Shown here: positions 1 to 64,000 of the stretch, piece by piece
Layout: every line of letters begins with the position of its first letter
Position numbering within the stretch: the first letter of the stretch is position 1
Source of the DNA: Oikopleura dioica
Taxonomy: Eukaryota > Animalia > Chordata
DNA length: 64,000 nucleotides
Direction: 5' to 3'
Assembly (NCBI GenBank): GCA_907165135.1
Contig: OU015568.1
Coordinates: forward strand, 7,936,001-8,000,000
Program-made: the position numbers and the translations under genes
The notes under the pieces: model-generated
Told to the model about the DNA's origin: nothing
What the model saw: only the letters and a program-made list of their open reading frames with translations
Databases searched by the model: none

Positions 1-458
1 GGAGCATCGAGGAGTAAGTGGAGAAAGTCGTGAATTTGTCGATATCGAAGCATGACATACGCTTGATCTTCGTCTTCTACGTATTTCACCGGCACTCGAG
101 TGTCAGGAGAAATCTTCTGTCGCTCGAGCATAGCCTGGTACTCGTGTCCTAAAGTCTGAGAAGGAAGATTCTTTAGCGCATCGAAATCGACTGTTGAAGA
201 ATTGATGACTGGCTTTGATTCGAGAAGGCGGTTTCCTTCTTCTGTTGACAAAATGCGTGTTCTGACTTGATCAAGTTGAGAGGGAAGTGTTGTTGCTTCT
301 GTGGCGTAGGCTACGCAGTCATATCTTATTGGGGTTAAAGGTCGATCGAGGATTGAAAACGTTTACCTGTAGGGATCACGAACCGCCGTAATTCCACAGC
401 CAACTGCTAAAATTCCGCGTTGGACCAATGATAAGTTTCGTTTTTGAGCCGATAACAT
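1..458 (-). CDS. COQ4: Ubiquinone biosynthesis protein COQ4, 5' part; runs off the window start
   Basis: Manual minus-strand translation gives MLSAQKRNLSLVQRGILAVGCGITAVRDPYR|..DCVAYATE...[37 protein letters not shown], matching the COQ4 RYRxxHDxxH motif. ATG at 458, one short GT-AG intron near 335-370. Confidence 0.9.
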
Positions 459-506
459 AATTCTAAAGTGGAAAAATAAGAATGTGTTTTGAATAATAAT
501 TTAAAT

Positions 507-1148
507 TCATTGATTCGCGTAAGGAGCAGATTTGATAATTCTGTTCTTGAGAGACTTTGATCTCGGCTTGATTTGTACATTTGGAAAGTGGCTCTTGAAT
601 TCTAACTCGTGAAGCGGTGGTAGTTGATTCTCTCGGAATTCCTCGTGCCAGGCGAAGTAAAGGTCGTTGTATTGCTTTTCTAGCGCCTCGAACTAGGCGG
701 AAAATGGATTATTTGAAAGGATTAATTCATGAAATGCACCTTTTTCCAGTATAAATCCGTGCCGGGCTCTATGCTTTCAATATTGATCGAATTTATGTCA
801 GTCAAGAAATCTTCTGTCCAAAGCCAATCTGGATATTCAGAGTCTGGTTTCAACTTGGGCTCGTCAAAGAGCGTCTTTTTCTGCTCGTCGGTCCACTCGT
901 ACATCGTCAGGATATTTTCAGAGTGTATGTTGATTCCGCAACAGGTAGTTGTAAGCTTTACAAAATCCTAAACGACAATAAAAAAGTGAAATAATCAGTC
1001 TTTCTACCGTTTCTGGGTCTGGCACTTTAACTTCAACGGCTTTTCCTCCTCCGCCGCCGCCTCCCTTCTTTTTCTTTTTAGGTCCAAGAACGGGGCGTCC
1101 GAGGACGAGAGTCCTCCGCGGAAGGAGACTTATTCCACGGATAAGCAT
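507..1148 (-). CDS. MRPL54: Mitochondrial ribosomal protein mL54 (spliced)
   Basis: Basic, Gly/Lys-rich presequence-like N-terminus (ORF 918..1148) plus the family motif KLKPDSEYPDWLW...EPGTDLYWKK (ORF 722..904). Last exon ends at TGA 509-507. Confidence 0.8.
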
Positions 1149-1205
1149 ACTAAATAAGCATCGAAATCATTTTTAATTGTACGATAATTTTTTTTACTGT
1201 TTTTA

Positions 1206-1881
1206 TTACAGGTTTTTTGGAATGGAAGAGAAAGAAGTGAAGATTTGTGATTCAATTTGAAGATTATTCGCAGCATTTTTGCATCCAACACAGTTTTCGA
1301 TCCATTTTTCTCCATTTTCGTAAATTTCCTTTTTCCAAATCGGCACTTTTGCTTTCAAATCCTCCATGATCTCTGCAGTAGCGTGAAACGAAGCGACCCT
1401 GTGCTTCGATGAGACGGAGACGATGACTCCTGCTTCGTTTGGGGGAACAGAAGAGATACTATGGTGGATGGAGACGCGGGAGAGGCCGTATTTTGAAATG
1501 GCGTTTTGGGCGATTTTGGAAAGCTGCGCTAGAGCCATCGAGGGGTAGCAGGAGTAATCTAGGCGGAGAACTTCAGTTCCATCCTTTGCGTGGTTTCGCG
1601 TGGTTCCTTGGAATGTACAGAGAGCTCTAATAAAAGGAATGAAAAAATGTTCTCACTTGCCTAATTCAATTTGCTATCAAAATTATAAATTTCTTTATAA
1701 AGTGAATAAATTTCAAATGGAATAATGCTTCATGAAAATTCCCTGCTCTAGAATTATTATAGGCTTTCATCCCTTGGCCACAATCTGGCTGAACGGTAAA
1801 TTGCTCAACTTCCCTTGCATCCAACTTTTCTCTCTTCAACTTTATCCAAACCCTTTCTTCTTTTATCTCTTCTTCCATCAT
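1206..1881 (-). CDS. MOCS2: Molybdopterin synthase catalytic subunit (MOCS2B/MoaE)
   Basis: QPDCG..ALCTFQGTTRNH..LRLDYSCYPSMA and SSKHRVASFHATAEIMEDLKAKVPIWKKEIYE are MoaE signatures. The donor of the first intron is not resolved. Confidence 0.9.
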
Positions 1882-2118
1882 TTAAAATCTTCAAAACTCG
1901 GAATTGGCCTTTCAAACTTTTCGAAAAAGTCGAAAAGGCGCCGTCAATTGGCCAAAATGGATGTTCCGCGGCGCTGGATTGGGCGACGCGCGCGCGATTT
2001 TCCTTTCTCTTTTCTTTTTTTTCTGAGATGATCTGAATCAGTAAGAAAGAAACATCTATAGGCAAAATCGTAGAAGGAGGATCACAGATCAGGGAAAAAC
2101 GCGAGAGGGAAGGCAAAG
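1882..2118. promoter_or_regulatory. Putative bidirectional promoter between MOCS2B and RPRD2
   Basis: 237 bp between divergent ATGs, containing CpG-rich motifs (ggcgcc, cgcgcgcgcg) and ATTGG/CCAAT boxes. Positional inference only. Confidence 0.5.
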
Positions 2119-4291
2119 ATGTTGTCGACCGATGTCCTCAAGCGCAAGGTAAATATTATCTCGTAAACTATTATAAATTATAATAATTATTTTCGATATT
2201 TCTATTTCTTCAAAGGCCTGAGGAAAATATCGAGTTTTTGTAAAAAAATACTGTTTGATGGCGCTTGTTCTCGATTTCTGGCGCGAGGCGCGGCTAGTCG
2301 CAGATTTTATCTTTCCGCGGCTACTTTTTAATTAATTACTAACACGATTAGAGTTAACATTCGGCTTATAATTTTTATCAGCTCGCTGCTGTGACAAACA
2401 CGCAGGCGTCAATCAACAACCTGTCAACTTGGATCATCGAGAACAAAGCCTCTGCTTCCCAAGTTGTCGAATTCTGGCTCACGCAACTTCAAAAATCGGA
2501 CAATGATCACCGGCTTACCCTTCTCTACGTCGCGAATGATGTTATTCAAAACTGCAGAAAGCGGGGTAGCGAGTACAAAGGTAACCAAAAGTGGTTAAAA
2601 GCAGCACCTCAAGATTGTTTCTAGAGCTGTCAGAAAACTGGAAAGAAGTGATGCCCCGCGCGTTCGACTATTTTTCGCACGAAGCAATCCGTTCCGGTGT
2701 CGACAAAGTCCTCAGTGTTTGGGAATCAAGAACGATCATGGACGCGGAGCGGATCAAGCTACTCAAAGAGAAACTTGACAATCCGGCGAACAACCAAAAT
2801 GGATCTGGTAAAAACGATCATTATGTTGAGCCCAACTTGAGTTTGCCTTTAGACAGTCCTGGTTCAGGAGAGCCAAGAGAGTTTCTGTACACAGATTTGG
2901 TCGAAGCGATAAGAGAGTATTCAAAGTAAGTTTTCGGGGTTGAAGTTGGTTTATTCATGCGTCTTTTTAGGTGTGAAAATGAGTTGAAATTGAAGAAAGA
3001 GCTGTTGGAATCGTCCGGAATTGAAGGAAGTGACCCAGATCAACTTCTAGAGAAGGTGAAAGAACGAGGACACGGACACAGAGCTCGGCAAGAGTTAGAA
3101 CAATGGACACAGCTACTGCTTGAGTACGTCAGTTTGCAGGAAACAGCGATAGAGAGAAGAAGGACCTTGCTAACTGTGCTTGATCAGAGTTCTGGATTTT
3201 ATGAGGTTTGGATGATTGGGGAATTAAAGTGGGGTAAGTTTCATTTCAGACACAATTTCGAGAAGTAACGACGGTGCTAAAGGCCTACAAAGACTACCAA
3301 GAGCGCATCATTGCTCAGAAACGACGCTGTCAAGAAATGATGAAGGCCAAGTTCCCAGAGAAAGCGACCAACCTGACGCCTGTACAATCACCCCAGGGAT
3401 CCCCAGAGTTGACGATTCCGATCATGGTTCCTGTCAATCAAGCGGTCGAGATGAATATGTCGGATTCAGCAAGCAGGTAATCTCGACCTTTCTCTCCTCT
3501 TTTCTGACTTTGAAAATTCAGCTCCGAAGACGAAGCACTGCCAAATTCACTTGCTTCCTTTTTCGCCCCTCAAGAGACACCTTCCAGCTCCAACCTCTCC
3601 GCCGCCGGTACCTCTGGCGATCTGGACTCTCGCCTAGCAAATATTCTCAATCCCCAGCAGCAGAGTACGCCTCGCCCGCGTGCAAGAGCTTCTCGCTGGG
3701 ATACAGGAGAAGCTTCTCATGGACGTGCTCCACCACTGCCGCCACCTCAAATGCTTAACCAGCCTCGTCTCAATACACCACCCAATGCTTATGGAAATCA
3801 CGCCGGCAATGAAGGATTCAATGGAAGCGTTCCAGACTGGCAAGCTCCGAAGCCGCCTCAGAATCAATACGAAATGCCAGCCAGGTATTATGTTTCTCCT
3901 TTTATTTCTTTTACCAATGTTTCCAGCTGGGGAAGTCCTCAAAAACAATACGGTCAGAACGGACAGCAGAACATGAATAGCGGACCCCCTCGCGGCGGAT
4001 TCAGCGGAGGCCCCCACAGAGGAGGCTATGCACCTCGAACACCTCAGGGACAACGCCCGCCACGACCACACTTCCATTCTGAAGGACCCTACGGAAGAGG
4101 CCGAGGAGGTCCACGAGGCGGCCGAGGTTTCTTCACTCCCAGGTACTCCCACTTTTATTTGTTTTCGGTGTCAACCTGCCGATTAAAAAGCATCACCGGG
4201 GCAACATTATCAAAGGCCACCTGGCTTTGGCGCCACGCATAGTAACCTTTTTGCTTCTAGAGGAGATAGAGGAATGAGACGATTTCGCTGA
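2119..4291 (+). CDS. RPRD2: CTD-interacting (CID) domain protein, RPRD2-like, with RGG-rich tail (spliced)
   Basis: MLSTDVLKRK|LAAVTNTQASINNLSTWIIENK...HRLTLLYVANDVIQNCRKRG resembles the RPRD2 CID. Followed by a coiled coil and a Pro/RGG-rich C-terminus. Confidence 0.75.
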
Positions 4292-4623
4292 AGCCCAACG
4301 CCCTGACAGATGAAAAGACACAATAGAAAAAAGAAACACCGTTACAGATTACTGTATGTTGACACACAGTGCTCGAGAAGAAGCCCGCCTCTTCTATCTA
4401 GACAAAAATAATAATAAAAAAAAACTGACTAAAAAGCTTCATTTAGCTGCCTGACATTTATCGAGACTATTGAGACTTATTCGTGTTCTAAAAAAGTTAG
4501 AAAAAATCCTGTATTCTTCACACTCCTTCTTCTTTCTTCGTATTAATTTGTATAATTCACTGTAAGTGAATAGATTCCAGTTAAAATAAGCGTGTTCATA
4601 AGAGCTAAAATTAGAGGTTAAGA

Positions 4624-7001
4624 ATGTTCATACTCTCGTTCGGGCTTTGCCTAGGCTTGGCCACGGCCGAAGTCATCAAAATGACAAATGCCAATCGAAA
4701 CGTAGCCCTGGCGGAGGACAAGGTCTCCTTTGTCAATTTTTACGCTGACTGGTGCAGGTACTCTCTTTCTGTTTTGATTCTGGTAGTGGAGCATTGTAGG
4801 TTTTCCCGTCAATTGGCGCCGATTTTCGAAGCTGCCGAGAGAGAATTGGCTAGCGAGGAGCAACTTGTTTTTGCGAGAGTTGATTGTGATAAAGATGGCG
4901 ACATTTGTAAAGAATTTATGGTCAACAAGGTTTGATTTTGTTTCCTTCTCCCTCTTCTATATTTTGCAATTTCAGTACCCGACAATCAAATTGTTTCGTC
5001 ATGGAAAGCCACTGAAAAAAGAATACAGAGGTCAAAGGAGCGTCGCTGCAATCAAGGCTTTTTTGCTAGACCAGATTCGAGACCCAATTATCAAAGTCAA
5101 GGAGTTGAAAGAAATCGACGATCTTACTGCTCAAGAAAAGCGCATCAAATCGATGGTAAAATGAAATTTGATAAACTAGAAGCTAGTTTTTCTTTAGGTT
5201 GTCGGTTATTTTGAATCAGAAGACTCTGCCGAATACAAGAACTTCCAAATCTCTGCCGATGAGCTCGTAGAAAGCTGCATCTTTATCGCCGCCATTGGTG
5301 ACATTGCCAAGCCTGAGATGAAAAATGGACCAAATGTGCTCTTCAAGAACAAGCTCGCTAACAGAGTTGATCGTCCCTTTTACGGACAAATTAGCAATCA
5401 AGAAGTTTTCAAGAAGGTATGATTGAACAAAAGACATTTATTGTACGACTTTGTGGTGACAGATAGCACATTTGAATTCTGGCGGTTTTTCTTTGCACAA
5501 GCAAGGGCAGCAAATGCACGGGATACTTTTTCGGGCTTTTTTCAGTATCAATGATACTGTATCATGAAAATGAATTAATTTGAAGATTATAAAGCCGTTC
5601 ACAAATGAGCATGCATCGGACTCGTTTCCTCTCAACAGTAAGAAAAGGTCTGTTTCCCTTGCATCGTGGGCAGTAAAGCTCGTCTCTAGTCGGATAACCC
5701 TCCGCCTCTGGAATCACTTGGCCCGTATGGGGGTTTACTCTCGCTTTCTGGCGCGTTGGAACTAGAAACAACCTATTTTTTAGTTCAGTTCAATAAAACT
5801 TTTTCGAGCTCACATTTTCTGTTGCCGAGTACTAGTCTTCAAGTCTTGTTATAATGGTATTTTCATATGCTTTATTTTCCTGCGTCACCATAACTACGAA
5901 GTCAATATTGACAAATGCACAAGATGGGAGTCGATAGTGATAAATTATAAAATAAAATTCTAGTGGACCGATGAAAACTGTGTCCCCTTGGTGCGGGAAA
6001 TCACTTTCAACAATGCGGAAGAAATCACTGAAGAAGGTCTTCCACTCATGATCATGTTCCACAAGAAAGGTAGGATATAGACTATATCATATAGTGCTTG
6101 TTTGTGAGTTTCCTAACATTTCCTAGAGGACACGAAGAGCCTCGAGAGCTTCCAACAAGCTGCCCAGCGATGGCTTTTCTCCCAGAAAGGAAAAATCAAC
6201 GTTGTCACTGCTATTTGTGAACAGGTTCGTTTTCTCTCATGAAAAATAAAATCAAAAGATTAGTTCACGCATCCACTGTATCATTTGGGCAAAAGTGTCA
6301 ACGACTGTCCAGTCATTGCTATTGACAGTTTCTCGCACATGTACGTCTTCAAGAAGAACTTTGAGGAAATCGTCCGTCTTCCACACTTGCTCACTTTTGC
6401 CAACGACTTACACTCTGGCAAGCTTCACCGTGAATTCCACCACGGCCCTGATCCAGGTATTTTCAACTACTTCACTTATAATCTATGCTGAAATCGAAAC
6501 GCTAGAATCCGAGGAAAAGGCCCAAGAAGCTTTAGAAGAAGTGAAGAAGATCGAAGCTGAAGCCGAAAAAGTTCAAGATGAGATCGAAGAAGTCCAAGAA
6601 AAGCTTGAAGAAGTAGCAGAAAAGATCGACGAAGTCATGGACGAAAACGACGATGCTACAGATGAACTGGAGGGAGTAGATAACCCTCGACAAAAGGCGG
6701 CGAAAGATAAGATCGTTGCCGACGGTGCCGCCAAGGAAGAGGAGTTGCTCAAGCATGAAGACGCTCTCTATGACGGTAAGATCGATTGACAGCTCTTTAT
6801 CGACTGTAACGGTCATTTTCAGAGCTCGAGAAGAAGGAAGACCAACTTGCCGAACTTGAAGAGAAGAAGCAGGAAAACCTCGAAAAGGCTCAAGAACATC
6901 TGGAAAAAGCGAAGTCTGGCGGAACTCCACCACCAGAGTCGCAATTCAAAAAGCTCCAACCCAGCGAAACAAAATACACTCTCAGAAAAGACGAACTGTA
7001 A
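4624..7001 (+). CDS. ERP44: ER resident thioredoxin protein ERp44 (spliced)
   Basis: Signal peptide, FVNFYADWC|RFS active site, ARVDCD, KYPTIKLFR, PLVREITFNNAEEITEEGLP, SGKLHREFHHGPDP, and PPESQFKKLQPSETKYTLRKDEL* ER-retrieval terminus. Confidence 0.95.
5438..5815 (-). CDS. Small Cys-rich LITAF-like/zinc-ribbon protein nested antisense in an ERP44 intron
   Basis: Two GT-AG introns (5773-5813 and a ~46 nt one near 5556-5601) join a ~96 aa product: MLFLVPTRQK...LYCPRCKGN...RCMLILSLILKK...IPCICCPCLCKE...FKCAICHHKVVQ*. Confidence 0.6.
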
Positions 7002-7605
7002 CACAAGAATTGCAAGAACTTGCAAGTTGCAATCCCCCTTTCAAAAACGCGTGGCAAACCTAAAAGTGTGTGTGTCCATTTGAAAAAGTAGATTCAAATG
7101 TAAAATAATTCTTTGCCATTTCATTATTAGTTTTTGTTCAGTGCAATAACAGTACATGCGCACTCGTCCATGTTGCTAAAAAGAGTTCCCCATCTGTCTT
7201 GTATATTTCTCTCACAACGTCCAGTTTCTCGACAGCAAGACCTAACATAATCAAAACATACATAACGAGATTCCCCCCACCAAGTTTTCATAGGTTCAAA
7301 AGATTCTTCCCGCGGCCTTACTGACATTATTTTTTTATACCTTTCTCTCTTTCTATTGTTTCTTCGCCTTTTTCTTGATTCTATTATATAATAATAAAAT
7401 TATTAATATGACTGTACAACAAAAATTCAATATAATTGTGATTAAAGTCAGTCGCTGCTCCCCTCGCTCTCTGACTGTAATGATCATCATAAAAAACAGT
7501 ACAAGTAGTCTTCAAATAAAACGATATGTGCAATCTTTACCGAAATAAAAAATGACCCGTGTTATTTTATAACCCCTTTGATTAAAAAAAAATTTCAGAT
7601 TTCAA

Positions 7606-7965
7606 ATGAGAGGGGCTCTAACTACCATCAGACACATTCGATTCCAATCGATGGGCCCCGTCGAAGCTATTATCAATCAAAAACTCAAGGAGTCCTTCAA
7701 GCCAAGCTTTTTATCTGTGATCAACGAAAGTCGGCTTCATGGGTTCAGAAAAGGCAAAGAATCGCACTTCAATCTTACAGTTGTCAGCGATGCATTCGAT
7801 GGACAGAGACCAGTAAATCGACAACGATCCGTGAATAAACTTTTGAAAGAAGAATTCAAAGAAGGCGGACTTCATGCTCTTTCAATGTCGCTAAGAACTG
7901 AACGAGAACATGAAGAGCTTGAAGGATCAACTCATAAGACTCCCCCTTGCTCTGGAAAAAGCTAA
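7606..7965 (+). CDS. BOLA1: BolA-like protein 1
   Basis: LSVINESRLH...ESHFNLTVVSDAFDG..VNRQRSVNKLLKEEF..GLHALSM...TPPC motifs. Single exon with tttcag acceptor just upstream. Confidence 0.9.
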   Translation: MRGALTTIRHIRFQSMGPVEAIINQKLKESFKPSFLSVINESRLHGFRKGKESHFNLTVVSDAFDGQRPVNRQRSVNKLLKEEFKEGGLHALSMSLRTEREHEELEGSTHKTPPCSGKS

Positions 7966-8664
7966 CTTTATCTGATTCAAATAATTTATTCAACTGTAAA
8001 ATAAATCCTCGATACAATATGCCAAATCTTGAAATCAAAGAAGAGTAAATTTTGATATTTCTTTTGTAATGTTTTTTGAAGAACTCTATAAATAGCCCGG
8101 GGCTTGAATTCCGGCGACTGCTAGTAATGAATAAAATTTTGATGGGAAATTGGCCGCGGGTCAATGAATTCAGCTTCTCTGCGCTAAAATGCGCGCGTCA
8201 ATGCGCACTATTATTTTCAAAAGAAAAACCTGGAGTGAGCGCCAGGCTCGAGTGTCTTTATTAATAAGTCCCTGTTTCTAACATTTTAACCCTTGCAGCG
8301 AAGAGATTGTTTATTCATACCGCGTACCAGGGGCCGTGTCTGGAATTTGCCATTTTAAGAGCTATTATTCACTTGTCCTCGCGTCGTGAATCACCTTTAA
8401 TTTTCGCGAAATCGTACTGCCGATTTTTTATGTGAAAAATTAAAAAAAAAGAGAAATCATCCCTACGCGAAAACCACTTATAAGGACAAGTGTGACTTTT
8501 TGGGTGGTTGAAATTTATAGCGCTAATCAAAGATTACTCTTCGCGATTTCACGATGTCCTTTGTCCATTATTGTTCACTTTTTATGATCTTCTTATTCGG
8601 CGCATAAGAGAATTCGAAATAACTATTGTTCTCATTTAGAAATCCGAGCAATGCGCGAGAGAAG

Positions 8665-11600
8665 ATGACAGCCGTTTTTACATTCTTGGGCATACTACTG
8701 GGCTTATTTTCTTCTATAAAATGTTCAGGCAAAGGTCTACTTCATTTGAAACTAATAAAAAAGAGACGTTAATGATGTGACCCGTCTAAAGAACGCAAAC
8801 TACCTCAAAACAACGATTACAGCACTCTCTATCTTTCCAAATCCTCCCGCAGTGACTCGGACATCCTCTACATTGGCGGCTCAAATTTACTCAGACTCCA
8901 ATATGACTCGAGCTCGGCCACGTTTTCCGGAGAGATCGACCGAAGCATTCCCGACGATTCATTGCAGGATAACTTTAAAGATTGCTCCTTCAAAGGCGGT
9001 GTTCAGCCAAAAGCGCGAGTGACAAATATTCTTGAAGTCGATGAAAACGTACTTTTTGCACGAGCTACACTGAATTCTGCTATCTCATCCCCGAAGATGA
9101 TTTTCAAGGAAAAACAATATGGCGACAGCACACTGGCATGCCACCAGACAGCGGAAAGAGACAAGTGCGCGTGCAGGAGCTTGTTGATGACTCTGGAACC
9201 AATCATAAAGTCCTCTACGTGGCCAGAGAGAGTGAGAAGTTCTCCGAGTTCTCTGAAAACAGCGAGGGGATGAAATGCAAGAGTGATAGAATCCTGACGA
9301 CGATGGAGATCGATCCTCAGTTGCTCTATCCAAGACAAACATCTCATTCCCTGCGCGCAATCTTAAAAGACGACCAAATGCAAAACGATCAAGCTTTCGA
9401 CAGTTTGGAAGTCATTACCAACTCCAAAAATTTAAACACACGGAACAAAGCTGACTTTATCGATACCTTTACTTTCGTCGATCCAAAGACGAAAATGAGT
9501 TGGTTTTACTACGTATCGAAGATCGAAACGACTACAGGAGCATCAATGGATTCATACGCGACATCTTTCAAGCCGACTTATGTCGTTGGTCGAACCTGCT
9601 CCGCTGATGTTCACTTACAGTACGTCTCGGAGATCCCTATTCAATGTGGCAGTTTCGACGATATTCTAGTGGCCAGTTTTGACGATAAGCTCGGACTCCT
9701 CGTTCTTAATCACAGGGGCGAGCTGTGCTCTTGGTCTGTGGAGTCCCTCGAGCACACTTTCAACAAAATGTCAAAATCCTGCTGGTATCTTTTCAGCTGC
9801 GAAGACGACTTCGATAATTTTGACCAGTGTCCGACCGAGACAAAGCCACAAAGTATCCAAACACGTTCTGAGGCACCCATTGGAGAGCTTTTCGTCGAGC
9901 ACATCCAGCATTATAAATCCCTAGGAAAAGAGCTGCAAGATCGCTGCAGTAAAAATAGCAACGCCTTTACGGAGGATATTCGGCGGACTACCAAAGAAAC
10001 TATCAAAGATCTCAACAACTGCCCGGAATACCACGAGATGTATAAAGACGATAACAAAATGACCAACTTTTGTCCGTTCCTTTACCGCGATTATCCTACG
10101 GTAAAGAAGGCTGATATGCCTCAGATTAGTAAAGTTCCCTACATTTGTGTCCCATTCAAACCCTTCTCGGCAGGGAACTCATTCTTGAAGAAATCAAAGG
10201 CAATGAAAGCTACGCCTGCATATGATCTGAGCAATATCTTCAGGAAAAACTTTGATGAGATCGACGATGAAGATTTTAAAGCAATTTTCAGACGGATAGA
10301 AGATAAACTCTCTATATTCATTCTTAACAAGAACGTTAAAGACGTCCTTCTGTGGTCTTTCGATGATGAATCCTTCACCTCTAACTCGCAAACTAAAGAA
10401 AAATCACCTGCAACGCTGGTAAGTCCCGGCTCTGGATCCATTCGCGATTTTGCGATCAAAGATAACAATCTGTTCGCACTTACCGATAACGACGTTACTG
10501 TGAGGAAGATCCACAATTGCGAGCAACACAAAACATGTGGCGCTTGTCTGAATAGCGAGTTCCCGTCATGTGGTTGGTGTGCCAAACGATCGCAGGGTCA
10601 GTGCACAGACAGAGCCACATGTGATGAGATCGATCGCCAAAACTGGATCCCTCAGACTGGAACTTGTCCAGCTTTGGAACCCAGTAACAAAAAGTATTTT
10701 TCTGCGAATGAAAAGACAGTGGAGCTCAAGCTCTCTGTTTCTCATGATTTCACCAATCTTCACCTTTGGAAATGCGGCTTCGATTCTCGCGAAACCAATC
10801 TTACCTTTATCGATCGTGATAGCGGTAGAATAACATGTGATCTGCCGAAGAAAAAGAGTGACTTTCTCGGCCCAGCTGACGAAGAAGGCGTCATCAAAGT
10901 GGATGCCGTCAAAGTTTTATTCAATCGAGTACTCGTTGCCGATACCAGTGTCAGCTTCTACGATTGTACCGAAGTTGATAAGAGAAAAAAATGTACATCC
11001 TGTTTGAGCCACAGTAACTGGCACTGCTACTGGAATCGTCTGTCGTCAGAATGCAGCGATAATGCGCCGCCTAAGGAAGCGATGATCGAGTTAGCCGATC
11101 TTTGTCCGTCCATTTCCGCGGCAGAAACGATAGAGAAGGTTTACGCGCGCGAACGAAAGGATATTGCGTTCCAAGTGCACAACGATGACGGAAACGAAAT
11201 CGGAGAGTGCCACCTATATACAGAAAATTCGAAGACGTACACGACAGCCGAAGCTACTCGAGGAAGCAACAACCAGATCATTTGCAAAGACATAAACATG
11301 ACAGTGACAAATGAAGTCGAGGAAGATGTCTTCATCGAGTATGCGACTAAAAACTACCTTTTTGATTCCCTCGGTGAGAAATTCTTCATCATCAAAGATT
11401 GCGGTTACAAAAATCCAACTTGTACGCAGTGCCGAGTTAGAGATGGATGCTCCTTTGTCAATGGAAGATGCGTCAGAGAAACTCCAGGGGTTGAACAATC
11501 AGTTTGTGCGGCACCTAAGGTCATTAGCATTTCTCCCACTTCTGGGCTAATTTCTGATGATCGCTCTGTAGCCAAGACACCGTTCGAGATCGTTGGAGAG

Positions 11601-14600
11601 CAGTTGTTCGTTGACGCTAACGATGTAGAAGTGAAAATTGGGAATTATCGCTGTGATGTTATCAAAGAAGAGACATTCTCTGAGAAGGATTTCGATGGAA
11701 AACGACTATCGCAGATAAAGTGTTATGTTTCCACTCCAATAAGCATCGCAAATGATTACGAGATCACCATCAAGAGGAATGACGGCTCGACAAACGATTT
11801 CACCAAGGCAGAGCAAAAGATTAACATCAGCGATCCATCGGTTACGAAAATATCACCTGAGTTCGGAATCGAAGCTGGTTACACTTGGATAACAATTCAC
11901 GGGAATTTCCTCAATGCGGGTTCGTCACGCAAAGTCACGATCGGCAATCAAGAATGTACGGAGCTTGATATCAGTGAAAATGAAATCAGCTGTTTCACTC
12001 CTGCAATGAATGACGGGAGGAAAAGCCAGGATGTTCGGCTGGACATTGATGGGAGAATATTTTATATTTCTACTCCATTCAACTACATCGAGAACCCAGA
12101 ATTGTGGGAAAAGAATGACGGATTCGTGCACATGTGCGATGATCCGCGTTCATGCAAGCCTCTGACTGATCTTATTCCTACATATTTATCTGGTGGCGGA
12201 CGGATTTGGTTTACTCTAGGTGGTCGCGACCTATCTCGTATTTTTGAGTCGCCTTCTTCCCTTCCCATTATATTTGCTGAAGAAAATAGAGACGATGAAG
12301 ACATGACGAGTCAATGCGAAATTGGGAAGCTCCCGGCACCAGCTCCTCTCTCAATCACCCACGAAGAAAATGACGGACCACGGGCTGCTAAGCCAACTCC
12401 AGAGACGTATGATTTCTTCTGTGAGCTTCCACGGACGCAAGAAACGCGACGAAGAAGGCGCTCACTAGAGCTACAGACATTAACCATACAATTTGATGGA
12501 TGGTCTCATAAGTTGTCTGACAAGCTTGACGTCTATGATAAACCTGAGTTTGTCCTGACGAAGGATGAGCGGGAATTCGCTAAGCGATCATTCGAAACAG
12601 TATCCATTTGTTTCGACTCAACTGAAGCGGAAGCTATGTTCAGAGAACACTCCTGGCTCTCCACCAAGATTTCTATCCCCGAGGAAAATATCGATGATCT
12701 CGTGCTGAACACTGTGAGCCAATCGAACGAAACATGTGCCATTATCGAGTTCAAACTGCCTGACAACATCGAAGAGGAGACTTTCAATCAACGTCTGTTG
12801 ACTCTAAGGGCCCGTTTTGGAACTGTGGAAGCAAATTTTGCTACTCTAAGTGTCTCTCCGAAGCTCTCCGTGGCAACAATGTCCATCTCCATTATCAGCA
12901 TCTTCGTTTTTATCCTTATCATCGCAGTCATTGTTTATCCGCTTTACAACAAGTATAGAGCGACGCAGAAGAAGCACATGAGTCTTGAGAAAAAGCTCCA
13001 CGCAGTTGAAGAAAAGGTCTCCGCTGTCGCCAAGAGGGCTTATTTTGAGCTATCCATGGAGCTGCCGGAAATCGTTGAGGATAACGCTCAAATGCCTGTG
13101 CAAGACTACTCGCGCTACATCAACAACGTTCTTTTCCCGAATCCAGGCGATGAAACTCCTCCTCGTCAATATCCCGAAGCTAGTCTTCTTCAATTGAAAA
13201 AGCTCCTGGACAATCCAACTTTTACTCAAAAAGCACTACGGGCTATCGAAACCCAACCGAAGTGCACATCGCGTGATAAGGCGAAGATCGCAGCTTACAT
13301 CATGTCTATCTTTGCTGATAATCCTCAGTTCATCACGAAGCTCACTTTCGATTTGGTCGACACCTACTTGAAGGACTCAGTCGGAAGAACACCGAAGCTT
13401 GCCTTTAGATTCTCAAACGCAGTTGTTGAACGATTGCTTGGGCATTGGATGCATCTGACGCTGTATGACTTTTTGAATAGTGATACAGGGCGATCGCTCT
13501 GGGTATTGCTTCGAGCTATCAAACAGCAAGGATGGAAGGGACCAGTTGATGCGGTGAAGGGACATGCGCAATTCACGCTAACAGAGAACCGGTAGGTCGA
13601 ATCAAATTTTATAACCCTTCACTGAGTGTTCATAAGGTTGCTCAAGGAAGATATCGAATTTACACCGATGAAACTCTCTGTCATTCCTCCTGAAGTCCGT
13701 GAAGATACCAGCGAGCCCTCCTATGTCTTCGTCCAGATTCTTGACTGCGATACAATCACTCAAGTGAAGGAGAAATGTATGGACGCCGTTTATAGTAACA
13801 TTCCTTACTCAAAATGGCCGAGGTAGCGTTTTCTCTATTTATCAAGCAATTATATTTTAATTTTAGATCCGAGGATATTGCGTTGGAGTTCCGAATTAAG
13901 CGCGTCAAAGTTCCTCTTGTTGAGGGTCAGTCGCAGCCTGATGCAAGTAATAGGCATCGATACATGACCGTGAAGGATTATAACATCAAGGAAAATAATG
14001 TGATTGCAATGGTGAGGAAACTAGTCCACGAGGTAAGAGTAGATTTTAAATCGTATTTTACAATTCTTAGTCTACGTCATCCGATATGCTTCCTCACGAA
14101 ACAGATACGCAAGAAACTGATCCTCTTAGAGGAGCTGCTGATCTTGGTGATACTTACCATCTCGTCAAGCCTGGCGATGAAGACCTAGAGTCGCGGAACC
14201 GTCAATCAATGGTGGATCCCGAAGTCAACAACCTTGTCAGCGGTATACTTATCCCAAATCCTACTTGTCCTTTACAGCTGTCATTTTCAGATTTGTACCT
14301 CCAACGGCTCATCACTTCAAAACACATTTTACAGCCCTACGTTGACATGTTCTTCAACTACATTCTGATCGACGAGGCGAACACTTCTGTTCCGCCGCCG
14401 ATCAAGTATCTCTTCGACTTCTTGGACAAGTCTGCGAGGAACACTGTCCGCCATGGAACTATTACGTCACAGGTTAATCAATGGGAGATACACTAGGAAG
14501 TTACCGCATCATTTAGTCGAGCGATATTGAAGATGCGCTGCCTTATTGGAAGACAAACTGCCTCATTCTTCGCTTCTGGGCAAATATCATGAGCAACCCG

Positions 14601-15149
14601 ACGTTTTTCCTTGACGTACCAGTTCCAGACTTAGGTAGGCAGAATTTTAGCGTTACGAATTTCTACCCTTTGTTTCAGTGAGTCCCTCCGTGACTGTAGT
14701 CCTCTCGACATTGATGGAATGCGGACAAGATCAAGGCCCGCAAGTTAACGACCAGGATCCTGTAAATAGAATGCTCTTTCAAAAGACGATCAACCAGTAC
14801 CGCGACAAAGTGCGCAAATTCTACCGAAAGGTGCAAGACCTACCGCCAGTCTCACAGCCCGAAGTCGTCAACTACATCGAGGTATGACACGTTCTCGTTT
14901 GCTCCAAAATAATCCTTTATTTTTAGACCGAACTGTACAGTAATTACAAAGCGCCCAAAACGGACAAAAACGCCTCGCTAGCTTGCCTATTAAATTATAT
15001 TGCCAAATTTGAAAGCCAGGTAAATAGATTCTTGTTGCCCCGTAGGCTCACTGTTATTATAGATCGCCAGTAAATTGGAAGACGACCTGGGCGACACTCC
15101 AGAAGTGCAGAAACTAATCGACCAGATGAGCAGAATCTGCCGCGACTAG
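8665..15149 (+). CDS. Plexin (signal peptide, Sema, PSI, IPT repeats, TM, split GAP plus Rho-binding domain)
   Basis: Signal peptide MTAVFTFLGILLGLFSSIKCS; PSI motifs (CGACLNSEFPSCGWC, CTSCLSHSNWHCYW); IPT (GIEAGYTWITIHGNFLNAGS); TM; cytoplasmic FRFSNAVVERLLGHW, ILDCDTITQVKEKCMDAVY, PPPIKYLFDFLD, WKTNCLILRFWANI. The N-terminus appears to need 1-2 frameshifts. Confidence 0.93.
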
Positions 15150-18100
15150 GTCTCAAACTGAAACACAACTCGAAAACACTCCAACCTCGAATTCTACGAA
15201 ACAATTTCTGTATTTCAGCATTTATTTAAAACTTCTTTATTTATTATCAAGCTTCTCAAAATTGTGCATACGATGTTTAATTATTGTAAATTTCCTCTTC
15301 TGTAAATAACGACAACAACGACTTCTGAACGATATGAAAATTGCCTTGCTTACGTTTATTGCCTCTATCTCCATTTTAAGTTGAATTCTCCAAGTGCCCT
15401 AGAAATCTACATGTCTTATCAAAGTTCACAAAGCTTCTTATAATTTTACTACTCTAAGACGACCTACTATACAATCCTGAAAATTATGAAAAAAAATCCT
15501 TCAAAGTTGACCCCTCATCTACTTCTATAAAAAATCAACAATTTCAAGAAAAAAAATAAACCAAAAAAGCTAAAAGTAAAGAAAGTAATCCATGTTCTGA
15601 ACAAAGTATATTCTTTCTTTCTTTGTGTTTTATGTACAGTTTCAAGCAGGTGTTCCATCGTTTCAGGAGGTCTTCAAAGAGGGAAAGCTCTTTTTATCGG
15701 CAATTTTCTTTGATGGTAGGAAAAGGGAAAAAATTAAAAATCGATTTACAGTTCCATAAAATATTTGATCGTGTCAAGAAAGGAAAGAATTTTTGCAAGG
15801 GCAAGCATAGATGACTTTGTCATAGATTAATAATACCTCTAAGAATGCAAAATTACCTTTTGTAGCTCGTAAAGTGATTTTTATTGCGTAGTTACGACCG
15901 ACAACCTTTTACTTTTGTGATAACGCTGCTCCTTTCGATCCTTTTACGAGTGAAATGTAGTTTATGAAGGACGACGAGTTCAGAATTCTCCAGCAAGGAT
16001 TTCATTTCAATGATTACAGGGTCTTACATTAGCCTTAGCGGCTCACGTGCTTGCTTGTCTTACGATTTGTTCCTTACTACACCTGCCATGGTAATTACTA
16101 GTCCGCATACTTGTTCGTAGTCGTAGTAACTTTGACGCTAGTAGTGATTTCGCCGTGTGAGTCACTAGTTCCATTGAGACACGTACTCTTGCTCAAACAA
16201 AGGTGTAATAAATCTGCCTTGGATGGTTCTCCTCTCTGTTGACTCTCTTTACCTCACAGGCCGCTCAATCACTCTCAAATGCGTCCCTTATTTATGTACA
16301 GTCTCCAACTGTAACTCCGACCTCCAGGAAGAAATAGCGTATTTGGTAATTTTTATTTTATTCATTTCAATTGTTGACTTTTTGGACGAAGCAGTGGAAA
16401 GAACCTTGGAGAAGGCGCTCGCCGGCAAGATTTTTTTTTAATGAACCGACCGGTAAACTTTGGATAAGAAAAATACGAAAAAAATGGCAACACAGCGGTT
16501 TATTGCGGGCTAGATGTGTGGTTGTTGATTTATATATATAAAATACGTGTGAATATTGGAAGGAAAGATGTGTTTGAAAAATTGGATCTTTGGCGCGCCT
16601 GAAAAGCTCAACTCGCGGGACGGTCTCTTTGCTTGGCCGCTAGAAAAGTTGCATTCTAGGGCGGAAGAAAATAGTAGAAAAAAATAAAGCGAGCATCAGT
16701 GAACGTTATGGCAGATGATTTTTGGTTGTTCAAAAGTAGATAAAAAGTATGTGAAAAAGAAAAGGAGAGATCCCGCGAGTTGGGCTTTTCGAAGTTAGGT
16801 AAATAAAACTGGTCAAAACTGTCAAAATGTAAAAGGATCAAGGAAGGGATGGCACCTTCCGACAAGGTGCGAGTAAATATTCCAGAAATACAGTATTGGA
16901 ATCATTTACGGGATGAAAGAATGTGGGCAATGATAGAAAAGAGCGAATAATTTTACTCAGTCAGGTTTATCACCCCATGTGGCCTGGTTTTGCGATACTG
17001 AAATAAAAACTGAAAAGAGGAGTTACTCGGGCGGAGAAAATCTTCCTCGAAAAGGTCGAAAATGCTCGAGTACATCTCAATGAGATCTCATTAATCAAGC
17101 CGAGACACACTCGACCTTTTGAAAAAGAAGAGCTCTTCAGCCCAAAAAGTTTGCCTCTGAATCGGATGAAAATACGTACTCAGCCAAGAATGCTTACAAT
17201 AATGGCGAATTACAGTTTGATGATTCATTCTAGCTGGCGCTATTTGCTCTCCATGAGCATTCATGAAAACTGATGATTCATTATGACTCAAGATTGACTA
17301 AGAGTTAATCAACATCGAGTCATAAAGAATCATAAACATAAAAGCACATAAAAGCATAAGCACCCGCTAGAATGAAAAGATCAACCGGTACTCCTCCATG
17401 ATTGCAAAATTTTGGCCGTTCTTTCGAAAAAGGTTGACCTGACCTACCCTAGGTCAGATCAGGTCAGGCGTGAATTTGAACCGATAGGAAAAAGGTTGAA
17501 ATGTTGAATAGGTTACGAATTGGTCACATGACGCGTAAACGAGCTAATTGAAGAGTTTCGCGAATAGGTCTTCTTCACCACGCGTCATCGTTCGCCTCCC
17601 CGCGCTTGTCCCAGCCAGTGGTGGCCGTGTTGTTCCTTTTAAGGTTTGAGTTTTGACCGCGCTATTGACCGGATAGTAATAACAGAATTCCGCTACTTCG
17701 GCACCCTAACCAGCAAGATCGTCACTCGGCCCCTTGCGCCCAACGCCTACGCAAATTAGCAAACGTGTAGGCGATGAGCGCAAGCGGCTGAAACGACTTC
17801 TTATTGGCCAGAATGAGAGTAACAAAGAGACAACAAAGTTCAAGCGACCTCCTGACGATTTTCGGAATGGACTCATGCTACTGTCAATCAAATACTGAAC
17901 AATCAAATCATGATGAATCGTGTAACTATGACTAATCACTGTGATGATGAATCAACGGCATGAATCCGCTCCGAAGTCATCAGATGAGCCGCTCTTAGTC
18001 TGACCGTAGCCATGACCTAGCGTGTGACATCAAATGACCTCGAGCGAGTAATAAATGGAAAATGATGATGAATGATGATAATGTGAGGGCCACACTTTTC

Positions 18101-18611
18101 AGGTACTGGTTAGTGTTAGACTTTTTGTGTTATGTTACAGTAACTTGCCATGATATCAGACCATTTCGTTTTGCTGTTTTTTTAAATCATTTTTGACCCC
18201 AGTACCGAAAATAGGCTAGATGGAACGTGGTTGGTTTGGAACGTAAAATTGAGAAAAATTTGGGCACCCAATTTTTCGGATCCGTATTTGGGCACACGAG
18301 TCTCGTCGCCCTTGGCTCCGAAAAAACGGTGGAATTTTGATTCTTTTCTGTTTTATTTTTTTTGTAATAAAAAGATATAACAAAATACGTAGAGGTAGGA
18401 AATGTTTCAGTAGAAAATAATCTAGGGATGACTGTAATGTCAGGCAGTAAAGTGTTGTTTAAATTTGGATGGTATAGGGGGTGCAATCGAACAATAATCA
18501 CAAGCGATGAGATGGGGAGAAGCGGAAAGTGGTGAAATTTTAGGGAGTGTGTTTGGACTTGGGGTCTCTTTGGGAGTAATCCCTAAACCTAATCACAAAA
18601 GTTTTGGTCGA

Positions 18612-21600
18612 TCATGACAAGCCCTTATAGCGAGAATTAGATCCCCATCCAGAATCCGATTTTTCAGTCTTGGTGGTAGTTTTGGTCAGGCTCTTGCTGG
18701 CGGACGTCTTTGAGGTAGCTTTGGAGGACAACTTTTCACGCTCCCTCCAGTCCTCTTCTAAAAGGCCAATATTACGACAATGTCGGTTTAATTTACTTTT
18801 ACTAAGTGGCTTAACCCTCGCGCGGCAAGTGGCACCAAATTTGGCAAAGTTAGATTTTAACCCATTTGCGCACATTAACCATTTTTTGAGCAAGGAAAAT
18901 GGAGTCATTTTCCCGTTCAAAAGAAGTAGTTAATATCATCAAATGGGCTCAAAAGCCAAAATAAGCGTTATTTGCAGAGCGAGAGTTAAAACGCATGACA
19001 CCAATATTAAACGTTTTTTATAGAAATAGTCGTACAAAACGATCATTTCCATAAAGTAGAGTGCCCTCTTACAATTAAATATGTGGGGAAACACCAACTC
19101 AAGCACCATCACCGAAAAACGATCAATTATATCGATTTCAATATAACCGTCCAAAACACCGTTAGGGGGAGTTTTAAGGGGGTACAGGCGGGTTTCGCAG
19201 GTTAGTAAGCATCTGGTAGGTTAAGGGCGTACAAGCAGCTAGGTTAACCTGCGTGCACCTACACAATTGCTGACGATTGGGACGTACACGCATGTTAAGC
19301 TAAGTTGAGCACCTTTAGAGCACGTATTTCCGACATGAGATGCCGCGCTAAGTTACTGTACATAATATCGTTACTATTCACAAGCGGCCATCTCATGTCA
19401 GAGAAGAGTTAAAGAGGGTTAAGGACACGGGAATAGTATTCATGAACATTTTCTTTCATACCGCTTATTTTTTCCTGAGTGTCTTTGAGGTGGATTTTTG
19501 CCCCGCAAGGGGTAACATGCCCGTACGTTCCACGTCTACAATTATAAAGTTAGATAAAAGTCATATAAAAATGTTGCCAATGATAAAAAGAAATCAACCG
19601 CCCAGTTTCTCGGAAGAAACGCACCAAATTCTTGTCTAATCCCAACACCGTCAAACGAGAGAAATAACTACCGCTAGAATCTGCCACTAGAAATTTAAAA
19701 CTGCCAAATAAATATGTATATAAAATAAATATTTTATTTGATTGCATAAAAATTGACCAAAAGCCCTTCCAAGGGCTGCGAAATATTTATTTTGCTCAAT
19801 GAAGAAAACGCAAATTAGAATTTTTTCAAGTTAACCCGTGAGCGCGCTGAGCGCCGAAAATGGGCTACGGCTCAAAATCTCTTAGCATTAATTATTATTC
19901 TTATTATTTAATTTTTACATTTTTGATTCCTGAGTCGCGAAATAGGATTTTGAAGCTCGTACTATTTTATTTTTACGAAAAGGATTCCGCTCCCTGGAGG
20001 GGTTGGTGGCCTGTGTGAAGAAGAAAGTTTTAAAAATTGACTCATGTGTAGCACAGGTTGGAAAATACTAGAGCCAGAGAAGGTTTAGTTAAATCCTCCG
20101 TAGCCAGATGTAGCATTTTGCCTCCCATATGCAGCATGAGATCCTCCAGCGCCAGCCATAGGAACACCTCCTTTAGCTTTTTTGGTGCTTCCCCTTTCGC
20201 TCGTTTTGGGCACCCTACTGGCATACTCGTCCTCTAAGGACTCGGACCCACCTCCAGCGTCCATTCTGATGTCGTCGATATTGTCGTCCTGGTACTCAGC
20301 GCGGCGCACATATAATTGGATCACATAAGCAGCGATGAAGCTGGATAGAATCGTGGAGACAACGATGAGGATAAGCTAGAAAAGTCGATTAATAAATGAC
20401 CTCAAAGAAAGATTAAGGGGATGGACACTGAAATTTAACCGGCTATTGTCCCTATTATAACAATATAGAATGTCAAATGAATAATTGAATAGTCGTGCGA
20501 AGGAATTTTAGACGGCCACCTGTGTATGGTATTCTACCACACGTTGGCGCGGCTCCAACTGTTGGCTAGCTCAAAATGCAAACACGAAATATTCCGTGCA
20601 AAAGATAAAGACGAAGATCTGGAGCCATGAGTTGTCTTTTGAAGTGTTTTGACGAGATTTGTGAGCAAACACGCGAGTTTTATTATTTTTCGATTTTGAA
20701 GTGGAACTTGTTTGCCCAGGAAGCTTTTTTCAACGACGCTTCTTCCGCCCGAAAAAGGGGACAATGAATTCGGCTTTTTAAGGTCCTTTGTTGGGTGCTC
20801 CTGGGGGTCCATGTTCCGATCCTTGATCAATTTAAAACGCTTTTATTTTCCTATTACGACATTTATCCAGCATTTGGAAGATTAGCCCAGCTCCGGAAGG
20901 CTCAAATTTATCAAAACCAAATCCTCAGCTGTCGAAGATTTAAGACCACTAGTTCAATTCATTTGAGCTTAAGAACTTTAAATTTATCAAGTTTGCACTA
21001 ACCACAGTTTACGAAACGTACATGCTGCCTAAATAACGCCGCCTGGGCTAGCAAAGATGTAAGAAAACGTTCGATCATGTTACGCAAAATAGATAAATTG
21101 AGGAAGAAACACGTGGTCAAAATATTAAGAAAAGGAGAAGGAATATTTGTTACTGAAAATACAGATTCCGGTCGGGTATTACGGGATGAGCGGTGGATAA
21201 ACCTTGGGTGGCTTTAGAGTGCTTGATCGGGGGGAAGCCACTAAATCAAAATTTGGCTTTGGCAGCGAGTGGCGACCGGTGCGAAAAAGAGGCCCTGCGG
21301 TCTCTCCACCCGATCCACGGCGTCTTTCTTTGTGTAAATGGCTCACCAATTCACTCACTACATGTTTTCTGTGTGGTGATCATGGAGAGGGTGTCATTTG
21401 CACCAGCAGCACCAATTTGGGTTAGGTAGTAGGCCCCGCGGGCTTACTACGCCGCCAAGCACCACCAAGGAGCCTATTCACGTCCCCGCTTTCTTTCACG
21501 CTCGAGATTGAGCTAGAATCATCTAACGTCTGACTAACCGTCTAATACTAATCAACCTTATCACCACAATGATTAATCATTAAAAAATAATTTACATCAG

Positions 21601-24030
21601 CCAAATGACAAGTTAATTATCAAACAGGAATCTTTCGCTTTCCGTTATTCCACCCCAATTAGTGGTCAAAAGCTCAAGAAAAAAATCATGTTTTCTTTGA
21701 AGACTTGAAGAAATTTTTTATTTAAAAAAATGTTCCATTCATTAGGGATCGATTTCCTGTTCTCCAAAATTAGCTTCTAACTCAATTTCAACCTCGAAAT
21801 CGATGAAAAATTTTCAACTCCAATAAATCGAATCGTCGAGGACTTTCCGTGAGCCCCAGGCGAGTTCCCATCTCTGGCAGAGAGAGGCCCCCCAGGCCGT
21901 CCCCCAGGCGGGAGCCATGGCGATCCTCCAAATAATCCTTTGAATAATTGAAAATACATTGATCTCGAATTTTTAATTCTCACAGGTGATTTTTATTCAT
22001 GATCGTTGGCAAGAGGGTTGTTCGAAGATGCGCATATTGAAATTTGCATAAATTCTTAATTAGGGGCCCCCACCCTTAGGTACTTTGTCTTTTTGAATTT
22101 AGCGTTATTTCAGCCGGCAAAATTAAAGCTCCAATAAAAATATCTTGCAAAGAAATGATTAAAAACTTACCGACATAAACTCCGCTGCATAACCACACTT
22201 GTCCCTTAGATTTGTCGAGTGGATTCCGTCAGGAGAGGCGTTAGGGTTGATCAAGGGAATGACGATGGTGATCATCTGCCCAAGGTTGATCGAGAGCAAG
22301 ATGAGACTGAAGAAAAATGCGAAGACGAAGCCGGGCTTCTTCAGCGTCCTCGAGTTGAAAGGAGCGTACTGGAGCGCTGCGACGATGCCGAAAATCAAAA
22401 AGCAGGAAGCAAGCGGAATGCCCAGGAATGCTGAGGTATATCCATCCATGCATGCTTTTGTGTACTAAAAGTCAAGAGTTAGATTTAATTCACGAGGTGA
22501 TTATGTTACAAAGAACACAAAGACAGAGCGTATTTTGGGGAGCTTGTAAGAATAAGGGGAGCAACAGTGGGAGAAAAGGCAAATCTTTTACGAAAGCAAT
22601 TTTGAATATAATTACGTCTGAGCTGGTTTTACAAAATAATTACGGGGTTAAAAAAACTTGTTTAGGCTCAGAAGAAAAGCTTGTTGATGCAAAGAAAGAA
22701 AAGAGTTATTGTCAGGTCGGGTAAAGTAGGAGCATATTTGTCGTTGTTTGTGCGTCGTTAAGAGCAGAAAGCCCGGCTAATTAATATTATAAGGTACTAT
22801 AGGGACGTTGTTTTGGACACTTTGGTGATAAGTCGCGCTCCTTATCAGTGGCGCCGTACTGTCGGCTCACCGCGAAATCTTCCTCCGTGGGGTAAATTCT
22901 TATTGGGGCGATTTTTATTGGACATTTTTGGATTTCAGAAAACATGTAAATTGAAAATTACAGGCTCGGTCATCCGTGACCCGGTTTATGGCCCCTAAAG
23001 AATTTAGATTTATCTCCAAGCAGCAGCTTTCAGCTGGAACCTAGCTAAAAGCTGTTGTGTCCTCTATTTCCGCTCCAGTAGCTCATGAACCCTGGAGGAG
23101 GATGACCACAACTTTGTGTTTTACGAGGCTCCTGTGGGGAGGTAAAACACAGCTGTCCCCGCTCTTTTGCATAATGGTCCGGGCGACTCTAGAAACCGCA
23201 CAATTATTTCACAATCGGATTAAGCCGCCAATTTAATTTTGCTGCTCGTTGAATTCTTTTCAAAATAAACGCGAGCTTGGAACTATACACGGAATGCTGG
23301 CTTCCGGTAGTCGTTCGGCATTTAACCCATTCCGCGCGGGGGCCAAATTTAACCCCCTTTTGCACGGCGTGATCCGATTGTGGCCTCGGCGAATAACTAG
23401 GCCGCGATTTATTCAACGTCACGTGACGAAGTCCCTATTTTCCCGCGCTTTGAAATGGAAGCCTTTCGAAATTGTGAAAATTTTTAAATAAGTACGCGTC
23501 ATTTGTCCGTGATAAGGCGGCCAATTAGCCCGGACGCGGCGGGTGATGGAAACTGCTGATAAAGAAAGAAAAAGGATCTCACGCTGGCGCAGCGCCCCGC
23601 TGAGCAATAAAATATAAATTTTAAACCTGCCCAGGTGACGAAGATAAGAAGCGCGATTAAACTTGGACTTGGAGATCTAAGTACTGGAGGTAAACTCATA
23701 AATCATGATTAAAAAGGGGTCGGGAAAGCTCTGAGAAGGCAAACAAAGGGGAGAATGAGTCCTTACCTTTTCTGAGAATGAGTCCAAATAGTTCTGCGTG
23801 CACTCGTCCTTGTACTTCTCCACCGACGAGCGGATTTGGTTCTTGTGTTCTGTGGCATAACTCAGGTACTTGGCCCACACGGCGTTTAACTCCGTCCCGC
23901 AGTATACGTTTTTATACCAATCTAACGCTTGCCAGGCCCATAAACTAAAGACATTCCCGTTAATTCCCGCTTCGTTATTTATTGCATAACACGGCGCAGA
24001 TTTATGTTTTGGTATCAACAAGGACTGGAA
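18612..24030 (-). CDS. Orphan multi-pass membrane protein (tetraspan/claudin-like layout; first exon not found)
   Basis: Exon-like blocks with AG/GT edges at ~23768-24030 (Cys/Trp loop), ~22171-22467 (two hydrophobic helices) and ~20100-20378 (helix plus acidic tail), and a possible terminal exon at 18612-18770. Family assignment is inference. Confidence 0.5.
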
Positions 24031-24329
24031 ATTCGACACGTGAAATCACATTCGCGATCTTTATTAATTTAAAATTGAGCGGATCTTCTTATCTTTACGG
24101 TTTTTGATTTTATTGGCTTGATAAGAGAGATGGGAGAAAAGAAAGCTAAGATGGTAATCTAGCTGATTTTTTACGATCCTCCGTTTTTTTTTATTCATAA
24201 AAAGATCGGAAGAGCCGCCATAAAAAGCATCAATTCATAAAGAGGGGCGTCCGGTTTTTATCGCTGCGCGTAGTATAATAAAACAGCCGTGATTCAAGGG
24301 TAGTACGTTTACTTACTATGGTCTTTTTA

Positions 24330-24932
24330 GGAAGATAAAGCCAACAGTGGTGAGTACGATTTGCGCTGCCGCCACGTACATCACCTTCTGGGCGGACATT
24401 TTGGGTATTTTGCGACCCATCTTGGGTCTGTCTGTCTTCGTTGTCTTCTTAAGGTGCTCTCTATGTCTGTGTTTGTTCTCTTGCCACTTGTTTCGTTATC
24501 ACTCTCTCTCTCTCTTTCTCGGGTCGATGTGCAAAAAGCGTCGAAGCACCCCTTTTTGTCTTTTTATCAGCTATATTTGGCTGTGTATCATTCAAAAGTG
24601 CGGGGTATGGTTGTATGTGCAGTTGGAAATTGGTGGCTCCTTGGCTCCCCGGTGTGTCTCTCGCTCTCCGAGCTAACAAAAAAAAATCCCGCGATCTCGA
24701 CGGTGGTGTGGTGCCGCCGCTTGAGGCTAGGGCTAGCCTATCTAGGGCCAGGCAACTGCTGCGGCGCACCCCAACCGAGCAACAGCGCCGCTCCAACACC
24801 CGACATCATCGTTTTCCGCGCTGCGCGACGGACTGCGCGATTCACGCAATCCTTTCTTTGGAGCTCTTCTTCTCTATTCTCGCATTTGTTTTCTCTTTAT
24901 CAAGTTCACAAAATACCAGTTACTGAAATCAT
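24330..24932 (+). CDS. Possible small hydrophobic spliced protein
   Basis: ttttag acceptor, then VVSTICAAATYITFWADILGILRPILGLSVFVVFL|SYIWLCIIQKCG| and later hydrophobic segments. Frame continuity not resolved. Confidence 0.3.
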
Positions 24933-27900
24933 AGAAGAGTACGAAATAGTCTCAAAACCAAATTCTGAGGCACTTTTTTAATTAAAAATAATTATTAAAA
25001 TAATAGAATTGAATGCTCGAAATTTCTATTTTTTGAAATAGAATCTTTTTTTCAAAGTGAAACTTTGTAAATTCACGAAATGCCTGTTTACTTTAAACTT
25101 TAGGCGAATACGGAAGTCCCAAGCTGTCGGAATTTTTGACAAGTGAAAGCTGGATGAATAAACTGCAGCTCCTCCTCACGCGCTAGAATTCCATATTACG
25201 TCGAACGCACTCACTCGGTCCAACGTGATCATCCCTCATTTTTTCGAGCTGGCGCGATGATTATTATTGTTTTGAGAAAAATAATTCCGTCAGGTTTTGA
25301 TCCTTCCGGTGCAAATATTATATATTTTAGGCTAAACATCATGCAAGGAAATCTTCCCGGCGTATTTACAATAGAATAATTGCGAGATCTTTATTTTGAA
25401 TATTCTGAATATGATATTCCTTTAGCTGAAAATAAGAGGGCTTACACGTGGATTGGATAACCGTATTCTCAATTTTAAATCCTATAATTGATATTGTCTT
25501 GATTGAGATATTTTATGCTCATTTTCAATTGTCTGGGAACAATTATTTTTACTATATTTTTCTTACTAGTTTCTGAGATAACACTTATTTCGTATAAGCC
25601 AGAGCAAAAATCGCGCATTCTTATTGGCCATCAAAGCCTATTCCTGAATTTCATTGGTTACATTTGAAAATTACTAAAAAGCGGCAAAAGGACCATCAGA
25701 GATTTAATAAATCCGGTACTATCTTTGAGAGAGAATTAAATATTTGCGAGCATAAAAATTATACGCTTACAATGTTTGAAATCGTAATCGCTGGTTAATT
25801 TAAGACTTTCGAAAATACGCTCGACTGTACACTACGAGGAGGTCCGTACCATTCAAATATTTGGACTAATCAAACACACACAATGCTGTTCTAAAAAATG
25901 GGCCTCTCTTTTGTGATGTTTGCTCGTAGTGAATTTTCTACAATTCTACGATTCGGGGGAAGCGTCCAGAATCCAGCGAGGAAATGGACTAGGAATTGCG
26001 CATTTTGGGACAATTCCAGAGTTGAATTCCCAAAATGCCGACATTTCCCTCTTCTCTGGACAATAAGGTCCTGCTCCAGCATTTATTTTCGGACTAGAGT
26101 TATCTTAAGGGTAGCCACTAAAATGAACTCTCCGAGTTCTATCGCCACGAGATAGCCAAACCGCACAATCAAGCACCGTCTTATTTTAGCTGTCCGAATT
26201 TCTTATTTTCAGCCAATTTCCTGAGACAATTTTCCAGTATCTCCTTCTCTGTATTTTCAATTTTCTTCAATTAAATTCCACTCTTTGAATCGTTGAAAAA
26301 CTGCTTCACACCTTTGAGTAAGAGAGTCAGTAATCAAATCGCGAGCTGGACAAGGAAAACAGAGGGAGAAAGGATAAAGGATAGCTTAGCCTTGTTCCGC
26401 TTGTTTGAGACTCGATTTATGGCTTTATTGTTCGCCAAAATGGCAAAATAAAAATCGAAAATTTTGGGTTATTTTTGAAACTTCAAGGCCTTTAAATCGA
26501 ACAAGAGTCTTTCTGCCATTTTGATTGGCTGTGGAAGCCTATCCGACTTTATGATTCGCTCGCAATTTCGGTCGGCAAAATGAGGGTTGACCCTTGATCT
26601 AGATGTAATTGAAGACCAAAATTTCTAGTGCTGGTTGTCCCTAAACATCTTTGTCAAAAGATGGAAGTCCCCATTCTCCAGCGTTGCATAAATATTTTCA
26701 AAGTTCCGGTTGACCAAGTGCGTGTTCCTTCTCATCTCAAGGTTTGTTTACCAAAGATCTAAGGCCAGTCCTAGAAGCTATCTCCCCACAAAAGTAAATT
26801 GATATGATTTTCAAAAAGGAACAAATTACTTCCCATGATGCGGATGTTTTTTGAAGAAAATACTCGCCTTCGATAAATATTTTGCCCTGCACCTGTCAGC
26901 AGCGAGGGGTTAAGTCAATTTATGCCCGGGCTATTTTAGGTAAATTAGGATGGATTAGCTGAGAAAACGGATTAAGGGAGTGTTTGTGATGGAACTATGT
27001 CAGCTTTTCTGGAAGGGGACAAATATTGCAAAAGAATCTGCGTGCAGAAGCCTCAAAAAACGTAAATTTAGTTATGCCATCTTCAACGGGCCTCGCTTCC
27101 GGTATTTTGGTTAACTCGAAAGCCCTGTTAGCAAGCTGCATAACCTCCACCGCGTCAATTTGTCGGAGCAAGCGTGAAATGCTTGAAACATTTGATGGCG
27201 GCGGCGAGCCGCTTTCAATGCCCAGCCGAGCGAGAGTGAAAACCCGCCGAGATGAATTTTTAATACCGGGCCTCTCTCTCTCTCTTGATGGCTAATCGAA
27301 AATTTTGCACTTGAAGGAAAGCTGCCTGCTGCCAATCTTGAACCTCCCCTGGGCGTTGCTGTCACGTGACGCGTGTAGTTACAGTAATTTAATCGAACGT
27401 CACGGTTAGCCTAAATACGTGTTTATTTTTTCTTTGACTGAAATGACGGGCGTAAATGATGAGCGAGTCGGCTTGAAGGGCTGCCAAGATTTTATGATTT
27501 ATGAGTTCCTTCATCATTCCTTTTTAGAAAAGATACTGGGAGCTAGGCCACCTGCTGGCTTGTTTATAAATATTATATATATATTTGATGTTAACACTGC
27601 GCGGAAGTGGATCCACACTTTAACCGCGCGTGTTTACACGGCAGATTTAAATTTTTCAAAAATATTACGCATCGGCGAGTTTCAAACCTTTTCCGTTTTG
27701 GTAAATCACCGGTAACCGACAAGGAGATTAGTAAACCGTTTCCGGCAAATTTCATACCCACATCTTGACAAGGTCCTCGGTTTTATCCGATTAAGGGGAC
27801 CTTACCCCCTTTTCTTTTGACAGCTATTCTTTGACCCTGTTTTTTCTTTAGAGACCTATTTGGTCTTTTCTTCAGAGAAGGAAAGTTTCGCCTGAGCAAT

Positions 27901-29690
27901 TAGCCAAGAAATGGGCCTTTGAAAGAGTTTGCCCAGATCAGAAACTTGCCGCCTGTTTATCGGTTTTCTGGACAAGACGCACTGAATTTTTCCCTTTGAT
28001 CTATGAGGAAATTTGAAAAGATGGATAGACACTTCTCTTCGAAGAGTCGAAAAGATTTCCTATAATGTTGATTATCGTCTTGAACTCATGGAAGATTCTT
28101 ATTGGCTCTATAAAGGAATTATCTTTTGCACTCAATTCCAAAAGGGATAATTTTAACGACTACGGTAGATATAAAGTTTTAGATGATTGAGTTGGACAAG
28201 CACTTTATGAGTGAATATGATCTGGGAAAGCTCAGCTTATTTGAGCAGTTTGATGTGGAAGAGACTATTTGGCTACACGTTAGAACCAATGTCGTACAAA
28301 TGTCACTGTATCGCAAGACTGAAGAAGTCAACCACCATTTGGATTGACCAAATAAAAGCATGGTACTATACGAGTAAGTACTCAGAGTGCAGAAATGATA
28401 CTCTGAGCTTGAGTCATGTTTAGAAAGTTTTGGTTTCTTAATTCTGCGGAAGTCGCTTTGCCCCAAGGCCGGTTCCCAAATGACAAGACAAGTCTAGCGC
28501 AAATACCATCGCTTCTCATAGCCAGCTTTGACTTTTGCCTTGATCCTGAAAGCAAATAGCGACTGCGTCTTTTTACCGTGGCCACGAATTGGATTTTCGA
28601 AAGTCAGCAAACTTGAACTGGCCTCACTGAACTGGAAACACTCGATACGTGCATATTTGATCTTATTGTCCAAGACCGACTTTAGGGATGAAAAATCGAT
28701 CGTCAAGAAGATCAATTGATTCTTGGGAAAACCTCAACAAGTGTCAATTGAAAAGCATTAAAATAAAAACTTTAGTGTTTGAAGTAATTCCATGATTCTC
28801 CTCGAATTCTCAGATTCCATTTATTGCCCTCCCGCTGGGGCGACTTTCAGATATGACGACTACCCGCGGAGTGGATCAGAAAGAGTTGAATGAACCTCTG
28901 TCTCACTTTTCTTTCGTTGACACGAATGAAAGATCAATACTAATCAAATGATATTTCAATTATTAGTGCTGGTTTTCCTTTCTGAAGAAATTCAAAACAC
29001 ACACCCCTAGGGCGATGTTTTAATCGCCAAGGGGTGCGATGAAAGCCAAGTCAAAGTACTGACTCAGCTTTTAGGAAAGTCCAAATAAGCGACAACGATT
29101 TCTTTCTTGACAGTATCATTTTCGATATGCGAGTGAGAAAATCCGCCGAAAATCGCCAAATAGTAAATACAGCCAGCAAAGATTAATATACAGTGAAAAT
29201 GCATGACAAGGGTCCATATGGCCCAGGCGAAATAATCCGTGTGAGGTGCCGAGAGTGACAGAAGGGTATCCGATTAGGCTGGGCTGAACCCACCTGGAAG
29301 GTGTCAGAGCATCATCCCTTCGAAATCGCGCTAAATATGGAAATATTCGAGGCAATACTTGACTCTCGTGCTGGATCAAGAACAAGGGTCCTCCACGATG
29401 AACTGAATAGAAAGACTAATTCGCGACAACTTTCCGATCGCCGAAAAGGCACCCTGGAGTAACAATACACGTCTGCTTTGAATTGAGATCAACGATCGCG
29501 CTCAAGAGGTACTCTGACATCCCATCCCGCTCTACTTGACCCAGCCGCAAATATTTTTAACCTGCCCAGTTGATGATAAGCTATTTTCGCCCTTATCAAA
29601 ATTCCCGAGTCAATCGCTTGCTCTTTGATGTTTGAAATTAGAGACTAAAGTACACCAAGTTGTAGATTCTACAATGTGGAAGATAGTATT

Positions 29691-29766
29691 TAGGGTTAGG
29701 GTTAGGGTCTCCGCACTAGAATTCTATCTAGGGTTAGGGTTAGGCTCTGGGCACTAGAATTCTATC
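29691..29766 (+). repeat. Two-copy 38-bp tandem repeat containing telomere-type TTAGGG units
   Basis: tagggttagggttagggtctccgcactagaattctatc followed by tagggttagggttaggctctgggcactagaattctatc. Confidence 0.9.
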
Positions 29767-30997
29767 TACAAGAAGAATTTATTTTCCATAACGATTGTTG
29801 AAATATTTATCAAACAAAAAGCTTGTAGTGCCAAGAAACAATGAAAACTTAATCTACAAAAATTGGCAACGCTTTAGCCTGAATTATTCAGTTATTCTTC
29901 TTTTCCTTTTCAACAACATCCAAACATAGTACCTTCTTGTCTTCCCAAATCGAGCGGAACCGTTCCGACTCACCGCGTTTTGATAAAGATTTGAAATTAA
30001 AAATCCTTGTGCTAACTGTTCGAATTCCAAAGAAGGAAGCGTCTCCTGCTCGCGAGTTCCGCCATTTTGCAGCTTTCAAAATTATTCCTTATCGCTACTT
30101 ATCAATTATGCTTTATCTTTCTTGTTGAACCGGACATGCGTTTTGTAAACCGAGCCTTTTCGAGATAAGCCGCCCATAATTTTTTTAGCTGAACATCTCA
30201 GCGCGAAACTTAATCTGAGGGAGACAAGATCACATGACTTTTCTTCTTCGGGACTTTCATGTGCTAAGTTAGCAGCCTGCTAACGAATATCTTAATGTGT
30301 TGTAAAGAAACATTGAAGAAGCGACATAGACACTTAGAAATAAATGTTCTAAAAGTTCTTCAAGCATGAAAATTAATCGATAGTGCTGTATCGATCACGC
30401 CTGGCAGCTAGAACACGTTTTTGGACATCGATCCGTCGCCAAGTGTCTCCGCGCTGTCAAGCGAAATTCTTTTCTTTTTTTGCACAAAGTCACAACACCA
30501 CCAGCATCACTTTCTGCGCTTCTTCTTTCTTTCTCGGCAGCCTGACATAAATGAGATGTAGTATTTTAAAAGCGCGGTAGGTGCAATTGTGCGATAATGG
30601 CAAAAGTCGACGTTATCGGCAGTGTGTCGCGGTGGCGTAACTCGATTTCGTTTTGCGGCGACTGTCTCATTTCCATCCTGGCAACTTCCGAAACCGACCA
30701 AAATTCAAATTTCATTTATCGCGATTTTGTTATCGCCCGATTTGAAGAAACGAATTGATTGCCCTGAGAAAGGACTATCAAGAAGGCATTAGAAAACTTA
30801 TGCCAAATTGAAATCAAGGAAGACAATTCGAAAAAAGAAATTTTTATTGAAAATCATTCAATAATACTTGTAAACAGGGAGGTATGTAATCGACGATTTC
30901 CTTGGAACTCTGACCGAGTATTCTAGCTCTTCAAAAGGAACAGACATGGACATAATTTTCCTCTCCAATTTTCGAGTTTTTCGCTTATTTATAAATA

Positions 30998-31237
30998 TTA
31001 TTGTCCTCCGAAAAAAACAAGATTTGCTACCTGCGAGTCTGATAAATTTTCCATCAGTTCGGTAATCTCTCCTTGCTGAGCCATATTTTCTTCCCTGAGA
31101 GATCTGTTCTTTGACTTTTCTTTTTCAACCTCAAGTCGGAGATTTTCCTTCTCCATTTGCAGTTTTTTGATCTTTTGCAAGAGCTTAAAATTCTCCTCGC
31201 TGTTGTCTTTGTAAGGCCGGAGGTTTTTCAAATTCAT
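30998..31237 (-). CDS. Coiled-coil exon of an unidentified gene
   Basis: Heptad-like KLLQKIKKLQMEKENLRLEVEKEKSKNRSLREENMAQQGEITELMENL. Flanking exons not resolved. Confidence 0.45.
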   Translation of the reverse strand: MNLKNLRPYKDNSEENFKLLQKIKKLQMEKENLRLEVEKEKSKNRSLREENMAQQGEITELMENLSDSQVANLVFFGGQ

Positions 31238-31876
31238 GCTGCACTCTTCGTCCTCAAAATCAAGTCAGGATTCCTAGGTACTAATTCTCCTTGATTTCTC
31301 TTAAAGATACTCACTTCTGACACCTCTGCTATGTAAAGCGGCATTTTCTTCGAATCTTCGTTTCAGTACAGTGTTAGTGTTTTTGCAATAGGAAGGGGCC
31401 TTTGTGCCATCATAAAAAGCCTCTTCTGGAGCTATTGTGTGCTCTCAAAATCCAACTTTTCCGTTCTCTTTAATTACTGTACTTATGCTCTGTCAATACA
31501 CTCAAAGGGCAATCAAGACATTTTTATGCTAGAAATAATATTTATTCGCCGATAATTGGTTGAATTTCGCTTTGATCGAAGAATAATAATTAATTCAAAA
31601 AGTCCCTTTTTGAAAGATATATGAGGAAATGTCACGTCAATGTCAATCACATTAACGATTTTTATACTCGTTAATTATGAATCGTGATAAGCTTCAACTT
31701 ACAGCAATAATTGTTCCTCTGGGTTCAAGCCGACCAAGCGAGAAACAAAAATCGTAAAAATGATTTTATGAAAGGCGTGAGACATTTTCGTGAATTGATT
31801 TTCAAGAGAGCAGACAAATAATTTAATCAAGGGTAATTTTTATCAGAATTATATTGAAAATATGAATGACTTTTAG

Positions 31877-32866
31877 AACAACTGAATGTAAGACATTCAA
31901 TGTGTTACAAATCAGAAGATAAAAAAGAGTTGCTTTGTCAGAAAAGCGTGAGAAATGAAGAGGGAGATTTGGAGTTCAGCGAAATTTTGTGTAGTAGCTC
32001 TTGCTCGATGAGGACGACTGTTGAGATAGAACTCGTCGGAGACGGAAACGCACATGTGATTCTTGATACCTTGGAACATGGATGTAAAGGTACAGTAAAT
32101 ACCGCTGGTTTGGGACGCTCAAAAATCCTGCTAGTTTGGGACGGTCGGGCGAAATAAGGATCAAAGGCAAGCGCCCACGGCGAGTGTTTTTAAACTGACC
32201 GCTTTACCCCGAAAGCGAAAGTGGCGCCCGAGAGTCGAAAGCGAAAATCCTGCTGGTTTGGGACGCTTTCGTGAATTAGGACCGTCCCAGACCAGCGGTA
32301 TTTACTGTATATTTTTTAAGCAAAAGGCGGTAAATCATCTACGCAGTTTGGGGTCGTAAAAGGTTTTAAACATTGAATTTTAAAGGATATAAATGACAGC
32401 TCATAAATAATAATAATTAATAGAGACCCCGTGTGCGCTTGATGGTCAACGGGACGAAGACATTTGTAGACAGACTTATTCAATTGATGGCGTTGATGTC
32501 TACTGCCAATACTCGGATGAGCACCAGGCTTTCGATTGCTGCTGCTCTGGCAGAAACTGCAATACGCCAGAAGGTGAGATCATGATTGATATTGAGCACT
32601 GAAAAAATCATTCAGTCTGGGAAAACTGGTACACCCGGCAGCACAGAGGCGAAATCAACAAAAACTGTCAAGTGGACAATGGCAAAATAATCCTTCTCAG
32701 TCAGATTCTCGACGTTATCCTCATCTTCCTGATTGTCTTCCTTGTTGGCGTTTTAATCCGATGCATTGGCTGCGCATTGATAAGAGGGAAACAAATGCGC
32801 CTTGAACATAAAAATAAGAATTTGAATCCTAACAACGATCAAAATTCGCACGCGCTTTTATCCTGA
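31877..32866 (+). CDS. Activin/BMP type II receptor-like ectodomain, single TM, ~35 aa tail, no kinase domain
   Basis: Spliced exons 31877-32089, 32424-~32573 and ~32616-32866 give 12 Cys ending HGC...C...C...C...FDCCCSGRNCNT, then TM ILDVILIFLIVFLVGVLI and a stop. Start codon not resolved. Confidence 0.65.
32093..32307. mobile_element. Tc1/mariner-type MITE, 215 bp
   Basis: TIR CAGTAAATACCGCTGGTTTGGGACG / CGTCCCAGACCAGCGGTATTTACTG, TA on both sides, and an internal third copy of gctggtttgggacg. Confidence 0.92.
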
Positions 32867-32952
32867 CTTTGCAAACTGCCAATAAATTAAATGAACACAA
32901 TTCTAGTAGCATCTTGTTCTGTAAACAGTTTTTTGAGAAGGCACGATGAAGT

Positions 32953-33509
32953 TCAAAGCTCAGGTCCGGAGACCATAATATCCACTTGATGCATGAGTCT
33001 GTCGCTAAATCGCCGGATGTATGCGCGGAAGCTTTCGTAGTAATAGTTGACTGTGATTTTGTGCGTGTGGTCGTAAAAGAAGAAAACATAAATTGCGATG
33101 ATTGCAAGGAAGCCGAAAACTTTGAAGTCTTGCATTGTCAGGCCCTCGTTTTGTTGAATTAGCACTATAATTAGTTTTAAACAAAAAAAAAACTCTATTT
33201 CTCTTACCCAGATTTCCTTTTCGATCTTTCGTATATTTCAGTTTGCCATTTTTGATCATTTTCGCACAAAGCTGCTCTAACATAACATCGTCCTCTTTTT
33301 CGTCAACCTTTTTCGAATCATTTTTCTCCTCGACCTTTGGTGCTTCTTTTTTACTCTTCTTTCCTTTACAAAAATTAGGAAAAACCTTCGAAAACGCTTA
33401 TTTTACCTTTTCTCTGACGAGTTTCATTCTTGGAAGCGTTTTTTTCTTGTTGTTTCGTCGCCATTTTAACGATCTTCTCTCTTTATTTTGCTCTATTGTT
33501 TTCTTTTAA
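32953..33509 (-). CDS. Small Lys-rich protein with one C-terminal TM segment (spliced), unknown
   Basis: GT-AG joins give ...KKEAPKVEEKNDSKKVDEKEDDVMLEQLCAKMIK...|LIQQNEGLTMQDFKVFGFLAIIAIYVFFFYDH...*. Start not found. Confidence 0.5.
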
Positions 33510-35623
33510 AAGTTTTGGTCAGTTGCTTCTGATTTCAGCAAGCCTCGCGAGATGGGCCCGCAACTGACCCTAAATCGATTCCCCCGGGGATCAGCACCTC
33601 ATTCTTTTTATACCAATCAATTTTTGCAATATTGTGATTTATTTTAATTTAATTATCGAAGCAAAATTTTCAGAATAGGGAAACCGAAATTTTTAACAAC
33701 GATTGATCATCCAATAACTGTTTCCGCATAAGTTATGCGGCATAACCTTATCATTATACTATTTATAATCATAAAAATTATAAATAAATTATGTTGCAAT
33801 TACCGCCAACCGGAAAGTAATAAAAAGATGAGTGACAGAAAATAATCAGGTTAGCTTATACAACTAAAAAAATCTGACGGTAGGCAAGGTGATCAAAAAA
33901 AAAAAAATTTGAGGATTCAGTCCTGGTGGTGGTCATTACAGAAGAGTTTCCTCGAAATTTGTAATCTGATTGTTTTTCAGACGTTTTTAAAGGTTTAGGA
34001 CGGATCAATATTTTCTAGGGCAGTATTCGGTAGGAGATCGTAAATCCCCCTGAGATTCTGGAGGGAAGCAACAGGAGATATTCTTGGTAAAACACCACTG
34101 GAGCCAAAAAATCTCGATCAAAATTTAGGGTGTCGAAATGAGGCAAAGTCAAGTGTTTGAAAACTCATAAAATCATTTTCCCGTTTGTCATCGTGAACAG
34201 TTTCAGACCCAGTTCAATGTTTGGAGAGCTACTCTGACGGAAACAAGGTCAAGAACTTTTTCCTCGGAATTACGGAAAACAGGTCAGCCGTGAGTGTACG
34301 GAGAAATCGGGGCCAGTTTACGCAAGCTGCTCGTGTTCAAGGTCAGCATTCGGGGAAAGCGGTAAGCCCGGAAAATTGGAAAGTCTTGTAAAAATAGACT
34401 TTCTGGGAATAAAGGCCAGGAAAAAGAGTGTTGCATTTGAATGCAGTTAGAAATGCACCTGATTGCTGCTGATTGGTATCGCAGCAACGGTAATCTTCAG
34501 CTTCCGAATTTGAATTTCCTGTAGTCTCCTGCCGAGAAAGACCATCTACTCAGCTGTTGGAAAATAAATTTCTTTGAATCGTAGATATTCAGAGAAATTC
34601 TAGCGCTTTCTCCGTTCCAGCTGGAATTTATCGGTTTCAAAGAACTGCGGCGAGTTCAGAGGTTGATCCGATAATTCGCCAAATTCCGGAAAGATTTGAG
34701 TTTTGACCGAAGCAAATGATTTTATGGTTCTAAAGGAGATTTAGATTTGCGATTTGAGTTACAAATTTACGATCTTGGAACGTATTTGAGTTGAATTTGC
34801 AAGCTCTGTGGGAGCTACCTCGACCGGTTCGGGCAGCGATTTTCAAGAGTTCTTGGAAGCTGTCGACTGGAGTTTTGTTCAAAGCCGGAATGATTGAGAC
34901 GAAGTTTGGAAGATGAAAACTTGAACTGGATAGATAACTAATGATATCAAAAGTCGCCTAGAACACAGTCTCCCTCCAGGAACCTTGACCCACTTTCTCG
35001 GCTGGCCTTGAAAACACAAACGACCAGGCAGGAAATCTCGTGCACTAGATTCTTTCAATGTTGGCAACGGAAATAAAATGCGCAAAAAAAGAATAACCGT
35101 TTATAATATCGGTGAAGGGATTGTCGGATCACTGATTGGGATTCCGCTGAGCTGGAATTTGGAGCCTTTGGAGATTTGCGGTTCACACCTCGAGACTCGT
35201 GTGGGGCGGATTATTGATTTCAGGCATCTAAGAGAGCTCAAGAAAGGAATTCCAAAGCGGTATTTTATGAATTGTCGAACGAGTTGAAAGCAATGGTAAA
35301 TACTGTAGACAGCAGGCCGATTTTCGTGTAAGGATACGGATTGTCAAGGCAATATTTCACGAATTTCCTCCAATAAAACTGTAACTTCTCCATCTGCAAA
35401 ATATCTTTAAAAATCTGACCCAATTTCTTAGCTACCTTCTATCTGTTCATATTTGAACAGGAACAGCTTATCTATTGTACGTATCGTTATCGTATCTACA
35501 TCTGCTTCGGGGGTACCAAGAATCTACTGTTGATCTTTATCTTCTCAGAAATTCGGCGATGTCACGCTGAGCCCGAGCGCGGGGAAACGGCTGGCAAGAG
35601 CGCCGCGGCGCAATTTCGGAACC

Positions 35624-35630
35624 TATAAAA
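35624..35630 (+). promoter_or_regulatory. TATA box of PIM-like kinase copy 1
   Basis: TATAAAA 114 nt upstream of the ATG, after a GC-rich stretch. Conserved in copy 2 at 56090-56096 (minus strand). Confidence 0.6.
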
Positions 35631-35743
35631 TCGGCCTTGGAAAAAGAGGCAACCATCAAATCTCAAACAAAACAGTTTCAAACAACAAGAACTCGAGCAA
35701 AAGCACACAGAGCAAGAAAACAGTCAGAGATTCAAAAGGAAAA

Positions 35744-36592
35744 ATGTCCCGAAACAGCGAATCTGGCTACTCCTCCGATGAAAACATCGTCTCTCCTCAA
35801 GAACAGATCGCCAAAGACCAGCGAAGATTCGCCAAGACTTACGAAGTCGAGGAAGAAATGATGAAATCTGCCAACGGGATCATCTACACAGGCTTCCATC
35901 ACAAGACCGAGCAGCGAGTCGTCATCAAGCAGATTCCACGAAACAAGATCTCCGAGTTCAAGCAAGTTCAAAACCGACCCGTCCCGAGCGAAATCTACTA
36001 CCATTTCAAGGCAGCCCAAGCTTCCAACTTCGTCGTGGCTCCTCTTGATTGGTACGAACGGCGATCTTCCTTCGTCCTTGTCATGGAGCGCCTCGATGGC
36101 TACGTCGACCTCTTCGAATTCGCCAACAAGAACGGGGCAATCAACGAGGAAGCGGTCCGCATCATTGCCGGCCAGTTGATCACCTGCTGCATGGAACTCG
36201 CCCGCGCCGGCATCTGCCACCGCGACATCAAAGACGAGAACATCCTTATCAACCCAGAGACCCTCGAGATCCGCCTGATCGACTTCGGATGTGCTAGCCG
36301 CGACGGAGCCTGCTACACAACTGCACGTGGAACTCCAAACTACTGGCCCATCGAATTCTTCCAGAACCGTCTTCTCAGCGCGGAGCCACTCACTGTCTGG
36401 AGCATCGGAGCTGTCATCTACATTCTTCTTACCGGAAACTGGCAGACCGATGGACGAGGCCAGATGCAGCGAAACTTTCTCGCCGAGCGCAGCCTTTCTC
36501 CCTTCACAGTCGCCCTCATTGACCGGATGTTCTGCCCTGACCCAATGTCTCGAATCACGATGGAAGAAATCATCGCTTCTGGATGGTGCTAG
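35744..36592 (+). CDS. Intronless PIM-family Ser/Thr kinase, copy 1 (282 aa)
   Basis: VVIKQIPRNKISEF, LDWYERRSSFVLVMER, HRDIKDENILI, LIDFG, GTPNYWPIE and VWSIG match the PIM kinase pattern. Confidence 0.92.
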   Translation: MSRNSESGYSSDENIVSPQEQIAKDQRRFAKTYEVEEEMMKSANGIIYTGFHHKTEQRVVIKQIPRNKISEFKQVQNRPVPSEIYYHFKAAQASNFVVAPLDWYERRSSFVLVMERLDGYVDLFEFANKNGAINEEAVRIIAGQLITCCMELARAGICHRDIKDENILINPETLEIRLIDFGCASRDGACYTTARGTPNYWPIEFFQNRLLSAEPLTVWSIGAVIYILLTGNWQTDGRGQMQRNFLAERSLSPFTVALIDRMFCPDPMSRITMEEIIASGWC

Positions 36593-36793
36593 ACTCATTT
36601 CTTCAAACAGACACTACCCTGCCAAGATATTTATTTGTACATTTTGCCATTTACTTCTAAAAGTTCTTCAATTGATAAAACGACAATAAAAGAAAATCAT
36701 CAAAAACATTGTTTTTTTCCATATTTCCGTTTGCAAGTTGTATTGTTATATTTTAGCCTATAAGTTGTACAAATAAATAGAGTTCTAGGGAAA

Positions 36794-37305
36794 TTATTTC
36801 TCAGCATCGGGATCAGGAACGTCGTAATACCAGCTGTAGGCTTTGGCAAGAGTTGGACTGAGACTTTTGATTGTATCCAGCTCCATTTCTGCTGGACTCT
36901 TCGGCTTGATAGGCTGAAGCTGCATTGTTTCTGGATCGAAGATTCCCTTGTCCATGTATTCTTTCATCTTTCCATCTTCGTACTCTAAAAAGAAAGAAAA
37001 TGAGAAGGCAACTGTTTTCTGAACTTACTTTGCTTCTTTTCAGTAAACTCATCATTCTGCAAGGTGAATTGTTGAACGATTCTGTGATTAGCCTCAACAT
37101 GTCGCGCAGCACAGTTTCTGATGCACTCTGTTTCAGCTCGTCTGTCCTTTACGCTGACAGCAGGCACGCACTGTTGGAAACAGTCGACGGAGATGTTTGT
37201 CCACATCGAAAAGAATTCCTTCATGTTTTCGATCTGAATCTCAGGAATTGCGGCAGCTTGAGCCATGGCTGCATCCATCCCGGTTTTCTTCTTGCCGAAA
37301 TCCAT
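36794..37305 (-). CDS. TIMM10B: Small Tim chaperone, TIMM10B/Tim9-like (two exons)
   Basis: Twin CX3C (CFQQC, CIRNC) with CVPAV and ANHRIV as in TIMM10B. Second exon ends at TAA 36796-36794. Confidence 0.8.
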
Positions 37306-37678
37306 TTTCTGAAAAAATGATTTTGAATCAAAATTTTTGACAGTAATAGAAGGTTTAGAACAACTTTTTGGAAATAAACGAACCTTCTTAGTCGAGTGGC
37401 TTCTTTGAAGATTCTCTCGCCAGCGCTAAAATCCGGGAATTCCGTTCGATGTGAAAAATGAATGAAGAGAAAATACGCCCGCGCTATTGGCTCAACTCTT
37501 CAGTTCGTAGTAGAGCGCGAATTTTTCCAAATGTGAGTGACTCGGTACCAAATAGAGAAACACATCTTTTTCTTTCTGTAAAAAGTAGATTTCTATCGAA
37601 TAATTTTTAGCTTCAATTAAGAATATTACTGAATTCATTAAAATTTCTAATAAATGAAAGAGTAGTCTAAATTTTAAG
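37306..37678. promoter_or_regulatory. Putative bidirectional promoter for TIMM10B and the ABHD11-CNOT11 run
   Basis: Divergent ATGs, with ATTGG box and GC motifs (cgcccgcgc, gcgcgaattt). Positional inference. Confidence 0.5.
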
Positions 37679-38556
37679 ATGTTGCGACTTCCTATCCGTC
37701 GATTATCATATACGAAGCTTGGTGATGGCTCTGGAACACCCGTTATCATGTGCCACGGTCTTCTGGGAAACAAGAACAACTTCAACAACATCGGCAAAAT
37801 GATGTCGTATCTGACTGACCGGCCGGTAATCACAATGGACATGCTCAATCATGGCTCTGCCGCGTGGACTGAAAACGGTGGATATGAATTCATGGCCGAG
37901 GAGGTGAAAAAAGCGATTGATGAACTTTGTGGCGGAAAAGCAGTTGTTCTTGGCCACTCGATGGGAGGAAGAGTAGCCATGTGGACGGCGCTGACCTCTC
38001 CAGAGCTGGTGGAAAACTTGATGATCGTAGATGTCACTGCTAATAATTGGGTTGGAAGCCCTCTTCAGATCAAAGGCTTTTTAAAACACATGAAAGACGC
38101 TACTATTCCTGAAGGCCTAAAACGATCAGAAATCAGAAAACATCTCGACGAATACATGACTGAAGTCGCCCCCGAAGTTGGAATAAGAAATTTCCTCATG
38201 ACAAATTTGAAGATCGACAAAAATGGCTTTAGATGGAAAGCGAACGTCGAATATTTATACCAAAAGCTCGATTCGGAGTATGCTTCGATGGAGGCAGTGG
38301 AAGGGCTAGAATATTTGGGAGATACGATTTTGATAGGAGGGGCTAACTCCGACTATATCAAATGGGACGAAAGGGATGAGGATCTGATGACCGAGTTCTT
38401 TCCCTTCATAGAATATGGTATGAAAACGAGTGAAAATGGGAATTTAAATTGTTTTCAGTAAATATTCCCGATGCTGGACATTGGGTACACGCTGAAAAAC
38501 CAGAAGAGTTCCTTGAAGTCTGTTCAAAATTCCTAAATACTCGCATCCAATCATGA
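37679..38556 (+). CDS. ABHD11: Alpha/beta hydrolase ABHD11
   Basis: HGLLGNKNNF, DMLNHG, GHSMGG nucleophile elbow, NFLMTNL, WKANV; last exon AGHWVHAEKP. Confidence 0.92.
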
Positions 38557-38615
38557 TTCTTGTGTATAGTGTATTCTTGTGCGACGATTCTATTCATAAC
38601 TCGGATTTATTTAGT

Positions 38616-41600
38616 ATGAGTCGGTCTTATGCGAGTCTCAATTTGCCAAATTTATCGATAGACGAGTCGGACACCTTTGAAAATCCGAATTTCTTGAGCC
38701 AGACATTCAGCAGAGAGCACTTGGTTTCAAAGCCACAGGAGACGTTCAGCGTTGCCGAAGATAGAAATGTTTTGAATGCCGAAGAACTGAATGATGCCTT
38801 TGCTGGAATTTACAGGGATCATGCGGCGAGCGCTTGTCTTGACGAAGAAGTCAAACTCTATGCTGATGCATCGGGGCAGGCAGGAAATATGCTGCACGAA
38901 CTGGGCAGGCAGTTGGAGAATGCTGGAAGAAAAGCGTATGAAATCAAGGTAAAGAAACTTGAAAATTCCTGTTGTTAAATATAACAGGCTTTTTTTAACG
39001 TTGCACATAATTGGTGGACCGTTTTTGATGGTGTTAGAGTCGAGATATTTCAATTCTCTCTTTTGCACCTTGTTTAAGAGGGTCTGTAGTATGTTAAATA
39101 AGCTTTTGGTGTCGGCACCATCACTGGTGGTGGAGTAATCACGACATCCAAAATACACTAAAATTATAGGAAAATCAAGATGACGTCATTACTCCAGCAC
39201 CAACACTGGTGCTGGCACCAAAAACTATCATAATTATTTCGTATACATGTAGGAAACATCCCTGTATGATAAAAAAGAATATATGGTGCTTTTAAGGACT
39301 TTTCAAAATTTCTCCCACCATTCACGCTTTGCCGCGAATTCCCAATGAATGAGGTCATTACTCCACCACCACTGATGCTGCCGACACCAAAAGCTTATTT
39401 AACATACTACAGACCCTCCCCTACATGGTGCAAAAGAGATAACCAAAATATCTCAACTCTAACCCGCTGAAAAGCGCTCCACAAAAATGGTGCAACGTTA
39501 AAAAAAACCTGTTTATATCATTAGAATCTCTCCAGTGAGATCATCGAAGAAGCAGCTACTTGGAGACTCTTACAGGGAATTATCCAAAACAAAGACTCCG
39601 AAGAAATGGAAAACTTTGCCGAAACTGCCATGTATTCAGAGCGCGACGCCAAGGCCAACTGCTACCGAGCGCACCCCGAACTTCGCCACTTGCGTGCCGT
39701 TCTCGACTGGTTAGAGCACAGCGCTAAATTTGAAGATAACCACTTTACAAATCGAATAACTCCCGACAACACATTCCATCAAGTAAAGTTGGGCAAGATC
39801 GACGTTGATCTCAATCCTGACGTCGCGAAGAAAGATCTTCATGTTTTGGACCAGCAAGCATTGACCAAATTCAACACCGATATCTTTCGCATGATCCGCT
39901 CTGGTGATCTCACTGGAGCCATCGAAAAATGCCTCAATTCTGGTCAAGCATTCAAAGCGGCCATCATGGAAGGAGCTACGATGTATCACAATCCGAAAAT
40001 CGAGGACGAGCATGCAGAGGGCGAAATTGAAGGTGTCGAAATGCGAGATATTTGGAAGAAATCAGCCTTGGCATTTTGTGAGAGCCCTCAAATTCCGCTT
40101 ATTGAGCGAGGAATCATAGGAGCTGTTTGTGGATTCAGTGAGCCGCTTCTTCAATTAGCCAAGAGTTGGGAAGATCGACTCTGGGCGCTTCTCACGGCCG
40201 CGATCGATGTCATCATCGAACAGTCAATTACGGAAAGCATGATGGGAGCTCGAGAGACTTTACCAGATTCATTCTGGAAACAAAATCAACCCGTTGAAAA
40301 CTTGCTGCAAAAAGCTGCGGCTGGAGGCAACTCGCAGGAAAAGAAGACAATCTTCAGAAAAATACAGGAATTCCTGATCCTTGACGATTTGGAAGGTCTT
40401 GGAAGCCATATCGAAACAATAGACGCAAAGAACAAACACCAAGCGAGATTTCTAGCACACTTGTCGACTGTTCTTCAAAGCGTTGGCGTTGGATCTGTTA
40501 CCACGGCTTGCATTGAGTATGTTTTTGATTAATGAACAGGTGGTAAATTTCTTTAGAAATTACTCGAGAATGCTGGTCTCCTCTGTCGACCCTGATTGCC
40601 GACCACATGAGGATGCGCTTCTAGTCGCTCATTATTGCCGACTACTTGACGAAGAATCAGCATCCGGACTTTACTCTCAATTGCTCGTGAATCTGAGCTG
40701 CATGAATCAAATCCATCGTCAGAAGTTGATCGATTTAGCGAATGAGGTCTCATATTTTTCTCTCGCTAGTTTCTCATCTTTCTTCTAGGCTGGGCTTTGT
40801 ATAAGTTCTATCACGAAACAAGCGGCTGTTTCGATGCAGCAGACGAAATCGGGAGAAACTGATTTGGATGCTTTGGAAATTTTACTCGCTAATAAGGATT
40901 TATCGGTAACCTTTTCTTGAAAGCTTTTGGATATCTTTTTCTTTTAGTCTTCGTTCAATATCGCCTGTAGTCTGATCAAAAACATGATTGTTATGAAGAA
41001 CGACGAAGCTGCACGAATCGCGGTGAAGAAAATGGAAGATGCTGGTGCTAATGAAATCAAGAAAAATGAACCATTCGTGGCGATCCGAGCGCACTTGGAA
41101 GCCATGGACATGTTTAGCAAGTGGAGCAGACTCTTCAATAACTCCACGCCGGAGGAAATTCAGGAAATCACATCCGGCTTGACATTTGTGCAGGTAAATC
41201 CATTCTGCTTCATCAACAAGTTATCAACCTCTGATAGAGAGTGACGATCGAATCGAGAAACGAGCAGAAAAGATCTGACATGTTGAAATCAGCGCGAGAG
41301 CTTCAGTCGCTGGCTACGAGAATCGATGAAAAAGTTGTACAGATTCTTACAACGAACGCGGAATGGTTCGACAACGATGCCAAAGCGTATGAAGCCATTT
41401 CTAGAATTTTGTCTGATACTTTTTAGTGTTATTATCCCCCTCCTCGTCGTAGCATCGATGAAGGCTCAATTGGGATCGAACCTGCCAGAGAAAGCGATCA
41501 AAACAGTGAATATGCTCATGAGCTCCAAATACGGCTTGTTCAACTTTCTCAACACTCAAACAGCTCGAAGCGTACTCGACCTCGCCGCAGAAGCTAACTC

Positions 41601-41631
41601 GATGATCCTCGTGAATGAAAATAAGCATTAG
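38616..41631 (+). CDS. NUP107: Nucleoporin Nup107 (spliced)
   Basis: LRAVLDWLE, IFRMIRSG, GQAFKAAIMEG, RDIWKKSA, ERGIIGAVCG, SWEDRLWA motifs. Confidence 0.9.
38983..39513. mobile_element. Foldback-type MITE (531 bp) in NUP107 intron 1
   Basis: Termini AACAGGCTTTTTTTAACGTTGCAC / GTGCAACGTTAAAAAAAACCTGTT; inner inverted block gagggtctgtagtatgttaaataagcttttggtgtcggca; flanked by TAT on both sides. Confidence 0.88.
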
Positions 41632-41774
41632 GCGTTTTTCAATTACTGATTCCCTTTTGAAACCTTGTGAAAGTGTGTGAAGTTCATTTTTAGACCAAAT
41701 TAAACAAACTGCCACTTTAGAAAACTCTCAATAATTGGACATTTTAGAGTTTTTAGAATAATCGGAATTCGAAG

Positions 41775-44700
41775 ATGTTTATTTACATGAGCAAAAAGAT
41801 CGCCGTCCCAGACGGGGCGACGCTAAAAGCCCTTGCTTGGAATAAAACACATGGGTTCATCGCCGCCGCGGGAGTCGATGGATTCTTAAAAGTCCTCAAG
41901 CTTGAATCTCCAGACGATACTCCAGAAAACAGGATAAAGGGTCTATCTGCCCCTTCGAATTTGGACATGAATGAACAACTTGATGGACACTCCACGACTG
42001 TAAAGATTGTCATCTGGAACGAGGTCTACAGAAAACTCACAAGCGCTGACTCCCGCGGTCGAATAATCGTTTGGGTCATGTACGACGGGCGGTGGTACGA
42101 GGAAATGATTAATTACAGGCCGAAGACGACAGTTACCTCCATGCAGTGGTCGCCCGAGGGGGAGAGAATAGCGATCGCATATGATGATGGGCAAGTCATC
42201 GTTGGTTCAGTTGACGGTCAGCGAGTGTGGGGCAAGTCAATCGGTGATTCTCCAGTCACACATGTTAATTGGTCACCTGAAGGAGACAAACTGCTCCTGG
42301 TCCTTGCTGGAACAGAAGTCATGGTACACGATGCCAACGGAGACCAACTATTCAAAATGAGAAGCATTCCTCCGGGTCAACGTGTCTTCTCAATCGCCTG
42401 GTATGCTGACGAAATCCACTTTTTAGCACCGAGCAAAAACACGCTTGTCATAACATTTATGTCTGGTAAAGCCGTGTTACTTGAAAATGAGTCAGATCCG
42501 AAGCCAGAGATGATCGACACTGGATTAGAAGAAGTCAAAGATGTCAAATTCTCTCCCGACGGTCTTTATATCGCCTTTGCTGGCAATAAGCGAAACTCAC
42601 CAAAGCTTCCGTATTGGTGCGAGTTATTTAACACAGCCGGAGCACACTTACGTTCACTAAAACTTCCCGGACCAGTGGAATCGATTTCGTGGGAGAGATT
42701 ACGACTAGCTGTCAGTTACAAGGACTCGATATATTTCGCGAATCTGAGGCCTGATTATTTATGGGGCTATTGTGCAGAGTCCCACACACTGGTGTACGCA
42801 TTCCAAGGTGATCTTGGTACTCCAAAGATTATGTTCTGGAATACGAAAACCGGCGGTCGTCATTTGAAGACTATCGAGTCGCTGAATCACCTTGGCACCG
42901 CTGGAGACCACGTTGTCATTTGCAAGAGCGCTGTCAACTCACAACTATCGCTGCTGAACTCGATCGGGGCTGAGCTTGATCAAATCACTGTTCCATTCTT
43001 TGTCAAGTTCCTCGCTGTTGGCAAAAACTTCGCGGTCGCTGCAAGTATAGACAAAGTGTTTGTTTGGCGGCTGAAAATTGCGGAAAAGTCAAGCATCGGC
43101 CAGTATGCTGCCGTCGCTGGACAACAGACGAAAATGATCGACGTGGATCGAGAGGGAAATGATGAAGTCACGGCGATCTGTGCGAGTCAAAGTCATTTCA
43201 TCATCGCCAGAGATAGCGGCAAACTCTTACGTTACGGCTTGCCAAGTATGGAGCTCGAGCAAGAGTTCCAGTTTTCTGGTGGCACTCCTTTAGACATAAA
43301 GCTCAACTCCAACTCCTCAAAAGTATCAGTAATTGATCATCAAGCGTTGTTGTATATTGTTGACCTGGATGCACGTCAAGATGATGGGAGCAAAGGTGAA
43401 CAGACGAACTTTGATAGGAAAGAATGCTGGAATGTCATGTGGGCCAGTGACGACTCCAGTCAATTGGCGCTGAATGAAAAGACAAAGCTTACGATATTCC
43501 ACGACAAGAAACATGAAGAACCTATCGTTACATCTGCGTTTGTCTCCTTGATGCGAGATCACGAAGTTGAATGTGTACTGGTTGATGAAATCATGCGGCG
43601 TCCAGAAGATCCACGCCCTACGGACATTTTTGTCCAGGAATCAGAAACGCTGAGGAATGTGCGAGAAACCATCGAAAAAATAGGAATCGGCCAAGCGAAA
43701 GAAATGGTTCTCAAAAACTCGAGTCCTCGGCTATGGCGAATACTTGGTGAAGCAGCGATGGAAAAGCTCGAACTCAAGACGGCAGAAGAGGCGTTTATTC
43801 ATTGCAAGGACTATCTGGCGATTCAAGTTATCAAAAAGCTGAAGAATTATAGCGACGATACACTGAAGAGTGCAGAGATTGCGGCATTCTTCGGGAGGCA
43901 TGAAGACGCTGAGAATTTATACAGATCAATTGATAGGTGATAAATATTTTCCCCCTAAAACTTACTCAAAAATCAGGTTGGATCTTGCAACAGAGCATCA
44001 ACGTCTAATTGGAAATGAACAAAAAGTGTTACAGATTTTAAAAACAACTCATGACAGTGCGTTGTCTGACGATACTCAACTCAGAAAGTCTTGTAAAAAT
44101 ATTGGTATCAAAGTAAGTCGCCAGCTGCTTTTTTAGAGCTCATTATTTTTTAGTCCTTTTACGATAAAAATTGGGATGTTGCTTGTAAATTTCTCAATGA
44201 TGCTGGTGAATTTAAAAAGGTATAATTTCGACAAATGAAAATCGAATTTAATAGAATTTTAAGAACATTAGAGCTCATTACATGGCTGGCGATTGGCAGG
44301 GCATGATGAGAATAGAGCAAGCTCTCTTTGATGGAGCTGAAGAACTTGTCGAGTGTGGTCGTCTCTATCGCAGCCTAGGCTTATCAGAGCAAGCAATCAA
44401 TGCGTTCATTCGAGCTCACAGACCCGACTTGGCATGTAAGACTGCTGTAGAGCTTAATGATTGGGAAAAGGCTGTTAAACTTGCAGAGGCTCATAAACTT
44501 GATGATGTTTCTGGTTTGCTTGAGAAGAAAGCCGCGTCGCTGCTGGACGCTAAGCTAGGTAAGTCTTTATTGACGAAGACTATTACTACTTATTTTGTTT
44601 TGCAGACTGCCAAGCGTCTCAATTATACAGCAAAGCGGGCAACTTCATCAAGGCAGCTCAGCTCCTCTTCAAAGTCGCCGCCAAGGAGGGCTCACTCGCT

Positions 44701-45421
44701 AATCTCCAGCCTATTCGAGTCAAGAAGCTCTACGTTCTCTCCGCACTACTTGTTGAGCAACATCACGACCAGAGAAAAGCTCAATCCGGAAGAACTGACA
44801 CGCTTGGAGTGCTGGAAGGAGTTTTGAGAGAAGAAAAAGAAGATTTCGCCGTTGTAACGATGCTTGATTCAGCTTGGCGAGGGGCTGAAGCGTGGCATTT
44901 CTACACACTTGCTTGTAAACAACTCTACAGGTAAACATCTCTTATAATACAGACGTAAAATTTTACTTACAGTGGAAATCCTGATGCAGCAGCGACAACA
45001 TCCATCTGTCTCGCCCAATATGAAGATCTCATTGACCCGGTAAAAATCTACTCTCTTCAAGCTACCGCCTCAGCCGCCGCTCGTCGTTTTGGTCTTTGTT
45101 CGCGAGCATTTAGTAAACTTGAAGCAATGCCAAGCTTATCTGAAGATGAGCAAAATCAGTACGCACAGTTGGCGATCAGAATCTTTAAAAAATACCGCCC
45201 GGAGGACACCAATCCATATGACAAGATGCAAAAAGAGACGAAAATACCGACGTGTGTCATGTCTGGAAGACCTCTTACAGGTAGCACAAGACATTTGACA
45301 GTTCCTTAAATCTTGTTTAGACTGCCAGTTCTGGATGTGCTCGACCTGTCGGCATTGCGCCTACGAAAATGAAATCCAAAGAGCAGAAATTTGTCCAATG
45401 TGTCACAGCCGAACAGTCTAA
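41775..45421 (+). CDS. WDR35: IFT-A subunit WDR35/IFT121 (spliced)
   Basis: MFIYMSKKIAVP, GLSAPSNLDMNEQLDGH, YRKLTSADSRGRIIVW, WYEEMINYR; C-terminal CVMSGRPL...WMCSTCRH...CPMCH zinc motif. Confidence 0.97.
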
Positions 45422-45517
45422 GATCCAAAACCAACTGTTTATTTTTCTACAATTCTGTCAAAGTCTATATTTTCTACTGAAATTTTCGTATTTTTCTACT
45501 GTTATATCTACCTTTTC

Positions 45518-45750
45518 GTATAAACAGGTTTTTTTTTATACTGACGCAAATTGGTGGAGCGTTTTTGAATACCTTCCACTCAACATTTTTCATTTCTCTC
45601 TTTTGGAGAGTAATGAAGAGTGTCTGTAGTATGTTAAATAAGCTTTTGGTGTCATTTGCACCATTGGTGGTGGAGATATGACGTCATCATTCTCGAGGTC
45701 TCTATTCATAATGCATTTTGATGACGTCATTACTCCACCATCATTACTGC
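45518..45750. mobile_element. Truncated relative of the NUP107-intron MITE
   Basis: Shares tataaacaggtttttttta, aattggtgga.cgtttttga, tctgtagtatgttaaataagcttttggtgtc and gatgacgtcattactcca with 38983-39513. Confidence 0.8.
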
Positions 45751-45767
45751 TTCAATTTTGTTTTTAG

Positions 45768-46404
45768 ATGTCGGGTGAAAGTAGTTCACAGGACCTTCTG
45801 GTGAAGGTGCAGAAGAAGGTTCTTGGGAAAATGGTGGGGAAAAACTCTATCAAACTAGTTGTCGATGATAATATCTCCGTCGTGCTAGACGATTTCTACA
45901 AGTGGGCAAAGGTAAGTTCTCGTCCTTGATTTCAAGTAAGAAACATTTCGAAGATCGAGTCGGGAAAAGCAACAGCAGAAAAACTGTTAAAAGACGCGAT
46001 CAAATTGGTAGTTAAAACCGGAGTTCTATTCCACAACAAGCAAATCGATCAGGGCGAAATCAAAAACTGGGAAATTCTGCGCTCGAAAATCAACAATATT
46101 GCCAACACAATTTGCTACTTTCACAGGACTCCGTTTACGTATAATAAAGACATGCTCCACGGCCAACTTGACTCGGCCGACACTCTTCTCAAAACTGCAT
46201 TGAAGGTAGCTTCATTAGAAATTTTCTGATTGACATTGCGTTTAGCCTCACGTGACAGAAAAAACCATCGGCCGAGTAGAGAACGTGTTTGGCTGGCTAA
46301 AAAAGACCGAGCACCTCGATTCTCTTTACTCGACGAAGCACGACGCGCTACGAGAGGACATGATTACCAAGCTCGAAGTCCTGCTTGAAAAAGACGGCAT
46401 CTAA
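45768..46404 (+). CDS. TNFAIP8: TNFAIP8/TIPE family protein (spliced)
   Basis: VQKKVLGKM, LDDFYK, EKLLKDAIKLVVKTGVLF, FTYNKDML, KTIGRVENVF. Confidence 0.88.
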
Positions 46405-46705
46405 GCACCCCTGCATTCCCCACACTTACACATCAAACTGCGAAAGCCCTATCAACTTAACACTTATCAACTTATCTCCCTCCTGCATTTCTGTCCTCCA
46501 TCTTCTATCGACGAGCCTTCCAATTTTTTATCGAGCTTATTCACATGTAAAGTATGTTCGAACAACTCACTTCAATTCACTTCACTTCGTACTGATCTAT
46601 TCTCGTGCCTTACTAAAGTTTATAACAATAACCATTATATACAGAGAAAGAACTGCTCACCCAGCTAATCATTTGTAAATAAAAGATTGATTTGAAAAGT
46701 TGAAA

Positions 46706-47267
46706 ATGGCGCAGAATATTGACTTTGACGAGGAAGACGCAGCTCAGCTCCAGTTTCCAAAGGTTCATCTTTCATTAAGGCGTCGATTTAACAAGTTATA
46801 AGGAGTTTGCAGAAACCACGACGCTCATGAATTCGGAAGTCAAAGTTCTCCTCGAGCATAGGATGAAAAACGACGAAGGAAGACGAGATGATGTCGAGCT
46901 TTCGGAAGTATTCCAGAAGACACTTGACTACTGCAAGGTATTGAACAGTTCTAACGTACAACTGTCAGTTCTGACATTAGCACTGCTAACATTTGATTGT
47001 AGCGATTCTCCAAGTTCAAGAATCAAGACGTCATTGTCAACGTCAGAACTATGCTGACGGCAAAGCGGCTACATCGTTTTGAAATCGCTGCGCTCGCCAA
47101 TCTTTGCCCTGAAACCGCTGATGAAGCTAAAGGTATATTATTAGAAATTAACCATCGCGTATCTTATCGTTGTAGCGTTGATTCCCAGTTTGGAGGGCCG
47201 CTTCCCTGACGAAGAACTCCAGCAAATGTTGGACGACATGGCTACGCAGCGAAGTTTCCAAAGCTGA
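46706..47267 (+). CDS. POLR2D: RNA polymerase II subunit RPB4 (spliced)
   Basis: [58 protein letters not shown]. Confidence 0.97.
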
Positions 47268-47388
47268 ATTAGTCTGATTACTGTTCTCATCGAAAAGCTC
47301 CGCAAATTGCGAACTGTAAAAAATACTGCCGAAATTGAACAAGCTGGCAATTTGATTTATATTTTATAGAGTATTTGGACGAAATCGG

Positions 47389-49249
47389 ATGTTTTCTGGG
47401 TACATCGATAGCAAAGGTGATCTGTACGAGATCACTCTATCAACATCTGTCGATGGATTCCGAGTTAGAGTGCGATTAGAGCGGCAAAGCTGGGCAAATT
47501 CCTTCTCGCCGCAGTATATATCCGAGTTGACCAAGAAAACTGGTTGTCACAAGGACTTTGATACGTTTATTACACTCTTGGCAAAAGCAATCACTGGAAA
47601 AGGTCTGTTGAAAGTCTGTCTAAATTGACCACTTTAATGAGTCATTAATAATGACTCTTTTTAGAAAATACCGAATGTTGTCTTCAAATACTAACTCCCG
47701 CAGATCTCGAGTCCCTCCGCAACGGATCAACTTCCGCTCGGCAACCTTCGCACATAAGGCCTCCTGGAGATCGACGTTATCTCTTACTTACAGTTCACAA
47801 TAATTACGAAAAGAACCACTTCCCACTCAGCCTTCTTCCTGAAAGTAGTCAAGTCTTCAACCCAACCTCAGTTTTAAAACCAGGCAACACACTTCACTTC
47901 CCGAATAAAAGCGAATCCGACGCACTCGAGCTACGCACGATAATCGGACAACTTCAAGACGAAATCAGGAGACTAAAAGCGCCGGATACAGTTGCTCATC
48001 AAAAGTCAAATTTTGAAGCGCTCGTTTACGAGAACATGATGCTGAAACAAAAGCTAGAAGAAGCGAAAAACGAAGTCAAAACAGTAACAAGTGCCAAACA
48101 TCAACGACAAATCCGTAAATTAGGTAAATCTTCCTCGATTAGACCAATCTTTCAATATGCAATCAGTTGAAGAAATGGAAACTGCATTGAGCTCAGAAAA
48201 GACGAAAAACAAGAAAATCCTCTCTCAGAAAAACGCTCAGATAAAATCTCTAGAAGGAGAACTTCGCGAGTTCCAATCAGAAAACAGAAAGCTAGAATCA
48301 AGACTAAGCAAGTTAAAAACAGAACTAGAAACGTACAAGCGCGGTAGAAAACCGACGATATCTCACACATCTGTATCGCGGATACGAGATACTAGATCGA
48401 GAGAAAACTCTTATGATAGACAGCGAAGTCGACAGAACTCAAGGGAGAGGACTTCTAGGCCCGTCAAAAGGAACAGTTTGAAATGGCTCTATTCTGATCG
48501 ATTGAATAACCTCTAGCGCCTAAGGCAGGAAATCTATTCTACCGAAAATCGATCATCAGACCGGAAAGGCGCATTTCAACCTTTTCAAAAGAGCTTCATA
48601 CACAGCCTCAACTCGAGCTTCAAGATCAAGAGAAGTTTCCCCTGCTGTATCAAACAGAAGCGGACCTGTACCTTCTACTGGTCGACGGTCGAACTTTAGG
48701 TCGAGAGATGTTTCCCCCGCGTGCTCTGTCAGTTCGAGAAGATCAGTATCATCCATCGGATCTGCGAAATCGGTGGGATCAGTTGGCTCCAGGGGGAGCT
48801 TCAAGCGATTCGACCCAACTGCTTATGTCAGAGCAAAAAAGCAGAGAGAAAGTGAGACAAAAAGATCATTAGGTAAGAAACTGAAAGAATTTCAAGTGAG
48901 CAAAAGTTTTAGCGCGTAACAGAAGACCCCCGGCCATTGAGAAACCAAAATCACGATCGAGAGCAGAATCAGTTGATTCAAACTACTCTCGGAAATCTAG
49001 GCAAGTTTATTTCTAGTAAGGCTTTTTAAATGTCTTTACAGACTATCGCGAAAATCCACTGTAACTCGTTCTTCAACACCTGATCCTTCACATCACTCCT
49101 TGCAAAACGACACACTTGACTCCTACACAGGAAGCCAGGCTTCTCTCCGTCTTGAGGATTCGCTCATCAACGGTAGCTCCTTCAACATCGGCGAGATTGA
49201 CCAACGCCTTGAAGCACTTCAAATGTACATCAACGAAGCCTTACACTGA
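47389..49249 (+). CDS. CCDC61: Centriolar coiled-coil protein CCDC61/VFL3 (spliced)
   Basis: W..SFSPQYISELTKKTGCHKDF, LQILTPADLESLR, RRYLLL...HFPL, RFDPTAYV, EIDQRLEALQMYI*. Confidence 0.88.
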
Positions 49250-49342
49250 TACTTTCCATTCCACTTCTTTTGTATTTCCTTTCTTAATTTTGATACACGA
49301 AGTTATTTTTTCCAACAAAAGCAGTGAGCACGACCTCTTAGA

Positions 49343-52338
<2,996 letters not shown>

Positions 52339-52536
52339 ACGATTCACAACACATTCCTTGCAAAAAAAATAGGAAAATTAATTAATCTTGAATCACTGAA
52401 CCTTCATTTATCTCACTGCCACCTTATGAAATCGCACCTGACGACCAAACCCCTTATCTGACTCACATGTAGAGAGCAAGGAACAAAAAATAAAGTTCAA
52501 TCTGAAAGCTAAAAGATCTTTTTATTGCAGAATGAA

Positions 52537-54004
52537 ATGTCACTAACCGCCGAGGAGCTTGATGCGCTTCTAACGTTCACAGATCGATGCCAAGATGGCA
52601 AGGACTCCGAAAGAAGTATACAGGATTTGAGCCTGTCTTTGTACACTGAAAAACTCAACGACCACAGACTCGTTTCCGGGCTAGCCTGTTTGCTTGAATG
52701 CGACCTCCTCAGCAGGGTTGCGCGCGTTGGCGTCATTGGCGCGCTTGGTTGCTCCAAAGAAACGCCATTCAAAGAAATTTATCATAGGATCAATCCAGTT
52801 TTAAGTAATCCCTTTGAGCAGGTACGTAGTCAATATTCGACTCGTGGTAAATTCTTGTAGAAATTGCTGCGTAATATTCTTTCCGGAAATAAAGATGTTC
52901 TTCAAAAAAGCCCAAAAGCATTGCTGTCAACAGAGCTGCCAGATGTTCCATTGCCACTGATTGAGAAAGCGCTTGGAGATGACTCGCGATCTGCATTGCA
53001 GCGAGCAGCAATTTCTTCCATAATTCCAGATCCAGAACGCTTCAACGTTTCCAATCAAAGCGGTGCACTTCTGTCCTCATTCTCTTCCTTGATTTGAATT
53101 TAGATGAACAACTCCGCAGAACTACGATGCAAATGATCCTTTCCGAGCCAAGCTTTGGGCAGCGATTCTTGCGCCCTTCACAGATCTCGATTCCTCCTCC
53201 TGTTTTTGACTATATTGAAAATGAGGTACAGTCGCTTAAAGATATCTTTTACCAATAAGTCCAAGCTGGAATGGATGCTTCCAAACGAACACTACCACCA
53301 CACGTTGGAGTGGGATGATGAAATGTGTGTAAATAGCAAGGAAACGAGCGAATTCGAAAGATTACTGAAATTTTCGACAGAAAGAAAGCTCGACGCCACG
53401 GAAGAAGCATATTTAAAAGAAGCTATAAAGGTTTTTACTTGAGTAGTGACAGTTCTTACGTTTTCCGTAGAAAGACCACCGGCTGATGGAGTCGCTTGGA
53501 TTCACAGCCGACTTGCTGCCTCAACTGGTCGAGTACAACCCCATGCTGACAGTTGAGTTCCTCATGACCGTCCTGGAGCACGAAGACAAGGACGAGATCA
53601 AAAAGTATCTTCATCAAATGACGCAAATACCTGTAACGTTGCAGAGTCTCGAGGTGGTCAACCGCCTCGTCTCGCAAGTTGAACTGCCTTCAGACTTCAT
53701 CCCTTATTATATTTCGCGCTGCACGAAGACGTGCGAGGACCAAAAGGTACTCAGCTAACTGTAATGGCTATGAACGGAACGTAGGATCGCTCGCAGCAAG
53801 GCCGTCTTGTGCGTTTGGTTTGCGTCTTCTTGCGGGCGCTCATCAACAACTCCCTGTACGACATGAAGGACAGCCTGAGCGAGGTGCAAGGATTCTGTGT
53901 CGAGTTCGCAAGGATACGCGAGGCCGCCGCGCTCTTCAGGTTAGATCCGCACACATGTTTCGCTTCTATTTATTAGGGCCCTTAAGACTGCTAAGGAAAG
54001 TTGA
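52537..54004 (+). CDS. CNOT11: CCR4-NOT subunit CNOT11 (spliced)
   Basis: [62 protein letters not shown]. Confidence 0.95.
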
Positions 54005-54399
54005 CTCGGAAAGAAGCGCCACCTCCAAAAGTTGATGCAAAATCCACTGCTGATAAAAATTCATAAAACTAAATAAAAATAATAAAATCACTCACTCTCA
54101 CGCGTTGAACATCGCGTTCTATCTTACTCAGCAAGAAAAAAGAGTCAAGTACAGGGACTTGTGCAGTTTCTTTTTCTCATTTTCACCAAGCAAAGGCAGC
54201 AAATCCGCCAAATCCGAGAACATTAGTCCCACTTGAAATGGCTGCTTTGAACCTTCTTTTTTCATGAACTCGAGCTTCACCTACGGCTTTTAGTATAATA
54301 TTTCAACAGTTGCTTTCTTCCAAAGGAATTTCCAACAGTTGAGAGAACGGTGCAGATGTGGAGCTTGAGGTTTCTCTTTTTAACTAGCGATTTTACGCA

Positions 54400-54763
54400 G
54401 GAAAACATCAACGCACGGTCGATGTTTCAAAGATCTACCGGAGGGAAAGCTCTCTGTGAGACTCGTGGGGAGACACTTGATGAGATGTGCTGTCAGGGAG
54501 TAGAGCTCAAATGCTTTGGATGCAACAACAAGTTACTGAATAAGTTTGGCATCCCATGCGAAGAGCAACCGACATCGATTGAAAGTCCAAATGATGAATT
54601 GAAAAGAGACTGTTTTTGTGACTCCTCTTGTTTGCTGTTCGACGACTGCTGCAAGGATTTCAAGAGACTTTGTGGAAAAATACCACGTGAGTTTAAAATA
54701 TTATATATGTTTTCATATAAATCAGAACAGAATAAAAGTAACCCTCTCTTCGTACCTCAGTAA
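54400..54763 (+). CDS. Small somatomedin-B-like Cys-rich protein; 5' exons unresolved
   Basis: CFCDSSCLLFDDCCKDFKRLC is the SMB C-x-C-x3-C-x4-DCC-x-D pattern, preceded by further Cys (CETRG, MCCQG, CFGC). Confidence 0.6.
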
Positions 54764-55127
54764 GGTTCCACCAAGAAGGCGTAACTAAAGTGAAATTTTA
54801 TCATGTCTTATTGGTAGTGTGAGATCTTTAAGCAGGTATAAGAGAAGGAACGACTTTGTATATCCGGGCGCTTGCAAGTGAGATCACATGATGCTGAAAA
54901 TTACCTGTTTTTTCTGTTATATTCTCTGGCTGCAAAAAGAATAAATAAAACCCCAGGAAATTTTTAATATTAGACTAACGTAGAGAGCTATTACAACGTG
55001 AAATAAACTCTGACACTTGTGGTGCTTCAAGGTCTTTATTTTTCTATCAATTGAAGAACTTTCAGAATAAAGGCAAATATGTACAAATAAATATTTTGTT
55101 GGAATAGTAATTTTTGAAAGCGTGAGC

Positions 55128-55976
55128 TTAGCACCATCCAGATGCCATGATTTCTTCCATCGTGATTCGAGACATAGGATCAGGGCAGAAGATGCGGTCA
55201 ATCAGAGCGACTGTGAAGGGAGAAAGGCTGCGTTCGGCGAGGAAGTTTCGCTGCATCTGGCCACGACCATCAGTCTCCCAGTTTCCGGTAAGAAGAATGT
55301 AGATGACAGCTCCGATGCTCCAGACAGTGAGTGGCTCGGCGCTGAGAAGTCGGTTCTGGAAGAATTCGATGGGCCAGTAGTTGGGAGTTCCACGGGCAGT
55401 TGTGTAGCAGGCTCCGTCGCGGCTAGCACATCCGAAGTCGATCAGTCGGATCTCAAGGGTCTCGGGGTTGATGAGGATGTTCTCGTCTTTGATGTCGCGG
55501 TGGCAGATGCCGGCGCGGGCGAGTTCCATGCAGCAGGTGATCAACTGGCCGGCAATGATGCGAACCGCTTCCTCATTGATTGCCCCGTTCTTGTTGGCGA
55601 ATTCGAAGAGGTCGACGTAGCCATCGAGGCGCTCCATGACAAGGACGAAAGAAGATCGCCGCTCGTACCAGTCAAGAGGAGCGACGACGAAGTTGGATGC
55701 TTGGGCTGCCTTGAAATGGTAGTAGATCTCGCTCGGGACGGGTCGGTTTTGAACTTGTTTGAACTCGGAGATCTTGTTTCGTGGAATCTGCTTGATGACG
55801 ACTCGCTGCTCGGTCTTGTGGTGAAAGCCTGTGTAGATGACGCCGTTGGCAGATTTCATCATTTCTTCCTCGACCTCGTACGTCTTGGCGAATCTTCGCT
55901 GGTCTTTGGAGATTTGTTCTTGAGGAGAGACGATGTTCTCATCGGAGGAGTAGCCGGACTCGCTGTTTCGAGACAT
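55128..55976 (-). CDS. Intronless PIM-family kinase, copy 2 (282 aa)
   Basis: Intact ORF with 5 amino-acid differences from copy 1. Confidence 0.92.
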   Translation of the reverse strand: MSRNSESGYSSDENIVSPQEQISKDQRRFAKTYEVEEEMMKSANGVIYTGFHHKTEQRVVIKQIPRNKISEFKQVQNRPVPSEIYYHFKAAQASNFVVAPLDWYERRSSFVLVMERLDGYVDLFEFANKNGAINEEAVRIIAGQLITCCMELARAGICHRDIKDENILINPETLEIRLIDFGCASRDGACYTTARGTPNYWPIEFFQNRLLSAEPLTVWSIGAVIYILLTGNWETDGRGQMQRNFLAERSLSPFTVALIDRIFCPDPMSRITMEEIMASGWC

Positions 55977-57423
55977 TTTTCTTTTTGAATCTCTGACTGT
56001 TTTCTAGCTCTCAGTGCTTTTGCTCGAGTTCTTGTTGTTTGAAACTGTATTGTTTATGATTTGATGGTTGCCTCTCCTTCCAAGAGCGATTTTATAGGTT
56101 CCGAAATTGCGCCGCGGCGCTCTTGCCAGCCGTTTCCCGCGCTTGGGCTCAGCGTGACATCGTCGAATTTCTGAGAAGATAAAGATCAACAGTAGATTCT
56201 TCGTACCCCCGAAGCAGATGTAGCTTCGATAACGATACGTACAATAGATAAGCTGTTCCTGTTCAAATATGAACAGATAGAAGGTAGCTAAGAAATTGGG
56301 TCAGATTTTGAAAGATATTTTGGAGATGGAGAAGTTACATTTTTATTGGAGGAAATTCGTGAAGTATTGCCTTGAAAATCCGTATCCTTACACGAAAATC
56401 GGCCTGTTGTCTACAGTCACTTACCATTGCTTTCAACTCCTTCGACGGTTCATAAAAAACCGCTTTGGAATTATTTTCTTGAGCTCTCTTAGATGCCTGA
56501 AATCAATAATCCGCCCCACACGAGTCTCGAGGTGTAAACCGCAAATCTCCAAAGGCTCGAAATTCCCGCTCAGCGGAATCCCAGTCACTGATCCGACAAT
56601 CCCTTCACCGATATTATAAACGGTTATTCTTTTTTTGCGCGCTTTATTTCCGTTGTCTGCCTCGAAAGAATCTAGTGCACGAGATTTCCTGCCTGGTCGT
56701 TTGTGTTTTCAAGGCCAGCCGAGAAAGTGGGTCAAGGTTCCTGGAGGGAGACTGTGTTCTAGGCGACTTTTGATATCATTAGTTATCTATCCAGTTCACG
56801 TTTTCATCTTCCAAACTTCGCCTCAATCATTCCGGCTTCGAACAAAACTTCTGTCGACAGCTTCCAAGAACTCTTGAAAATTGCTGCCCAAACCGGTTGG
56901 GGCAGCTCCCACAGAGCTTGCAAATTCAACTCAAATACGTTCCAAGATCGTAAATTTGTAACTCAAATCGCGAATCTAAATCTCCTTCAGAACCATAAAA
57001 TCATTCGCTTCGGTCAAAACTCAAATCTTTCCGGAATTTGGCGAATTATCGGATCAACCTCTGAACTCGCCGCATTTCTTTGAAACCGATAAAATCCAGC
57101 TGGAACAGAGAAAGCGCTAGAATTTCTCTGAATATCTACGATTCAAAGAAATGTATCTTTCAACAACTGATTCGATGGTTTCTCTCGGCAGGAGACCACA
57201 GGAAATTCAAATTCGGAAGCTGAAGATTACTGGTGCTGCGATATCAATCAGCAGCATTCAGGTGCATTTCTAACTGCATTCAAATGCAACACTCTTTTTC
57301 CTGGCCCTAGTTCCCAGAAAGTCTATTTTTACAAGACTTTCCAATTTTCCGGGCTTAGCGCTTTCCCCGAAAGCTGACCTTGAACACGAGCAGCTTGCGT
57401 AAACTGGCCCCGATTTCTCCGTA

Positions 57424-57584
57424 CAGTGGGTTGCGCAGGTAGTTGCCCCCTAAAGTGCGGGTGGAGGGGCAACCAATCCTGCAATCACTTTGAGCGAGTC
57501 TAGAAAGAAACAATAGAAAAAGCGCGGGCAAAGGGGCAACCAAAGCTGCAATCGCAAAGGGGCAACCAACTGCGCAACCCACTG
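57424..57584. mobile_element. Tc1/mariner-type MITE, 161 bp
   Basis: TIR CAGTGGGTTGCGCAG(GTA/TTG)GTTGCCCC, TA duplication, and an empty site (single TA) in the paralogous copy at 34297-34298. Confidence 0.95.
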
Positions 57585-58029
57585 TACACTCACGGCTGAC
57601 CTGTTTTCCGTAATTCCGAGGAAAAAGTTCTTGACCTTGTTTCCGTCAGAGTAGCTCTCCAAACATCGAACTGGGTCTGAAACTGTTCACGATGACAAAC
57701 GGGAAAATGATTTTATGAGATTTCAAACACTTGACTTTGCCTCATTTCGACACCCTAAATTTTGATCGAGATTTTTTGGCTCCAGTGGTGTTTTACCAAG
57801 AATATCTCCTGTTGCTTGCCTCCAGAATCTCAGGGGGATTTACGATCTCCTACCGAATACTACCCTAGAAAATATTGATCCGTCCAAAATTTTCCAAAAT
57901 CTCTGAAAAACAATCAGATAACAAATTTCCAGGAAACTCTTCAGTAATGACCACCATCAGGACACAACCTGCATACATGTACTCATATTATTTCAAATCA
58001 CCTTGCCTGCTTAAAATTTACGCATTGAT

Positions 58030-58799
58030 GGTTGTAGGCGGTCACGAGGAGACTTTTCTCCCAGTTCGTATTTTCGCGAACGAGGAGACTTTTCTCCCAG
58101 TTCGCCGAAATTCGAACGAGGAGACTTTTTTCTCCCACTGACCACGTTCTGAGAATTTTTGAACGAGGAGACTTTTTGCAAGTATTTTCTCTAGATGAAT
58201 TTCACTGCGTAGATTCTACGCCGTCGAAGATGAATGTTCGACTGATTGTCTACAAAAGATAATTGGAGAAAAAACTTATTCTTCAGAGGATAAGGAAGAA
58301 AATAGGTTGGACAGGAGAAAATTATAAAATCTAATTGCCCCCAACCACGGGGCTTCGCCCCTTAGGTCCTAAAATGCCGAGGTCTAGTCTAGGGTTACTT
58401 AGGGTTACCTTCAGTAACCCTAACTAACCCTAGCCTATCCCCCTCGGGTAAGTTTGTTCTGTCATTTCGCCCAGTGCCCCCTAACCCTAACCTCAAATAT
58501 AAGAAAATGCTCCCAACTGCAAATTATTCCTCAAAAGCCGGGATTTGGCGAGCCCAAAGAGTGCCTATGCGCTTCGCGCCTGTCTTTTAGAAAACCTCGT
58601 AGAAAATGTGTCATATTACCAATCAACATAACTACGGAAAATGTTTTCAAAAAAGTCTCCTCGTAACCGCGATTCAGTTGAGAAATGAACGGGGAGAAAA
58701 AAAGTCTCCTCGTTCGCATTCTGACGAACTAGGAGAAAAGTCTCCTTGTTCGCGAAAATACGAACTGGGAGAAAAGTCTCCTCGTGACCGCATATCACC
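58030..58799. mobile_element. Non-autonomous foldback DNA transposon, 770 bp, 8-bp TSD
   Basis: TSD gcattgat at 58022-58029 and 58800-58807; TIRs of >100 bp built from repeated cgaggagacttttctccc units. Confidence 0.9.
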
Positions 58800-59262
58800 G
58801 CATTGATTTCCTGGAAACAGATTCAAGCTCAAAACTGATGAGCTGACAGGGCCACGCTGCAGGTTTCCAATACCCAATTTCGCTAGTAAAGACCTTCGCC
58901 GATTCAAAAATTAAGGTCATTCCTGCCAAATTGCCAATAAAAAGAAGCTAAACCTTCGTTTCAAAGAAAGTTCCTACTGAGACACTGAACTAAAACTTGG
59001 CGCCGAAAATGTAGGACACTGTTCTTCTGATGCAGCTCAACATCTCCTTTTCGGTCGGTCACGTCATTTTCAAAAAAAAAAATGAAATCAAATATTATCA
59101 CGGCTAACTGGATAAATTATTGAGTCGAGCTCCGTGGAGAATGCGATTTGAAATAGTTAGAGTGTAGAAAGTTACTTCTGATGCGTGAGATTAGTTTTAT
59201 GGGTATGAAAATGTTACAAAGTTTATTGACAAGTAAAAATTGATATAAAAAATCACAAAGCC

Positions 59263-60227
59263 CTACATTGACGGCACATTATCTTTTATCCAGGAAAGTG
59301 CATGCGTGATAGATGCGTAAATTGTTGGTGCTCCTTCTTCTGCGCACCCTCTGCTTCGATTGACGACTCCAACAAGCGTTGCTTTTCCATCAACATCGCA
59401 GATCAGGGGACCTCCGGAGTCTCCCTTAATTAACATCAACTATTGTTCATAAAATATTAACTCACGTGACAAGCGCCAGTATTAGCATCAGTGAGTCCAT
59501 TGCCGTCAAAGTCAGGTAAGCCGGCGCAAATGTCATCTTCATGAAGCGTTTCATAAACTGAGTTGTTTCGGCAATATTCTTGGTCCAGCAGATATATGCC
59601 CGCCGACTTTAGTGTCTTGGATGGCTTGTTTTTTGAGGTTTTCCCAAAACCAGCTATCCAACATTCAGTTCCGTGGGCGGGTACTTCCGATGGTAGACAA
59701 GGAGCAGATACGATTTTATCCACGTCAGCAGATTCAATGGAATCGGTAAACTTGATCAAGCACCAGTCGTTGTTTTCTCCAGTATGATTTGGGTGAGCAA
59801 TGAAATCCGTCGATGTGAGTTTGAATTCAGAGACTATGAAATATAATTAAAGCTGTCAAGAATATTATACTATTATCCGCGTTATCTTACCGTCAACTTT
59901 GCCCGTCAAATACGTCGACTTTGAATCGCCGAAGAAAGCATCAACCTCGCTGAACTCGTCTCTGCAGCAATGAGCTGCTGTAATGACTGTATTCTTTTCC
60001 AGTACACTTCCTCCGCACAATGTCGAATACGAACCTCCTTTGACCCTTTTGAAACCAAGGCTAACAAACCAGGGCCAGTCCGAAGACTTCGCATTTGCTC
60101 CCCCAATGATTTTACCCGTTGAAAATCCCGCTTGAGCATTACAAGATTCCAAAGGTGGAATTTGATGTGACGTCGCAACGAAGGGCCCGAGTGTTGTGAC
60201 AGGCGTGTCACAGTTTATTTCAGGAAT
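59263..60227 (-). CDS. S1 family serine protease, catalytic exons; upstream exon(s) not found
   Basis: K|IIGG activation site, LCGGSVL..TVITAAHCC, NNDWCLIK and GACH|GDSGGPL, so the His/Asp/Ser triad is intact. First visible exon starts at an AG acceptor and has no Met. Confidence 0.92.
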
Positions 60228-60999
60228 CTAGGACAAAGGGATTAGCAGCCCGCTAGAAATAGAACGCGGCAGGAGAGCCTAGTAACCAATGGCAGGGACT
60301 CCCAGGACGCAGCAAAAGGTGACAAAGGCGCCCGAGAGCACCTGGTTTCGAGCGGGTGCACCGGAATCACGCAGGTTCACTCTAAAGGTTCTTAGCCTGC
60401 AGCTAAAACCTAAATCGAGAAATTTAAAATAGAGGCTTTTTCTCAGCAGAAGCATTACCAATAAGACTCCTAGCTGAATCAAAAGACTCTAGGTAGACCA
60501 TCAATCGATGCTACCGCTTATTTCACCAGTCCCAGGACTATAAACCTCTTCAGCCTCACGCAGTGCGTCTAAGGCTCAAGCTTCCTCCATTAGCGGCCAC
60601 ACCGGTGCGCCAAGCCGAGCCAATCAGCTCTCAGGCTACTCTGAAGGAATCAAAAAAAAAAAGAGAAAGAAAAAGAGAATCTTTCCTTAAAGAAGTTCGG
60701 AATTCTTCTTCCCCAGTTCAGCGGGACTCACTATTTACTCCTCTTCTTCAGACATGATCGAAGAAGCCTTCGTTAAGGCAGCGGAGGAATTCGGCCCCAA
60801 ATGGGGAGTGGCTTTGGACTCAGATCCTACACGCCCAATTGAAAACTCTCAAAGAAGAATCCAAACCCTCGACGAGGATATTTCCAGGAAAGGATCTCAA
60901 AAGATAAACCTCAGAATCCCTCGGCTAGCCCAGAAGGAAGAATCTTTTCCCCATTCTTAGAATTTTTTTTGATCCTCTCAAAGAAACACCCTTCTGCTC

Positions 61000-63962
61000 A
61001 TGAGCCAGATAAACTGGAAAAGACTCTCCCGTACGGCAATGGCGACTCCGAAAATAGCACCTAGGCTCTTAAGACTCTACGTCCCTGCGGATGCGAACGA
61101 GCCTCTATCCAATCACAGATTGGTTTTCGATCGCCAAACTCCTTCAAAGGCGAGATTCAACTTCTCAGAACTCTCCTCTTGGGCCCAAATCATATTTACG
61201 GCACCATCAGGGAAAGAGTCACTCTGGATAGCCCACCAAAGCAACGAACCCGCCTTCATCCTCTCCATTATAATGGAAGAAATTGCAGAAGCGGAGAATG
61301 ACCGCCCAGACTCTTGGCTACTGGAATCCAAGCCATACCCGTTCAAGCCATCGGAGAGTCCCACAAAGTTGTTGAAGCAAGAATCGTTGGGAACAAACGA
61401 CGCTCCTAGCGTCAAACTGGACGACCACGAAACCATCTTCAGCCTTTTAGAAGCGCTAAAGATAGGAAGCACTAAAGGCCCGCTCAGAATCGTGGCCCGA
61501 AATTCAGACTCCCACCCGGCTCCGAACCTTCAAAAATCAGAAGAAAAGGGCAGACTCTTTCCGTTCAGTATCCTGGAAGAACTAAAGAACTGGGAAAAAA
61601 TCAACGGCCAAGACTGGTTTTGCGAATGGGAAGGCTCCGAGAATCAAGACATTCTAGATGAAGGTTTCTGGCATCACGTCTGCCTCCGAGTGATCAGGGA
61701 AAGTAAAGTCAGGACTCAAGCGAACTACGAAAGACCAAGCTTCACAGACGAAAACTGGCTCCGAAGACTCATAAAAAAGGGCCTCGAAACGATCTTCGAC
61801 TCGATGCCAAGACCAGACGCTTTCATGAAGCCGCAGGAGCTCCTGGACTCACTCAAAATGCTGAAATCGATTCACAGTGACTGGCACGAAATTTGCCACC
61901 AGAGAAACGCCTGGCTGGAGCTCAAAGAAGACAGAGACACCCAGTGGGCAAGGAAGGGACCAACAAATGCAAATGCATGGATCATCGATGTGATCGGTGA
62001 ATATGCCTCAGTAGACTCTGCGACGCCGAACCCGACGCCGCTGACTAAGATTCTTACGCCATTGCTGCTTCATTTGGTGCACAAGCAACTCGCCCAAGAC
62101 TCCGTCATCGGACAAGACGGAAGCTGCAAAGAAATGCCCACACAGTGGCACACGGACTGGAAAGAACTGAAAGACTCCAATTCGCTGAAAAAGTGGCTAG
62201 AATTAGCAGCAAAGAAGGTTAATCCAATTAACACGACGGTCAGAATCAAAGAAGTCGGCAAAGGAAACTCCAACTGGATTCTCTGGATCCCCTACAAAGT
62301 GGTCCCCCAATTATGGGTCATTAATTACGGCGAGGACTCTGAGCATCTCAGAGAAAGATCCCTACTCTCAGTGGCAGCCCACCCAGCACTGGTACCACTA
62401 GAATCTGAAGCGCTTGAGAAGCTGGCCTCGGAGCCGTGGACGACTCAAAACGTCAAGAAATGCATCGCGGCGTTCCAGAAACCAACCAGAAATTATTACG
62501 CCTCCGGAGCCTGCATAGTCGGAATCAACCGACCCTTCCGAACTCAGAAAATCATCCTCGAAATCATCGCCAAAGTCGTCAAAGACTCCAAAGCCCACTC
62601 CCATTTACGATCAGTCGAACACAATTTGGGAATCTTAACAACCGGCTGGAATTGGGCAAACGGGAAAAGATTCAGCCCGGACAAAACCCTCGACAGCTTC
62701 ATCAGCACTTGGATGCGAAAAAGAGAAGAAGTCACAGGAGTCACGAGACTCAGATTCCTCCATTCACGCCCCGAGAAGCGCGAAAGATCTTGCGAATGGC
62801 CAATGTGCGGAGAAGCCGAGGCAGATTCAACTTGGTGCAAAACACACCAAGGATTCCGAGAACTGAAAGAAGCCCGACAGCAAAACTGCTCACCAAATTG
62901 CCAAGAAAGAAACGGCTTTGGCCTAATCAAGCCCACCCAAGAACACACCAGAATGGCTATCGACAGCGAAGAATGGCAGCAAACCTTTCTGAAGCTCTCA
63001 GAAACATTCAAGACAACAACGCTGAAAGACGCCGACGAAGAACTCATCGGGAGAATCCAAAACACAGCGGTGGAAGGTTTTGACTCGATTCTTGAGGCCT
63101 GAAATCTACGGCAGTCCTTTTCCAGGGAGAAAACGACACAACGTCGAACATTGCCAAAGGACTCAAAAAACTCGGCGGAGTCATAGAAAGACCAAGATTC
63201 GAAAGACCAGAAGCAGCAGGAATTGTCATCTATCACGCGGGTCTGGAAAGATGCGGAGGCAAATTCGATGCTTTCGTAGTTGGAAACACCACGGCCCCGA
63301 AGAATCTACACCTCCAAGAACTCGCTAAATCCATCGCAAGCGAATCTGGAGACAGCTGGTCGGAAGTGGCGAGACTCATCAAGGAACAGACATTCCAAAA
63401 GGACACTGTTCTGGTCCTCCCAGCCCAAGAAGATGCCAAAGCCCTAGAAAGAGCCCTCAGCACTTGGTCCGCCCCGTACGTCAAATTCGTCACCCAAGGC
63501 CTGATGAAGGATTTTCACCAAAAGCTTCGAGGAGACAAAAACCCAAGATTTTCGGGCCTTTGGGAAGTTTTTCAAATCGCTTGCGATTGCGGCTATGAAT
63601 CCAGATTCACCCCATGCTGGGCACACCCTAGGGTGGCGGAAATGATGGCCAGATGCTGCAACGGCCTCGACTCTAGAAATCGAGCTGTCTCAAAAATAGA
63701 CAAGCTCAGACTCAGGGCTAACAGAACAACCTGGGAAAACGTCACAGACAAGTCCCACGATTTGTCCCAGAATGCTCCATTCACGACTCACTTCAGAGAC
63801 ATCCTCTTAGACGGAATCAAAGCGGCGGAGAATCTAAACATGGACGAGGGAGCAACTGCCGGAGCCGAGAATCTCTTCCCAAACACTTGGACTCAGAACC
63901 TCCAGACCATCGAGGAAAGATTCGCACGAATGAATATGACCAAAACCCGAGAGAATAACTAG
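61000..63962 (+). mobile_element. Unclassified element ORF: 699 codons plus 288 codons joined by a single -1 shift at 63096 (~987 aa); element probably begins ~60240 and continues past the window
   Basis: Intronless, A/C-rich sense strand, Trp/Cys-rich protein with a C-x4-C-x9-C-x2-H motif, lying antisense upstream of the protease acceptor. No RT, integrase or transposase motif recognised. Confidence 0.55.
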
Positions 63963-64000
63963 GAGAAATAGAAATCTGAATCCGCTTCTAGACTCTATTA

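Follow-up and report, generated by a model that had tools for sequence, protein, structure and literature searches.

A mobile element has inserted into a coding exon of a trypsin-like protease gene of Oikopleura dioica, starting at position 60224 of the 64,000-nt window (the whole stretch of DNA analysed), and carries a spliced gene for a large protein of uncertain function. The insertion point, 60223/60224, falls within a codon. The downstream exons of the interrupted gene occupy 59457-60223 on the minus strand, with Pfam Trypsin matches at E 7e-12 and 8e-14 and an intron joint (59833>59891) seen in run X2. The empty site occurs in four of four runs, as contigs (X1, X2, X5) or as reads (X9) that run on past 60223, and beyond that point the empty allele holds an open protease frame, read by hand as G-W-Q-I-S-K-G-S/L-P, that extends the trypsin-like exon. 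As the empty-site sequence is alike in DNA and RNA, the site lies inside a coding exon and not in an intron as the initial annotation had offered; the AG it took for a splice acceptor lies inside the element's own end, and the left boundary it had set at 60240 moves to 60224. Only nine X9 reads could be placed, all less than 95% alike and covering the protease exon alone, and so X9 is uninformative on the element itself. The flank at 60210-60223 resembles a motif inside the element at 60511-60525 (11 of 13 nt), which may be chance or a target preference.

The filled junction is present in X1, in a contig spanning 60168-60253 at a depth of 47.1, and the same run carries the empty site. At this locus X5 has the empty allele only (the depth of 78.6 in the bin 60185-60221 is that one contig), yet it carries a copy that differs from the element by 16 substitutions over 3,209 nt (99.5% identity), and so in X5 the element must be located elsewhere. 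Depth in X1 is 87.6 in the element interior against the 47.1 of the junction, an approximately twofold ratio suggestive of about two copies that are nearly identical, and another left flank was detected among the loose ends listed. There is then a presence/absence polymorphism with a sharp boundary, together with multiple dispersed copies as seen in several left contexts, a multi-copy end and an X5 element lacking this junction. The element has been recently mobile and disrupts one allele of the protease gene. Its mobile nature, suspected from the outset, is confirmed by the insertion polymorphism, the repeated end and the many lineages of the family.

The left end is formed by a terminal repeat unit of about 266 nt (60224-60489, plus strand) that begins GAATCTAGGAC and is multi-copy, with an X1 depth of 324-968 against about 83 in the flank. 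Contigs have loose ends before 60224, 60236 and 60239 and behind 60489, among the 21 of 41 such ends that were listed. The end reads GAATC on the plus strand and ...GATTC on the minus strand, and so departs from the TG...CA rule of LTRs. Elsewhere a recurring, slightly variable sequence precedes the unit (at least two X2 contigs and at least three X5 contigs), and another recurring sequence, which includes an inverted copy of the 60511-60525 motif, follows it (at least one X1 contig and at least two X2 contigs). Neither recurring context occurs in the window beyond chance, and the terminal pattern has no occurrence in viral or prokaryote contigs. Such fixed neighbours fit an inverted terminal repeat (ITR) with an extension, split direct repeats (A1-B1A2B2) or a long terminal inverted repeat (TIR), the orientation not being given by the contigs. 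Downstream of the repeat unit is a 5' leader (60490-60753, plus strand), partly common to a commoner sister subfamily (60592-60898; X1 depth 157-220, about twice as deep) that is about 90% alike in parts of the leader and first exon and then diverges. Apparent internal deletions in contigs probably reflect this diverged subfamily, which could itself be a helper element. The element body is rich in GANTC and in A on the sense strand (A 0.32, T 0.19), and runs over 60224-64000 and past the window, contigs extending beyond 64000 by about 665 nt in X1, 1,378 nt in X5 (unbranched) and 62 nt in X2.

Two long open frames recognised earlier, one of 700 codons (61000-63102) and one of 288 codons (63096-63962), are borne out, as is their union in a single protein. 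At the break the contigs of all four runs checked, from two studies, carry one extra base relative to the window and the frame reads through, while the single-ORF homologs P0004 (1,004 aa) and P0005 (1,061 aa) cover both halves (E 3e-19 and 2e-18 to P0002). The X1 contig has no substitution against the window over 60834-64000 and one gap, at the frame break; X1 may be the source sample, and so independent support for the read-through comes from X5 and the homologs. Since the runs read through, the frameshift of the window is almost certainly an assembly error and a programmed frameshift is rejected.

The gene itself is not intronless, as had been supposed. Run X2 skips the 96 nt of a GA-AG intron at 60888-60983 on the plus strand (CAG/GAAAGG ... 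TCAAAG/, slashes marking the joints), and so joins the second upstream ORF in frame, adding 44 codons from an ATG at 60754 to give a protein of about 1,037 aa. The evidence of splicing is one 3,508-nt contig in that run, the intron being spanned by contigs of X1, X4 and X5. Although listed as 'DNA?', X2 behaves as RNA, in that it also skips the protease intron and leaves uncovered 4 of 30 bins, all of them outside the protease exons and the element. An AG/GAA context for GA donors, matching that of the element, is reported for O. dioica in PMC7072748. Coding exon 1 (60754-60887, plus strand; 44 codons and 2 nt) is the best conserved part of the protein, with 54% identity over 37 aa to the N-terminus of P0005, P0014 and P0015 against about 25% elsewhere, and tblastn alignments of P0004 and P0005 begin at 60754. 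P0015, a 50-aa gene call of the P0005 lineage, ends just past the exon 1 homolog, which suggests that the intron is old. Coding exon 2 (60984-63962, plus strand) has one frameshift near 63100, in the window only, and five of the seven ORF variants among those listed are synonymous. The initial annotation envisaged a multi-ORF element, but the first upstream ORF (60497-60757) matches none of the family proteins compared at better than E 0.14 and probably belongs to the leader, and the further frame said to be open to the window edge comes down to plus-strand frames of 20, 3 and 9 codons. The shadow frames of the ORF are not conserved, and no overlapping pol or YR frame is present.

A search of 1.84 billion representatives returned 11 matches at E 0.001 or better, the nearest, at 77% identity, being a gene model of O. 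dioica. All five named clusters (P0003, P0004, P0005/P0014 and P0007) consist of O. dioica models that bear no functional name, and the remaining homologs are JGI, ENA or Logan fragments from metagenomes or assemblies. Among the O. dioica copies are the loci CBY11129, CBY10926, CBY37833 and OKI g17236/7. In the tree, built from 10 of the 13 aligned rows with P0002, P0007 and P0013 omitted for overlap or length, there are at least five deep lineages, most pairs of which share 22-31% identity. Across five lineages the ORF has stayed open, and W, G and P residues are conserved together with the motifs TP(S/C)WAHP and LDGIKA, the latter invariant in the three lineages compared; a Glu follows the HP motif in two of the three lineages that reach it. 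The description of the protein as Trp-rich holds (3.7% of the first ORF half). That of cysteine clusters as family features does not: the C-x4-C-x9-C-x2-H and CSPNC cluster (62788-62910, plus strand) is confined to the lineage of P0001, P0003 and P0006 and missing in four of five lineages, CDCG and CC being missing in P0004 and P0005. No significant family match was obtained in Pfam (best E 0.018), PHROGs (best E 0.0026, over 34 aa in P0008), NCBIfam or the PDB sequences (best E 0.059), and there was no Rfam match at gathering score. From ESM Atlas came a caspase-like lead for P0002, weak at 0.84, and no usable match for P0005. Searching exon 1 for other fusions found P0005 alone (1 of 34 candidates), P0002 found none of 2,812 longer proteins, and no homolog among those examined is fused to an RT. 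A literature search with Repbase and the main O. dioica transposable element papers outside its scope gave no description of the family, which may then be named already. It is likewise absent from the accessible parts of PMC4402516, PMC8008620, PMC3266345, PMC5240408, PMC11067885, PMC8547959, PMC3783388, PMC7072748 and PMC13498776.

Structural prediction offers a single lead. P0005 was modelled twice with AlphaFold, each time at poor overall confidence (mean pLDDT 43.6 and 50.8) but with two better alpha/beta domains, of which that at residues 468-600 reaches pLDDT 80-90 in part. The C-terminal domain (about 735-845) matches SIV integrase at Z 5.9 (rmsd 3.2, 81 aligned), a score level with those of Argonaute PIWI (5.9), Spt6 (5.8) and UvrC (5.7), and Prp8, Pelota and uS11 are tied as well. 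Its homolog in the element would lie at approximately 63170-63670 on the plus strand, corresponding to an RNase H/integrase-like domain modelled over P0005 residues of about 735-900. In each of the four VIA runs a lentiviral integrase core came first or shared first place (Z 5.6-5.9), and in one of them the match reached integrase residue 164, so taking in the helix after TP(S/C)WAHP (Z 5.9, rmsd 3.8, 96 aligned), although a Z under 8 may mean just a common arrangement. With the full P0005 model, HIV-1 RT heads the Foldseek list at E 5e-3, falling to rank 7 with the second, trimmed model, and on PDB and BFVD nothing reached E 0.001 or better. In the rough alignment of the three to five lineages that span the domain there is no conserved acidic residue at the two aspartate positions or modelled strand ends, and a D-D-E/D triad is not conserved. 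The protein is likely to be without working enzyme sites. No YxDD RT was found for this ORF by Pfam or hhalign, and a profile test for internal repeats was negative. By eye, P0005 residues 372-412 look to us like a Ty3 RT thumb, and we take the order of thumb-like, RNase H-like and integrase-like parts to recall that of Ty3 Pol. An N-terminal beta-beta-alpha-beta domain (61170-61420, P0001 residues about 57-140) has, on the same kind of reading, a ubiquitin-like or retropepsin-like look, which no tool backed.

The explanation we prefer, tentatively and with rather less than even confidence, is that of a repeat-bounded retroelement whose protein is an enzyme-dead derivative of Pol and which is moved in trans. 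Transcription would start in the terminal repeat, the unspliced RNA may serve as the transposition template and the spliced RNA would yield the protein, possibly a non-catalytic scaffold that binds nucleic acid or recruits particles, with RT and an integrase or recombinase supplied in trans by Tor or DIRS elements. The polymorphic empty site, the X5 element elsewhere and the near-identical X1 copies favour such an origin, as does a repeat unit that elsewhere has constant but different neighbours on either side, in the manner of repeat-bounded retroelements (compared with the structures in PMC3266345, PMC3783388 and PMC8547959). So too do the A-rich sense strand, the recurrence of the integrase core in VIA, the Foldseek rank of HIV-1 RT, the persistence of the ORF with mostly synonymous variants, the want of an all-acidic column at the modelled strand ends, and the thumb likeness, the last judged by eye. 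Against it, hhalign of the family with 6 Ty3 Pols, with Ty3 plus 12 caulimovirus-type Pols and with 3 DIRS pol/gag/YR sets gave probabilities of at most 0.7%, with reversed controls no worse than the family and a positive control at 99.8%; the family profile has 13 sequences (Neff 2.5), and as both profiles are shallow the test is weak in both directions. The models are also poor and their Z scores below 6 tied with other folds, no Foldseek hit is as good as E 0.001, the left end lacks TG...CA, and an apparently conserved intron would be no less in keeping with a DNA element. A close comparison is with the Tor (Ty3/gypsy) LTR retrotransposons, which according to PMC4402516 are repeat-bounded, expressed and recently and polymorphically inserted in O. 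dioica. The present element shares host, repeats, recent polymorphic insertion and expression, and may have an integrase-like fold in the C-terminal third of its protein, but differs in its end, in one spliced ORF without a profile match to Ty3 Pol, and in having no recognisable gag, RT, env or catalytic residues. Among coding non-autonomous retroelements, the LARD and TR-GAG types are likewise mobile without intact enzymes, whereas here a 1,037-aa ORF is kept under apparent selection across five deep lineages.

Less probable than the dead Pol derivative is an undescribed cut-and-paste DNA transposon, in which the 266-nt unit would be a long TIR and the 1,037-aa protein a transposase whose active site departs from the standard. 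The DDE transposons MuDR, P and Ginger have long TIRs and spliced transposases, and a single ORF of around 1,000 aa, interrupted by a 5' intron and encoding an RNase H-like core towards the C-terminus, would sit well among these. Recent mobility, the Glu after the HP motif, the invariant LDGIKA and a second context behind 60489 that might represent the inner boundary of a right TIR all point the same way. However the D-D residues of DDE enzymes are not conserved, no Pfam transposase is matched, and what lies beyond the repeat in X2 and X5 is a recurrent sequence with minor variation, as would not be expected of a simple TIR.

It is also doubtful, and very slightly more so, that the protein is the ORF1 or Gag equivalent of an autonomous retroelement of DIRS, Ngaro/PAT, Odin or Penelope type, with the enzyme ORFs past 64000. 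At least 1.4 kb more of unbranched sequence in X5 leaves space for these, and the fixed neighbours of the repeat would fit an ITR with extension or A1-B1A2B2, much as in DIRS1-like and Ngaro/PAT elements; PMC3266345 gives DIRS ITRs of 66-316 bp and rE of 9-75 bp. Elements of the DIRS1-like, Odin and Penelope-like types occur in O. dioica (PMC3266345, PMC5240408 and PMC8008620). Unlike DIRS1-like and Ngaro/PAT elements, 60224-64000 holds no RT, RH, MT or YR, and the three DIRS elements compared, with gag ORFs of 373-506 codons stop to stop, show no similarity. An overlapping pol or YR frame, conserved shadow frames and a homolog fused to RT are all wanting, and the target and the left-end candidate junction share no base. 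Neither an RT plus GIY-YIG ORF (Pfam) nor a hammerhead ribozyme (Rfam, gathering score), as in Penelope-like elements, was matched. The suggestion of an ORF1/gag or virus-like insert in the initial annotation finds neither gag similarity nor a relative in viral contigs, the sole fold signal being RNase H/integrase-like. Near-complete DIRS1-like elements (gag, RT-RH-MT and YR by motif reading) were seen in L069, L070:3334-6536 and L071, contigs of three bacterial MAGs, one of 1.5 Mb labelled Nitrospirales; these are probably eukaryotic contamination.

The composition of the element is unusual in the pentamer GANTC, of which there are 70 sites in 3,777 nt (18.5/kb) against 4.6/kb in 1-59000, the density increasing at the boundary. 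In the first half of the ORF there are 39 sites, where synonymous shuffles give 24.1 +/- 2.9 and codon shuffles 12.6 +/- 3.0, and the excess is present in all three frames. Three of four host ORFs have no such excess, the fourth (41757-43937) having 18 against 11.5 +/- 2.2. GANTC ranks top of 32 palindromic words both in the element (70 versus 24) and in L001, a metagenome relative of another lineage (29 versus 12; 17.8/kb). None of two Ty3 loci and none of three DIRS loci is enriched, and so an origin from the DIRS adenine methyltransferase is rejected. An excess of [DE]S dipeptides is found in P0001, P0003, P0005 and P0019 and not in P0004, P0008, P0006, P0010 or P0011, and given this unevenness the trait may not cover the whole family. 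Speculatively, the GANTC excess could be a self-mark read by the element's protein or a partner; the preprint 10.64898/2026.05.21.726589 mentions neither GANTC nor Oikopleura in its accessible part. It is improbable, though conceivable, that the element represents an undescribed class of animal transposon without a canonical RT, DDE or tyrosine-recombinase site, which starts at GANTC, has GANTC in all frames and whose 1,037-aa protein would read the mark so as to pick out and mobilise its own DNA or RNA.

It is very improbable that mobility comes from the ends alone, the gene being either cargo of host origin, captured or domesticated, or a viral derivative that became integrated: splicing, signs of purifying selection and the lack of an enzyme motif would suit this, but the named homologs are all nameless O. 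dioica models and the rest fragments, two models of an unplaced scaffold divide the Okinawa copy between them, the composition is unlike that of host genes, and viral contigs and PHROGs hold no relative. A spliced transcript does exist, as the initial annotation would have expected of a host gene, but that identity fails since the locus is a polymorphic exon-interrupting insertion. A Helitron was rejected, CTAG not being terminal and there being no RepHel match.

Other repeats are evident nearby. An inverted duplication of about 2.7-3 kb, 94-96% identical, joins window positions 33920-36680 and 55042-57963, both copies holding an uninterrupted kinase ORF that we take to be PIM-like, and one copy having a short inverted-repeat insertion at 57421-57587. 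A MITE-like element at 58030-58799 has 102-nt arms (91%) and a very high-copy core with TTAGGG-like repeats, its depth reaching 25,600 against about 60-130; a 778-nt skip there in three of four runs suggests polymorphism. Further inverted-repeat (MITE-like) families are at 38983-39517, 45519-45749 and 32086-32314.

About 44% of the repeats predicted for the Okinawa genome of O. dioica are unclassified (PMC8008620), and the present family is an active coding example of the unclassified repeats of this animal, with a defined left end and a gene-disrupting insertion. A restriction-site-like pentamer, GANTC, is four-fold enriched in two distant members and shifts dipeptide use. If the protein is a transposase, its active site would be of an unfamiliar kind; if it is a dead Pol kept for a long time, the element would follow a parasite-of-a-parasite strategy in which an enzyme has been turned into a scaffold.

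Follow-up and report, generated by a model that had tools for sequence, protein, structure and literature searches.

A mobile element in the chordate Oikopleura dioica, found in a window of 64,000 nt (the whole stretch of DNA that was analysed, positions 7,936,001 to 8,000,000 of contig OU015568.1), is saturated with the word GANTC, in practice GA[A/C/T]TC, of which 70 copies occur in 60224-64000 as compared to 24.6 expected from dinucleotide shuffles (0/500 reach this count). The explanation that we prefer, with a probability of about 0.42, is that these sites make up a dispersed, density-coded recognition signal, the putative reader being a protein that the element family itself or an autonomous partner encodes. 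The features referred to below are as follows.

59457..60223, minus strand: host gene for a trypsin-like protease, one exon of which is split by the element after 60223 (PF00089, E 6.9e-12 and 8.3e-14).
60224..64000, plus strand: 5' and middle part of the mobile element, which runs past the end of the window; 70 GANTC (24 GAATC, 30 GACTC, 12 GATTC, 4 GAGTC).
60224..60228, plus strand: first five bases of the element, a GAATC site, as seen from the sequence and from loose contig ends at 60222-60224 and 60236 in X1, X3, X4 and X5.
60224..60489, plus strand: likely terminal repeat with GAATC at its start and GACTC at its end, judged from stacked contigs; its 3' copy would lie beyond the window.
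60512..60525, plus strand: 14-nt block kept between subfamilies (read by eye), with a possible role in pairing.
60754..60960, plus strand: start of the open reading frame (ORF), 68 codons from the ATG at 60754 (20/37 residues identical to the N-terminus of protein P0005, E 4e-11).
60973..63102, plus strand: longer ORF piece (A) of 709 aa, matching no family in Pfam (26% identity to P0005 over 609 columns, 77% to P0001).
63096..63962, plus strand: shorter ORF piece (B) of 288 aa, for which an RNase H-like fold is predicted (VIA Z 6.5 to the UvrC RNase H domain).

That this region is a mobile element, as supposed in an earlier note on this DNA, and that it sits inside an exon of the trypsin-like protease gene, is evident from contigs of four DNA runs (two studies) aligned to 59500-64000. 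An uninterrupted protease allele without the element is present in X1, X4 and X5, where the host exon continues past 60223, and the RNA reads of X9, which stem from a diverged lineage, also continue the host exon without interruption. Other flanking sequences join the element at 60222-60224, and the same element start is where a contig of 5577 nt from a diverged copy terminates. As the insertion is polymorphic it is likely to be recent, and the element family is likely to be still active. The contigs extend beyond 64000 by 665 (X1) to 1378 (X5) letters, and three runs cover about 3.2 kb with 0-16 differences, the best-matching of which may be the window's own sample. With contigs of four runs from two studies covering the element, and with the imprint of the word in P0005 (see below), an artefact of assembly or of Hi-C at HinfI sites was ruled out. 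No RNA run was listed as a match to the element, and the matches of four RNA runs, all from a diverged lineage, were confined to the host exon at <90% identity or were lacking, so that these runs say nothing on the expression of the element. Searches for related DNA gave no match in viral_contigs or metagenome_contigs, and of four sub-threshold matches in Rfam none was in the gathering range.

With respect to the word itself, the earlier note had reported some 30 GACTC against some 4 GAGTC, with A or G preceding about 24 of the former, and a recount on the plus strand of 60297-63995 returned exactly these figures. The density of GACTC in this interval is 8.1/kb as compared to 1.0/kb in the remaining window, and the excess withstands dinucleotide-preserving shuffles (30 vs a mean of 6.9, 0/500 reaching 30). 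As a description of the signal, however, GACTC proved too narrow, since GAATC (24 vs 8.5, 0/500) and GATTC (12 vs 5.7, 5/500) are raised by the same measure; GAGTC is not (4 vs 3.4, 212/500). Amongst all 256 gapped words GA.TC (70 vs 24.4) ranks first with log10 P = -13.4, the second being CC.AG with -3.6, and the observed-to-expected ratio (O/E) amounts to 2.87, i.e. an about 2.9-fold excess. In a comparison of 3.75-kb tiles the element reaches an O/E of 2.78 and the 16 host tiles before 60001 range from 0.57 to 1.25. The ORF contains 59 of the 70 sites, 9 precede it in non-coding sequence and 2 lie past it, with a mean gap of 54.6 nt over the element, and the gaps are evener than random (CV 0.77 vs 0.97, p = 0.016). 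Tandem repeats were rejected as the source of the sites, as no array lies over them, and so was an AP-1-like TGACTCA, with TGACTC being present only once.

The coding sequence by itself does not account for the excess either. The several codon phases ascribed to GACTC in the earlier note were recovered, all three being in use in ORF piece A (10/5/3). Its claim that amino-acid usage is not a sufficient explanation holds, and codon usage is not one either, for GA.TC in both pieces, where synonymous-codon shuffles gave 39 vs 24.1 (0/1000) for A and 16 vs 11.3 (15/1000) for B. For GACTC alone the same control left an excess in A (18 vs 11.4, 2/1000) but none in B (6 vs 4.2, 191/1000). Dinucleotide, trinucleotide and codon controls all leave the excess of GA.TC in place. 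On the strand specificity proposed in the earlier note the models disagree: that all four middle bases are equally enriched is rejected by an order-1 model (p = 0.02) but not by an order-2 model (p = 0.42). The sense strand of the element is generally biased (O/E of 0.53 for GT, 0.45 for TA and 1.5 for TC), and the skew of GACTC over GAGTC arises partly because this strand avoids GT. The counts fit a palindromic DNA site as well as a strand-specific GA[ACT]TC, and the two cannot be told apart by them.

The element harbours a single ORF, about 1,070 codons long, which is broken. Two in-frame stops are found near 60958-60972, after the start piece. At the frameshift that separates A from B the contigs of every one of the four runs deviate from the window, so that this break is likely to be an assembly error. 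The full-length relatives P0004, P0005 and P0007 have 1004, 1061 and 1069 aa, respectively; P0005 and P0007 are 95% identical and were therefore taken as one observation. All named protein relatives are Oikopleura dioica proteins. Protein searches with piece A yielded one further match, the profile search P0005 only and the representative library five protein matches; piece B had no match at near lengths in the protein search. The ESM Atlas returned no usable match and PDB sequence searches returned none, and at the curated cut-offs of Pfam/NCBIfam none of eight proteins matched a family (no gag, pol, integrase or env), nor were reverse transcriptase (RT), YR or MT domains found with these libraries in the element part up to 64000. 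The structural model of piece B (pLDDT 47.5) points weakly to an RNase H fold at the C-terminus of the ORF, with middling scores to the UvrC RNase H domain (VIA Z 6.5/6.3, rmsd 4.3, 121 aligned), Prp8 (Z 5.0) and integrase (Z 4.8), the top Foldseek rows being EndoV and Argonaute with E 0.016 or worse; the catalytic acids of RNase H were not apparent by eye. The model of full-length P0005 (pLDDT 40.9) was too poor for use. The middle of piece A, judged by eye, resembles a reverse transcriptase without YxDD. In the same register, at the B' motif, hhalign matched 104 columns of it to a profile of 29 bacterial RTs with a score of 18.0, which 8/40 shuffles reach. Because the RNase H-fold scores are middling and the RT profile does not rise above shuffles, the element stays unclassified, and a dead Pol-like protein is to be taken as a lead only.

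The word has left an imprint on the proteins of the family. Of all dipeptides, Asp-Ser shows the strongest over-representation in piece A (13 vs 2.7 expected), P0001 (8 vs 1.8), P0005 (13 vs 4.0) and also P0007, and is not raised in P0004 (2 vs 2.4). When the 256 gapped words were scored from protein alone under uniform codon usage, i.e. from the proteins and not from the DNA of the relatives, GA.TC ranked first in piece A (z = 4.4, a value that any word reaches in 7/400 shuffles), in P0005 and P0007 (z = 6.3, 0/400 for any word) and, marginally, in P0001 (z = 4.2, 21/400). P0004 had it at rank 132 only, and the two host proteins that were scored had it at ranks 232 and 43. Only 2 of 14 [DE]S pairs stand at the same position as in P0005, and 7 of 10 are kept in P0001, which equals the background rate of 0.69. 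In addition, 5 GANTC were counted by eye in the 215 nt that diverged copies contribute at eight internal loose ends (taken from 24 of 70 rows), where about 1.2 are expected. On this indirect evidence the GANTC imprint is a family trait, and in the 26%-identical relative it lies mostly at shifted positions. P0004 has an intact ORF without GANTC, and the family can therefore do without it.

A hot-spot origin of the sites would empty a neighbouring word, but the 12 one-step neighbours of GA.TC are barely depleted (186 vs 202.9 in total, the lowest at 0.57), which fits sites that are kept and not made by a mutation hot spot. In simulations with uniform base composition, no coding constraint and a single hot-spot type, a 3-4-fold slower loss of sites led to an O/E of 2.5-3.1 with neighbours at 0.83-0.94; the observed values, an O/E of 2.87 and neighbours at 0.75 and 0.84, are near to these. 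When C-to-T mutation at GAN[C]C was raised 10- or 30-fold as a hot spot, the O/E came to 1.9-2.2 and the sources fell to 0.25-0.53. Amongst the 28 substitutions listed in 40 of 537 rows, none falls on a fixed base of the motif as compared to 2.1 expected (P = 0.12), one alters the middle base and one creates a new site.

A recognition code read by the element is preferred since the word is confined to certain lineages of the family, is evenly spread, stands at the 5' end and is scarce in the DNA of the host. In this respect the proposal of the earlier note that the element's RNA carries a selected, repeated signal remains, as to selection and repetition, the best reading. The reader would probably belong to the element rather than to the host because P0004 and most host genes lack the word, and it is predicted to act during the expression or copying of the element, with DNA, cDNA or RNA as its substrate. 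Each site would be under weak selection, the 2.9-fold excess corresponding to a 3-4-fold slower loss, and the density might be held while positions turn over, despite the extra Asp-Ser and Glu-Ser pairs that this would impose on the protein. Points that speak against an element-read code are the excess of GACTC in the host MCM/CNOT11 genes (16 vs 5.5), the intact P0004 without the word, the retention of [DE]S pairs in P0001 at no more than background, the weakness of the direct signs of site retention between copies and an ORF without a recognisable DNA- or RNA-binding family.

The MCM/CNOT11 genes might instead indicate that a germline or embryonic DNA-binding factor of the host reads the sites and that the element mimics a host licence for transcription or for escape from silencing, which we consider unlikely. 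One of five host ORFs, coding for a WDR35-like protein, shows a mild excess of GA.TC (18 vs 11.7, 9/1000), and Tor elements of the same host are described as being driven by internal regulatory sequences (PMC4402516). However, the excess in MCM/CNOT11 is limited to GACTC, the host DNA of the window is at or below expectation (the tiles above; GAATC 75 vs 105.7), and P0004 lacks the word.

Given that GANTC is a known bacterial site of N6-methyladenine (6mA) (PMC9895073), the element could also accumulate the sites in order to be marked by a DNA methyltransferase acting on N6 of adenine, for instance one like the Dam-like domain found in DIRS elements. The palindromic motif and the order-2 model, which allows for equal enrichment of the middle bases, are compatible with this, and DIRS1-like elements were reported from O. 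dioica in a screen that required RT, YR and MT domains (PMC3266345). Nevertheless a methylase is rather unlikely, as no methylase domain was detected in the element part up to 64000, GAGTC is not enriched (order-1 p = 0.02), the specificity of DIRS Dam domains is described as unknown with heterologous tests showing no 6mA, and Metazoa are described as being without abundant 6mA (both in the accessible text of 10.64898/2026.05.21.726589).

The sites might, moreover, have no function at all if GANTC mutates less or arises more often along the replication route of the element and has built up to an equilibrium. Hypomutability yields the same counts as selection in the slower-loss simulation, the turnover of positions and the retention of [DE]S pairs at background are as expected under such a process, and the sense strand has strong biases of its own. 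We give this scenario a low probability, as the excess outlives the dinucleotide, trinucleotide and codon controls, the spacing is even, and the C-to-T hot spot, the one process of formation simulated, falls short of the observed O/E and empties its sources far below the 0.75-0.84 observed; in addition, we know of no process that protects a gapped palindrome without a protein.

Finally, the claim of the earlier note that the element's RNA bears dense DRACH sites for m6A methylation by METTL3/14, though in line with the purine before most GACTC and with raised GGACT (10 vs 4.1) and AGACT (17 vs 6.4), is contradicted and very improbable, because DRACH counts sit at expectation both over the element (104 vs 101.0 in dinucleotide shuffles, 174/500 reaching 104) and under synonymous shuffles of piece A (59 vs 59.4, with a companion figure of 28 vs 25.5), those DRACH words whose last base is A or C fall short of expectation (56 vs 70.1), 40 of the 70 sites (GAATC, GATTC, GAGTC) have no AC core and cannot be DRACH, and of the occurrences of RGACT 24 continue with C and 3 with any other base. 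A literature search for Oikopleura and METTL3 found no paper, and the accessible text of a source on the host (10.1101/2025.08.15.670264) mentions neither METTL3 nor DRACH; further background on the host is given in PMC5240408.

Returning to an element-read code, the known system to which the GANTC element would be most similar in its way of working, if not in its anatomy, is VANDAL/VANC, in which an element-encoded protein is guided by how densely a short motif specific for its lineage is packed (PMC5735166). Both have a dense short word, for GANTC possibly in one orientation, that is specific for a lineage of transposable elements and changes between lineages. VANC motifs, however, are 8-9 nt long, non-coding and built by tandem repeats (PMC5735166), whereas the present word has 5 nt with a loose middle, lies in the ORF at 59/70 sites without a tandem array and bends the protein sequence, its binder being putative. 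The identical five-letter palindrome is the site of the bacterial enzymes CcrM and M.HinfI, but no methylase was found in the present element part and GAGTC is not raised on its sense strand. Bacterial DNA uptake sequences are genome-wide 9-12-mers which are dispersed in coding DNA, distort dipeptide use and are subject to biased retention; the element shares with them a short word dispersed through coding DNA and skewed dipeptides, but its 5-mer is limited to one lineage of an animal mobile element. LTRs usually start with TG, and the insertion of such elements goes along with a target duplication of 4-5 nt; the likely repeat of the present element begins with GA. Like the Tor LTR retrotransposons of the same host (PMC4402516) it has polymorphic hemizygous insertions and, probably, terminal repeats, but unlike these Ty3/gypsy elements it has no match to gag, pol, integrase or env up to 64000. 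With DIRS1-like or tyrosine-recombinase elements that carry a Dam-like domain it has in common the host O. dioica and a size below about 6 kb, and it may share with them repeats at defined ends, internal complementary blocks and an RNase H domain. It differs from them by one long ORF in place of three overlapping ones, by RT, YR and MT domains and an inverted terminal repeat not being detected in the part up to 64000, the 3' end lying beyond the window, and by the saturation with a motif, which is absent from the accessible text of the DIRS descriptions (PMC3266345, PMC7192593, 10.64898/2026.05.21.726589). DIRS1-like elements are described to replicate via single-stranded cDNA (PMC7192593), and for their Dam-like domains neither an activity nor a target is reported as shown in the accessible text of 10.64898/2026.05.21.726589.

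Apart from a few cases in plants, little has been learned about the ways in which mobile elements label themselves so as to be copied or to evade silencing. GANTC at threefold density across coding sequence and across 26%-identical lineages, together with a sister lineage without it, offers a natural contrast that can be tested, and points to an unclassified and likely active element family in a model chordate, for which 44% of predicted repeats were unclassifiable in one assembly paper (PMC8008620). In a literature search of freely accessible papers, none described the GANTC saturation of a eukaryotic element or the family itself, which may already be entered in a repeat library. It is conceivable, although rather improbable, that the element represents an undescribed class of animal retroelements with a catalytically dead Pol-like protein and a GANTC code over its whole length that is strong enough to alter this protein, in which a reader of the element or a DIRS-type adenine methylase would tell its own lineage from the host and from sister lineages; if true, this would provide the first sequence target for the Dam-like domains of retrotransposons, and a chordate would be shown to carry a genuine 6mA mark.

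As regards the ends of the element, many contigs stack on 60224-60489, some of which enter it with about 150 other letters and some of which leave after 60489 (among 24 of 70 rows of loose ends), and this stacking, entering and leaving, with sequence shared on either side, suggests that the segment is likely a terminal repeat. Where such contigs continue beyond 60489 with other letters, these include, as read by eye, an inverted 13-of-14 copy of 60512-60525, so that pairing of the two blocks in priming or in the manner of an ICR is possible judging from their complementarity. The 5' region folds somewhat better than its shuffles (z = -2.15).

The 1004-aa protein P0004, an intact Oikopleura dioica member of the element's protein family, lacks the GANTC imprint, and no other gapped word (a 5-mer with any middle base) is outstanding in its place when all 256 such words are scored from the protein (top z 3.4, reached in 106 of 400 shuffles). 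P0004 represents a natural control lineage for the GANTC imprint. In the element itself (60224-64000), the word CC.AG occurs 38 times against 20.1 (log10 P -3.6, which is borderline after 256 tests), and GA.GC 33 times against 20.3.

With respect to the coding region, both in-frame stops upstream of ORF A (60973-63102, +) fall within about 45 pyrimidine-rich nt at 60930-60985; this segment is extra in comparison with the relative P0005 and could be a short non-canonical intron. A Cys/His-rich stretch of ORF A, encoded at 62790-62960, is partly common to a further relative, P0001, and is absent from P0004 and P0005.

Directly to the left of the insertion, the 9 nt at 60215-60223 match 9 nt of the inverted block that follows the terminal repeat in other contigs, as judged by eye. 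Since the other flanks show no such match, this one may be due to chance.

Over the MCM and CNOT11 host genes (49786-54100), GACTC is in excess on the plus strand, at 16 against 5.5; the Poisson P of 2e-4 is not corrected for scanning. Here GACTC alone is raised, there being no excess of GAATC or GATTC.

The window also contains the following duplicated and repeated features:

35534-36592 (+) and 55128-56003 (-), Ser/Thr kinase ORF in two near-identical copies
57421-57587, short element with inverted ends of 29 nt and GGGGCAACC repeats inside
58030-58799, MITE-like element with inverted ends of 102 nt (91% complementary) made of 36-nt sub-repeats

The kinase copies, in opposite orientation with about 19 kb between them, look intronless, and the central hairpin of the MITE-like element is composed of telomere-like TAGGGTT units.
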